Part shown: positions 1-17,779 of the stretch, piece after piece | How positions within the stretch are numbered: position 1 is the stretch's first letter | How the letters are laid out: every line of letters starts with the position of its first letter | Assembly (NCBI GenBank): GCA_030820665.1 | Contig: GCA_030820665.1_4852.1 | DNA length: 17,779 bases | Reading direction: 5' to 3' (one strand) | DNA from: a phage | Program-made: the position numbers and the translations under genes | The notes under the pieces: generated by a model | Told to the model about the DNA's origin: nothing | Database searches by the model: none | The model's input: the letters and a program-made list of their open reading frames with translations, nothing else

Positions 1-168
1 GGAGTAAAAGGTGTGAGTTGGGATGCAGAGAAAAATAAATGGAAGGCGCATTGCAGGGTTTTTGGGAAAAAATATACAGTAGGTAGGTTTTCATCAAAAG
101 AATATGCTGAGAGAGCCGTGGCGGAGTTCAGAGAGAAACATCACGGGGAGTTTTTTAATCATGGCTAG
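1..168 (+). CDS. HNH-AP2 homing endonuclease, 3' end only (5' part lies left of the window)
   Basis: Frame 1 is open from base 1 to TAG 166-168; it is too short for the ORF track. Translation: GVKGVSWDAEKNKWKAHCRVFGKKYTVGRFSSKEYAERAVAEFREKHHGEFFNHG. This is the same C-terminal AP2-type module (GxKGVxW..KW.A...GK...G.F) that ends the full-length HNH ORFs at 8862-9374(-) and 10126-10656(+). Confidence 0.8.
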   Translation, partial: GVKGVSWDAEKNKWKAHCRVFGKKYTVGRFSSKEYAERAVAEFREKHHGEFFNHG

Positions 169-1585
169 AAAAAGACTCTCAAGTGTGGCAATCGAAAAAC
201 TTGAACAGGCGGTTGGAAACTCAACTTCAAAGCCTGAGTCTGCTGTATTTGGCATTGTTAACAAACTGCTTGCCGATGGTACGCCTAATGTTATAAAGCG
301 CCTAAAAATGACATCAACAGGCGTATCTGAAACAAACGAAGAACCAACAATCCTCATTCCCGAGAGAATGGAATTACTGCTTTATCCTCGCCGTTTCAAA
401 GTGTTCTATGGAGGTAGGGGCAGCGGAAAGACGGCTAACGTTGTTTCTTACCTTATAGAAAAGGCAAGATTTCGCAACAGCCGCGTCGGATGCTTTCGTG
501 AGATACAGAACTCAATCAAAGAATCAAGCTATGCCGAACTGGTTGATGAGATAAACAGGAAAGGACACACTCAGGAATATCGTTGCGTGGATGGTGAAAT
601 AACCCACCATTCAACGAGGTCAAAGTTTGTTTTCCGTGGTTTGTGGCGAAATATAACCGCCATTAAGGGTATGGCTGGCCTTACAGATGTATTCTGTGAA
701 GAATCAGAAAATATCAGCCAGGTTTCATGGGATACGCTAATCCCAACAGTCCGCGCCGCTGGCTCTGAAATTATTATTGTTTTTAACCCAAACAAAGAGA
801 CGGACCCGACATGGACTAACTTTGTTGCGCCTTATATTGACAAGATGGTTGACGGCATATATCAGGATGATGACATCGTTGTTGTTAATGTTAATTACAT
901 CCACAACCCGTGGTTCACGGAAGAACTTAAGCAGCACATGAACCAGATGAAAGCTGTGGATTATGATCGCTACCTTTGGGTGTATGAAGGCTTATTCAAC
1001 AAGCGGTCTGACGAAGCTGTTCTCGGGGGGAAATGGCAAACACTCGACTTTGAACCATCTCCTGAGTGGGGTGGGCCTTACTACGGCATTGACTTTGGTT
1101 TTTCTCAGGATGCAACAGCAGCAACTGAATCATATGTAGAAGATTTGGGTGATGGACGAAGAAACCTGTATATCTATCGTGACTTTGCAAAGGTTGGCCT
1201 TGAGATAACTGACACGCCGGAAGCGATGCGCTCAGCATTCCCAAATTCAGAGAAGTACAGATGGTATGGGGATTGCGCAAGACCTGAAACAATAAGCCAT
1301 ATACGACGCTCTGGATTCGATATTCATCCGTGCGCAAAATGGCCGGGGAGCATTGAGGACGGTATTACGTGGCTGCGTGGGTGTGACAGGATTTACGTGC
1401 ACTCAAGATGCAGGCACGTCATTGAAGAGATGACAATGTACAGCTATAAGGTGGACAAATTAACAGGTAACATACTCCCTGATATAGTTGATAAATACAA
1501 TCACGCGATTGATAGTTTACGCTATGGACTTGGAGATCACATCGTTCAACGCGGTAGCGGGATGCTAATCCGGCGCAGGCGATAA
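161..1585 (+). CDS. terL: Terminase large subunit (PBSX/Terminase_3-like ATPase plus RNaseH-like nuclease)
   Basis: ORF 104-1585. The preferred start is ATG 161, with GGGGAG at 145-150; this ATG overlaps the upstream HNH stop (ATGGCTAG). Walker A is 'YGGRGSGKT' and a Walker-B-like motif is 'DVFCEESE'. C-terminal acidic nuclease motifs are 'GIDFGFSQD' and 'HAIDSLRY'. The 474 aa length is typical. Confidence 0.9.
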   Translation: MARKRLSSVAIEKLEQAVGNSTSKPESAVFGIVNKLLADGTPNVIKRLKMTSTGVSETNEEPTILIPERMELLLYPRRFKVFYGGRGSGKTANVVSYLIEKARFRNSRVGCFREIQNSIKESSYAELVDEINRKGHTQEYRCVDGEITHHSTRSKFVFRGLWRNITAIKGMAGLTDVFCEESENISQVSWDTLIPTVRAAGSEIIIVFNPNKETDPTWTNFVAPYIDKMVDGIYQDDDIVVVNVNYIHNPWFTEELKQHMNQMKAVDYDRYLWVYEGLFNKRSDEAVLGGKWQTLDFEPSPEWGGPYYGIDFGFSQDATAATESYVEDLGDGRRNLYIYRDFAKVGLEITDTPEAMRSAFPNSEKYRWYGDCARPETISHIRRSGFDIHPCAKWPGSIEDGITWLRGCDRIYVHSRCRHVIEEMTMYSYKVDKLTGNILPDIVDKYNHAIDSLRYGLGDHIVQRGSGMLIRRRR

Positions 1586-1601
1586 ATCCGCATCACCACA
1601 C

Positions 1602-1642
1602 TTGACCAATCTACACCGAGCGCATAGTATAATCTACATCAG
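1602..1642 (+). promoter_or_regulatory. Candidate sigma70-type promoter for the terL-portal insert cassette, carrying the CTACATCA element
   Basis: TTGACC is at 1602-1607. TAGTAT at 1625-1630 (17-nt spacer) overlaps TATAAT at 1628-1633, followed directly by CTACATCA at 1634-1641. AATCTACA occurs twice (1608-1615, 1631-1638). The string GCATAGTAT..CTACATCA is shared with the leftward promoter at 6386-6402. Confidence 0.5.
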
Positions 1643-1661
1643 GCTTATCGGAGATATCACT

Positions 1662-1868
1662 ATGCGCAGCTATGCAGGGTTCACACAGGAGGAGAAAGAG
1701 CAGGTTTATTCACTGGCTCGGGCTGGTGTGCCAGATGAGGTGATTTGCCGTCGGTATGACATCGACGAGGATTTCCTGCTGCGCGTTATTGATGATGTCT
1801 TCGTTAACCTGCAAGAGAAGCGCGGATATAAAGGTATCTGCTGCAAGAATGATTTTTTGAGAGGGTGA
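1662..1868 (+). CDS. Small HTH-like protein (hypothetical, 68 aa), first gene of the insert cassette
   Basis: ORF 1602-1868 trimmed to ATG 1662 (GGAGA at 1650-1654). 'FTQEEKEQVYSLARAGVPDEVICRRYDIDEDFLLRVI' has the pattern of a short helix-turn-helix, as in small transposase or sigma-region-4-like HTH domains. Confidence 0.6.
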   Translation: MRSYAGFTQEEKEQVYSLARAGVPDEVICRRYDIDEDFLLRVIDDVFVNLQEKRGYKGICCKNDFLRG

Positions 1869-1872
1869 TGTG

Positions 1873-2067
1873 ATGATTAAGATGAGCAAGATGAGCAACA
1901 GAAGCAAGGTTTGCAGGATTGCTTTATTGCCAATCTTCCTGCCTGTGTGGTTGTTATGGGTTTTATTTTCTGGGGCGAGAAATCTATTTGAGTATCTTGA
2001 ATTTTGTCAGGCAAAGGTTATACGAAAATTCCATGATGTCATTGATAAGTGGTTTCCGCTTGGTTGA
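1873..2067 (+). CDS. Small single-pass membrane protein (hypothetical, 64 aa)
   Basis: ORF 1870-2067. ATG 1873 lies 4 nt after the previous stop, with GAGGGTGA as the SD. It has a hydrophobic helix 'IALLPIFLPVWLLWVLF' after a basic N-terminus. Confidence 0.6.
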   Translation: MIKMSKMSNRSKVCRIALLPIFLPVWLLWVLFSGARNLFEYLEFCQAKVIRKFHDVIDKWFPLG

Positions 2068-2076
2068 GGTGATGTG

Positions 2077-2244
2077 ATGAAAATTGAAGAAACAGTTAAC
2101 TGCATGGCGATTAATGTGTTCACGGATTGCGATACCATTTGCGTGCAGGATTTCACTGGCGATTATGTCAGGATTGACAAACACCAAGCCGCGCAGCTAA
2201 TCGAAGTCCTGCAACGCTGGGTTAATGGTGAGGAAATTGAGTGA
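2077..2244 (+). CDS. Hypothetical protein (55 aa)
   Basis: Not in the ORF track (<60 aa). ATG 2077 is preceded by GAGGTGA at 2066-2072. Translation: MKIEETVNCMAINVFTDCDTICVQDFTGDYVRIDKHQAAQLIEVLQRWVNGEEIE. Its stop TGA 2242-2244 overlaps the next ATG, and it exactly fills the gap between two tracked ORFs. Confidence 0.55.
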   Translation: MKIEETVNCMAINVFTDCDTICVQDFTGDYVRIDKHQAAQLIEVLQRWVNGEEIE

Positions 2245-2429
2245 TGAGTGTTTATTTCATTCATGGTGAAGTGCTTGATGGTGGTGATGTTGTTACCAAG
2301 GTTTGCGCGACATCTACGGCATCAAACGCCAGTGAAGCGTTTGATTGGTTTTTGGGTTGCGAATTGGTTGTAAAGTACGAAATAAAAGGCTACGACGTCA
2401 TCATTGATAAACTGGAAAAGGTGGAGTGA
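2244..2429 (+). CDS. Hypothetical protein (61 aa)
   Basis: ORF 2241-2429. ATG 2244 overlaps the upstream TGA (GTGATG). I recognise no family. Confidence 0.55.
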   Translation: MSVYFIHGEVLDGGDVVTKVCATSTASNASEAFDWFLGCELVVKYEIKGYDVIIDKLEKVE

Positions 2430-2626
2430 TGCATTTCAAATCACTAAATACCATAAGGAACGAGATGGTTGGTGGCAAATATAAAAACCACAGAGACGAA
2501 GTAGTAACCGTTGTTAATGTTGTTGGCGCTGGCGGTGGTTATCAGGTCCATTTTAATTACGGCATGCCATACAATGTGGTTTGCGGACTTGGCAAGTTCA
2601 GGCAGCGATACCCGCATAAGGTTTAG
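2429..2626 (+). CDS. Hypothetical protein (65 aa), last gene of the insert cassette
   Basis: ORF 2426-2626. ATG 2429 overlaps the upstream TGA, with GGTGGAG as the SD. It has a glycine-rich centre 'VVGAGGGYQVHF'. I recognise no family. Confidence 0.55.
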   Translation: MHFKSLNTIRNEMVGGKYKNHRDEVVTVVNVVGAGGGYQVHFNYGMPYNVVCGLGKFRQRYPHKV

Positions 2627-2640
2627 CCATATACCATCCA

Positions 2641-2649
2641 TGCTATAAT
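2641..2649 (+). promoter_or_regulatory. Extended -10 element (TGcTATAAT) upstream of the portal gene
   Basis: A perfect TGnTATAAT lies at 2641-2649. The -35 is weak (TTTAGC at 2622-2627). The element overlaps the 5' arm of the terminator hairpin. Confidence 0.35.
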
Positions 2650-2676
2650 CCCATCCAACGTGATGGGATTTTTTAT
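2647..2676 (+). terminator. Rho-independent terminator closing the insert cassette
   Basis: A 9-bp stem pairs AATCCCATC (2647-2655) with GATGGGATT (2662-2670). The loop is 6 nt, and the 3' arm runs into TTTTTTATT. Confidence 0.8.
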
Positions 2677-2685
2677 TGGTGACAT

Positions 2686-4098
2686 ATGTCAAAAATTGAT
2701 GCACTAAACGCTTATATACGCGACCGCGTAGCGAACAATAACCGGGCGATCCAGCAGCAACGGCTTTGCGCTGGCGGGAAGAATCTGGACCAGAAGCGAG
2801 AGTTCATGTGGAAGGAACTTGGCTACCCGCAGGAAATCACCGCCGAGATGTTCCGCTATGCCTATGAGCGACACCCAGCCGCCGCCGCTGGAATTAACCG
2901 CATTATTAATAAATGTTGGCAGAAATACCCTGAAGTTGTCGAAGATGGCGAGGATGACAAGAACTCAACGACATGGGAGCTGTCCATCAACGACATGATG
3001 AAGCGCGCCTACCCGTTCATCAAGGAGGCTGATAAGCGCAACGCCATCAACCGCTATTCCGCTGTTATCCTGCAAATCCGTGACGGCAAACAGTGGAGTG
3101 AGCCTGTAGACATTACAAAAACCCGCCGCATTAAAGATAAATCCATCGCTCGCTTTATTCCGGTATGGGAAGAGCAGCTACGCGTTAGCGCATGGAATAA
3201 CGACGAAACCAGCGAAGACTACGGAATGCCTGAGATGTACGAATATCAGGAAAGCGCCGTGGAGGACTTCGATAGCGATGGCAAGCCTGAGCGTTCCGTG
3301 CAGATTCACCCTGACCGCATCATCATTCTGGCTGAGGGTAGTTTTGACGGCAGTATGTTCAGTGGCATCCCGATGTTGCGTGCTGGCTACAATAGCCTTA
3401 TCGACATGGCTAAGGTTTCAGGTAGTTCAGCAGAAGGATTCCTGAAGAATGCCAGCCGTCAACTGGCTGTTAACTACACGAAGGACAACGTAACGCCAGC
3501 AAGCCTTGCGCAGTCTATGGGTGTCGATATTGAAGAACTCACTGACATCATGAATGAGAACATCGAAGCGCTAAACTCAGGCATCGACGCAGCTATGTTC
3601 ACAATGGGGGCGGATGCAAAGGTGCTTGCCGTAACGCCAGCCGACCCGAAACCAACATGGGAAGTGGCTGCCAACCAGTTCGCTGCATCAATGGCGCTTC
3701 CGTTCACCGTCATTTTTGGTCAGCAAACCGGACGCCTTGCGAGTGATGAGGACAAGATGCAGGAGGCGATGACAGCCAAGCAGCGCCGCGAAACGTGGGT
3801 TGATTATGTCATCTCAATGTTCGTTGAGCGCATGATTCAGTTCGGCATTGTCGATAAAGCACCGGCAAATGGCTACAAGGTTAAGTGGGATGATCTGCTT
3901 GCCCCATCAGAGCTGGATAAAGCTGAATTGCTGTCCAAGCTCGCCACTGCGAACAAGTCCTTCTTTGATGCTGGTCAATCTGCACTGCTGACCGTCGATG
4001 AAGCTCGCGGCATGGTTTGCATGGAGCCAATTGAACTTGACGAAAGCTATCGCGAAGACACACCGCCGGAAGACGAAAATGAAGATACTCCGGTTTAA
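2686..4098 (+). CDS. Portal protein (DUF1073/HI1409-type family, from memory)
   Basis: 470 aa, sitting between terL and the MuF-like gene. It has an acidic C-terminal tail '[14 protein letters not shown]'. The SD is GGTGA at 2677-2681. The family assignment rests on position, size and general resemblance and needs an HMM check. Confidence 0.8.
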
Positions 4099-5029
4099 CG
4101 CAAGGCTACCCCAACCGCGCATATCGCAGAGCCTGACAGACCCGCTGGGTGCTGCGACTCGCCTGTCGAAGATGGATAAGGTGATAACGCGCAAATACAA
4201 ACAATTCAGGACTCGTGCTCTTGAGTTGTTTCGCACTATTCCGAACGGTCAGGCTAATGCAGAATCAAGCGGTCTGTATTTCTACGATTTCAGCAGTGCA
4301 CGGGCTGCCACTTTCATGGATGAGTTACAGGCGCTGATTGACGAGATTCTTCTTGAAGGTGATGATTTCGGTCACGGCAGGATGTGGGCCAATGTGTTCA
4401 TTGGTGATGCGTATCAGGCCGGAACACAAAAGGCTAACTCAGAACTGTCAAGCCTGTCTCCGGTTTACGCTGAGCAGAGGCCGATTGCCGCGATACTCTA
4501 CAGTGAGCCTTACCTGAATCGGCTCCAACTGGCTTATACGCAAGGTTACTCAGACTGGCGCGGATTGAGTGATTACTCCCGCCAGCAACTGGCATCTGTC
4601 ATTATGGAAGGCATTGCCCGTGGCGCTAATCCTCGCGATGTTGAAGCTGACATTGTTAAACGTGTTGATGTATCTCACAGCTACGCGAAACAGTTGGCGC
4701 AGACTGAAATAACCGGAACGCTACGTCAGGCTAACAGGCGGGAGGTCATTGAGGCGCGCGAAGAGTTAGGCATTGAGACGGTGATGCTGTGGCAATCGGC
4801 GTTGATGCGCACAACCCGCCAGACGCACGCAGCGCGACACGGACGGTTTTATACACCAGAAGAGATTGACACGTTTTATAGCGAGAATGGCAATAAATAT
4901 AATTGTCACTGTGCACAAACACCAGCATTGCTAATGGATGGGAAACCAGTCATTCTTGAATCCTCGCAGGAAAGGCTTGATAAACAGCGTGAAGCATGGC
5001 AATCAGTCAACAAAAAGCCCTCTAAGTGA
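4079..5029 (+). CDS. Minor head / head morphogenesis protein, Phage_Mu_F (SPP1 gp7) family
   Basis: ORF 3998-5029. The likely start is ATG 4079, a 20-nt overlap with the portal gene; ATG 4172 is the alternative. Hallmarks are '[12 protein letters not shown]', '[12 protein letters not shown]' and 'NCHCAQ', as in MuF-domain proteins. There is no extra C-terminal domain. Confidence 0.8.
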
Positions 5030-5041
5030 GGGCTTGGTTTT
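5015..5041. terminator. Bidirectional intrinsic terminator between convergent MuF-like gene and leftward operon
   Basis: AAGCCCTC (5015-5022) pairs with GAGGGCTT (5028-5035) around a 5-nt loop. It is flanked by an A-run upstream and GGTTTT downstream. The stop codon of the MuF-like gene (5027-5029) sits in the hairpin. Confidence 0.8.
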
Positions 5042-5112
5042 GTCTTGTGAGCATACACAGAACAAATATTATTATCGCATAGCACAATATCTCTACGATG
5101 CTGAATATTGTT

Positions 5113-5757
5113 TTAATCATCCAGTTTCACGCCTGGAATTTTTCCTGCTGCAATGGCTTCATAAATTAGCTTGGCCTCGTCCTCGCGCCTGTAATCTTGA
5201 GCTGCCATTTCTAACACCGCGCAGATAGACTCAAGTACAGCCTCATGCTTCTTTTCTGCTTCTGTGCGTAGTGGTTTTAGGCTTTCCGGTACGAAGCAGC
5301 ATGACCGACCAGCACCACCTTCATCCCAATAGCAAACAGCCACATCGTTTCCGTCCGTTGTTGTCTTGTGCGCTACAACTTCCATTTCAGTGCCAGCATC
5401 AGGAATCCAGTCATTGCAGTATCCTAACTTTGGATTAAAGAAGAATTCTACTTTTGCACCAACTGGCGGCAGGCCTTCTCCATTCCATGTCTGCTTTTGC
5501 AATGCTGCTAGCGCGGATTCATACAAGTCGCGAGTTATCATACAATAATCCGTGGCTACGCTGACATAGCGACCGGGTATGGGGATTGCCACGGTGTACT
5601 GAAATGGCACATCAAAACCATCGCTATATCCCTTTGGGAAACAAAAAGCAATTGTGATACTGTCACCATTGAAATCACCAACTCGACACCTCTCAGCACC
5701 ATCAGGCCACCCACCACGCTTAGGTAATTCTTGAACTAACAGGTCGATAAGTTTCAT
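5113..5757 (-). CDS. Hypothetical protein (214 aa), last gene of leftward 4-gene operon
   Basis: The start ATG overlaps the upstream stop (ATGA), with GGAGAA as the SD. It contains 'WNGEGLPPVGAKVEF', followed by 'LKPLRTEAEKK' and a C-terminal 'IYEAIAAGKIPGV'. I associate this pattern with uncharacterised accessory proteins of enterobacterial (pro)phages; no function is known to me. Confidence 0.7.
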   Translation of the reverse strand: MKLIDLLVQELPKRGGWPDGAERCRVGDFNGDSITIAFCFPKGYSDGFDVPFQYTVAIPIPGRYVSVATDYCMITRDLYESALAALQKQTWNGEGLPPVGAKVEFFFNPKLGYCNDWIPDAGTEMEVVAHKTTTDGNDVAVCYWDEGGAGRSCCFVPESLKPLRTEAEKKHEAVLESICAVLEMAAQDYRREDEAKLIYEAIAAGKIPGVKLDD

Positions 5758-6068
5758 TTTGTTTCTCCCAATGCTTTATTAACCGCGGCACGTGCATTAT
5801 CCAGAGCGCGACGCTTGCTTGATGTTGTCCAGCATTTTCCGGAGTGGTCGTCGTAGATTTCCAGAAGTTGCTGGAGTGCTGATAACAGGTCAGGAGATGC
5901 CGCTATTAGCCTTGCGTTATGCCATTGCTCGGTTTTATCACCGTTATATGTTGGAGTGAATGCAACCTCGACACCAATATCCGAGATAACATCTGGCGCG
6001 TTATCATCACCAACAACAACTTCCCATTTTCCATGCGTACCTTTAAATTCTTTCACATCCAACCTCAC
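5754..6068 (-). CDS. Hypothetical protein (104 aa)
   Basis: The GTG start at 6066-6068 overlaps the upstream stop (GTGA). It contains 'NARLIAASPDLLSALQQLLE', a motif common in uncharacterised phage proteins. Confidence 0.65.
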   Translation of the reverse strand: MRLDVKEFKGTHGKWEVVVGDDNAPDVISDIGVEVAFTPTYNGDKTEQWHNARLIAASPDLLSALQQLLEIYDDHSGKCWTTSSKRRALDNARAAVNKALGETK

Positions 6069-6208
6069 TTAATATACTCAACAATCTCAACTTCACGCAT
6101 CTGCACCAGGCCAAATGGTGCAACCACCTTACCGCACGGACGGATTTTGATTTGCTCAAGGTTGAACACTCCGCAGCGTCCGTTTTCTTTGAATTTGACC
6201 ATTACCAT
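6065..6208 (-). CDS. Hypothetical small protein (47 aa)
   Basis: Not in the ORF track. Read by hand on the minus strand: MVMVKFKENGRCGVFNLEQIKIRPCGKVVAPFGLVQMREVEIVEYIK. It starts 2 nt after the upstream stop, and its TGA overlaps the downstream GTG start. Confidence 0.5.
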   Translation of the reverse strand: MVMVKFKENGRCGVFNLEQIKIRPCGKVVAPFGLVQMREVEIVEYIK

Positions 6209-6210
6209 AA

Positions 6211-6369
6211 TTAATACCCGTTTTTCTTGGCTAATTGTTGCGCACGTTTCTTCGTGTACCCACAGGCCATCAGGCGCTTGACCTCGTTGCGGCGCCTTGC
6301 GAAATGGTACTCACGAGAATTAAATGCACATTCGTTGCTAAAGTTAACATTACGTGGATTCATCTTCAT
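6211..6369 (-). CDS. Hypothetical small basic protein (52 aa; 50 aa if it starts at 6363)
   Basis: Not in the ORF track. Translation: MKMNPRNVNFSNECAFNSREYHFARRRNEVKRLMACGYTKKRAQQLAKKNGY. GAGGTG lies immediately upstream, which favours the ATG at 6363. It is the first gene after the divergent promoter. Confidence 0.5.
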   Translation of the reverse strand: MKMNPRNVNFSNECAFNSREYHFARRRNEVKRLMACGYTKKRAQQLAKKNGY

Positions 6370-6384
6370 CACCTCATTCATCAC

Positions 6385-6441
6385 TTGATGTAGATACTAT
6401 GCACCAACAACCAATCTACGTCAACACCATTGTGATAGAAT
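6385..6441. promoter_or_regulatory. Divergent promoter region: interlocked leftward and rightward promoters plus an extended -10 for the lysis operon
   Basis: Leftward promoter: TTGACG (rc of 6419-6424), 17 nt, CATAGT (rc 6396-6401) or TAGTAT (rc 6394-6399), then CTACATCA (rc 6386-6393). Rightward promoter: TTGATG 6385-6390, 19 nt, ACCAAT 6410-6415, then CTACGTCAA 6416-6424. A second rightward element is TGaTAGAAT at 6433-6441. Confidence 0.55.
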
Positions 6442-6467
6442 TAATCATTATTTGAACTGGAGGCAGA

Positions 6468-6746
6468 ATGAAACTATCGCAACGAGGCGTGGAGACGTTT
6501 GGAATTACCGATGCCGTGAATATATCGCCTTACATCACTACCGAGACAACGCAGAATCAGTTCGACGCGCTGGCAAGTCTTGCCACCGACATTGGCATTT
6601 ACGCGTTCCGTAAATCAACGCTTCTGAAGAAGCACAACCTCCGCTGCTTCTCATGTGCTGTTGCGCATTTCATCGCGTGGGGCGAGAAGACTGGCGACAA
6701 AGCAAAACGCAAAGCTGAAAAAGAGGTTTACTGGTATGGCTATTAG
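6468..6746 (+). CDS. Degenerate GH24 (P22 gp19/T4 e-type) lysozyme-like ORF lacking the catalytic N-terminal region
   Basis: 92 aa, with GGAGG at 6459-6463. 'TQNQFDALASLATDIGIYAFRKSTLLKKHNLRCFSCAVAHFIAW' parallels the conserved C-terminal half of P22 gp19-type lysozymes ('NQNQYDALCSLIFNIGKSAFAGSTVLRQLNLKNYQAAADAFLLW', recalled from memory). The N-terminal 'EEGxRLxAY..D..G..T' catalytic segment is absent. The ORF overlaps the next gene by 11 nt. Confidence 0.6.
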   Translation: MKLSQRGVETFGITDAVNISPYITTETTQNQFDALASLATDIGIYAFRKSTLLKKHNLRCFSCAVAHFIAWGEKTGDKAKRKAEKEVYWYGY

Positions 6747-7200
6747 TAAAAACATGAAGGCGTTTCTGGATATGCTGGCGTACAGCGAGGGCACTGATAA
6801 CGGGCGGCAGAAAACCAATAATCATGGTTATGATGTGATTGTTGGCGGCTCACTGTTTACCGACTATTCCGACCACCCGCGCAAGCTGATTAGCCTGCCA
6901 AGGCTGGGCATTAAATCCACCGCCGCCGGTCGCTATCAGGTACTGGCTAAGTTTTATGATGCGTACAAAAAGCAATTGCGTTTACCGGACTTCTCCCCCG
7001 CATCGCAGGACGCCATTGCAATGCAGCTAATCCGTGAATGCAAGGCCACCGCTGATATTGAGGCTGGTCGCATTGCTGATGCCATCCATAAATGCCGCTC
7101 CCGCTGGGCCTCATTGCCGGGCGCTGGGTATGGTCAGCATGAGCAGAAGCTGGATAAGCTGATTCAGGTATACAAAGAGGCTGGCGGAGCTGTGGCATGA
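6736..7200 (+). CDS. R: Endolysin, lambda R-type lytic transglycosylase (GH104)
   Basis: ORF 6655-7200 trimmed to ATG 6736 (AAGAGG at 6721-6726). The 154-aa product is near-collinear with lambda R as I recall it: 'KAFLDMLAYSEGTDNGRQKTNNHGYDVIVGGSLFTDYSDHPRKL', 'AAGRYQ' and 'WASLPGAGYGQHE'. The catalytic Glu context 'SEGT' is retained. Confidence 0.92.
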   Translation: MAISKNMKAFLDMLAYSEGTDNGRQKTNNHGYDVIVGGSLFTDYSDHPRKLISLPRLGIKSTAAGRYQVLAKFYDAYKKQLRLPDFSPASQDAIAMQLIRECKATADIEAGRIADAIHKCRSRWASLPGAGYGQHEQKLDKLIQVYKEAGGAVA

Positions 7201-7436
7201 AAAAGCTAAGCAACTGGCTGCTCGCCGCGTGGATTTCATTCTGCTCGCTGTTACAACTATGGCCTGATGCAATGATGCATGTGTGGGTAATGATGCCGGA
7301 TGACCTGAAAGCAGCGCTACCGCTAATCGTGGTCAAAGGTGTGAGTTACTCAATTATGCTTGTCGGCATCATCGGCAAAATGCACGGCATGAGGAAGGAA
7401 AACCGGAGGCTGCGCAATGATGTCGATTCTCGTTAA
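7197..7436 (+). CDS. Putative holin (class II-like: two TM helices, basic C-terminal tail)
   Basis: 79 aa. The ATG overlaps the endolysin stop (ATGA), with GGAG at 7186-7189. TM1 is 'LSNWLLAAWISFCSLLQLW', TM2 is 'LPLIVVKGVSYSIMLVGIIG', and the tail is 'RKENRRLRNDVDSR'. The call rests on position between endolysin and spanins. I recognise no family. Confidence 0.55.
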   Translation: MKKLSNWLLAAWISFCSLLQLWPDAMMHVWVMMPDDLKAALPLIVVKGVSYSIMLVGIIGKMHGMRKENRRLRNDVDSR

Positions 7437-7908
7437 ATACTGGCGACCGCTGGCAATTATTATAATTGTTGCCGCTGGCGCGTTGTGGGTGGCAAATAAA
7501 GTGTCCGGTTATGGCGAGCAACAATATGCCGCCGGATACGCGAAGGCAGTCGCAGAACAGAAGGCCGCAGACGAACAAGAGGAGCAACGACGCAATGCAG
7601 AACTGCAAAAGATTCAGGCCGACGCACAGCAAAGGATTGATGCTGCGCGCAATGATGCTGTTAATGCTGCCGCTAAGTCTGGCAGGTTGCAGCAACAACT
7701 CACCAGTATCCGCAAGCAGCTCGTCGGATATTCCACCGCTGAGTCCATTGGCAACCCAGCCGCAGAAACCGGAGTTTTGCTTGCAGACGTGCTCCGCAAA
7801 TCTGTCGAAAGAAATCAACAGCTGGCAGATTACGCTGACAGGGCGAGAGAGGCAGGATTGACGTGTGAGGCACAGTATAATTCTCTGCGTAATAAAAAAG
7901 CCCCGTGA
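7417..7908 (+). CDS. Rz: i-spanin (Rz-like)
   Basis: GGAGG at 7404-7408. It has an N-terminal TM 'WRPLAIIIIVAAGALWVA', then a long Ala/Gln/Glu-rich coiled-coil periplasmic domain. It follows the endolysin and holin and contains an embedded lipoprotein ORF in the +1 frame. Confidence 0.85.
   Translation: MMSILVKYWRPLAIIIIVAAGALWVANKVSGYGEQQYAAGYAKAVAEQKAADEQEEQRRNAELQKIQADAQQRIDAARNDAVNAAAKSGRLQQQLTSIRKQLVGYSTAESIGNPAAETGVLLADVLRKSVERNQQLADYADRAREAGLTCEAQYNSLRNKKAP
7640..7861 (+). CDS. Rz1: o-spanin (Rz1-like lipoprotein), fully embedded in Rz in another frame
   Basis: It lies within ORF 7466-7861. Starting at ATG 7640 gives the signal peptide MLRAMMLLMLPLSLAGC with lipobox L-A-G-C. The mature part is Ser/Pro-rich ('CSNNSPVSASSSSDIPPLSPLATQPQKP'). 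ATG 7652 is an alternative start. Confidence 0.8.
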   Translation: MLRAMMLLMLPLSLAGCSNNSPVSASSSSDIPPLSPLATQPQKPEFCLQTCSANLSKEINSWQITLTGRERQD

Positions 7909-7922
7909 TGGGGCTTTGTTTT
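7897..7922. terminator. Bidirectional intrinsic terminator after the lysis cassette
   Basis: AAAGCCCC (7897-7904) pairs with GGGGCTTT (7910-7917) around a 5-nt loop that contains the Rz stop codon. An A-run lies upstream and GTTTT downstream. Convergent genes sit on both sides. Confidence 0.85.
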
Positions 7923-7942
7923 AACCTTCTCCGTAGCCAATG

Positions 7943-8320
7943 TCACGCATAAAGCGCCTCCATCTTGTACCCAAACATAATTGCATTCTGATGCTCAGTG
8001 CTACCAGAAAACACCAGATAGCGTTTACCTCGATTATCCGTAACGATGTAGGCAGCTGGTGAGTTTTCCTTCCTAAATCTGGCTTCGTCATCACTCCCTT
8101 CATACATCCTCCCACTCGCTGGCAGATACAAATCGAATGTTTGAATTTCCGTTCCGCTGCATTCATTGCTACGTTCATTGAACAGGATAGCCAATCTTGG
8201 GTTGCCATTGGAATGCTTTGCAGGGAATGCGATTCTCCAGCCATCGCACATATACTGACTTGGGTAGGATAGCCATGACTTACCGCGCCTACCCTCCGTA
8301 AGAATCGGCTTACTCGCCAT
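7943..8320 (-). CDS. Hypothetical protein (125 aa), last gene of leftward 5-gene operon
   Basis: ORF 7943-8368 trimmed to ATG 8320, where GGAGGA lies 5 nt upstream. It overlaps the upstream gene by 11 nt. I recognise no family. Confidence 0.6.
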   Translation of the reverse strand: MASKPILTEGRRGKSWLSYPSQYMCDGWRIAFPAKHSNGNPRLAILFNERSNECSGTEIQTFDLYLPASGRMYEGSDDEARFRKENSPAAYIVTDNRGKRYLVFSGSTEHQNAIMFGYKMEALYA

Positions 8321-8585
8321 TATGATCCTCCACAATCCGCACCAGTGAGCACTCAAGATTCGGTGCATTGTAATTACCAGCCAGAAACAGCACGCTACCA
8401 GTGCTAATAAGCACCTGCTTCGCGTTCGCCTGCGACAGATTCTGCACGATGAATTGCGCTGTTTCTGTGCCGATTTTCAGCACTGCGCTGCCGTCGCTGT
8501 TCAGTGATACAAGTTGTGCGGAAGTGTCAGTAATGTTGGTGAAGTTCGCGTTTCGCTGCGCGATTGTGATGTCGCAAAAAGACAT
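8310..8585 (-). CDS. Hypothetical protein (91 aa)
   Basis: GGAGAG lies 8 nt upstream, and the start overlaps the upstream stop (TAATG). I recognise no family. Confidence 0.6.
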   Translation of the reverse strand: MSFCDITIAQRNANFTNITDTSAQLVSLNSDGSAVLKIGTETAQFIVQNLSQANAKQVLISTGSVLFLAGNYNAPNLECSLVRIVEDHNGE

Positions 8586-8887
8586 TATTTAATCTCTCCG
8601 TTCAGTTCATTAACAATTAACGTTGCATAGCCAGCAATATCTTTCCAGCTGTCATCATAAGTCGGGTCGCCATTCAGAATGCGCCCAATCTTGTGCTGAA
8701 TCATGTCGAGCGCCTCGCGTTGACTTGGTGTGAGATTGCGCCAGCCATCTACCTTGCGCATCACATCTTTCAACTCCTGCATAATTTCAGCGCCGTCTTT
8801 GAATTTACCGTATCGACTACCGCGTTCGGTGATGAGTCGCTCTGTTGCGTCAGTATGGCGCTTATCGCCCGTGATTTGTGAACTCAT
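8585..8887 (-). CDS. Helical protein resembling the phage DUF6378-type family (function unknown)
   Basis: 100 aa. 'ERGSRYGKFKDGAEIMQEL....LTPSQREALDMIQHKIGRILNGDPTYDDSWKDIAGYATL' follows the pattern ER...YG....nf..ia.......lt...a..m...K..R......h.DSw.DiaGYA. I remember this pattern from a widespread uncharacterised phage family; the family name is from memory. Confidence 0.55.
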   Translation of the reverse strand: MSSQITGDKRHTDATERLITERGSRYGKFKDGAEIMQELKDVMRKVDGWRNLTPSQREALDMIQHKIGRILNGDPTYDDSWKDIAGYATLIVNELNGEIK

Positions 8888-9374
8888 TGTGATGCATTCT
8901 CCTGAATTCTTTTATTTTTGCTTCTGCTTCTCTTATGTCGGAAAAGTAACCAACTGTGAATCTTTTGCCATTTACTCCAACTCTTGCATGCCACTTGTTG
9001 TGCGATGAACTCCAGTTAACCCCCTTGATACCGCTAGTGTTGTTTTTGTTCATTGCTTTGTTGTGGCTATTCTCAAATTTGCTGGCCTCCCTTAAATTGC
9101 ACGCCCTGTTGTCATTGCGAATGCCATTAATGTGGTCAATCATTTCACTTGCTGGCGCGCCATGAATGCATATCCATGCCAATCTGTGAGCAAGAAAAGC
9201 CCTACCGCAAAGAATTATTTGCACATATCCATCTGGCTTTAAGTAGCCAGCCACACTCCCTTTTTCTGCAATCCTATTCCTTGTCTTTAGCCATTTAAAT
9301 TCCCCAGTTAGTGGATTGTAGTAAAGGTAACTCAATATAAACTCCCTACTCGGCTCATCTCTCCTATGCCTCAT
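8862..9374 (-). CDS. HNH homing endonuclease with C-terminal AP2 DNA-binding domain
   Basis: 170 aa. The HNH_3-type core is 'AHRLAWICIHG....IDHINGIRNDNRACNLREA'. The AP2 module is 'SGIKGVNWSSSHNKWHARVGVNGKRFTVGYFSDIREAEAKIKEFRRMHHNEF'. It overlaps the downstream gene by 26 nt and is visibly more A/T-rich than its neighbours. Confidence 0.9.
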   Translation of the reverse strand: MRHRRDEPSREFILSYLYYNPLTGEFKWLKTRNRIAEKGSVAGYLKPDGYVQIILCGRAFLAHRLAWICIHGAPASEMIDHINGIRNDNRACNLREASKFENSHNKAMNKNNTSGIKGVNWSSSHNKWHARVGVNGKRFTVGYFSDIREAEAKIKEFRRMHHNEFTNHGR

Positions 9375-9577
9375 TTCTCATCCTCTTTCATTGTCACCCT
9401 ATTATTCTCGTCAACACTGAAGTTGGCCCGAATCAAATCATACATATCTTCCTTAGGCATATCAGCCAGCGCCACATAGCAACGGGCGAAGTAGCGAACA
9501 TCACGGAGTGTCAGCGGTTGTCGCTTCTCCACAATGCTGGTGATAATGTCCATCGGCTCGCGTCGTGGTCTTGGCAT
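9371..9577 (-). CDS. Hypothetical protein (68 aa), first gene of leftward 5-gene operon
   Basis: AGGAG lies 8 nt upstream of ATG 9577, and the stop overlaps the HNH start (ATGA). I recognise no family. Confidence 0.6.
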   Translation of the reverse strand: MPRPRREPMDIITSIVEKRQPLTLRDVRYFARCYVALADMPKEDMYDLIRANFSVDENNRVTMKEDEK

Positions 9578-9601
9578 ATTTACTACTCCTTCTCGAAAAA
9601 C

Positions 9602-9654
9602 ATCTTGACGTTTCTACATCATTTAGTCAATGCTTGTTGACGTAGATTGTACCA
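9602..9654. promoter_or_regulatory. Divergent regulatory region with paired CTACRTCA / TTGAYGTAG elements
   Basis: Leftward: extended -10 TGgTACAAT (rc 9646-9654), followed by CTACGTCAA (rc 9637-9645). A second leftward candidate is TTGACT (rc 9625-9630), 17 nt, CAAGAT (rc 9602-9607). Rightward: TTGACG at 9605-9610 and 9637-9642 and TTCTACATCA at 9612-9621, but I could find no convincing rightward -10. Confidence 0.45.
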
Positions 9655-9676
9655 CAACGGAAAAGGTGATGTGGAA

Positions 9677-9874
9677 ATGCGATACAAAGAAATAGCAGCG
9701 AGATACCAGAAGGAAGTTCGCGAGGTTATGGAAATCCTTAACGTTCGCGAGGATACCATTAAGTTTGTGGAAACCGCCATGTGTTCACTGGCGCTTGAAG
9801 CGGAGGTTGCGGGTCGTGAAAAGGCTGACGAACTTATATCTGCGGTGGTTTATAGTTCAACCAGTAACGGTTGA
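9677..9874 (+). CDS. Hypothetical protein (65 aa), first gene of rightward accessory operon
   Basis: ORF 9647-9874 trimmed to ATG 9677 (AAGGTG at 9663-9668). It is helical and Glu-rich. I recognise no family. Confidence 0.55.
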   Translation: MRYKEIAARYQKEVREVMEILNVREDTIKFVETAMCSLALEAEVAGREKADELISAVVYSSTSNG

Positions 9875-9934
9875 AGATGAAGGTTATCTGTGCGTTGAGC
9901 ACGTTGTTATCAAATTCTACGGGAGAAATTATAA

Positions 9935-10129
9935 ATGGCGCATGACGAACTGTACGAAGAATCGTTAATCCAGAGGTTGAATGAAGTTGAGCGCACTCGC
10001 GAATGGCTGGAGTGCGAGTTACGAGAAGTGCGCAACCGCCTGCAACGCAAGCGCAGTCAGCAAAGAGATGTCATCGACTGGTCTGGGGGTACACCTAAAT
10101 TTAACAATCTGGGAGAATGGTTGAAATGA
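9935..10129 (+). CDS. Hypothetical coiled-coil protein (64 aa)
   Basis: GGGAGA lies upstream of ATG 9935. 'LNEVERTREWLECELREVRNRLQRKRSQQRD' looks like coiled coil. The stop overlaps the HNH start (ATGA). Confidence 0.55.
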   Translation: MAHDELYEESLIQRLNEVERTREWLECELREVRNRLQRKRSQQRDVIDWSGGTPKFNNLGEWLK

Positions 10130-10656
10130 GCAACATTAGTAAGGAAAGCATTTTAAAGTTCCTCCAGCATGATGAAAATACAGGAAACTTTCTATGGATT
10201 GATAATTTCTCAAGAAAATCAAAGAAAGGGAAGGTGGCTGGAGGTATTACATCGCATGGGTATTGGAGAATTCAACTCCCCATCGGGAGGTTTTACGCAC
10301 ACAGAATGGCGTGGATTGTTTGCAATGGAGATATACCAAACGGATATGAGATTGATCACATAAATGGGAACAAGAAAGATAATCGCATCAGCAACCTAAG
10401 ATTGGTCACAAGAGGTCAAAATGTTATGAATGTAGGCGTGAAAAACAATAATACAAGCGGAGTTAAGGATGTTGTTTGGGACTCTTCGCGAGAAAGGTGG
10501 AGGGTTCAAATTACAGCCAATGGCAAGCATTATTATGGAGGTAGATTCTCGTCAATAACACAAGCAAAAGAGGAGAGGAACAGGCTCATAAAGATGGTTC
10601 ACGGGAAATTTTTGAATACAAAAGGTGAGCAATATGACACTACTAATGAACGATGA
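10126..10656 (+). CDS. HNH homing endonuclease with C-terminal AP2 DNA-binding domain
   Basis: ORF 10117-10656. ATG 10126 is preferred (GGGAGA at 10111-10116, 9-nt spacing). Motifs are 'AHRMAWIVCNG....IDHINGNKKDNRISNLRLV' and 'SGVKDVVWDSSRERWRVQITANGKHYYGGRFSSITQA'. It is a diverged paralogue of 8862-9374(-) and is A/T-rich; a hand count of one 60-nt line gives about 42% GC, against about 57% for a line in the decoration-like gene (14101-14160). Confidence 0.9.
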   Translation: MSNISKESILKFLQHDENTGNFLWIDNFSRKSKKGKVAGGITSHGYWRIQLPIGRFYAHRMAWIVCNGDIPNGYEIDHINGNKKDNRISNLRLVTRGQNVMNVGVKNNNTSGVKDVVWDSSRERWRVQITANGKHYYGGRFSSITQAKEERNRLIKMVHGKFLNTKGEQYDTTNER

Positions 10657-10870
10657 GAAATTACTTGAATGCCCGTTTTGTGGTTGTGATGACGTAAGTG
10701 TTATTGATGACGGCGAATGGTTGCACGTTGAGTGCGGAGATTGTTTTTGCCGCACTGACTCGTATTGCTGCGCATCCACGGCAATGAAGAAATGGAACAC
10801 AAGAGGTGGACACCTCTACACTTCCGACGACTTCAATCAGGCAGCAGAGGAGCGTGATTATGGACTATAA
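10634..10870 (+). CDS. lar: Lar/RalR-family restriction-alleviation protein candidate (zinc-ribbon)
   Basis: ORF 10625-10870. ATG 10634 has AGGTGA 6 nt upstream. 'LLECPFCGCDDVSVIDDGEWLHVECGDCFCRTDSYCCASTAMKKWNTR' follows the Rac RalR/Lar pattern as I recall it (KPCPFCGC..V.V......Y...C.GC..RT.......A...WNKR). It overlaps the HNH 3' end by 23 nt and the next gene by 11 nt. Confidence 0.75.
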   Translation: MTLLMNDEKLLECPFCGCDDVSVIDDGEWLHVECGDCFCRTDSYCCASTAMKKWNTRGGHLYTSDDFNQAAEERDYGL

Positions 10871-11348
10871 ATCACAAATCATGCGCGTGATTATGAATCA
10901 CCCCGGAGCAACGCGCGCATACATTGAGAAGCATTGCGGAGGTAAGCATTCAAGCACCACAACGCATCGCTTACATGAGATGCTTGCTCTTGGATTCATT
11001 CGTCGCGAGAAGTCAGTGATTCGCGGCGGCAAGTGGCAGTATAAATATTTCATCTCTGATGATGCAGCCGGTATTGATGATGCTATTAAGTGCCATTTGC
11101 TTGATAACGCTGGCGCGGAAGTGAAAGAAATCAGTACCACCACTGGCATTGATTATCGCATCGTGAAAAGCCGCATCCGCATTATGTTTCATAACGGTGA
11201 TGTGACGCGAAGCTATGACCACCACAAGAAGCTGTGGCGTTATTCATGGAAGGAGAAGGAAGTCAATGTAAGCAATCTATTTAATTCACTTCTTCGCAGC
11301 GTAAGGGGTCAGCATGGGAAAAGCCAAACGCAAGAAGCAAGAGTATGA
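10860..11348 (+). CDS. Putative DNA-binding protein with two winged-helix-like repeats (162 aa)
   Basis: ORF 10806-11348 trimmed to ATG 10860 (GAGGAG at 10847-10852). Two similar segments are 'IMRVIMNHPGATRAYIEKHCGG....HRLHEMLALGFIRRE' and 'IKCHLLDNAGAEVKEISTTTGIDYRIVKSRIRIMFHNGDVTRS', each followed by a K/W-rich wing-like stretch. The fold assignment is inferred. Confidence 0.5.
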   Translation: MDYKSQIMRVIMNHPGATRAYIEKHCGGKHSSTTTHRLHEMLALGFIRREKSVIRGGKWQYKYFISDDAAGIDDAIKCHLLDNAGAEVKEISTTTGIDYRIVKSRIRIMFHNGDVTRSYDHHKKLWRYSWKEKEVNVSNLFNSLLRSVRGQHGKSQTQEARV

Positions 11349-11490
11349 ACCTCTACCGCCATGCGAAATGTCAGGAATGCCGCAGCAGGAGGATGTGATT
11401 CTCACCGAGGCTGAGTGGCGCAAGGTGGCAAGAGTGCAAATCATGTTCCGCACACTTGCTGAGGATGTACTAAATGAAATGGGCTATTAA
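11314..11490 (+). CDS. Hypothetical protein (58 aa) overlapping both neighbours
   Basis: Not in the ORF track. ATG 11314 has AAGGGG 5 nt upstream. Translation: MGKAKRKKQEYEPLPPCEMSGMPQQEDVILTEAEWRKVARVQIMFRTLAEDVLNEMGY. It overlaps the upstream gene by 35 nt and the downstream gene by 17 nt, and without it 11349-11473 would be non-coding. Confidence 0.45.
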   Translation: MGKAKRKKQEYEPLPPCEMSGMPQQEDVILTEAEWRKVARVQIMFRTLAEDVLNEMGY

Positions 11491-11827
11491 GCATAAATCC
11501 GGCAGAACTCTGTTTGTAACATCGGATGAGTTTATTGCCAATAACCGTAGAAAGATGGGCTGGATAGTAGAGGAAGTGAAGATGACGAGTAGAGAGCAGT
11601 TTGAGCTCCAATGCAGAAATGGGTTGATCAATGGCGGATTAGCAGTGTTTGAAAATGGTGTTTACGCTTCCGAATTAACAAGAGCTGTCTGGGCTGGATG
11701 GAAAGCATCGCGCGCAGCAATTGAAATTGAATTGCCAGAGGAAGAAAGTTTGGGATGCCACGCTATTTACTATGCAGAAGATGTTATTGAGGCAATTGAA
11801 CAATCAGGCTTAAAGGTGAAAAAATGA
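11474..11827 (+). CDS. Hypothetical protein (117 aa)
   Basis: GAGGA lies 8 nt upstream. 'REQFELQCRNG...GVYASELTRAVWAGWKASRAAIEIELP' resembles recurring uncharacterised enterobacterial phage proteins. No function is known to me. Confidence 0.6.
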   Translation: MKWAIKHKSGRTLFVTSDEFIANNRRKMGWIVEEVKMTSREQFELQCRNGLINGGLAVFENGVYASELTRAVWAGWKASRAAIEIELPEEESLGCHAIYYAEDVIEAIEQSGLKVKK

Positions 11828-12150
11828 TTATCCAACTAAACGACATTATGAAAGCAGACATCATTCAGCTTGAAGATTATGACGTGCAACTGGCGTTTGA
11901 AATCGAAACAGTTGAGCGTCAGCTGCAGTATGCTGATAAGAAGAATGATCGTGTCTGGCACGAGAAAGCACTTAAGGCGCGCGACCACATGAAACGCACG
12001 CGAGCGCTTATCAAAACGCGACTCGACAAGCTGTATTTTGGTGAAGAACGCATGTTGCATGGCGCGATACTGGCGCAAATCCGCAAGGAAATGCCAATTG
12101 GCAAGTTTATGTCATACGTTCACCGCGCAAAGCAGGAGGCCGGGTTATGA
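11824..12150 (+). CDS. Hypothetical protein (108 aa)
   Basis: ATGA overlap with the upstream gene. The product looks helical. I recognise no family. Confidence 0.6.
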   Translation: MIIQLNDIMKADIIQLEDYDVQLAFEIETVERQLQYADKKNDRVWHEKALKARDHMKRTRALIKTRLDKLYFGEERMLHGAILAQIRKEMPIGKFMSYVHRAKQEAGL

Positions 12151-12335
12151 GCGAACCAAAATTTCCAGAGCTGCCTGTTGAGGTTCAGGTTGCATTGATC
12201 AATGCGGCAAGTGCAATGGCGACAAAGAAGATTGAGGCAATAGGCAGTGATTACAACAGGAGCATAGACTGGTTTCAGAGGGAGTATCAAAAAATCTGCG
12301 ACGCACTCTACAAAGAAAACAGAGGTAGATCATGA
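12147..12335 (+). CDS. Hypothetical protein (62 aa)
   Basis: ATGA overlap with the upstream gene, with GGAGG at 12135-12139. I recognise no family. Confidence 0.55.
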   Translation: MSEPKFPELPVEVQVALINAASAMATKKIEAIGSDYNRSIDWFQREYQKICDALYKENRGRS

Positions 12336-12478
12336 TTTCATTGCTTTGGATATTATCAGCATATGCATTTGCGAGAGTATTTGAGGCCGACACTCTGTAC
12401 CAGATGATTTGCTATGGCGCTCTGTTCTGTCTCTCTGGTGCTGCGCTCGCATTCATTGATGATGTGATTTCAGAATAA
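12332..12478 (+). CDS. Small hydrophobic membrane protein (48 aa)
   Basis: Not in the ORF track. The ATG overlaps the upstream TGA, and AGAGGT lies 5 nt upstream. Translation: MISLLWILSAYAFARVFEADTLYQMICYGALFCLSGAALAFIDDVISE, which has two hydrophobic segments. Confidence 0.5.
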   Translation: MISLLWILSAYAFARVFEADTLYQMICYGALFCLSGAALAFIDDVISE

Positions 12479-12500
12479 CTCCGTATATCTTTTGTTCATC

Positions 12501-12535
12501 ATGGGCTGCTATCATTTAATCATGAGGTAGCCCAT
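12501..12535 (+). promoter_or_regulatory. Stem-loop covering the RBS/start of the small hydrophobic ORF
   Basis: ATGGGCT (12501-12507) pairs perfectly with AGCCCAT (12529-12535). The 21-nt loop contains GAGGT (12524-12528), and the 3' arm contains the first two bases of ATG 12534. No U-tract follows, so it is not a typical terminator. Confidence 0.35.
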
Positions 12536-12656
12536 GAACATAATCCCTATCACTTACTTTCTCACGCTATACGCACTCACCAATTCGCCATTGTTTGCAC
12601 TGGCTACCGCCTCGTGGTGCTATATCTCCCTGTGTTATAATTCGACCACAAACTAA
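12534..12656 (+). CDS. Possible very hydrophobic peptide (40 aa)
   Basis: Not in the ORF track. GAGGT lies 5 nt upstream. Translation: MNIIPITYFLTLYALTNSPLFALATASWCYISLCYNSTTN. It lies in an otherwise non-coding 194-bp spacer, and promoter-like elements overlap its 3' end, so coding status is uncertain. Confidence 0.3.
   Translation: MNIIPITYFLTLYALTNSPLFALATASWCYISLCYNSTTN
12618..12641 (+). promoter_or_regulatory. Tandem extended -10 promoter candidates upstream of the scaffold/capsid genes
   Basis: TGcTATATC at 12618-12626 and TGtTATAAT at 12633-12641. The second lies 32 nt before ATG 12673. The -35 regions are weak. Confidence 0.45.
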
Positions 12657-12672
12657 CCGTGGAGAGTTAACC

Positions 12673-14088
12673 ATGATTGTCAAGATTGGCGATAAGTGGG
12701 TGGTCAAGTCGAAAGACGGCTCACAGCAATTTGGTGAATACGACACAGAAGAGGCAGCAAAAAAACGCCTCGCAGAAGTCGAAGCGTTTAAGCACATGAA
12801 TAATAAATTGCAGGTTAACGTCCTGACAACCATCAATTCAGCCAGCAATATCAGTGAGCAAATCATTGATGGCGACCCGCACTACGTAATTAAAAACGTC
12901 GTGCCAGTGGTTGATGATGTTGTGATGAATAACGGCCTGTATCCGGGAGAGGAAATCCGCAAGAGCTATCACGGACTTGATGGTAAACCTGCACCATACA
13001 ATCACCCGATGATTGACGGTAAATATGTCTCTGCAAGCATGACGCGCGCAGCTAACCAGTTCAGCGTTGGCGCATGGATTGAAAACTCATCTCATGACGG
13101 CAGCAAGGCGCTGGTTGACCTGAAGGTAAACAAAGTCATCGCTGAACGCTCCGAGAAAGGTCAGGAGTTGCTTGGTCGCATTGAAGCGCTAATGAACTCC
13201 GCAGAAGGCGCAGAGCCAATCCATGTATCCACCGGCTTATTGCTCAACCGCGAGGCTACGGAAGGCACAAGCAAAGGCAAAAAATACACATGGATTGCGC
13301 GCAACATGGAATGGGACCATCTCGCCATCCTGCCGCCGGGAGTGCCAGGAGCTGGAACGCCAGAAGATGGTGTTGGAATCTTTGCCACCAACGGCGAGCA
13401 AATCGAACGCATCACCGTAAACCTTGAGGACTCAACCGTGCCAGACGAAAGCGCCAACAAGATTAATTATAAATCGTGGCTACATAAGGCCATCAACTAC
13501 ATCACCAACAAATCAGATTTGTCGTTTGAGAACATCAGTGAGCAGATTCGCCAGATTCTGAAGGCTGAAGTTGGCGAGGATGTCTGGCCTTATATTGTGG
13601 CTGTGTACGACGACCGCGTCGGATTTGAAATCAAAGGCCAGATTTTTCAGCAGCTCTACATCGTTGAAGATGATGTGGTAAAATTGGTCGGTGAGCGGGT
13701 CAAGGCTGTTTATAAAACTGAACTTGAGCCGGTAAAATCAACTGAAGGGGAAATCTCAATGACGAACGAGGAATTACAAGCGGCAGTAGCGGAAGCTACC
13801 AAGTTGGCCGTTAATGAAGCCCTCAAGCCGGTTCAGGAAAAGCTTGATTCCGTCACTGCTGAACTGACCGATGTTAAAGGCAAGCTCGCAGCCAACGCCG
13901 AGCAGGAAGAAACCGCGATGCGTGCTGCTATCATCGCGGAACTGAAACTGCCGGAATCCGCTGTGAATGCGCTGAAAGGCGAAGCACTGCGTGAAACCTA
14001 TGCGTTGACCAGCAAGCCTGCTGCGCTGAAGGGTGGCTTCCAGCCGAACCACGCTGATGACGATTTTGATATGGAGGCACCGGAATAA
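12673..14088 (+). CDS. Head maturation protease/scaffold-like protein (DUF2213-like N-terminal region plus coiled-coil C-terminal scaffold domain)
   Basis: ORF 12595-14088 trimmed to ATG 12673 (GGAGAG at 12660-12665). It sits immediately upstream of the decoration-like and capsid genes. The C-terminal ~110 aa are Ala/Glu/Lys-rich coiled coil ('[48 protein letters not shown]') ending in an acidic tail. The family name is from memory. Confidence 0.7.
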
Positions 14089-14573
14089 TGGCTACTATCC
14101 GTTATGGCACCATCATTGGTGGTCCAGCTCGCAAGAACGACCCGCAGATTCGCGAAGGCATCATGAAGGTCGCGTTGAAGCCGGGCGCACTGGTTGACTT
14201 CGATACTGCCTCCTCAATTCGTTCCAATTATGACAAAATCATCGCACACGCTACCGCTGGCGGTCAGGGATTCCCTTACGTGCTTCAGCATAACTATCTC
14301 GGTGGTGGCGATGTATCTGAATCAGTTCCTGCTAATGCTACTGGCATGGCTGTGCAGTGCGAATTTGGCGTCACCTATCACGCACTGGTTGCTGCATCTT
14401 CCGAGCTGAAGAAAGGCACCCCGTTGGCAAGTAATGGTACTGGCGCGCTGAAAGTTGCTGGTAATAGGGATAACATCCTGTTCTATTCTTATGAAACTTA
14501 CACCGTTGCCTCTGATGGCGCTGAGCTGGTTGCAGTTCGTCGCGCTGGCAATGCTTCCATGCCTGCGGCGTAA
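14088..14573 (+). CDS. Head decoration-like / capsid accessory protein (161 aa)
   Basis: TAATG overlap with the scaffold gene. It sits between scaffold and major capsid genes. It is Gly/Ala-rich and looks like a beta protein. The assignment is positional. Confidence 0.55.
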
Positions 14574-14584
14574 GGAGCCGAATA

Positions 14585-15658
14585 ATGGAAAAGATTATTT
14601 TTACCAAAGACTTGGTAGCCAACTCCGCAGTGGTGGCTGACCAGTGGAAACATCTCACCATCGACCGCAAGGTGTTCTGCAATGCAGAAGCTGAACTGGC
14701 GAAAACATACGGTGTTAACGCCACCGCGCTGGTAACGAAAGATTACTGGCGCGACGTGGATAACGTCACCACCCGTGTTTTCCGCAACGAAGCTGGCCAG
14801 GACATGATGGCTGACCTGATGGGTATCGCGGCAAACATTAACATTGGTAAGACTGTGGCAATCAGCCGCATTGCTTCCGATGCTGGCAAGGTAGTCCGCA
14901 CTCTGTCTGGTCAGGAGCCGGAAGACTTGGATAAAACTCGCTACGATTACACTGGCGACGTGATTCCAATCTTCAAAACTGGCTACAGCCGCGAATGGCG
15001 CGAACTGCTGGGTATGCAGTCTGAAGGTTTTGACCCCCTGCTGGACGATCAGGCTAACGTCACCTTTAACCTACGTTCCGACATGGCGCAGTATCTGCTG
15101 ACCGGCGACCAGACTCTGAACGTGAACGGCGTTTACACTGGCTACGGTATCACCAACCACCCGAACACCATTCAGGTCGACCTGAACGTTTCCAATGGCA
15201 GCCTGAAGATCGACCTGCAAACCGCAACGCCAGATGAAATCGTGAAATTCTTCAATCAGGATTTCCAGGCTATTCTGGATGCGCAGAACGTATTTGAGCA
15301 GGTGACTCTGTGGGTTTCCCCGGCAGTGCGTCGCAGTTTCATGCGTCCGTATTCTGATGCGGCTGGCTTCAAAGGCGGCACGGTTGAGCAGTACATCACG
15401 CAGTTCGGTAATGGTCGCATTGGTAAGATTGGCACCAACTTCCTGCTGACTGGCAACCATTTCGTTGGTTACGTTCGCAACGACATGTACATCCGTCCGC
15501 GTGTTGCTCAGCCTGTCTCCACCTATGCGGCAGCTCGCACCAACCCGCACGATAACTTTAACTTCCTCGTATGGTCTGCTTTCGGTCTGCAGATTCGCAA
15601 GGATGCCGCTGGAAAAAGCCGCGTCTTTAATTGCTATGGTAGCCAGAAAGCTAAATAA
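14585..15658 (+). CDS. Major capsid protein (HK97-fold; DUF2184-like family, from memory)
   Basis: AAGGAG lies 6 nt upstream. It is 357 aa and follows the scaffold and decoration genes. A strong terminator follows immediately. Codon usage looks like a highly expressed gene (ctg/cgt/ggt-rich). Confidence 0.8.
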   Translation: MEKIIFTKDLVANSAVVADQWKHLTIDRKVFCNAEAELAKTYGVNATALVTKDYWRDVDNVTTRVFRNEAGQDMMADLMGIAANINIGKTVAISRIASDAGKVVRTLSGQEPEDLDKTRYDYTGDVIPIFKTGYSREWRELLGMQSEGFDPLLDDQANVTFNLRSDMAQYLLTGDQTLNVNGVYTGYGITNHPNTIQVDLNVSNGSLKIDLQTATPDEIVKFFNQDFQAILDAQNVFEQVTLWVSPAVRRSFMRPYSDAAGFKGGTVEQYITQFGNGRIGKIGTNFLLTGNHFVGYVRNDMYIRPRVAQPVSTYAAARTNPHDNFNFLVWSAFGLQIRKDAAGKSRVFNCYGSQKAK

Positions 15659-15663
15659 TAAAA

Positions 15664-15682
15664 AAGGGGGTTTATCCCCCTT
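15664..15682. terminator. Bidirectional intrinsic terminator shared by the capsid gene and the convergent HNH gene
   Basis: AAGGGGG (15664-15670) pairs with CCCCCTT (15676-15682) around a 5-nt loop. An A-run lies upstream and CTTTGT downstream. The stop codon of the minus-strand HNH gene (15672-15674) lies in the loop. Confidence 0.85.
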
Positions 15683-16478
15683 CTTTGTATCTAATTTCAC
15701 CGTAAACCATGTACTGTAACATGTAACAAAACTCCCATTCCGTCATATCTGTCCGTAGCCACTTCCTGTTCTTCTTGTAATTGTACTCCGCCAGCTCCGC
15801 TTTTAAATTGTGAAGAGCATTAACCAGTTCTGGATATACGAGGTTATTCTTAACAAACCAGTTGACAGATAAAATATGGTCAATATGCCAATTATTGCGG
15901 TCATCAAAACTCATCCATGGAAGCATGGTTGATTTTATATGCTTAATGAAATCATCCTTTGAGTACCCGAGAACATCATCTACTGTTCTATCAAGCGCAA
16001 TGTCAGATACTCTCATATCAAGCCGCTCAAGCATTTTTCTTAGGAACACGTGGTGTGGGTGCTTCTTTTGCCATTGCCTGACATTATCCAGAGCCTTTTT
16101 ATTGCCTTTCTCTGAGTAGTACCATCTGCGATAAGCTTCCCTTTTCTTTTGTAAAAACTCCTCCTTTTTCTCTGGATTCTCGTTAAGCCTTTGCATCTTC
16201 CTTTTGTTGTACTCCTGTTGTGATTGTTTTCTTTTCTTTTTGTACTCGCTGTTATCCTTGTTTTTCTGCCACTCCTTTTTTCTGTACTCACTTTCCTTGC
16301 GTTTGCGCTCCTCTGTTGTTCTCTGCTTCCTTGTTCTTTCGTATACGCAATGCTTGCATCCGCCTGATGCTGTAAAAAACACAGTTCCACCACATACAGA
16401 GCATGGAATCCATTCACACACAAATTGCTTCAGTCCAGCAACCCTTGCTTCTTGCGCGGCTTCTTTTCTTGTTTTCAT
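15672..16478 (-). CDS. Free-standing HNH endonuclease (N-terminal zinc ribbon, K/E/R-rich repeat region, C-terminal HNH core)
   Basis: 268 aa, with AGGAGTG 5 nt upstream. The zinc ribbon is 'CSVCGGTVFFTASGGCKHC'. A basic repeat region has recurring W/Y..K motifs. The HNH core is 'WHIDHILSV....NALHNLKAELAEYNYKKNRKW' (H-x-D-H ... N ... N..K). It is A/T-rich and on the opposite strand to the surrounding late genes. Confidence 0.8.
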   Translation of the reverse strand: MKTRKEAAQEARVAGLKQFVCEWIPCSVCGGTVFFTASGGCKHCVYERTRKQRTTEERKRKESEYRKKEWQKNKDNSEYKKKRKQSQQEYNKRKMQRLNENPEKKEEFLQKKREAYRRWYYSEKGNKKALDNVRQWQKKHPHHVFLRKMLERLDMRVSDIALDRTVDDVLGYSKDDFIKHIKSTMLPWMSFDDRNNWHIDHILSVNWFVKNNLVYPELVNALHNLKAELAEYNYKKNRKWLRTDMTEWEFCYMLQYMVYGEIRYKEGG

Positions 16479-16501
16479 AAAGTCACTCCTAATTTGGTTT
16501 T

Positions 16502-16534
16502 ATATTACCACGAGTGTAACTAGTGTGCTACAAT
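16502..16534. promoter_or_regulatory. Divergent extended -10 promoter candidates
   Basis: Rightward: TTACCA 16505-16510, 18 nt, TGcTACAAT 16526-16534. Leftward, for the HNH gene: TGgTAATAT (rc 16502-16510). Confidence 0.45.
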
Positions 16535-16564
16535 TAACCAGCATTAACTCATGAGGATATTTAA

Positions 16565-16762
16565 ATGGCTAAATACGAAGTGATTGCGCGAGGCATCTTT
16601 GTCAAAGAAAAAGGCAAGATTCGTGAGTTGCAGCTTGGCGAGGTGATTACCGAACCTGCTGATCATCTGATGTCAAAGCTGCGCGTTATGCCAGAACTGG
16701 AAAAATCTTTCGAAGTCGCAACCCCGCAAGAAAAGACGACAAAGAAAAAGAAAGCAGAGTAA
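16565..16762 (+). CDS. Hypothetical protein (65 aa) with lysine-rich C-terminal tail
   Basis: GAGGA lies 7 nt upstream. The product ends 'QEKTTKKKKAE', and a strong terminator follows directly. I recognise no family. Confidence 0.6.
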   Translation: MAKYEVIARGIFVKEKGKIRELQLGEVITEPADHLMSKLRVMPELEKSFEVATPQEKTTKKKKAE

Positions 16763-16766
16763 ACTG

Positions 16767-16789
16767 AACCCGCATAATGCGGGTTTTTT
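16767..16789 (+). terminator. Rho-independent terminator
   Basis: AACCCGC (16767-16773) pairs with GCGGGTT (16779-16785) around a 5-nt loop and runs into TTTTTTA. Confidence 0.85.
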
Positions 16790-16802
16790 ATTGGGGGTTT
16801 CT

Positions 16803-17621
16803 ATGGCTGTCAGGTACGAAATAAACACAACTCCGGCTGACGGAGAGGTTTTGCTTAGCGAAACCATGTCTGCGGACTGGTCAGCATTACAGGTGCAGAT
16901 TGTGCCGCTAAATTCTTCCGGTGGCTATGTGCCATTAACAAGCGGGTCTGTTTACGTAATGGTATCGCCGTTTGCGTCTGGTGATTTCTGGATTGACGTC
17001 AACAATAATAATTATTATGGCGTAGCGCTGCGGCTGAAGGTGATCAAGTCCCAAATACCTGCTGGCATTGCATCTCTGAAAGTCCTTGTATGGCGAGCAG
17101 CTACATCAGTGCCATCAAGTCAGGTTGTGGCACAGTCCTATGCAGAGTTTGCTAACAAGCAAGGGAAGTTATTCACTGCGTCGCGCAGAGTAACTGATGT
17201 CGCTGGCAGCTCAAACCTTGACAGCATATTTATCACCGGAACAAAGCAGGTGATATTCAACCAGCGCATTATTGGTTACACGGGGAAAGGTGTTGTTGCA
17301 TCAATCTATCGCGGCGCAGTTGCCACTGGCGGTACGACGGCAGAGATTAACAACCCAAACGACATAACGCCACAAGCAGCTACGGCGCAGTTAATTACTG
17401 GCGCTACCGTGACAAACATCGGGCAGCTGACGGTGGCGGCAACATACAGTGAGGGTAACGCATCGAATCAGGGGCAGGGTAACTCGCAGGCGAAGCTCGG
17501 CGAGCAGATTATCATGGCACCGAATACGACGTACTTACTTCGCATAACATCACTAGATACTGCGGCGCAGAATATCAATGCGTACGTTTCATGGTTTGAG
17601 GATGATACTTATCTGGCGTGA
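16803..17621 (+). CDS. Hypothetical protein (272 aa), possibly virion-associated beta-rich protein
   Basis: ORF 16791-17621 trimmed to ATG 16803 (GGGGG at 16793-16797). The composition is Ser/Thr/Ala/Gly/Asn-rich and poor in charged residues, and the C-terminus reads 'MAPNTTYLLRITSLDTAAQNINAYVSWFEDD'. It lies in the late region between two terminators. Function is not established. Confidence 0.6.
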   Translation: MAVRYEINTTPADGEVLLSETMSADWSALQVQIVPLNSSGGYVPLTSGSVYVMVSPFASGDFWIDVNNNNYYGVALRLKVIKSQIPAGIASLKVLVWRAATSVPSSQVVAQSYAEFANKQGKLFTASRRVTDVAGSSNLDSIFITGTKQVIFNQRIIGYTGKGVVASIYRGAVATGGTTAEINNPNDITPQAATAQLITGATVTNIGQLTVAATYSEGNASNQGQGNSQAKLGEQIIMAPNTTYLLRITSLDTAAQNINAYVSWFEDDTYLA

Positions 17622-17627
17622 TAAAAG

Positions 17628-17650
17628 AAAAGCCCCGCAAGTGGCTTTTT
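17628..17650. terminator. Intrinsic terminator (probably bidirectional)
   Basis: AAAGCCCC (17629-17636) pairs with GTGGCTTT (17641-17648) with one mismatch around a GCAA loop. An A-run lies upstream and TTTTT downstream. It sits between convergent ORFs. Confidence 0.7.
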
Positions 17651-17654
17651 ATTG

Positions 17655-17779
17655 CTACAGACGCATAGGCATAACAACAATCTTCGCAGTCTCTCCAGAT
17701 GGCGCACTAAGACAGCAAACAGCGGCATCTGTGTTTCCATTTAGTTCAAATTTAACGCAACAGAATCTTGGGTTAAACA
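17655..17779 (-). CDS. 3' end of a minus-strand ORF continuing beyond the window (hypothetical)
   Basis: The minus frame is open from the window edge to TAG (rc of 17655-17657). Translation: ...FNPRFCCVKFELNGNTDAAVCCLSAPSGETAKIVVMPMRL*. It ends right at the terminator. Only 40 codons are visible. Confidence 0.35.
   Translation of the reverse strand, partial: FNPRFCCVKFELNGNTDAAVCCLSAPSGETAKIVVMPMRL

Follow-up and report, generated by a model that had tools for sequence, protein, structure and literature searches.

The DNA between the terminase gene terL and the portal gene contains five small genes, with a predicted promoter in front of them and a predicted intrinsic terminator behind them. 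We analyze this island in a phage sequence of 17,779 nucleotides (the window), which shares 99.3% identity with Escherichia phages HC6, 6947, and HC8A and has 185 related records. The terL gene (161(104)-1585) matches Terminase_3 and Terminase_3C, and portal (2686-4098) matches Phage_portal_3. An initial annotation placed the end of terL at 1585 and the start of portal at 2686, and both coordinates hold. It also took these genes to be normally adjacent and the DNA between them to be an autonomous cassette wedged in there. Comparison supports neither view: terL and portal lie 535-2390 nt apart across 34 loci of the phage group, and the promoter, the first gene (ORF1), and the terminator are fixed in every relative examined. 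The GC content is 0.437 in the island, 0.451 in terL, 0.515 in portal, and 0.473 in the window.

By blastn, the only parts shared across the group are query positions 1-291, which hold the promoter and ORF1, and the final ~45 nt, which hold the terminator. The promoter and ORF1 match 152 records, all at 90% identity or more; terL matches 124 records, with identity down to 60-80%. The fixed elements extend to Klebsiella phages and to a metagenomic relative with a different terminase family. Synteny is retained in loci L039 and L040, whose ORF1 is 65-68% identical (in L040, terL is a Terminase_6, replacing Terminase_3), in Klebsiella phages with an ORF1 homolog of the 54%-identical kind, and in locus L046 with one of the ~35%-identical kind. 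For P0063 and P0061, the ORF1 relatives at the greatest distance, IMG/VR yielded no loci. On sequence comparison, small siphophages throughout the Skatevirus, Macdonaldcampvirus, and Klebsiella-phage group, Roufvirus-like phages included, carry the island as a conserved locus. Published papers describe phages of this group as lytic and present them as candidates for therapy or biocontrol; no transcriptome for any of them was found in the literature.

Genes of the island

The five plus-strand ORFs (1662-1868, 1873-2067, 2077-2244, 2244-2429, and 2429-2626) are as first annotated. Each has a purine-rich ribosome-binding site (RBS) 6-13 nt upstream, and adjacent ORFs either overlap at TGATG or are separated by 4-9 nt. 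Variable sites at first, second, and third codon positions number 10/9/50 in ORF1 (from tblastn coordinates), 9/4/16 in ORF2, 42/37/54 in ORF3, 46/43/58 in ORF4, and 10/5/30 in ORF5; because third-position variation is in excess in every ORF, we read all five as coding on the plus strand. All five match PHROG families (E 7e-5 to 1e-47), none of known function, and the products have no usable match in Pfam, NCBIfam, or PADLOC (defense systems). Searches of 5.8 billion proteins with ORF1, ORF4, and ORF5 returned only narrow, unannotated, phage-restricted families.

ORF1 (1662-1868, plus; 68 aa; pI 5.0) is, across the sequences compared, the core gene of the island. It is present in 34/34 loci, always first among the plus-strand island genes, and has 38 homologs in relatives at 91-100% identity; its codon-position pattern indicates strong purifying selection. 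The product is predicted to fold as a three-helix helix-turn-helix (HTH) domain of the sigma-region-4/LuxR type. The AF2 model (pLDDT 81.6) is all-helical, and its HTH superposes on members of the LuxR/GerE and sigma-70 region 4 families, which bears out the earlier label of HTH-like at the level of predicted fold. ORF1 is similar in size (~65-75 aa) to the domains of GerE (1fse), NarL (1je8), and SigW domain 4 (6jhe), and we read the alignment pattern at the turn, LARAG-VP-DEVICRRY-DID-EDFLLRV, as consistent with the HTH register. Unlike these domains, ORF1 matches no family profile, lacks a fourth helix, and is acidic; its putative recognition helix, DEDFLLRVIDD, has one basic residue and is poor in basic and polar residues. 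As modeled, an acidic protein with such a helix would be unusual for a sequence-specific DNA binder and calls for caution about binding by ORF1. Database searches with ORF1 gave no Pfam match at E up to 1 (GerE and Sigma70_r4 included), no relevant NCBIfam match, chance-level matches alone to PDB sequences for both the single query and a 16-sequence profile, and nothing significant in Foldseek against the PDB (best E 0.88). A profile search of 1.84 billion proteins yielded only 16 representatives.

Other identities considered for ORF1 were rejected. It is too short for a small terminase, and a 148-aa gene overlaps the terL start. The lambda protein gpW is alike in size and position; this likeness was the sole ground for considering ORF1 a gpW-like head-completion protein, and the ORF1 model is all-helical.

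The four genes downstream form a different class: on comparison of the terL-portal junctions, ORFs 2-5 are accessory, variable cargo. Such a comparison had been proposed as a way to establish that the whole cassette is accessory; ORFs 2-5 are indeed polymorphic, but the promoter, ORF1, and the terminator occur in all 34 loci. ORF2 (1873-2067, plus; 64 aa; phrog_20630, E 7e-5) is a basic small membrane protein found in 4/34 loci; its single transmembrane helix, already noted in the initial annotation, spans residues 13-31 with a mean Kyte-Doolittle value of 2.21. ORF3 (2077-2244, plus; 55 aa; phrog_13627) is very acidic (pI 4.3) and found in 17/34. The commonest cargo gene is ORF4 (2244-2429, plus; 61 aa; pI 4.5; phrog_26739), present at 25/34 loci and with 39 homologs, each on a phage-sized contig. 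Its AF2 model (pLDDT 94.7) comprises a beta-hairpin, two helices, and a strand. Foldseek of this model against the PDB gave nothing significant; the best matches (E 0.09) are portal-vertex chains of crAss001 and P74-26, which we set aside because ORF4 is missing from 9/34 relatives. ORF5 (2429-2626, plus; 65 aa; phrog_36357), the last island gene, is basic and present in 7/34 loci, and none of its 12 homologs lies outside this phage group. The families of ORFs 2-5 keep their relative order across loci, with many alternatives. The cargo pool of the relatives comprises at least 40 small gene families, among them HNH-AP2 homing endonucleases, a PAPS-reductase-like protein, and a HigA-like HTH_3 protein.

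Signals at the two edges

A sigma-70-type promoter is predicted upstream of ORF1 (1602-1641, plus), with TTGACC at -35 (1602-1607), a 17-nt spacer, TAGTAT at -10 (1625-1630), and a predicted start near 1637-1640. The initial annotation had proposed a TTGACC promoter here. Our scan recovers it; the scan as a whole does no better than chance (27 sites in the window against 25.7 expected), and the real evidence is conservation across 32 distinct relatives. In these, 32/64 positions of 1598-1661 are invariant, including all of ATCTACATC, compared with only 18/68 third codon positions of ORF1. The layout TTGACC-17-TAGAAT-CTACATCA is found in relatives whose ORF1 is 65-68% identical, with a different spacer sequence. 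Two other candidate features were dropped: TATAAT at 1628-1633 as the -10, which would require a 20-nt spacer and loses one A in many relatives, and a conserved regulatory hairpin formed by an inverted repeat (1620-1628/1659-1667) that is missing from L039 and L040.

The island promoter carries two AATCTACA boxes. Box 1, AATCTACACC (1608-1617, plus), lies directly 3' of the -35 and is conserved in relatives, with AATCCACATC in its position in L039 and L040; it is a possible operator. Box 2, AATCTACATCA (1631-1641, plus), lies directly 3' of the -10, belongs to the TCTACRTCA family, and is invariant in 32 sequences. The window has 5 copies of TCTACRTCA (0.21 expected) and the HC6 genome 12 (0.57 expected), always at intergenic promoter regions. 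The CTACATCA element is recurrent, as had been observed (5 copies in the window, 0.51 expected), but only those at 1634, 6386(-), and 9614 fall within promoter regions. The 6386(-) promoter is built like the island promoter, and the HC6 operons with this promoter type include ones reading into tail and lysis genes. The island promoter had been presented as the cassette's own; it is instead one of the box-carrying phage promoters that occur throughout the genome and, because its type is common to other phage operons, is neither private nor demonstrably early. The genome also codes for other small candidate regulators outside the island, so nothing links the boxes to ORF1.

At the downstream edge, the scan predicts an intrinsic terminator (2647-2677, plus), as first annotated: a 9-bp stem (5' arm 2647-2655, loop 2656-2661, 3' arm 2662-2670) followed by a T-run, folding at -16.5 kcal/mol (z -2.6). 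Its pairing is conserved in relatives, where three compensatory stem variants preserve it (AATCCCATC/GATGGGATT, AATCCCTC/GAGGGATT, and AATCCCC/GGGGATT); Salmonella phage seszw has an unrelated hairpin at this position. An extended -10, TGCTATAAT (TGnTATAAT; 2641-2649, plus), is conserved before portal in every relative. It is kept in seszw with its different hairpin, in Klebsiella phage XY3, in L040, and in L046, which lacks the hairpin. TGNTATAAT occurs only twice in the window, and the other copy lies just before a head gene. The terminator 5' arm overlaps the final 3 nt of the -10 hexamer. The extended -10 is probably a promoter for portal, with a start predicted near 2656, inside the hairpin. 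The cassette had been credited with its own terminator: the hairpin and T-run are conserved, but they form a composite, overlapping an extended -10 that faces portal. Promoter and terminator are each conserved well beyond neutral expectation, in agreement with the earlier view that the stretch would be one transcription unit. A search of the whole window with Rfam gave no matches.

Gain and loss of cargo

Short repeats are enriched at gene boundaries of the island. The linker GGTGATGTGATGA, which combines an RBS with the ORF1 stop and the ORF2 start, forms an exact 13-nt direct repeat flanking ORF2, with a left copy at 1864-1876 (plus) and a right copy at 2068-2080 (plus) on the ORF2/ORF3 boundary. 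In loci L019 and L025, the ORF3 family lies directly 3' of ORF1, which matches the product expected from recombination between the GGTGATGTGATGA copies. All 12 occurrences of GTGATGTGATG in the loci (12/12) are inside islands. At the ORF4/ORF5 boundary, the 13-mer linker AGGTGGAGTGATG (2419-2431, plus) is the site of a 390-bp indel relative to phage HC6: in HC6 two copies flank two extra genes, which are absent from the window together with one of the copies. Overall, 8/30 island repeats lie at gene boundaries, compared with 0.7% expected by chance. As read from these sequences, cargo gain and loss by recombination at short RBS/stop-start linkers is shown for one indel and statistically enriched overall. 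The island repeats are 11-16-nt RBS linkers rather than structured attC sites, which sets the island apart from integron cassette arrays; no integrase or recombinase was found among the island genes of the 34 loci.

Dispensability of cargo can be judged from seszw, a Skatevirus on which CiPGr genome reduction was carried out (PMC9825161). Its island, genes 62-65, has the same locus and frame as the window, with promoter and ORF1 ~95% identical. It differs in its cargo (a 63-aa protein and an HNH endonuclease where the window has ORFs 2-5), in an extra leftward gene between terL and the promoter, and in the sequence of the terminator hairpin. The smallest mutant, of 36,655 bp, lacks island genes 64 and 65 and keeps 62 and 63, the latter being the ORF1 homolog; coverage classes of 100, 66, 59, and 53% among the mutants indicate cargo deletions in many of them. 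Cargo at the island position is thus not needed for lytic laboratory growth, as shown for seszw genes 64 and 65; because these belong to different families, dispensability of ORFs 2-5 is an extrapolation. Promoter and ORF1 are intact in 70/70 seszw-lineage records (at least 99% identical), and terL is found in the same number. A core gene never lost from these 70 records does not fit the initial view of ORF1 as part of an acquired cassette, although its retention in the mutants could reflect inefficient targeting.

Interpretation and known accessory-gene systems

We consider it probable that the terL-portal interval is this phage's form of a hyperplastic accessory-gene locus conserved across the group, with a fixed frame and an exchangeable payload. 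The frame would begin with the host-type (sigma-70) promoter and its two boxes of the genome-wide TCTACRTCA family, and continue with ORF1, a putative transcription regulator that may bind the boxes, those of its own promoter included, or RNA polymerase. The terminator would close it by halting transcription out of terL or the island, and the extended -10, to judge from its sequence and conservation, would restart transcription into portal. A transcript starting at the portal promoter, within the hairpin, would be missing the 5' arm and would therefore read past the terminator into portal. The payload, here a membrane protein (ORF2), two acidic proteins (ORF3 and ORF4), and a basic one (ORF5), would be translationally coupled. 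It would most likely act conditionally, in host interaction, in excluding other phages, or in counter-defense.

A further step, which we think rather unlikely, would make ORF1 the founder of an undescribed family of very small phage sigma-region-4-like factors: indispensable, recognizing the TGAYGTAGA/TCTACRTCA boxes, setting the transcription program, and autoregulating the island. These boxes resemble extended -35 elements and are found at nearly all operon promoters in this group of phages. If true, the promoter, ORF1, and the terminator/promoter would constitute an "expression dock" for interchangeable accessory genes.

The initial annotation leaned toward a self-contained moron or anti-defense/host-takeover cassette, acquired whole, with ORF1 as its private regulator and early expression against host immunity. 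This is doubtful, although several observations agree with it: ORFs 2-5 are polymorphic and accessory, cargo in this position can be lost under laboratory conditions, ORF3 and ORF4 resemble many host-protein inhibitors in their small size and strong acidity, a HigA-like antitoxin-type HTH and a PAPS-reductase-like gene occur in the cargo of relatives, and the promoter is of the host type. That promoter type is nevertheless common to other phage operons, the HC6 tail and lysis operons included; promoter, ORF1, and terminator are an invariant core that was not acquired with the cargo; and no ORF matches a family of any known function.

It is also improbable that ORF1, possibly with other ORFs, serves in packaging or head assembly (as a small-terminase-like DNA-recognition HTH or a portal-associated completion protein) and that its position reflects this function. 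A box-type promoter, dispensable co-transcribed cargo, and a terminator before portal would be odd for a stoichiometric assembly factor, even if ORF1 is a core gene, never lost in reduced genomes, and stays beside portal and terL across wide divergence with the terL family swapped. No small terminase was identified by family, and the gene before terL matches only phrog_9747, a family without a known function; yet the 148-aa gene overlapping the terL start occupies the usual terS position, and the 68-aa ORF1 is without the oligomerization core of small terminases. The best, non-significant, Foldseek matches of ORF4 are small chains of phage portal-vertex structures, but a gene missing from 9/34 relatives suits such a role poorly. 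Hardly credible is the reading of the region as a non-coding spacer in which none, or only part, of the small ORFs are true genes. At 55-68 aa the ORFs are short, and they match no family of known function; against this stand the third-position excess and the RBS in every ORF, PHROG matches for five of five (E 7e-5 to 1e-47), the confident fold of ORF4 (pLDDT 94.7), and an Rfam search without matches.

The preferred reading, a fixed frame with exchangeable payload, has practical consequences for engineers of these E. coli, Salmonella, and Klebsiella phages: ORFs 2-5 would mark non-essential DNA, ORF1 is probably best left untouched, and the 45-nt terminator/promoter element would have to stay for portal expression. 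It raises the questions of whether a promoter-overlapping terminator insulates the island from the structural genes on both sides, whether RBS/stop-start linkers serve as recombination points for small-gene shuffling, and whether box-carrying promoters are under the control of a 68-aa sigma-4-like protein. Current views of phage genome organization are not overturned.

A moron is a single unit that arrives with regulatory signals of its own and is typically expressed from a prophage. The concept comes from the lambdoid phages (Juhala/Hendrix; summarized in PMC2839356). Like a moron, the island places extra genes of patchy presence between conserved structural genes, with a promoter and terminator of its own; unlike a moron, its signals are fixed phage backbone, its first gene is core, and its phages are reported to be lytic. 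The moron architecture first proposed thus stands for promoter and terminator, as predicted from sequence and conservation, but presence and absence vary for ORFs 2-5 and not for the whole unit.

The island also resembles the hyperplastic regions and promoter-early stem-loop (PeSL) cassettes of T4-like phages (Arbiol, Comeau, and Krisch 2010, PMC2839356; Comeau et al. 2014, PMC4122927), although its phages are small siphoviruses unrelated to T4. Both hold small, mostly orphan, non-essential genes between core blocks; for the island, non-essentiality was found for seszw genes 64 and 65 and is extrapolated to ORFs 2-5 from presence and absence. Both pair a sigma-70-type promoter with a stem-loop terminator that overlaps or adjoins the -10. 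In the island, this composite is predicted: TGCTATAAT (2641-2649) overlaps the hairpin (2647-2670), and the arrangement is kept where the hairpin sequence differs. In PeSL cassettes it insulates the cassette from its neighbors and restarts transcription, and the island may, by its sequence, be likened to them. Short conserved sequences act as recombination points for gene gain and loss in both. Unlike PeSL regions, the island has one promoter/terminator composite, at its downstream edge and not around every gene, its internal exchange points are 11-16-nt RBS/stop-start linkers, and it is headed by an invariant core gene, ORF1.

A conserved frame around exchangeable genes

The window, with 185 matching records, belongs to a small siphophage; Escherichia phages HC6, 6947, and HC8A are 99.3% identical to it, and its relatives include Skatevirus, Macdonaldcampvirus, and unclassified neighbours. 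The large terminase gene terL (161/104-1585; Terminase_3 plus Terminase_3C) and the portal gene (2686-4098; Phage_portal_3) lie where the initial annotation had placed them, and its five plus-strand ORFs also hold: ORF1 (1662-1868), ORF2 (1873-2067), ORF3 (2077-2244), ORF4 (2244-2429), and ORF5 (2429-2626), each preceded by a purine-rich ribosome-binding site (RBS) and linked by TGATG overlaps or short gaps. By standard criteria these ORFs are real genes: each matches a PHROG family (every one of them of unknown function), variation across relatives is highest at third codon positions, and the predicted fold of ORF4 is confident. Neither the ORFs nor the region matched anything in Pfam, NCBIfam, PADLOC, PDB sequences, or Rfam. 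In HC6, GenBank annotates a minus-strand ORF, HC6_0009 (locus L001, 3202-3399), across the ORF5 homologue; this annotation is probably wrong, since the variable sites of ORF5 by codon position (10/5/30 on the plus strand) favour a plus-strand gene.

The comparison covered 34 loci, drawn from IMG/VR and GenBank, that allowed both terL and portal to be located. They are separated by 535 to 2390 nt, and no locus shows a gap of zero. ORF1 is present in all 34 loci, always as the first plus-strand gene of this terL-portal island, while the cargo (ORFs 2-5) varies: the ORF4 family occurs in 25 loci, ORF3 in 17, ORF5 in 7, and ORF2 in 4, with more than 40 other small families substituting for them in a roughly conserved order. 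The only DNA common to the whole group is the first 291 nt of the region (promoter plus ORF1) and its last ~45 nt (terminator). Promoter plus ORF1 is found in 152 records, none of them below 90% identity, and terL in 124, with identity down to 60-80%; judged by sequence, promoter plus ORF1 is more conserved than terL itself.

The order terL, ORF1, small genes, portal also recurs at greater distance: in metagenomic relatives with ORF1 65-68% identical, in Klebsiella phages with an ORF1 homologue of the 54%-identical kind, and in a relative where the ORF1 homologue is of the ~35%-identical kind and a tail-fibre gene is among the cargo. Because the gap is never zero and the layout is conserved in distant relatives, the picture of a cassette wedged between normally adjacent genes fails for this phage group. 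The polymorphism expected of an accessory cassette at this junction is seen for ORFs 2-5, and ORF1, the promoter, and the terminator are fixed. Overall, the initial observation is confirmed and its interpretation is borne out in part: as phage accessory-gene islands go, this one is ordinary, if neatly organised. Three features of it are noteworthy: the near-invariant and probably indispensable ORF1, the composite of terminator and promoter that precedes portal, and a family of boxes at phage promoters.

Two further arrangements were observed among relatives. In L040, a distant metagenomic relative, the large terminase (446-1750) is Terminase_6 rather than Terminase_3 and the ORF1-portal-MuF arrangement is unchanged; the terminase module has been swapped beside a conserved island frame. 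In many relatives an extra small leftward gene separates terL from the promoter of ORF1 (L002 and L004, 2013-2165, minus strand; L011, 2982-3335, minus strand; and others), driven by a TTGACGTAGAT-type promoter back to back with that of ORF1; this gene is absent from the window and HC6.

ORF1 and the island promoter

ORF1 is under very strong purifying selection, as its 38 close homologues (35 distinct nucleotide sequences) share 91-100% protein identity and vary at 10, 9, and 50 sites in codon positions 1, 2, and 3. Genome reduction in the Salmonella phage seszw (Skatevirus), for which many mutant genomes have been deposited (PMC9825161), bears on the same gene. The seszw island comprises four genes: the leftward gene 62, the homologue of ORF1 (gene 63), a small ORF (gene 64), and an HNH endonuclease (gene 65). 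The smallest mutant, at 36,655 bp, lacks genes 64 and 65; genes 62 and 63 are still there, as are the promoter and the terminator/promoter element. Deposited seszw genomes cover 100, 66, 59, or 53% of the island, classes that reflect the loss of gene 65, either alone or together with gene 64. Promoter plus ORF1 is intact in 70 of 70 records of at least 99% identity, and terL likewise in 70. By the authors' rule, a gene absent from isolated mutants is non-essential (PMC9825161); gene 63 is never missing from these 70 seszw-lineage records, and ORF1 is probably indispensable.

The family is small: searching 1.84 billion representative proteins with a profile yields only 16 members. Its description as helix-turn-helix (HTH)-like stands at the level of predicted fold and finds no counterpart in a named sequence family. 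DNA binding is not to be assumed, given the acidic character of the protein (pI 5.0) and the single basic residue in its putative recognition helix; RNA polymerase or another protein as its partner is a live alternative.

The TTGACC-17-TAGTAT layout of the predicted island promoter is conserved among relatives. Across 32 distinct sequences, 32 of the 64 positions at 1598-1661 are invariant; for the third codon positions of ORF1 the figure is 18 of 68. AATCTACA(C/T)C occurs twice, on either side of the spacer plus -10, and both copies are kept where the spacer sequence of relatives differs. The second copy is a member of the box TCTACRTCA (reverse complement TGAYGTAGA), which occurs 5 times in the window (0.21 expected), including 6386-6394 (minus), 6415-6423 (plus), 9613-9621 (plus), and 9638-9646 (minus), and 12 times (0.57 expected) across the genome of HC6. 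In both, all sites lie in intergenic, mostly divergent, promoter regions, so the island promoter, first taken to be private to the cassette, is one of a genome-wide set. Some box regions of HC6 precede rightward operons with lysis or tail genes, so there is no ground for taking expression as "early". In sequence the boxes are similar to extended -35 elements (TTGACGTAGA), as would suit a sigma-4-like binder; the box has the look of an operator, or of an extended promoter element, serving a candidate phage factor. Boxes are often paired, some overlapping the -35 as TTGACGTAGATTG and others directly following the -10.

The -10 region and the start codon of ORF1 are connected by a perfect 9-nt inverted repeat (1620-1628/1659-1667; GCGCATAGT / ACTATGCGC). 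In RNA reading through from terL, this repeat might hide the ORF1 start; it is not conserved in the distant metagenomic relatives L039 or L040.

A putative terminator/promoter composite before portal

The hairpin read as the cassette's own terminator is conserved, with three pairing-preserving forms among relatives and an unrelated hairpin at the same spot in seszw, and it forms part of a composite. A perfect extended -10, TGCTATAAT, lies immediately upstream at 2641-2649 and overlaps the 5' arm of the hairpin by 3 bases; TGnTATAAT precedes portal in every relative, including one that lacks the hairpin. The window holds only one further copy of TGNTATAAT (TGTTATAAT, 12633-12641), ~30 nt before the start of a large head gene (12673-14088), which suggests that extended -10 promoters may serve the structural genes of the phage.

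Transcription starting ~7 nt downstream of TGCTATAAT would begin in the hairpin loop. RNA made in this way would be missing the 5' arm and would continue into portal, whereas transcripts arriving from upstream would stop at the hairpin. We infer that the promoter start inside the hairpin would bypass the terminator. The element matches the composite promoter/terminator of PeSLs in T4-like hyperplastic regions (PMC2839356, PMC4122927). In seszw (loci L042, its smallest mutant, 3925-3965, and L006), the portal RBS (GAGGG) lies within the 3' arm of the hairpin; it would thus be free only in transcripts from the extended -10. Elsewhere in the window, rightward and leftward genes meet after the MuF-like gene at a GC-rich hairpin (5015-5035) that has T-runs on each strand and is likely a bidirectional terminator.

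Exchange and possible roles of the cargo

The window and HC6 differ by a 390-bp indel (window site 2419-2431; HC6 L001 ~2787-3189), two small genes being absent from the window. The extra DNA of HC6 is flanked by two copies of AGGTGGAGTGATG, comprising RBS, stop, and start, of which the window has one; to judge from these sequences, the two genes were recently gained or lost at an RBS/stop-start linker. ORF2 sits between two exact copies of a 13-nt repeat, GGTGATGTGATGA, and in some relatives the ORF3 family directly follows ORF1. Among direct repeats of at least 11 nt inside islands, both copies lie at gene boundaries in 8 of 30, where chance predicts 0.7%. Recombination between linkers is the simplest account of how cargo genes come and go.

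Among the cargo products, ORF2 is basic and has the one transmembrane helix first attributed to it, ORF3 and ORF4 are very acidic, and ORF5 is basic. The pool in relatives, which includes homing endonucleases, a PAPS-reductase-like protein, and a HigA-like HTH protein, agrees with a site that collects selfish and host-interaction genes; the anti-defence role initially proposed is possible but unsupported. Homing endonucleases are numerous in these phages: HNH_3 genes or fragments, with or without AP2, lie in the window at 13-168 (plus), 8862-9374 (minus), and 10117-10656 (plus), and more HNH genes, such as seszw gene 65, are found among the island cargo of relatives.

Follow-up and report, generated by a model that had tools for sequence, protein, structure and literature searches.

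In mycobacteriophage L5 (cluster A), which is temperate, the immunity repressor gp71 acts through 'stoperators', asymmetric sites of ~11-13 bp that are present in many copies and concentrated in short intergenic regions. They are oriented according to the direction of transcription, and most of them lie inside transcription units, where they block elongation; because the site also holds a -35-like hexamer, one copy overlaps an early promoter. In the T1-like phage TLS, 21-nt direct repeats (aaATAGCACnnnTTGnTAAAA) are found between genes (PMC11447400). The element described here, TGAYGTAGATT, resembles the TLS repeats in being genome-wide, intergenic and oriented with transcription, and in belonging to small virulent enterobacterial siphophages, but the two sequences are unrelated, and the TLS repeats are those of a member of the Drexlerviridae and lie ~76 nt upstream of start codons (PMC11447400).

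The window (the whole stretch of 17,779 nucleotides that was analysed) is DNA of a Skatevirus-like siphophage. A sequence-only reading had listed a recurrent 12-mer in three promoter regions, and all of its occurrences were borne out when the coordinates were checked:

1631-1642, plus strand: 12-mer AATCTACATCAG
1608-1615, plus strand: partial element AATCTACA
6385-6396, as reverse complement: 12-mer TATCTACATCAA
6413-6424, plus strand: 12-mer AATCTACGTCAA
9612-9621, plus strand: TTCTACATCA
9637-9648, as reverse complement: second exact copy of AATCTACGTCAA

With at most one mismatch, AATCTACRTCAA has 4 matches in the window, all 4 intergenic, against 0.14 expected, and none of 200 shuffles reached 4; with at most two mismatches the excess is weak (8 matches against 3.0 expected). 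The repeated 12-mer is a real regulatory signature. The opposite strand is the better one to read; on it the 12-mer becomes TGAYGTAGATT, an asymmetric element of 11 bp of which a literature search found no published description. The -10-like hexamers said to abut the 12-mer are present, but they overlap its first 3 nt (AAT/TAT), and one of them, ACCAAT at 6410, is implausible as a -10 because its second base is not A and relatives read CTCAAT.

The closest complete genome is that of ST1UNAM (96% identical), where TGAYGTAGATT has 16 copies against 1.52 expected; pIS4-A likewise has 16 against 1.37 expected. Thirteen of the 16 copies in ST1UNAM are intergenic, where 8.65% of the genome is intergenic, as are 15 of 15 in BUCT541 (6.1% intergenic), and an unbiased count of 8-mers in ST1UNAM gave TCTACGTC, CAATCTAC and AATCTACA as the words most enriched between genes (7 intergenic to 1 coding). 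Copies are kept across clades despite protein divergence to 35-60% identity. TGAYGTAGATT is a common signature of the promoters of non-structural, presumably early and middle, genes in Skatevirus and Roufvirus phages, and is found at the core of almost all of these promoters; 'early' and 'late', here and elsewhere in this text, are labels taken from gene content. The same motif occurs in phages of Salmonella, E. coli, Shigella and Klebsiella, which would suit a co-opted site of a conserved enterobacterial DNA-binding protein. It is also present in a phage recorded on Aeromonas, however, and to our knowledge it fits none of the consensus sequences of CRP, FNR, Fur, IHF, LexA, NarL, MetJ, EvgA or DnaA, so that a host protein as the reader seems to us very improbable. 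Separately, the motif sequence family could stem in part from promoter duplication.

The sequence-only reading had contrasted the 12-mer with three promoters that lack it, and this was confirmed:

2641-2649, plus strand: extended -10 TGcTATAAT before portal, no motif
12633-12641, plus strand: extended -10 TGtTATAAT before the scaffold/protease gene, no motif
16526-16534, plus strand: extended -10 TGcTACAAT before gene 16565, no motif

Extended -10 (TGnTATAAT) sigma-70 promoters are matched by the portal, lysis, scaffold, 16565 and leftward 9654 promoters of the window, and they form a contrast class that differs from the motif itself: TG lies at -15/-14 in an extended -10 and at -17/-16 in the motif. 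TGnTAnAAT precedes ten plus-strand operons in ST1UNAM (portal, lysis, scaffold, head-tail, major tail, tail, tailspike, packaging and two of unknown function). The proposal of two promoter classes holds, but the lysis genes, which had been put in the motif class, have an extended -10 promoter of their own (TGaTAGAAT at 6433), like portal, scaffold and 16526. At the first motif region the features are as follows:

1602-1630, plus strand: sigma-70-like promoter TTGACC-N17-TAGTAT of gene 1662, 9/12 match
1608-1618, minus strand: degenerate copy CGGTGTAGATT, 2 mismatches, directly after the rightward promoter's -35 TTGACC
1631-1641, minus strand: copy TGATGTAGATT, 0 mismatches, adjoining the downstream end of the rightward -10 of gene 1662, pointing leftward

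Both copies, which are invariant in the alignment of ST1UNAM, VSt472 and Skate, overlap the gene 1662 promoter, the 1608 copy where its spacer begins and the 1631 copy at +1, and they face a leftward gene of VSt472 and Skate that is absent from the window (260-bp indel). The primase promoter of ST1UNAM (TTGATG-N17-TATACT) has the same arrangement, with copies that follow the -35 and the -10. In the second region, the motif stands between divergent promoters:

6386-6396, plus strand: copy TGATGTAGATA, 1 mismatch; the minus strand reads TATCTACATCA at -10/+1 of the leftward promoter
6396-6424, minus strand: leftward promoter TTGACG-N17-CATAGT (or N19-TAGTAT) of a small gene starting at ATG 6363 or GTG 6384
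6413-6424, minus strand: copy TTGACGTAGATT, 0 mismatches, whose TTGACG serves as -35 for the leftward accessory-gene promoter
6433-6441, plus strand: lysis cassette promoter, extended -10 TGaTAGAAT, late class and not motif class, kept across clades

By their positions, these copies serve or overlap the predicted divergent leftward accessory promoter, for which the distance from motif end to ATG 6363 is 49 nt. The CAATCTACGTCAA block of the 6413 copy is invariant across 7 phages, and the proximal copy has the opposite orientation at nearly the same place in the Klebsiella-phage clade. The third region again has two copies:

9598-9660, no strand: region core, two inverted copies 15 bp apart around conserved TTAGTCAATRCTT
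9611-9621, minus strand: copy TGATGTAGAAA, 2 mismatches, 33 nt upstream of leftward ATG 9577
9638-9648, plus strand: copy TGACGTAGATT, 0 mismatches, 28 nt upstream of ATG 9677
9646-9654, minus strand: leftward extended -10 TGgTACAAT, whose AAT overlaps TAGATT of the 9638 copy

This core has a mean identity of 82% across clades and was found in 141 phage records, in every case in unannotated DNA. The 9611 copy reads TGATGTAGATT in Skate and TGACGTAGATT in the Klebsiella clade, and TAGATT of the 9638 copy is at the -10 position for the rightward operon with Lar-like and winged-helix genes.

Some of these arrangements recall an alternative that the sequence-only reading had offered, in which AATCTACRTCAA is a discriminator or initial-transcribed signature downstream of accessory and lysis -10 hexamers. 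Credible -10 hexamers do lie over the AAT end at 1625-1633 in the window (TAGTAT/TATAAT), at 25004 and 31926 in ST1UNAM, in the lysis promoter of BUCT541 (TGaTAAAAT, then AATCTGCATCA) and at 9654 to 9646, where the hexamer is kept as TGnTACAAT in all clades. Among 66 copies, however, the would-be -11 base is T in ~60% and A in ~17%, thus a -10 is not a general feature of the copies, and the 6413 copy is upstream, not downstream, of the -10 of the lysis promoter. Moreover, in 4 of 7 co-directional intergenic regions the motif points along transcription, the wrong way for such a signature. Copies oriented along transcription in such regions, the usual case, are those at ST1UNAM 37603, BUCT541 8710 and 3030, and VLCpiS13f 33106/33123 and 44649/44659; three ST1UNAM copies are not so oriented (1471, where the partner gene is lost, 23235 and 31932). 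Distances from motif end to start codon cluster at 21-39, 43-49 and 57-58 nt, and copies at 21-58 nt 5' of start codons would for the most part lie at -35/-10, upstream of the transcription start. A discriminator is therefore not supported, and we consider it the least probable of the readings discussed here.

The copies sit on core promoters of small accessory, anti-restriction, replication and recombination operons, where the TTGACG end is usable as -35 and the TAGATT end as -10 of sigma-70 promoters. It could then be that the motif is nothing else than the preferred -35 and -10 of duplicated strong promoters of the host polymerase, with no extra factor, and the start-codon distances suit the short leaders of such promoters. 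Perfect or near-perfect partners give TTGACA-N17-TAGATT at 24964 and 23235 of ST1UNAM and TTGACA-N18-TAGATT at 21810 of BUCT541; TTGACG-N17-TATAGT is found at 20078, and two copies 17 bp apart (44206/44223) together form TTGACG-N17-TAGATT. A -35 partner with at least 5 of 6 bases accompanies 3 of 16 and 3 of 15 copies, against a background of 1.6-1.9%. Several copies thus make good sigma-70 promoters alone, and part of the conservation needs no extra factor; the Y position also differs with placement, C being favoured in -35-type copies (TTGACG) and T or GG in -10-type copies. About half of the copies are without a convincing partner hexamer.

The conservation profile, built over 33 intergenic copies, is the wrong one for a -10 hexamer: T-17, G-13 and G-10 are present in 33/33 copies and A-11 and A-9 in 32/33, whereas T-8 is kept in 26/33 and T-7, the least conserved position, in 25/33. 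Furthermore, -35-type copies retain TAGATT, where sigma-70 makes no base contacts, TGAYG persists upstream of -10-type copies that already have a perfect -35 of their own, the closing hexamer of several proximal copies is TAGAAA or TAGATA, either of them a poor -10, the spacing between copies is irregular (10, 17, 24, 29 and 31 bp), and some copies are inverted, in spacers or at +1. Sigma-70 promoters as the sole explanation are hence rather unlikely in our view. The conservation is not explained by sigma-70 alone and fits a predicted operator that overlaps the promoter. Since the 11-mer is kept beyond the six bases of sigma-70, with a profile other than that of a -10 and with copies inverted, in spacers or at +1, an operator is the most likely reading; among those first offered, the operator of a phage regulator fits the data best. 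Overall, we give about even chances to the view that TGAYGTAGATT is a signature of non-structural promoters and, probably, a predicted operator that turns early transcription down. A sequence-specific protein, probably phage-encoded, would probably read the 11-mer as a monomer and would compete with RNA polymerase at motif promoters. Like Cro, it would lower early transcription in the course of infection and thereby leave polymerase to the late promoters of the extended -10 type. Four promoters of the window would be under the control of the copies, namely rightward 1662, leftward 6363/6384 and the divergent pair 9577 and 9677.

Two proteins had been named as candidates for the regulator:

1662-1868, plus strand: 68-aa three-helix protein, weak candidate regulator, first gene after the region-1 copies
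10860-11348, plus strand: tandem winged-helix protein, candidate regulator, phrog_1687 'MarR family'

The latter is the only clear candidate with a DNA-binding fold in the window, and its double winged-helix fold was confirmed structurally. Its role as the regulator is weakened, because the ortholog is deleted in seszw_290S, a viable, engineered, genome-reduced phage that has 18 motif matches and retains all copies; moreover, the first recognition helix of the protein varies between clades with the same motif. Viability without this protein also suits the sigma-70 alternative. The 1662-1868 protein is conserved in both clades and is retained in the reduced seszw genome, but its resemblance to a LuxR/NarL-like helix-turn-helix is non-significant and its third helix is acidic. 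A positive role might also be considered, in which a phage factor (MotA/AsiA-like, sigma-like or polymerase-binding) reads the 11-mer, steers the host polymerase to the motif promoters and might also activate extended -10 late promoters. The motif is asymmetric, directional and locked to promoters, and the activation of late promoters might occur where a copy is at ~-36 to -25, with the 12-mer end 11 nt upstream of the extended -10 hexamer, as at the lysis promoter of the window (the 6413 copy) and at ST1UNAM 20098. Such a factor is improbable, as copies that overlap the -10, which has to be melted, cannot be activator sites, many motif promoters are already near consensus in both -35 and -10, the ten window proteins scanned gave no sigma, MotA or AsiA family match, and deletion of the winged-helix gene is tolerated though motif promoters drive replication genes.

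The proposed operator is like the L5 stoperators in asymmetry, copy number, intergenic location, orientation and the -35-like hexamer, and unlike them its copies are on the core promoter (-35, -10 and +1). Unlike temperate L5, Skatevirus-type phages are described as lytic in titles and abstracts of phage papers, and neither an integrase nor an immunity repressor was found among the annotations of these phages that we examined. The T4 MotA box of middle promoters is likewise asymmetric, phage-specific and in fixed register with a sigma-70 -10, but it replaces the -35 at ~-30 and activates, whereas here copies also cover -10/+1 and good -35 hexamers are present. In the early-to-late switch of phi29, p4 has its sites where early and late promoters diverge, so that one binding event could repress one and favour the other, and the 6413 copy might act similarly, over the leftward -35 and at the lysis promoter; the p4 sites differ in being inverted repeats that act by bending the DNA and through contact with the alpha subunit of the polymerase. 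The proposed logic is that of lambda Cro with OR/OL, where an early product on operators overlapping early promoters, its own included, reduces early transcription; the lambda operators, found at two loci, are pseudo-palindromes of 17 bp to which dimers bind, whereas here an asymmetric 11-mer, in one orientation or the other, marks about ten promoter regions.

All the occurrences of the element that the sequence-only reading had listed for the window were present in their places, and its claim of recurrence held: with ≤1 mismatch, there are 4 copies of AATCTACRTCAA where 0.14 would be expected, a count reached in 0 of 200 shuffles, and with ≤2 mismatches there is a marginal excess (8 vs 3.0 expected). 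The −10-like hexamers said to abut the element instead overlap its first three bases, and ACCAAT is not credible as a −10. The informative strand is the opposite one, on which the element reads as the 11-bp motif TGAYGTAGATT. Its copies in the window lie in three intergenic regions:
1608 and 1631, region 1
6386 and 6413, region 2
9611 and 9638, region 3

Over 91% of the window, the sequence matches that of Salmonella phage vB_SenS_ST1UNAM (ST1UNAM) at 96% identity. Identity is ∼90% to the Skatevirus phages VSt472, Skate, Sf11, C1, seszw and BASEL Bas77-81, and 75–81% to more distant relatives, among them the Klebsiella phages BUCT541 and VLCpiS13f and the Roufvirus pIS4-A. These relatives are siphophages with genomes of ∼46–48 kb, and the phage papers listed in a literature search describe their isolates as lytic. 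The window has an HNH_3 (+AP2-like) homing-endonuclease gene at 10117-10656, an insertion that separates the 9935 gene from the Lar-like gene; there is none at the equivalent ST1UNAM position, and HNH genes in relatives occupy other positions (e.g. VSt472 9783-10271).

An unbiased count of intergenic-enriched 8-mers in the complete ST1UNAM genome, which is 8.65% intergenic, was headed by TCTACGTC, CAATCTAC and AATCTACA, with 7 intergenic vs 1 coding occurrence. With ≤1 mismatch, TGAYGTAGATT has 16 copies in ST1UNAM (1.52 expected) and 16 in pIS4-A (1.37 expected). The association with intergenic DNA seen in the window extends to complete genomes of relatives, 13 of the 16 copies being intergenic in ST1UNAM and all 15 in BUCT541, whose genome is 6.1% intergenic. 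Six of seven divergent intergenic regions of ST1UNAM carry copies, usually two each, as do some internal operon junctions. The downstream genes are small accessory, anti-restriction/ParB/methylase, superinfection-immunity, exonuclease/recombinase/SSB, helicase and primase genes. Many over-represented, intergenic copies of one asymmetric site are what a set of operators would look like. We also scanned IMG/VR viral contigs with GTAGATT-N5-25-TGAYGTAGATT for paired copies in more distant phages; the hits (at least 120 contigs, mostly unrelated) came to about the chance expectation for this pattern and were uninformative.

Nearly all copies end 21–58 nt before a start codon, with clusters at 21–39, 43–49 and 57–58 nt, which fits a short leader before a co-oriented gene, as expected of a promoter. 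Divergent intergenic regions being uninformative for orientation, we counted co-directional ones, where the motif runs along transcription in four regions and against it in three. Copies along transcription are found at ST1UNAM 37603, BUCT541 8710 and 3030, and VLCpiS13f 33106/33123 and 44649/44659, and copies against it at ST1UNAM 1471 (partner gene lost), 23235 and 31932. In layout, the element joins two hexamers, the −35-like (T)TGAYG and the −10-like TAGATT, and both uses occur:
ST1UNAM 24964 and 23235, −10 use, TTGACA-N17-TAGATT
BUCT541 21810, −10 use, TTGACA-N18-TAGATT
ST1UNAM 20078, −35 use, TTGACG-N17-TATAGT
Window 6424->6396, −35 use, TTGACG-N17-CATAGT
ST1UNAM 44206/44223, BUCT541 43775/43792 and VLCpiS13f 33106/33123, both uses by two copies 17 bp apart, TTGACG-N17-TAGATT

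The perfect leftward promoter at ST1UNAM 23235 has downstream of it an 818-bp unannotated stretch (22497-23314), in which a tRNA search found none; the equivalent region of Skate, BUCT541, VLCpiS13f and pIS4-A holds tRNA genes.

The main rival explanation is that the motif is purely a family of sigma-70 promoters, and the leader lengths agree with it. So does part of the partner count, in which we looked 17 ± 1 bp away for a −35-like hexamer upstream of TAGATT or for TAnnnT downstream of TTGACG. A −35 partner with at least 5 of 6 bases accompanies 3/16 and 3/15 copies, compared with 1.6–1.9% of random positions, and a −10 partner with at least 4 of 6 bases accompanies 19–33% of copies, compared with a background of ∼6%. 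About half of the copies have a partner hexamer, and the remainder have no convincing one. The conservation profile points away from this rival. In a sigma-70 −10 hexamer, T-12, A-11 and T-7 are the most conserved bases, −10, −9 and −8 are the weakest, and −17 to −13 are not required. Among 33 intergenic copies, taken with ≤2 mismatches at any position and numbered T-17 to T-7 with TAGATT as the −10 hexamer, the pattern is the opposite: T-17, G-13 and G-10 are each present in 33/33 copies and A-11 and A-9 in 32/33, and conservation is lowest at the final two T's (26/33, and 25/33 for T-7). Several proximal copies terminate in TAGAAA or TAGATA. Nor is the motif an extended −10, its TG lying at −17/−16 and not at −15/−14. 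Moreover, TGAYG persists even at copies served by a perfect −35 outside the motif, TAGATT persists behind −35-type copies, in spacer DNA which sigma does not read, and the spacing between copies is irregular (10, 17, 24, 29 and 31 bp). Copies also stand directly after the −35 and directly after the −10 of opposite-sense promoters:
Window region 1, TTGACC-AATCTACA...TAGTAT-AATCTACATCA
ST1UNAM primase promoter, TTGATG-TTTCTACGTCA...TATACT-c-AATCTACACCA

We therefore regard sigma-70 promoters alone as a rather unlikely account. Because the motif overlaps the −35, spacer, −10 or +1 in either orientation, it would behave as an operator, and we put at about even the chance that the copies form an operator set that turns down promoters of non-structural genes. 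Whatever reads it, the motif is a genuine cis-element, conserved in this understudied group of phages and embedded in their promoters.

Several other identities were rejected. On inspection, a palindromic dimer site would have only 4-bp arms (TTGA...TCAA) in a minority of copies; most copies lie upstream of inferred starts, which does not suit an RNA-level element; copies are dispersed and promoter-locked, unlike replication iterons; ACGT, as a methylase target, is in only half of the copies; and the −10 elements of sigma-S, sigma-E and sigma-32 lack a match at key positions.

The three regions of the window differ in what has been kept. Region 1 shows no sequence variation within the Skate clade, and next to it, between the terminase gene and gene 1662, lies a 260-bp indel (window ∼1578-1580; VSt472 2470-2730; Skate 1977-2237). 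The segment present in VSt472 and Skate holds a terminator, a leftward 50-aa gene and two further motif copies, and it is missing from the window and ST1UNAM, so that the leftward-facing window copies at 1608 and 1631 have no partner gene. Short repeats of the GATAAA type flank the indel junction. In region 2, CAATCTACGTCAA is an invariant block among 7 aligned phages, and the proximal copy, though hardly shifted in position, has opposite orientations in different clades (window − strand TATCTACATCA vs BUCT541 TGATGTAGATA). Region 2 of the genome-reduced mutant seszw_290S is ∼17 bp shorter than in the window and Skate, its two copies being brought together at 34245-34275 (TGATGTAGATActatACGTCAAcacc). 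The core of region 3, 63 bp long, contains two copies in inverted orientation separated by 15 bp; it is 82% identical across clades with proteins only 35–60% identical, and we found it in 141 phage records, the DNA being unannotated in every one. Elsewhere, a tandem direct repeat, ATGAAACAAT(C/T)AATCGTTAC ×2, separates a motif copy from the HNH/helicase operon in VSt472 (∼40560-40610), Skate (∼41235-41290) and genome L007 (∼41530-41590), and may be a further regulatory element or one resembling an origin.

The proposal of two promoter classes was borne out. In ST1UNAM, TGnTAnAAT extended −10 sites stand 5′ of ten + strand operons, namely portal, lysis, scaffold/protease, the 15988 gene, head-tail, major tail, tail, the 29439 tail gene, tailspike and packaging. 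This contrast class, (TG)TGnTAnAAT, has no clear −35 and serves operons that are nearly all structural, lysis or packaging. Its sites in the window are:
2641-2649, 6433-6441, 12633-12641 and 16526-16534, + strand, extended −10
16502-16510 and 9646-9654, − strand, extended −10

The TG at −15/−14 is present at 2641, 6433, 12633, 16526 and 9654, and the leftward site at 9654->9646 is conserved in all clades, its AAT overlapping the TAGATT of the 9638 copy. The lysis genes had been placed with the motif class, and this assignment has to be reversed: their own promoter (6433) is of the TGnTAnAAT type, as for the structural genes, and the lysis cassette therefore groups with these. The region-2 copies are those of the divergent leftward promoter. 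From the 12-mer end of copy 6413 to the lysis −10 hexamer downstream there are 11 nt, a geometry repeated at ST1UNAM 20098, and this copy may have an additional positive role at the lysis promoter.

Some other features were seen around these promoters. The portal extended −10 (TGcTATAAT; window 2641-2677) overlaps a terminator-like hairpin with a T-run (AATCCCATCCAACGTGATGGGATT, 2647-2670), so that promoter and terminator share sequence, and 9 nt separate the end of the hairpin from the portal start region. Overlapping the lysis promoter, window 6434-6452 (GATAGAATTAATCATTATT) matches 14/19 positions of GATAATGATAATCATTATC, which we take to be the E. coli Fur-box consensus, and could be a chance match of an AT-rich stretch. 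Between the ORF at 12147-12335 and that of the scaffold gene (from 12595) is a 259-bp gap (12336-12594), with TGATAATAT in leftward orientation at 12350.

Two window proteins had been put forward as regulators. For that at 10860-11348, the predicted double winged-helix fold agreed with an AlphaFold2 model of two consecutive winged-helix units (pLDDT 80) and with Foldseek matches to tandem winged-helix proteins and MarR-like chains (E 1e-4 to 5e-3). It is phrog_1687, 'MarR family', and scores 19.2 bits against Pfam MarR_2, under the curated cut-off of 27. Identity between clades is ∼35%, recognition helix 1 having diverged and helix 2 being conserved (Y99, K103, R105, R107). A search for distant homologs gave only 8 family representatives, all from this phage group, and a family so confined offers no contrast for motif/protein co-variation. 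Since the 9638 copy stands at the head of the operon that includes this gene, autoregulation would be possible. A viable genome-reduced Skatevirus mutant, seszw_290S, has been described (PMC9825161), and direct inspection of its genome sequence against the wild type, Seszw_1, showed that genes 4-7 are gone. Gene 7 is the winged-helix ortholog (91% identical; Seszw_1 1665-2153), and what is retained includes 18 motif hits, orthologs of window genes 1662, 9577, 11314 and 11824, and an annotated ParB-like protein. Because this viable phage lacks the gene and keeps the motif, the winged-helix protein cannot be an essential activator of motif promoters; it could be a dispensable repressor, and is a candidate for that. 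As for the protein at 1662-1868, its helix-turn-helix assignment gained no significant support: a three-helix model resembles LuxR/NarL-type helix-turn-helix domains at a non-significant level (best E 0.2). It has no Pfam family, its conserved helix 3 is acidic (DEDFLLRV), which is unusual for base reading, and it is kept in both clades and in the reduced seszw_290S genome. The 9577 protein, from the first leftward gene of region 3, is likewise conserved and retained there, and Protein Data Bank sequence searches with these two gave nothing significant.

A further reading would make the 11-mer a dual-register promoter module, a −35 mimic fused to a −10 mimic, read by sigma-70 and by a putative small phage protein. 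Such a protein would compete with sigma at ∼10 promoters, early and middle, and at about −36 to −25 the same protein would aid polymerase at −35-less extended −10 late promoters, for example the lysis promoter 6433. We consider this putative one-protein, genome-wide early-to-late switch improbable as a whole; if true, a virulent siphophage that encodes neither polymerase nor sigma factor would have such a switch.

Phages of the genera Skatevirus and Roufvirus have been isolated widely as candidates for biocontrol of, or therapy against, Salmonella, E. coli and Klebsiella. In the literature searched, we found no published description of the motif, matches to its string being primers in unrelated papers, and no published account of gene-expression scheduling in these genera. 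Together with the complementary TGnTAnAAT class, the motif yields a promoter map of these genomes that is nearly complete and open to testing. It also delimits hypervariable accessory-gene cassettes, is a short DNA bait for a regulator search and flags sequences to preserve in genome reduction, and its sequences could be reused as infection-timed promoters.

Among known systems, the MotA-dependent middle promoters of T4 have a box centred near −30 that replaces the −35, and both MotA and AsiA are phage-encoded. The present motif differs in that copies are found at −17 to −7 and at +1 as well, and that consensus −35 hexamers are present; a Pfam scan of ten window proteins gave no MotA or AsiA hits. 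The closest parallels are the stoperators of L5 and the unexplained intergenic repeats of T1/TLS, the motif being of a familiar kind, a dispersed phage operator or promoter signature.

Follow-up and report, generated by a model that had tools for sequence, protein, structure and literature searches.

A quasi-palindrome upstream of the lysis genes of a Skate-like phage is best read as two copies of a family-wide promoter-associated motif

The quasi-palindrome at positions 6385-6424 of a 17,779-nt stretch of phage DNA, which was analyzed as a whole and is referred to as the window below, is best read as two independent copies of one asymmetric motif of 11-12 bp with the consensus WWTCTACRYCA(A). 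Copies of this motif form a previously undescribed, family-wide set of promoter-associated sites, of which the 6385-6424 locus is an ordinary member. Judged from sequence comparisons, we favor, with a probability of roughly 0.55, an operator model in which a trans-acting, sequence-specific factor would bind each copy independently and shut the promoters that carry the motif, the lead candidate being a winged-helix protein. The window derives from a Skate-like siphophage of Salmonella or E. coli, and its nearest record is Salmonella phage vB_SenS_ST1UNAM, with 97% identity across the matched 3-kb stretch. Skate-like phages are often met in the biocontrol and typing of Salmonella and E. coli, and they include the BASEL phages Bas77-81 and the genome-reduction chassis seszw; they are described as lytic in the literature, and the phages analyzed here lack an integrase. 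In the literature on Skatevirus, swi2, KlebP_265, BASEL, and seszw, we found no description of the transcriptional programme of Skate-like phages, no promoter or repeat analysis, and no description of the motif. All promoters and start sites given below are consensus predictions.

The site lies in an 84-bp gap that has a leftward small-gene set on one side and the rightward lysis cassette on the other (Table 1). A Pfam search with the four leftward accessory proteins gave no matches, and three of the four genes have PHROG matches, all of them to families of unknown function. Across the window and 34 relatives, 13 different, unrelated gene modules adjoin the left arm on its left side. In the lysis cassette, the match of the 92-aa lysozyme-like protein is confined to positions 55-114 of the 125-position Pfam Phage_lysozyme profile. 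The N-terminal catalytic part seems to be missing from this protein, and it is probably the next gene that encodes the working muralytic enzyme. Rfam and tRNA searches of the window gave no Rfam matches and no tRNAs.

Table 1. Coordinates of promoters, motif copies, and genes in the window.
Feature	Position	Strand	Details
Second motif pair	1602-1642	+	Rightward promoter: TTGACC, AATCTACACCG (-29 to -19), TAGTAT, AATCTACATCA (-6 to +5)
Bidirectional terminator	5015-5035		Ends the accessory genes 6363-5113
Leftward accessory operon	5113-6363	-	Four genes (50, 47, 104, and 214 aa); mosaic module
Distal motif copy (left arm)	6385-6396	-	Reads TATCTACATCAA on the minus strand; -7 to +4 of P_L
Leftward promoter P_L	6396-6424	-	Sigma70-type; -35 TTGACG 6424-6419, 17-nt spacer, -10 CATAGT 6401-6396; consensus scan
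Proximal motif copy (right arm)	6413-6424	+	AATCTACGTCAA; nearly invariant across relatives
Extended -10 of the lysis cassette	6433-6441	+	TGATAGAAT; TGnTAnAAT in 34/34 relatives
Lysis cassette	6468-7908	+	Pfam and PHROG matches; annotation of a close relative
Lysozyme-like 92-aa protein	6468-6746	+	First lysis gene
Endolysin	6736-7200	+	PHROG 90
Holin	7197-7436	+	
Rz-like spanin	7417-7908	+	
Third motif pair	9605-9654	.	In divergent region 9578-9676
Candidate binder, 162 aa	10860-11348	+	PHROG 1687; two tandem winged-helix domains

The first-pass annotation had described two arms, TTGATGTAGAT (6385-6395) and ATCTACGTCAA (6414-6424), and these are indeed inverted repeats with one mismatch, a T/C difference at arm position 5, and an 18-bp gap. 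As a bare inverted repeat, the site is no rarer than chance. With arms of 11 nt, at most one mismatch, and a spacer of at most 30, the window contains six comparable inverted repeats, three of which are accounted for by terminators, whereas 300 first-order Markov simulations of the window gave 5.73 +/- 3.25, so that the dyad is not statistically unusual. The centers of the arms lie 29 bp apart, a spacing that does not suit a simple dimer. An RNA hairpin formed by the arms is not expected because the arms are not both transcribed in either predicted direction; the predicted lysis transcript includes neither arm, and the leftward transcript includes only the left one.

The single arm, on the other hand, is strongly enriched. 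WWTCTACRYCA occurs five times in the window (0.13 expected), the 8-mer core TCTACRYC seven times (1.25 expected), and exact copies of TTGAYGTAGAT three times, namely in both arms and at 9637-9647, with an estimated chance expectation of about 0.02. As the half-site is strongly enriched while the inverted repeat is at chance level, the half-site and not the dyad is the real signal. Six of the seven cores form three pairs in three promoter regions (1608/1631, 6386/6413, and 9611/9638). The complete ST1UNAM genome contains 20 core matches, with about 6 expected, and 16 of these are intergenic in a genome with 8.7% intergenic DNA; in Klebsiella phage YX3973, 12 of 14 core matches are intergenic. 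An unbiased ranking of 10-mers placed the motif first to joint second in ST1UNAM, Segz_1, YX3973, and the SB28-like CHRF_10023.1, the rank in the last holding after discounting a poly-G run that is probably an assembly artefact. Genome-wide, the consensus extends to t[c/g]AATCTACRTCAa, and matches inside coding regions lack these flanks. The motif family ranges over Skate-, Segzy-, and Rouf-like siphophages, and no copies were found in the temperate enterobacterial phages L038 and L040. When all viral contigs were scanned for paired motifs, the matches listed were mostly in unrelated contigs and probably reflect chance and coding repeats.

In the window and four genomes taken together, 57 of 66 copies (86%) lie within -40 to +12 of a predicted sigma70-type promoter, as compared to 9.6% of random positions, and about ten promoters per genome carry the motif. 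The copies occupy discrete placements. Those in reverse orientation lie at -34 to -24, where the motif provides the -35 element TTGACG, or at -17 to -7, where it provides the -10 element TAGATT, and those in forward orientation lie at -30 to -20, in the spacer adjoining the -35. Further copies span the start site, at -7 to +6 in forward or at -3 to +8 in reverse orientation, and forward copies are also found at -35 to -25 of extended -10 promoters. At the third pair of the window, TTGACG (9605-9610) is followed in the rightward direction by TTTCTACATCA (9611-9621) in the spacer, and the reverse-strand copy AATCTACGTCA (9638-9648) covers the start site of a leftward extended -10 promoter, TGGTACAAT (9646-9654). 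At the lysis locus, the reverse complement of the proximal copy provides the -35 of P_L (TTGACG), and the same copy lies at -35 to -25 of the lysis promoter. The proximal copy shares this geometry with a copy at one further locus in each of the full genomes examined (L035 20078, L036 44524, and L037 13578). The early promoter reads TTGACGTAGA-N7-TGATGTAGATT in both Salmonella and Klebsiella phages, with its -35 and its -10 each embedded in motif copies.

Immediately upstream of the early promoter in L035 (OQ469755), outside the window, there is an AT-rich, repeat-bearing stretch (43907-44263) with a repeated CCCCACG, of which five copies were counted by eye; this stretch is likely a replication origin with iterons. 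Abutting pairs of motif copies (ATCTACATCAATCTACATCG) occur inside the leftward replication operon (L035 37604-37623, L037 32013-32033, and L039 27003-27023). No promoter is predicted near these copies in the three genomes, and their placement resembles that of a roadblock or 'stoperator'.

For the leftward direction, the first-pass annotation had read TTGACG, 17 nt, and CATAGT, and this reading was correct, as the consensus scan picked up P_L with a score of 9/12 and reports no other promoter-like site in this gap. P_L has a -35 near TTGACA, a spacer within the range of 16-18 nt, a -10 with A in position 2 and T in position 6, and a downstream gene on the same strand, and about 25 nt separate its predicted start near 6389 from the ATG at 6363. 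Across relatives, the hexamers are kept and the spacer sequence varies. P_L would drive the accessory genes 6363-5113. A second, interlocked promoter had been read rightward as TTGATG, 19 nt, and ACCAAT. This string is present, but it is not called by the scan, weak, and unconserved: the hexamer ACCAAT lacks the A at -10 position 2, the preceding spacer has 19 nt instead of the required 16-18, most relatives have CTCAAT in place of this hexamer, and L007, L009, and YX3973 either lack the TTGATG arm or carry it flipped. The separate extended -10 that had been assigned to the lysis genes is present and conserved, and its position is fixed at 26 nt before the ATG in all 34 relatives. This conserved rightward promoter predicts a start near 6448, and not near 6422 as had been proposed, followed by the Shine-Dalgarno sequence GGAGG (6457-6461) and the ATG at 6468. 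No -35 match at 16-18 nt from the extended -10 was recognisable by eye. P_L and the lysis promoter point away from each other, their predicted starts are about 59 bp apart, and from this distance and the standard footprints of RNA polymerase we infer that polymerase is unable to occupy both promoters together. In this sense, the earlier idea of a mutual occlusion is plausible from geometry for P_L and the lysis extended -10, but a second interlocked rightward promoter is not supported.

In the 34 relatives, there is hardly any variation from the left arm onward to the lysis ATG, save for the stretch between the copies and a few bases after the right copy. The phylogenetic footprint shows variable DNA between two motif copies that, like the two hexamers, hardly change. 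The inverted arrangement with both arms intact and an 18-bp spacer is found in 30 of the 34 relatives. The copies in L007, L009, and YX3973 form direct repeats instead, with a gap of 17 or 24-25 bp, and these phages keep the leftward promoter with a different -10, which is drawn from the flipped copy. In the 9600 region, most relatives have the start-proximal copy in reverse orientation, and L015 has it in forward orientation. Motif pairs at other promoters show direct, convergent, or divergent arrangements and are spaced 10-46 bp apart. The dyad symmetry of a palindromic operator is therefore kept neither at orthologous sites nor at other pairs. The 1602 promoter and its motif pair travel with a small-gene module (1602-1868) after the large terminase gene; a comparison of L005, L007, L009, L013, L016, L017, L020, and L031-L033 showed that this module is present in some relatives and that a terminator and leftward genes are found in its place elsewhere.

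Phage seszw (L003 and L042) provides a natural deletion of the element. Here, 17 bp between CTA microhomologies in the lysis intergenic region are deleted, which fuses the arms to GTAGATACTA directly joined to TACGTCAA, with loss of the P_L spacer and retention of the extended -10. Both seszw, which is wild-type-like, and its derivatives are viable (PMC9825161). As seszw is viable with the collapsed element, the whole arrangement is dispensable, and the comparisons point to two copies near the P_L core, and not the dyad, as the conserved feature.

In the operator model that we favor, the factor would bind each motif copy on its own and in either orientation, and the bound factor would exclude RNA polymerase because the copies overlap the -35, the spacer, the -10, or the start site. 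Binding would shut P_L jointly with about ten further promoters and would have a modulating effect on the neighboring lysis promoter, where the copy at -35 to -25 could either hinder or help polymerase. Separately, polymerase at P_L or at the lysis promoter would exclude polymerase at the other. The tandem winged-helix protein could recognise the asymmetric motif in monomeric form and, with a motif pair preceding its own operon, would be autoregulated. This reading is the most economical one because the copies are kept without regard to orientation, overlap the DNA used by polymerase, and have non-hexamer bases that are conserved like the hexamers. Orientation flips at orthologous promoters at which the copy is kept fit a protein site and not an oriented polymerase element. 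A counter-point is that the reverse complement of the motif, TTGACG fused to TAGATT, is itself a combination of a -35-like and a -10-like sequence, and part of the motif conservation may come from direct use by sigma70.

If such direct use were the full explanation, the motif would be intrinsic to the promoters and no separate factor would be needed: TTGAYG-TAGATT would serve the sigma70 polymerase as -35, as -10, or as a start-proximal pause or decoy, and would have spread by duplicated promoter cassettes on mobile gene modules. Many copies do supply a -35 (TTGACG, -34 to -24) or a -10 (TAGATT, -17 to -7), the early promoter is conserved from Salmonella to Klebsiella phages, and motif-bearing promoters move with gene modules. 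We nevertheless consider this explanation unlikely, although possible, as about half of the copies are forward (-30 to -20 or -7 to +6) and supply no sigma70 element, yet are conserved, as non-hexamer bases are as invariant as the hexamers, and as orientation flips retain the copy but switch the strand that carries the hexamers. It is quite unlikely that the sites form a 'promoter-mimic' operator regulon, in which the monomeric tandem winged-helix protein would compete with sigma70 at the fused -35/-10 sites (TTGACG-TAGATT), switch off about ten early/middle promoters, and act in a MotA-box-like manner at the lysis promoter for late expression, so that 6385-6424 would couple repression of the accessory operon to activation of lysis. 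Binding by a conserved Enterobacteriaceae host transcription factor or nucleoid protein that times the phage promoters would agree with a motif that is unchanged across Salmonella, E. coli, and Klebsiella phages while the winged-helix candidate is down to 37% identity, with the viability of phages from which the winged-helix gene is deleted, and with hosts that are all Enterobacteriaceae. This is improbable, however, as the motif distribution tracks one phage lineage and the temperate enterobacterial phages L038 and L040 have no copies; we also know of no E. coli regulator consensus (FNR, MetJ, BaeR, OmpR, sigmaE, and others) that fits the motif, a lead that speaks against a host factor.

We regard as very improbable the dedicated 40-bp dyad with two interlocked divergent promoters that had been proposed as a palindromic switch read by a dimer or by polymerase. 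Its inverted repeat and its leftward promoter are real, the inverted arrangement is kept in most relatives, and a mutual exclusion of divergent polymerases is geometrically plausible, but the rightward -10 is deficient in its second position, its spacing, and its conservation (CTCAAT), and the invariant rightward promoter is the extended -10. Moreover, L007, L009, and YX3973 carry direct repeats in place of the dyad, the other motif pairs of the same genomes do not form dyads, the arm centers are widely spaced, and seszw is viable without the dyad. A compact switch between the accessory operon and lysis is thus not borne out, given an unconserved dyad, a motif present at about ten promoters per genome, and a viable seszw; nothing in the analysis points to a dedicated palindromic switch that includes a second, interlocked promoter in the rightward direction, and the palindrome should not be treated as special. 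It is also hard to believe that the motif is mainly a short homology patch for recombinational exchange at module boundaries, with regulation being secondary. Conservation does start exactly at the left arm, which the 13 unrelated left modules of the window and the 34 relatives abut, and the 1602 promoter pair moves with its own module. However, 11-12 bp are very short for homologous exchange, the tight placement with respect to the -35, the -10, and the start site would be left unaccounted for, and copies are also present at non-mosaic promoters, the early promoter and that of the primase among them.

Within the operator model, the 162-aa winged-helix protein is the lead candidate for the binding factor. 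Its predicted structure (pLDDT 83.6) consists of two tandem winged-helix domains and a C-terminal helix, each of the two domains matches ArsR-, MarR-, or PadR-type DNA-binding domains, and the second recognition helix has the invariant residues K103, R105, and R107. A protein built in this way could recognise an asymmetric site in monomeric form. The third motif pair precedes the operon that contains the gene. Among 1.84 billion proteins, the family has 8 representatives, all of them within this phage group. A point against the candidate is its identity of only 37-48% across the motif-sharing phage groups. The motif and the protein were found together in 4 of 4 natural genomes, one of which lacks the ParB-like gene, but many further proteins are conserved in these related phages as well, and the co-occurrence therefore has little power. 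In seszw_160L, the smallest viable genome-reduced seszw mutant, the winged-helix gene is deleted and all motif copies are kept (17 cores). As this deletion mutant is viable, the winged-helix protein would, if it is the binder, be a dispensable modulator or repressor and not an essential activator of lysis. Other small conserved phage proteins or host factors are possible binders. A ParB/KorB-like HTH protein was also considered and is largely excluded: CHRF_10023.1 retains only a 33-aa remnant of it and yet has 10 exact motif copies, two otherwise dissimilar phages with ParB-like homologs have no motif copies, and a palindrome would be expected for a ParB/KorB operator, whereas the motif is asymmetric.

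Dispersed asymmetric operators have precedents in other phages, and those of P1 C1 and L5 gp71 are the nearest analogies, followed by the phi29 p4 sites and the RK2 KorB regulon. The set described here stands apart from all of these in the combination of lytic siphophage hosts of the motif, a site of 11-12 bp, a flexible orientation, and a binder for which there is so far a candidate. The P1 C1 operators are asymmetric 17-bp sites that are scattered over many promoters, occur singly or in pairs, and overlap core promoter elements. P1 is temperate, C1 maintains lysogeny, and inverted 'bivalent' operator pairs look palindromic. The sites described here are similar in being asymmetric, in being present at many promoters as single or paired copies with some inverted pairs, and in overlapping core elements, but they belong to lytic phages, have only 11-12 bp, and have a tandem winged-helix protein unrelated to C1 as the candidate binder. 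In mycobacteriophage L5, gp71 is a monomeric helix-turn-helix repressor, and its stoperators are fixed in orientation to transcription and act on elongation. Like the gp71 sites, the motif is short and asymmetric, is present some 10-20 times in each genome, overlaps a sequence resembling a -35, and lies mostly in short intergenic regions, and the abutting copies at L035 37604-37623 in the replication operon are reminiscent of stoperators. Unlike stoperators, the motif varies in orientation and has 86% of its copies in core promoters, and the phages are lytic. Two features of a dispersed asymmetric operator regulon of the P1 C1/L5 gp71 type, a multi-copy intergenic site and overlap with core promoters, are present.

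Other systems resemble the lysis locus itself or the reuse of one operator. The phi29 p4 sites at A2c/A2b-A3 are inverted repeats that are bound by dimers, with p6-assisted looping. As in this Bacillus phage, the region studied here is a compact divergent early/late region with several regulator sites and a late promoter without -35, at which one protein could repress one direction and favor the other. In contrast to phi29, symmetry is not conserved, and one motif is used genome-wide. The proximal copy also resembles a MotA box of T4 middle promoters, which depend on MotA and AsiA sigma appropriation, as it replaces the -35 of an extended -10 promoter. A forward copy at -35 to -25 of TGnTAnAAT is found at the lysis promoter and at one other locus per genome (the sites in L035, L036, and L037 named above), with a fixed orientation and its 3' end 11-12 bp from the -10 hexamer. 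Most copies, however, are not at -30 of -35-less promoters, Pfam and PHROG searches detected no MotA/AsiA homologs among the 28 phage proteins scanned, and the lysis genes of seszw are functional with a degenerate copy and also without the winged-helix gene. The RK2 KorB (ParB family) operators are 13-bp palindromes. The KorB regulon is similar in that one operator is reused at many promoters and in that the phages encode a ParB/KorB-like HTH protein, but the motif is asymmetric and persists with 10 copies in a phage that lacks an intact ParB-like gene.

As one short motif is present at nearly all predicted promoters, it provides an immediate promoter map of Skate-like phages, and it predicts a co-regulated set of about ten promoters. 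The motif also gives a handle for a regulator search, for example by DNA-affinity capture with AATCTACRTCAA. For phage engineering, it is relevant that indels near module boundaries will add or remove motif sites, and that the lysis promoter is separable from the leftward promoter, as in the natural seszw deletion.

The window contains six extended -10 sites, with 3.0 expected, and as 17 of 200 shuffles reached six, this class is not more numerous than chance. Only the placement is informative, since five of the six sit upstream of gene clusters. One site, TGCTATAAT (2641-2649), abuts a terminator-like hairpin (CCCATC...GATGGG) with a T-run; in this region (2641-2678), which precedes the portal gene at 2686, the upstream small-gene module would be terminated and transcription would be restarted inside the terminator. 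Another, TGCTACAAT (16526-16534), reads rightward in the divergent region 16479-16564. As this region has no motif copy, not all promoters of the phage use the motif. In the counterpart of this region in L035 (15902-15987), the opposite strand reads TGGTAATAT leftward, at a place that corresponds to about 16500-16515 in the window. Finally, the window carries a paralogous pair of HNH-AP2 homing endonuclease genes (10117-10656 and 8862-9374), the former of which, compared with ST1UNAM, has been inserted between the 9935-10129 gene and the Lar gene.

Follow-up and report, generated by a model that had tools for sequence, protein, structure and literature searches.

A putative homing endonuclease cassette in place of the N-terminal domain of a DUF6378 protein in a leftward phage operon

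How does a free-standing HNH endonuclease gene come to lie inside a run of tightly overlapping phage genes, and what becomes of the gene whose start it overlaps? We considered this question for five leftward genes (positions 7943-9577, minus strand) in a 17,779-nucleotide stretch of phage DNA (the window; contig GCA_030820665.1_4852.1), in which a sequence-only reading had taken the HNH gene for a secondary insertion into a pre-existing four-gene unit. The window comes from a Salmonella/E. coli phage and shares 99.8% identity with the published phages vB_Eco_ZCEC08 and vB_SenS_ST1UNAM, and the same five coding sequences are annotated in the GenBank records of both; the locus is an ordinary mosaic accessory region of an already sequenced and annotated phage. 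We think it likely that the genome is of the Skatevirus/Swiduovirus type of siphophage and that the five genes form a leftward accessory operon, which is flanked by a lysis cassette on one side and by a rightward block of small genes, including a Lar-like anti-restriction gene, on the other.

The minus-strand open reading frames of this operon run from 9577 to 9371 (68 aa), 9374 to 8862 (170 aa, the HNH protein), 8887 to 8585 (100 aa, the DUF6378 protein), 8585 to 8310 (91 aa), and 8320 to 7943 (125 aa), with successive overlaps of 4 nt (ATGA), 26 nt, 1 nt (TAATG), and 11 nt, and a Shine-Dalgarno-like sequence lies 5-11 nt before every start. An open reading frame check and a hairpin scan placed the genes, their overlaps, and the terminator where the sequence-only reading had them. 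The terminator hairpin (7897-7917; an 8-bp stem with five G-C pairs, then a T run) is common to the leftward operon and to the lysis cassette that converges on it, lies in a 61-nt stretch that folds at -15.4 kcal/mol (z = -2.2), and is the only minus-strand terminator-like site (7917-7897) that a scan found in 7300-10300; the corresponding site of the relative ASO78B carries terminator annotations on both strands. Upstream of gene 1, in the divergent intergenic regulatory region, a consensus scan found a candidate leftward sigma-70 promoter (9646-9675, minus strand; TCCACA, an 18-nt spacer, and a TG-extended TACAAT). Its hexamers and the TGgTACAAT element are conserved in eight relatives; promoter-like matches in 9600-9680 are no commoner than in shuffled sequence, and the consensus scan gave another match within gene 1 (9465-9437). 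In 7300-10300, Rfam yielded no RNA gene at E up to 1, and the window was found to contain no tRNA. The five genes have the layout of a single operon, lying on one strand in overlapping frames with a promoter region upstream, a terminator downstream, and none internally, and their overlaps suggest that they are co-transcribed.

The product of gene 2 (8862-9374, minus strand) is a 170-aa free-standing putative endonuclease, in which an HNH_3 domain at the N terminus is followed by an AP2-like region at the C terminus. Of the HNH-AP2 label that it had been given, the first half is secure, as PF13392 (HNH_3) scores 42.1 bits against a Pfam cut-off of 24.8, but the second is not, as the match to PF00847 (AP2; E = 9.7e-5) reaches 23 bits and so stays below the gathering score of 33.3. 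The protein also matches phrog_99 (E = 3e-64), and its segment DHINGIRNDNRACNL aligns, weakly (E = 0.14), with the catalytic DH..N..NL stretch of I-HmuI (1U3E). The gene is intact, with dN/dS of 0.03-0.10 among five genomes. It had been described as A/T-rich, and its GC content is indeed lower than that of its neighbors, but only mildly so (42.1% compared to 47.4%-50.0% in the four neighboring genes and 47.3% in the window). Judged by these features, the gene is probably a selfish homing endonuclease gene. A defense or anti-defense assignment for the operon was also considered and rejected, with NCBIfam returning nothing and PADLOC only a weak homing-endonuclease match to the HNH protein.

Comparison with relatives that lack the HNH gene revealed what it had displaced. 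By blastn, homology to swi2, Bas81, VSt472, and AB4P2 ends at 8853 and restarts at 9386, and these breakpoints together with a reading of the junctions define a 532-bp cassette (8854-9385, minus strand) without counterpart in the HNH-less relatives, which contains its own Shine-Dalgarno sequence (GAGGA), the HNH open reading frame, and an 8-nt trailer. The cassette replaces 222 bp that in these relatives encode a 74-residue N-terminal alpha/beta domain plus flexible linker. Their DUF6378 proteins have two domains and 159-175 aa, of which the C-terminal 88-89 residues are 84%-97% identical to the 100-aa protein of the window. What had looked like a simple overlap of the HNH gene with the 5′ end of the DUF6378 gene is therefore a 222-bp replacement that left a truncated and restarted 100-aa protein. 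The proposed secondary insertion survives in one respect, in that the HNH gene is a late arrival, absent from ~164 of 167 related phage records, but not in the other, as the insertion was not clean. The other end of the cassette reaches into gene 1 (9371-9577, minus strand), such that the last four codons of the 68-aa protein (EDEK) come from the cassette; in HNH-less relatives, the protein ends ...VTMK and has 64 aa. These relatives do keep the expected gene order (64-aa, DUF6378, 102-aa, and small DUF8272-type genes), and the four-gene unit without the HNH gene is present in VSt472, L009, and L012. The ancestral operon likely had four genes, namely the 64-aa gene, a two-domain DUF6378 gene, the 102-aa gene, and the small DUF8272-type gene. 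Transposition was considered and rejected; we found no direct repeats flanking the cassette.

What remains of the displaced gene (gene 3; 8585-8887, minus strand) is a stand-alone DUF6378 domain. The family assignment, made earlier by resemblance, was confirmed by PF19905 (30.4 bits against a Pfam cut-off of 27.1, residues 14-91), which also matches all 74 diverse relatives in our DUF6378 alignment (alignment A2). In the 163-position phrog_17775 profile, its match is confined to positions 74-163. Residues 1-12 are new, being encoded by the 3′ end of the HNH gene and the trailer, and are without counterpart in any other DUF6378 protein; the part from residue 13 onward has its homolog in residues 76-163 of the two-domain protein, of 163 aa, that relatives encode. 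Its ATG is preceded at 11 nt by an AGGAG Shine-Dalgarno sequence that lies within the HNH gene. AlphaFold modeled the 100-aa protein as five helices (pLDDT 90.6). A model of the 163-aa form shows an N-terminal domain of high confidence (residues 1-60, pLDDT 83-95), then a disordered linker (residues 62-74, pLDDT <50), and the helical domain, and its pTM of 0.42 suggests that the two domains are independent. Because the replacement ends at the domain boundary, the complete helical domain survives. Five residues (K66, R69, G73, D83, and G86) are invariant across the 74 representatives, and the NGDPxYxDSW loop of the family is present in the protein of the window. The 100-aa domain is intact and probably still made.

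The cassette itself is rare and young. At 99% identity or more, the HNH gene occurs in three of 50,697 phage records, with the next-best match below 48%, and the same cassette junctions are found in at least five other phage genomes (identical in six genomes overall). Every 100-aa DUF6378 allele examined sits behind the same 170-aa HNH; further such alleles lie on four metagenomic contigs, representing three distinct genomes, in which the downstream gene content differs. Synonymous divergence in the HNH gene (dS 0.09-0.27) is two to five times lower than in the flanks (0.39-0.64 in the DUF6378 gene; 0.15-0.51 in the 68-aa gene), and the cassette is 97.9% identical to that of phage Lewi, compared to 90.5% and 92.7% for its flanks (Fisher P = 2e-6). 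From this lower dS and higher identity, we conclude that the cassette is younger than its flanks; with its sporadic distribution and the two-domain gene of the relatives, this marks the HNH gene as secondary. Differences between the window and Lewi start within 6 nt of both cassette ends, such that there is no co-conversion tract. The lack of such a tract is unusual for recent homing; its absence here neither proves nor excludes homing. The window also holds a second, related HNH cassette, which likewise overlaps and restarts its downstream gene, and which brought in a diverged flank.

We consider it likely that the HNH cassette took the place of the front domain of the DUF6378 protein in a four-gene ancestor, and that the DUF6378 domain now restarts from the HNH 3′ end. 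The steps that we consider most likely begin with the endonuclease, which would cut HNH-less genomes near the junction during co-infection. Repair would then copy the cassette, with two conserved stretches, the 68-aa gene and the DNA of the DUF6378 domain, serving as homology arms, and the nonhomologous N-terminal module between these arms would be lost in the process. Finally, the DUF6378 domain would be re-expressed from an ATG and a Shine-Dalgarno sequence that lie within the 3′ end of the HNH gene, which it overlaps by 26 nt.

The site at which the cassette sits is variable in its own right. Clustering of the N-terminal sequences that precede the DUF6378 domain gave nine groups, and the slot holds at least eight classes, including the HNH-derived one, in addition to a 108-aa form that is a plain deletion without insert. 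All of these modules are bounded by the same conserved flanks. To judge from these sequences, the slot is a hypervariable recombination hot spot that carries many unrelated modules. Since the other N-terminal modules are exchanged at similar boundaries with no endonuclease involved, the cassette too could have been moved by ordinary recombination. Such recombination, whether homologous or illegitimate, might have brought it into a hot spot that already existed, with the HNH gene as a passenger module. At least seven other N-terminal classes and the deletion form in the same slot between the same flanks speak for such passive movement, as do the lack of a co-conversion tract beside the cassette and of direct repeats around it, and the phage SeSz-2, which has a different extra gene, of 60 aa, at the same junction. 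We nonetheless consider this unlikely. Purifying selection acts on the HNH gene, whose catalytic stretch is intact, as expected for an active selfish nuclease, and the cassette is found in diverged backgrounds and is clearly of more recent origin than either flank. Moreover, a diverged flank carried in with an HNH cassette, as seen for the second cassette of the window, is typical of homing.

Another reading is that the HNH insertion inactivated the DUF6378 gene, and that the 100-aa frame is a nonfunctional remnant that is open only because the event was recent. The 74 lost residues include a confidently folded domain, and the 11-nt Shine-Dalgarno spacing is long. Furthermore, the low dN/dS of the truncated gene may stem largely from divergence acquired in full-length alleles and brought in afterwards by recombination, a caveat on our preferred reading as well. 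We regard a remnant as improbable, however. The HNH-linked alleles, eight of them distinct, all keep the full open frame, where the neutral expectation at the cassette's own divergence is one to five stop-creating changes, and the cut falls exactly at the domain boundary, with the first helix kept. In addition, stand-alone DUF6378 forms of 84-125 aa dominate in other phages, and their abundance, together with the 108-aa plain-deletion form, indicates that the domain works alone. That the stand-alone protein behind the HNH gene is ancestral, and the two-domain proteins are later N-terminal fusions, is highly improbable: the stand-alone architecture is the commonest in distant phages, but within this lineage 111 of the 120 nearest clusters have the two-domain length (at least 150 residues) and only five are HNH-linked, the HNH gene is younger than its flanks, and residues 1-12 of the 100-aa protein are HNH-derived and have no counterpart in other DUF6378 proteins.

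Exchange inside coding sequence is also apparent at the far end of the operon. The 125-aa protein of gene 5 (7943-8320, minus strand) combines a rare 87-aa N-terminal segment with a conserved 38-aa C-terminal module, PAAYIVTDNRGKRYLVF.GS.EH.NA.MFGY. The longest open reading frame of this gene starts at 8368, but a Shine-Dalgarno sequence (GGAGGA, at a distance of 5 nt) precedes only the ATG at 8320. Residues 88-124 alone match phrog_34266 (E = 1.6e-11), and an alignment (A1) shows the conserved C terminus behind unrelated N termini. Homologs of 51 aa carry the precomputed label PF26839 (DUF8272); the Pfam copy that we used gave no match for either the 125-aa protein or the 51-aa protein of Bas81, and no relatives of the 125-aa protein were found in the PDB. 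By blastn breakpoints, a rare 269-bp module (8060-8328, minus strand) replaces 53 bp of phage Bas81 and encodes residues 1-87 of the 125-aa protein as well as the altered tail of the 91-aa protein. The 87-aa segment occurs in only two of 50,697 phage records and in four metagenomic clusters. Thus the description of this protein as an ORFan fits its first 87 residues, but not its last 38.

For the other two supposed ORFans, the description has to be given up, as both belong to lineage-restricted families with dozens to hundreds of members. The 68-aa family (phrog_14963, E = 3e-43) is found in 207 phage records of the same lineage, with no match to the 68-aa protein in Pfam, NCBIfam, PADLOC, or the PDB. 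The 91-aa protein of gene 4 (8310-8585, minus strand; phrog_16624, E = 1e-55), for which Pfam and the PDB likewise gave no match, belongs to a family of 53 protein clusters with identities of at least 53%, and those with source names are from enterobacterial phages. Its relatives have 102 aa, and the C-terminal tail differs in the window.

What the DUF6378 domain does is a matter of tentative suggestion. The family is large (>6,000 clusters at 50% identity), and in other phages its genes usually lie in replication or nucleotide-metabolism neighborhoods. Foldseek against BFVD matched DUF6378 proteins with E down to 8e-10 (probability 1.00), and one of these relatives is labeled “Nucleotide modification associated domain 1.” The domain resembles the MazG-like and Nmad1/DUF1599 proteins in being small and helical, with conserved acidic and basic residues and a frequent nucleotide-metabolism setting. 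A MazG-like fold is not supported, as neither profile nor structural similarity to MazG- or dUTPase-type four-helix enzymes was found. The nucleotide binding or hydrolysis raised in the sequence-only reading found no direct support, and an enzymatic assignment is not supported. We found no experimental or structural homolog that points to a function, only annotation mentions of DUF6378 or Nmad1 in the literature, and no Pfam family besides DUF6378 in a scan of 40 long DUF6378 representatives for partner domains. HNH_3 is among the commonest neighbor families of DUF6378 genes (five of 146 neighbors). A recurrent HNH-DUF6378 adjacency was rejected, since phmmer with the two HNH proteins of the window gave one distinct locus, in which the genes are 500-650 nt apart and not adjacent. 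Our best guess, of low confidence, is that the domain has as its binding partner a ligand of the nucleic-acid or nucleotide type, or a host protein.

The locus illustrates how a homing endonuclease gene can come to lie within a coding sequence at the cost of an entire domain, while the domain that is left can still be expressed, from a ribosome-binding site and start codon newly provided by the cassette. In this way, selfish nucleases would have a concrete route to reshape phage proteins where two domains meet. In addition, the N-terminal slot of the widespread DUF6378 emerges as hypervariable, and the natural variants (with the full N-terminal domain, with none, or with HNH instead) are ready-made material for testing the role of DUF6378. 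A more far-reaching idea, which we hold to be doubtful, is that the two-domain protein is an arms-race factor, for example in anti-defense or host takeover, with a helical effector and a hypervariable N-terminal specificity domain. If so, a homing endonuclease sits in the specificity slot and helps to reshuffle it, such that homing drives intragenic domain swapping, and the whole operon would be a cassette system that exchanges protein front ends, its last gene being built alike.

Set against known systems, the case is a neat instance of phage gene shuffling, but an ordinary one. HNH endonucleases with AP2 domains have been described at the boundaries of exchanged segments in phages (PMC10448857), and mosaicism and HNH genes have been noted for this same phage group (PMC11769527). 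The closest system is the IPA-HNH class (Barth, Dunham and Seed 2023, PMC10448857), or the HNH_3 type such as I-HmuI of phage SPO1. The HNH protein of the window shares with these the N-terminal HNH_3 domain, the C-terminal AP2-like region, and the small size (170 aa), and its gene shares the sporadic occurrence among near-identical phages, a GC content below that of its neighbors, an age below that of its flanks, and a position at the boundary of a conserved and a variable segment. In contrast to this class, the gene lies inside a coding region rather than between genes and substitutes for a protein domain, the domain that remains takes its start codon and Shine-Dalgarno sequence from the cassette, the AP2 match is below the Pfam threshold, and no co-conversion tract is visible. 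The 100-aa protein has the profile score, the K/R/G/D/G residues, and the five-helix fold of DUF6378 (PF19905), a helical domain of phages and bacteria, but lacks the variable N-terminal alpha/beta domain that this lineage normally adds. Finally, the operon resembles other mosaic accessory (“moron” or plasticity) regions in its small overlapping genes, which number three to six among relatives, in the use of conserved modules as exchange boundaries, and in adjoining a Lar-like anti-restriction gene. It differs from these regions, in which whole genes are exchanged, in that two of its genes show exchange inside the coding sequence, each with a conserved C-terminal module behind unrelated N-terminal modules.

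The leftward operon comprises five minus-strand genes, encoding proteins of 68 aa (9371-9577), 170 aa (8862-9374), 100 aa (8585-8887), 91 aa (8310-8585) and 125 aa (7943-8320); these coordinates and the gene overlaps (ATGA, 26 nt, TAATG and 11 nt), all proposed by the sequence-only reading, are correct and agree with the GenBank annotation of Escherichia phage vB_Eco_ZCEC08. Each of the five start codons is preceded, at 5-11 nt, by a Shine-Dalgarno-like sequence. The proposed terminator is likewise confirmed: the hairpin at 7917-7897 is the sole minus-strand terminator-like site within 7300-10300; terminators are annotated on both strands at the matching position in ASO78B. Upstream, a candidate promoter with a TG-extended -10 (9675-9646, minus strand) matches the consensus and is conserved among relatives in the divergent intergenic region. 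Because shuffled sequence yielded promoter-like matches at least as often, we infer co-transcription of the five genes from their overlaps. Between the two divergent first genes (9578-9646), invariant TTGACT and GTCAA...TTGAC inverted repeats, conserved among relatives, look like the operator of a putative regulator; in most relatives this intergenic region contains a palindrome with 7-bp arms (GTCAATA-AG-TATTGAC). We looked for RNA families, tRNAs and flanking repeats and found none.

This phage has already been sequenced, and as mosaic accessory operons go, the five-gene unit is typical. Window 7800-9800 is 99.8% identical to ZCEC08 (PP213477) and to Salmonella phage vB_SenS_ST1UNAM (OQ469755), and ~165 other phage records, with Salmonella, Escherichia, Klebsiella and Shigella hosts, match it in parts at 85-94% identity. 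The partly matching phages are Skatevirus, Swiduovirus, Saltrevirus and relatives, genera that have been described as forming a single mosaic group and carrying several HNH genes (PMC11769527), and operons across the relatives have 3 to 6 genes. In the ZCEC08 record, the leftward operon is flanked on one side by the lysis cassette and on the other by small genes in a rightward block; both flanking units are enclosed by head-morphogenesis and capsid genes.

We also noted variation around the operon. In swi2 (L002 2474-2704), Lewi (L004 1944-2285) and a related Logan contig (L009 3789-4130), the spanin gene and the operon are separated by a DUF1353 gene, which is missing from the window, one more sign of a plasticity zone at this position. 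A crAss001_48-related protein (PF21825, E=3e-16; Bas81, L003 2764-2970) closes the operon in some relatives and is also missing from the window. In the Logan contig, a close relative (ERR2241755), a TnpB-type IS element with OrfB_IS605 and Cas12f1-like TNB domains adjoins the lysis cassette (L009 5513-6327). Upstream of the holin, the ZCEC08 record has two neighboring, overlapping 'lysozyme' CDS of 92 aa and 154 aa (6522-7254; window ~6317-7049) where Bas81 has one 146-aa endolysin; the pair may reflect a duplicated lysis enzyme or one made in two parts.

The 100-aa protein was assigned to DUF6378, as suspected, with a score above the Pfam threshold (30.4 bits vs 27.1). In the 170-aa protein, Pfam clearly identifies an HNH_3 domain (42.1 bits) and the catalytic stretch shows a weak alignment to I-HmuI, but the AP2 half of the protein's earlier HNH-AP2 label is sub-threshold (23 bits vs 33.3). 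The HNH gene is A/T-rich as noted, although modestly so (42.1% GC vs 47.4-50.0% in its neighbors). The other three proteins, regarded as ORFans, have no match in Pfam, NCBIfam, PADLOC or PDB, but do have PHROG families: 14963 (68 aa), 16624 (91 aa) and 34266 (125 aa, C-terminus only).

The HNH gene had been read as a secondary insertion into an older four-gene unit, and comparison with HNH-less relatives bears this out in spirit but points to domain replacement rather than insertion. These relatives lack the 100-aa gene; instead, a two-domain gene of 159-175 aa occupies the DUF6378 position, straight after a 64-aa first gene. DNA homology to swi2, Bas81, VSt472 and AB4P2 breaks off after window 8853 and begins again at 9386; therefore, window 8854-9385 (532 bp, the HNH cassette) stands in place of 222 bp of swi2. 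At its upstream end, the first gene gains four codons (EDEK) from the cassette, which also provides GAGGA and the ATGA-overlapped HNH start; at the downstream junction, homology restarts 8 nt past the HNH stop, at the DATE(R/Q)LITERG codons. Of the 163 positions in the PHROG profile, the window protein matches only 74-163. In the AlphaFold model of the 163-aa form, residues 1-60 make up a small alpha/beta domain predicted with confidence, and a disordered linker (62-74) joins it to the helical DUF6378 domain; the low pTM (0.42) indicates mutually independent domains. The model of the 100-aa protein is confident (pLDDT 90.6) and keeps all five helices. Thus, based on breakpoints, profile coverage and models, exactly one domain and its linker were lost to the cassette. 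The remaining DUF6378 domain would restart at an ATG with AGGAG within the HNH 3' end.

This N-terminal position is hypervariable. Over the DUF6378 domain, the nearest 120 protein clusters share 84-97% identity with the window protein, and at least eight classes of sequence, the HNH-derived one included, precede this domain; several classes have in common only the linker and framing motifs (M-K-x-W/Y-K-Y-L-K-G...DF.G; ...IA.REP). In a 108-aa form the N-terminal domain is plainly deleted without an insert, and SeSz-2 has an additional 60-aa gene at the cassette junction site. The last operon gene (7943-8320) has a parallel build, with a fixed C-terminus and unrelated N-termini: in an alignment of relatives, a conserved 38-residue C-terminal module (phrog_34266, probably DUF8272) follows unrelated N-termini of roughly 10-90 residues. 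Window 8060-8328 (269 bp), in place of 53 bp of Bas81, encodes an 87-residue N-terminal version. The search found this version in just four metagenomic clusters and 2 of the 50,697 phage records.

The window HNH is shared by only three GenBank phages (ZCEC08, ST1UNAM and EcoIv28_Lewi), with a protein identity of 99.4-100%; no other phage match reaches 48%. The 100-aa DUF6378 alleles occur in five metagenomic protein clusters, and all four metagenomic contigs examined (three distinct genomes) have the 68/69-aa, 170-aa HNH and 100-aa arrangement, with genes downstream that vary among the contigs and differ in Lewi too. The window is 97.9% identical to Lewi in the cassette, compared to 90.5% and 92.7% in its two flanks (Fisher p=2e-6), and dS among five genomes is lower for the HNH gene (0.09-0.27) than for the DUF6378 segment next to it (0.39-0.64); this lower dS and higher identity indicate that the cassette is younger than its surroundings. 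For both HNH gene and DUF6378 segment, dN/dS is 0.03-0.10, and the HNH protein is constrained, as expected of an active mobile nuclease gene. Simple homing is argued against by the missing co-conversion tract, since differences between the window and Lewi begin ≤6 nt from both cassette ends.

The truncated gene retains its full open frame in all eight distinct HNH-linked DUF6378 alleles, where the neutral expectation at the cassette's own divergence is 1-5 stop-creating substitutions, and in other phages DUF6378 most often occurs as a stand-alone protein of 84-125 aa. Low dN/dS is weaker evidence for a live gene because much of the flank divergence is older than the cassette; recombination with full-length alleles may have brought it in.

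DUF6378 is a large family (6,666 representatives at 50% clustering) with invariant K66, R69, G73, D83 and G86 and a conserved NGDPxYxDSW loop. Sequence and profile searches found no PDB relative, and no Pfam family matched the partner domains of longer members. BFVD matches were other DUF6378 proteins and one Nmad1-labelled entry; weak ones also fell within phage proteins that carry HAD or PNKP phosphatase annotations. In ~55 other viral contigs, genes for replication, recombination and nucleotide metabolism make up most of the neighbors (SNF2 and DEAD helicases, PolA, RNR, ThyX, DHFR, dCTP deaminase, methylases, integrases), and this raw tally, which has no background control, suggests that the role relates to DNA or nucleotides.

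Window 10117-10656 (plus strand; flank to 10780) contains another HNH_3 (AP2-like) endonuclease gene with 41% identity to the first, and 10132-10780 stands in place of 156 bp of swi2. With this cassette came a diverged 5' half for the Lar-like zinc-ribbon gene downstream, whose new start (10634) lies 23 nt within the HNH 3' end; the second cassette thus resembles the first in the overlap and restart of the downstream gene. The first cassette is a new and neat case of an already known type of event, of modest significance: published work (PMC10448857) places HNH-AP2 endonuclease genes at the edges of exchanged segments, and the window HNH cassette fits these descriptions.

Follow-up and report, generated by a model that had tools for sequence, protein, structure and literature searches.

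Introduction

Restriction alleviation by Lar and Ral is textbook knowledge, and the Rac protein is, to our knowledge, the only member of the Lar family to have been tested. King and Murray are said to have found in 1995 that Rac Lar acts on EcoKI as well as EcoBI. [quoted passage not shown] Under the name RalR, the Rac protein has also been reported as a non-specific DNase, with the sRNA RalA as its antitoxin (PMC4041452).

Three further phage proteins bear comparison with the one described here. Lambda Ral is similar in proposed action only, in that this small protein relieves restriction by EcoKI and promotes modification de novo (PMC3177214); Ral and Lar are described as unrelated (PMC4041452). 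The gp27 protein of Stx phage 2851, encoded 5' of ninB in the nin region of a temperate lambdoid phage, has a Lar zinc-ribbon core with KWNRR and 32.5% identity to our protein, but an unrelated tail, AGDEANLSASQRSNQK. Gene 32 of Bas63, like ours a Lar-family gene of a virulent phage, in this case a coliphage, is likened to Lar by the description of the PhageMaP authors, who give "90% homology"; it was conditionally important across hosts, mattering in MG1655, BW25113 and S17-1 and less in DH10B, and the authors of this preprint saw in the knock-out pattern a link with type IV systems and not with type I, suggesting a non-type-I target (PMC11482910). Bas63 belongs to a different phage group from the phage analysed here. 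In the literature that mentions PF14354, functional data on the Skatevirus-type Lar clade were not found.

Here we describe a lar gene of that clade, found in a stretch of phage DNA of 17,779 nucleotides (the window). Its product shares with Rac Lar/RalR (E. coli K-12, b1348) the four-cysteine zinc ribbon, CPFCGC, the second CxxC and W-N-(T/K)-R. The Rac gene, however, lies in the recombination region of a cryptic prophage and is paired with RalA, whereas the window gene belongs to a virulent siphovirus and has no RalA homolog in the window. New here are a constant-variable-constant allelic design, a clade-specific tail and a hotspot for HNH genes.

Results

The lar locus of a Skatevirus-like phage

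The window derives from a Skatevirus-like siphovirus, with 96% identity to Salmonella phage ST1UNAM and 94% to Escherichia phage vB_Eco_ZCEC08; this is a virulent type, as the initial annotation had supposed when it called the phage lytic-looking. The features of the locus, from 5' to 3', are as follows.

9935-10129, + strand: conserved gene for a 64-aa protein (phrog_15697)
10117-10656, + strand: HNH homing-endonuclease gene (PF13392, HNH_3, E 3.4e-20; phrog_99), between the 64-aa gene and lar
10624-10629, + strand: Shine-Dalgarno-like GGTGAG, 4 nt 5' of the ATG at 10634 and within the 3' end of the HNH gene
10634-10870, + strand: lar-like coding sequence, 78 aa plus stop, ATG start (PF14354; PHROG 599)
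10860-11348, + strand: MarR-like winged-helix gene (phrog_1687, E 4.6e-58; a weak Pfam MarR_2 match, 19.2 bits against a cutoff of 27)

From the list of open reading frames and the sequence, the 78-codon lar-like frame is a real gene. Its 5' end overlaps the HNH gene by 23 nt and its 3' end overlaps the next frame, which starts with the ATG at 10860, by 11 nt; both overlaps are exactly those first recorded for the locus. The overlap between the lar stop and the MarR-like start suggests translational coupling. An alternative in-frame GTG start is present at 10625, but since it sits inside the ribosome-binding site GGTGAG it is an unlikely start for lar, and the ATG at 10634 is favoured.

The 78-aa product, MTLLMNDEKLLECPFCGCDDVSVIDDGEWLHVECGDCFCRTDSYCCASTAMKKWNTRGGHLYTSDDFNQAAEERDYGL, has eight cysteines in total and contains the CPFCGC...C..C..RT...A..KWNTR pattern on which the gene had originally been picked out: C13-P-F-C16-G-C18, C34-x-x-C37 (CGDC), R40-T41 and K53-W-N-T-R57. 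ZCEC08 encodes an identical protein, WVQ01307 (100% identity), labelled hypothetical, whose gene is likewise preceded by this HNH gene. The ST1UNAM ortholog, WEV89076, is labelled "putative restriction alleviation protein", and the orthologs of Bas78, Bas79, Skate, IME207 and many other phages "Lar-like restriction alleviation protein"; because the orthologs carry such annotation in GenBank, the Lar call for the window gene is not new. A tblastn search placed lar in 218 records of phages of Salmonella, Klebsiella, E. coli and Shigella, in which the annotated genes adjoining it encode a MarR-like or winged-helix regulator.

Among virulent siphoviruses of the Skatevirus-like kind, lar is an accessory gene in syntenic position. 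Orthologs of the Skatevirus type (WEV89076, Bas79_0028, Bas78_0029, WVQ01307) share with the window the order 64-aa gene, lar, MarR-like gene, as well as the N-terminus and the tail; they differ in core type (Bas79 is 57% identical overall) and mostly lack the upstream HNH gene. The lar gene is part of a gene cluster just 5' of the capsid genes. Among its nine small neighbours, PHROG and Pfam searches gave no informative family match besides the HNH and MarR-like genes, and PADLOC reported no defence-related system. The proposal that lar anchors a counter-defence operon finds no echo in these neighbours, which, the HNH gene and the MarR-like regulator apart, belong to PHROGs of no assigned function.

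The window protein is a broad member of the Lar family

The Pfam profile PF14354 (Lar_restr_allev) matched residues 8-57 of the protein over profile positions 1-57 of 58, at 39.7 bits (E 6e-10), above its gathering score of 28.6, and PHROG 599, "Lar-like restriction alleviation protein", matched with an E value of 1.6e-15. Searches with both Lar_restr_allev and TIGR03655 had been proposed; only the first passed its threshold, as the NCBIfam model TIGR03655 (anti_R_Lar) reached 34.2 bits, below its cutoff of 39.6. The RalR equivalog model NF007260 remained far under its cutoff, at 27.5 bits against 113. Because the Pfam threshold was passed and the equivalog cutoff was missed, we regard the window protein as a broad Lar zinc-ribbon member and not as a RalR equivalog. 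BLASTP against K-12 RalR gave 33% identity over 48 ungapped residues (E 3e-10). A Pfam scan at E values up to 1 returned Lar_restr_allev and one weak unrelated family, and nothing else; it was Lar_restr_allev, too, that set the protein apart from lambda Ral.

The predicted zinc ribbon, CPFCG...CxxC followed by W-N-x-R, is present in the sequence at C13, C16, C34, C37 and W54-N-T-R57, and the zinc-ligand positions are retained in 65 of 65 aligned related loci. An AlphaFold2 model (mean pLDDT 68; 77-85 in the ribbon) has two beta-hairpin strands and helices at 47-54 and 64-75, the latter predicted with low confidence in a tail of low pLDDT. Its best matches among the viral predicted structures of BFVD are Lar-annotated proteins, so that family membership, as first called, is upheld by the Pfam score, the PHROG match and these structural neighbours. 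A PDB sequence search did not find a solved relative. The closest solved fold is the zinc ribbon of Elf1 (PDB 6ir9_M, 20% identity), and a weak Elf1 match also appeared in the NCBIfam scan; the likeness to this eukaryotic and archaeal transcription elongation factor is at fold level only.

A profile search of 1.84 billion representative proteins yielded 6,593 Lar-family clusters, many of which have 2-5 tandem Lar domains. The window protein had been credited with a 25-aa C-terminal extension lacking in RalR; Rac RalR does indeed lack it, but its length is 21 aa (residues 58-78). The RalR tail after WNKR consists of 11 aa, TTGNNNGGVHV, unrelated in sequence to the acidic tail of the window protein, which makes the net extension about 10 aa of different sequence. 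Among the top 150 representatives of the profile search, only some 6 had a tail-like segment; given this, and the unrelated tail of the Lar-like protein of the Stx phage, the tail is clade-specific.

A hypervariable core is held between two constant ends

Orthologs were compared across 65 loci of the Skatevirus type, comprising the window, two GenBank phages and 62 IMG/VR contigs, with 58 distinct proteins; the lar alignments took in 26 and 65 sequences. We defined the Skatevirus-clade Lar subfamily by an N-terminus MMNDxxLLECPFC and a tail WNTRxGHLYTxxD(F/Y)xQxAxER that overlaps the MarR-like gene, a definition that the window protein fits, its first residues being altered beside the HNH insertion. 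The comparison divides the gene into three parts.

10646-10684, + strand: constant N-terminal module, residues 5-17, MNDEKLLECPFCG; contains zinc knuckle one (C13, C16); near-invariant in 65 loci
10685-10792, + strand: hypervariable core cassette, residues 18-53; contains zinc knuckle two (C34/C37); type A allele in the window
10793-10867, + strand: constant C-terminal module, WNTR (residues 54-57) and the acidic tail GGHLYTSDDFNQAAEERDYGL (residues 58-78)

The lar protein of these phages therefore consists of an N-terminal zinc knuckle, a hypervariable surface-forming core, and WNTR with the clade-specific acidic tail. The constant N-terminus across the 65 loci reads MMNDEGLLECPFC. The core spans 35-45 residues and falls into 21 discrete types, every one of which includes the second zinc knuckle; type A, that of the window, adds cysteines C18, C39, C45 and C46. 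WNTR, a motif found family-wide, closes one predicted helix, and another, at 64-75, is predicted within the tail. The constant C-terminus of the Salmonella/E. coli lineage is WNTRxGHLYTADDFNQAAEERDYGL, and that of the Klebsiella lineage ends in ...YKQDAMERANGL.

In the Salmonella/E. coli lineage, mean pairwise nucleotide identity was 0.81 in the N-terminal module, 0.59 in the core, 0.85 in the C-terminal module and 0.85 in the downstream gene; in sliding windows over a 14-locus subset it fell from 0.85-0.92 in the flanks to 0.35-0.55 exactly over the core. The constant ends are conserved as protein and not as DNA, since their pS together is 0.41-0.68 (0.68 in the N-terminal module) with a pN/pS of 0.17 in the N-terminal and 0.16 in the C-terminal module. 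The core is also under purifying selection within its types: pS was 0.378 and pN 0.033 between the window and the phage C1 ortholog, and pN/pS inside single core types was about 0.1-0.3.

Core types are not confined to a lineage. Three are common to the Salmonella/E. coli and Klebsiella lineages, and locus L029 shares 95% nucleotide identity with L044, L046 and L067 in the core, with only 56% one gene further on. The reverse is seen in 108 locus pairs, whose MarR-like downstream genes are at least 93% identical and whose cores are less than 60% identical. The core is exchanged between phage lineages as a cassette of stable alleles and does not arise by drift. Such a pattern is the one expected of a protein whose surface tracks a polymorphic partner. 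Relaxed constraint was considered as the source of core variability and rejected, on the grounds of the within-type pN/pS and the recurrence of the same types in distant lineages.

HNH genes are inserted at both edges of lar

The HNH gene 5' of lar in the window, which is 40% identical to a second HNH gene of the window (8862-9374), is missing from this junction in ST1UNAM, Bas79 and most loci. In HNH-free relatives the 64-aa gene lies directly 5' of lar, as in ST1UNAM, or one extra small gene intervenes. When the junction was aligned with ST1UNAM, the ATGACA start of lar was seen to be retained, with the N-terminus cut from MTAPHMPTMNDE to MTLLMNDE; residues 1-4 are thus MTLL in the window, where orthologs usually start with MTAPHMP(M/T)M. 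Locus L057 has a different HNH gene (44% identical) at the same upstream junction, and in L045, L049 and Bas78 an HNH gene stands between lar and the MarR-like gene, the lar tail being replaced in L045 and L049. Homing-endonuclease genes have therefore inserted recurrently at the edges of lar, and independently at each, and such traffic may help lar cassettes to move.

We considered whether the mosaic of lar could be mainly a by-product of this traffic, through co-conversion or escape of target sites, with no selection on Lar function. HNH genes do abut lar independently, upstream in the window, ZCEC08 and L057 and downstream in L045, L049 and Bas78. The majority of loci with divergent cores, however, have no HNH gene adjoining lar, and the same type A core occurs with an HNH gene (window, ZCEC08) and without one (phage C1, L006). 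Core variation is moreover in frame, with zinc ligands retained and purifying selection within each type, and homing would explain the movement of cassettes but not the role of the protein; we judge this account very improbable.

The insertions also bear on whether lar might serve the phage internally, with no part in anti-defence, its zinc-ribbon product either pairing with the MarR-like regulator or binding nucleic acid to regulate phage genes. Adjacency of lar and the MarR-like gene is kept in both lineages of the 65 loci save where an HNH gene intervenes, and so is the 11-nt overlap, though the MarR-like proteins are only about 36% identical; the flavour of the tail (FNQAAEERDYGL or YKQDAMERANGL) tracks the MarR lineage; and Elf1, the source of the closest solved fold and of the weak NCBIfam match, is a protein of the transcription machinery. 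Yet the correlation of tail and lineage is confounded by physical linkage, L045, L049 and Bas78 tolerate HNH insertions between lar and the MarR-like gene, along with the tail replacements in the first two, and the core varies independently of the MarR-like gene in the 108 pairs described above, which is unexpected for a co-evolving internal partner. A purely internal role consequently appears improbable to us.

Signs of a RalR-type toxin were sought in the window

Since Rac RalR had also been described as a DNase toxin, the initial annotation had raised the possibility of a toxin with an antisense RNA. The window was found to contain no RalA homolog; the best blastn-short match, of 15 nt at 93% identity (E 0.58), lies outside lar. 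Beyond the gene itself, the window complements the lar mRNA over 11 nt at most, inside the 9-14 nt range of shuffled sequences, an Rfam scan gave sub-threshold chance matches only, and promoter-like and terminator matches in the window were at shuffle level. In the predicted structure there was neither a nuclease-like fold match nor a recognisable nuclease active site.

A protein that degrades host DNA, or that forms the toxin of a type I pair, would be in keeping with the CPFCGC and the 33% identity shared with RalR and with the reported activity of the latter. The missed RalR equivalog cutoff, the absence of RalA from the window, complementarity and promoter or terminator matches no better than chance, and the predicted fold all speak against it; a hypervariable surface with discrete alleles would also be unexpected of a non-specific nuclease. 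We give a RalR-type toxin very little credence.

Phages with lar orthologs are restricted by type I systems

An anti-restriction role for the window lar is an annotation transfer, inferred from one tested protein of 33% identity. Published efficiencies of plating are available for two phages with orthologs. For Bas78 (Bas78_0029) these were 0.019-0.029 on EcoKI, 2.3e-4 to 5.7e-4 on EcoCFT_I, and about 1e-4 or lower on type II and III systems; for Bas79 (Bas79_0028) they were 0.033-0.1 on EcoKI, 1.4e-4 to 5.7e-4 on EcoCFT_I, and 2e-4 to 1e-7 on type II and III systems. EcoKI thus restricted the two phages 10- to 50-fold, and EcoCFT_I more than 1000-fold. Because phages with orthologs, albeit of alleles that differ from the window's, are still restricted, strong protection of the infecting genome by lar is unlikely. 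Restriction of this size by EcoKI is about that expected for a single site with no alleviation. The phage table of the plating paper, taken by column order, apparently gives one EcoKI site and three EcoCFT_I sites. Partial alleviation, or enhancement of modification, would remain compatible with these platings. The window itself has 0 EcoKI sites against 2.85 +/- 1.65 expected, a depletion that is not significant.

Sensitivity to both type I systems assayed raises the question of whether proteins of the same architecture and binding mode might be aimed at some other polymorphic defence, such as type IV restriction or an undescribed system. The many core alleles would suit a highly polymorphic target, and the host pattern of Bas63 gene 32 tracks type IV rather than intact type I systems (PMC11482910). 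That inference is nevertheless indirect and drawn from a preprint, neither PADLOC nor any other evidence links the window to a specific defence system, and the sole biochemical and genetic precedent for the Lar family is EcoKI (PMC3177214). On balance we consider a target outside type I rather unlikely.

Discussion

[quoted passage not shown] The protein would bind a polymorphic host protein stoichiometrically; on the precedent of Rac Lar this would be the type I complex, which once bound would turn from cutting to de novo methylation. Phage DNA would then become modified during replication and in the progeny, and the first infecting genome would not be shielded. The choice among host variants would fall to the variable core, and the constant tail may provide a common docking or effector function.

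Several observations point in this direction, beginning with membership of the Lar family and the precedent of Rac Lar. We see the signature of a host interaction in the 21 core types among 65 loci, the purifying selection within each type and the passage of three types between lineages. Conservation of the ends at the protein level, and the 2-5 tandem domains frequent in the wider family, which resemble arrays of binding modules, argue for a binder rather than an enzyme. That Lar-carrying phages are still restricted at first infection fits a mode of action by enhancement of modification. Counting against this reading are the missed TIGR03655 cutoff, the size of EcoKI restriction and the strong EcoCFT_I restriction of Bas78 and Bas79, and the host pattern of Bas63 gene 32. 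If, as is said, Rac Lar acts on EcoKI and EcoBI alike, it is also not obvious why at least 21 specificity types would be needed against type I systems.

It is possible, if doubtful, that nature has provided an allelic series in the Lar proteins of this clade: a constant scaffold and acidic tail would bear horizontally exchangeable specificity cassettes, at least 21 in number and some of them common to Salmonella/E. coli and Klebsiella phages, each suited to its own variant of a host defence component that is polymorphic. Such a series would be the phage-side counterpart of the constant and variable design of HsdS and would offer a direct handle on the Lar mechanism; should the design reflect target specificity, about 200 sequenced phages would supply ready specificity swaps, and a removable tail, for a search for target and mechanism.

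Set against the comparison as a whole, the initial annotation observed the locus correctly, and its family call holds at the Pfam level; its functional claims are transfers, in part undercut by the published plating. The same caution applies to therapeutic phages of Salmonella, E. coli and Klebsiella, for which the label "Lar-like restriction alleviation" should not be equated with resistance to type I systems, as published plating contradicts it. A second Lar paralog, of which a motif scan and an HMM built from the lar alignment found no example in the window or the remainder of ZCEC08, has been reported for phage KFSST1.

Overlap between lar and the MarR-like gene

The lar-like gene (lar), which encodes a four-cysteine zinc-ribbon protein of the Lar_restr_allev family, runs into the MarR-like gene that directly follows it:

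10860-10870, 11-nt overlap of the lar stop with the MarR-like start, ATGGACTATAA

The same 11-nt overlap is common to the Salmonella/E. coli and Klebsiella lineages, although the MarR-like proteins of the two are only ~36% identical; retention of the overlap despite this divergence suggests that lar and the MarR-like gene are translationally coupled.

Insertion of HNH genes at the edges of lar

Two HNH_3 homing-endonuclease genes, 40% identical to one another, are present in the window:

10117-10656 (+), first HNH_3 gene, directly before lar
8862-9374 (-), second HNH_3 gene

Among related phage loci (L057, L045, L049 and L081, the last being Bas78), differing HNH genes have entered independently at both edges of lar, and in L045 and L049 a downstream HNH insertion has replaced the tail of the Lar protein.

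Cysteine content and domain organization of Lar

The hypervariable core of the Lar protein, which in the window is of type A (10685-10792), carries C18, C39, C45 and C46 in addition to the four zinc ligands, giving eight cysteines in 78 aa. All four additional residues are also kept in phage C1 and ZCEC08, and they could conceivably form a second metal site or disulfides. In the wider Lar family recovered by profile search, many members consist of 2-5 Lar zinc-ribbon domains in tandem on one polypeptide (e.g. P0029, P0030, P0034 and P0079). In the record of Salmonella phage Vi II-E1, the depositors' 'repeat_region' (8135-8410) spans most of the lar ortholog.

Restriction sites and neighboring variable genes

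EcoKI sites (AACN6GTGC) numbered 0 across the whole 17.8-kb window, against 2.85 +/- 1.65 expected from shuffles, a deficit which is not significant alone. In ZCEC08, the closest fully annotated relative among those examined, a putative C-specific DNA methylase (17687-18484 of that record) adjoins a ParB-like gene, at a position corresponding to just past the right end of the window; the methylase may give phages of this type an independent means of countering restriction.

Further features lie downstream of lar:

about 11590-11710, second variable patch, within the ORF at 11474-11827 (phrog_343, 117 aa)
15672-16478 (-), 268-aa ORF, PHROG 1035 (endonuclease VII), E 5.7e-19

The 268-aa ORF comes immediately after the gene for the major capsid protein and is encoded on the other strand. 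In a 14-locus alignment, the patch in the phrog_343 gene was sharply variable and indel-rich, and a third drop in identity started ~1.4 kb past the lar start, roughly from window position 12050 onwards, the coordinates being offset by indels.
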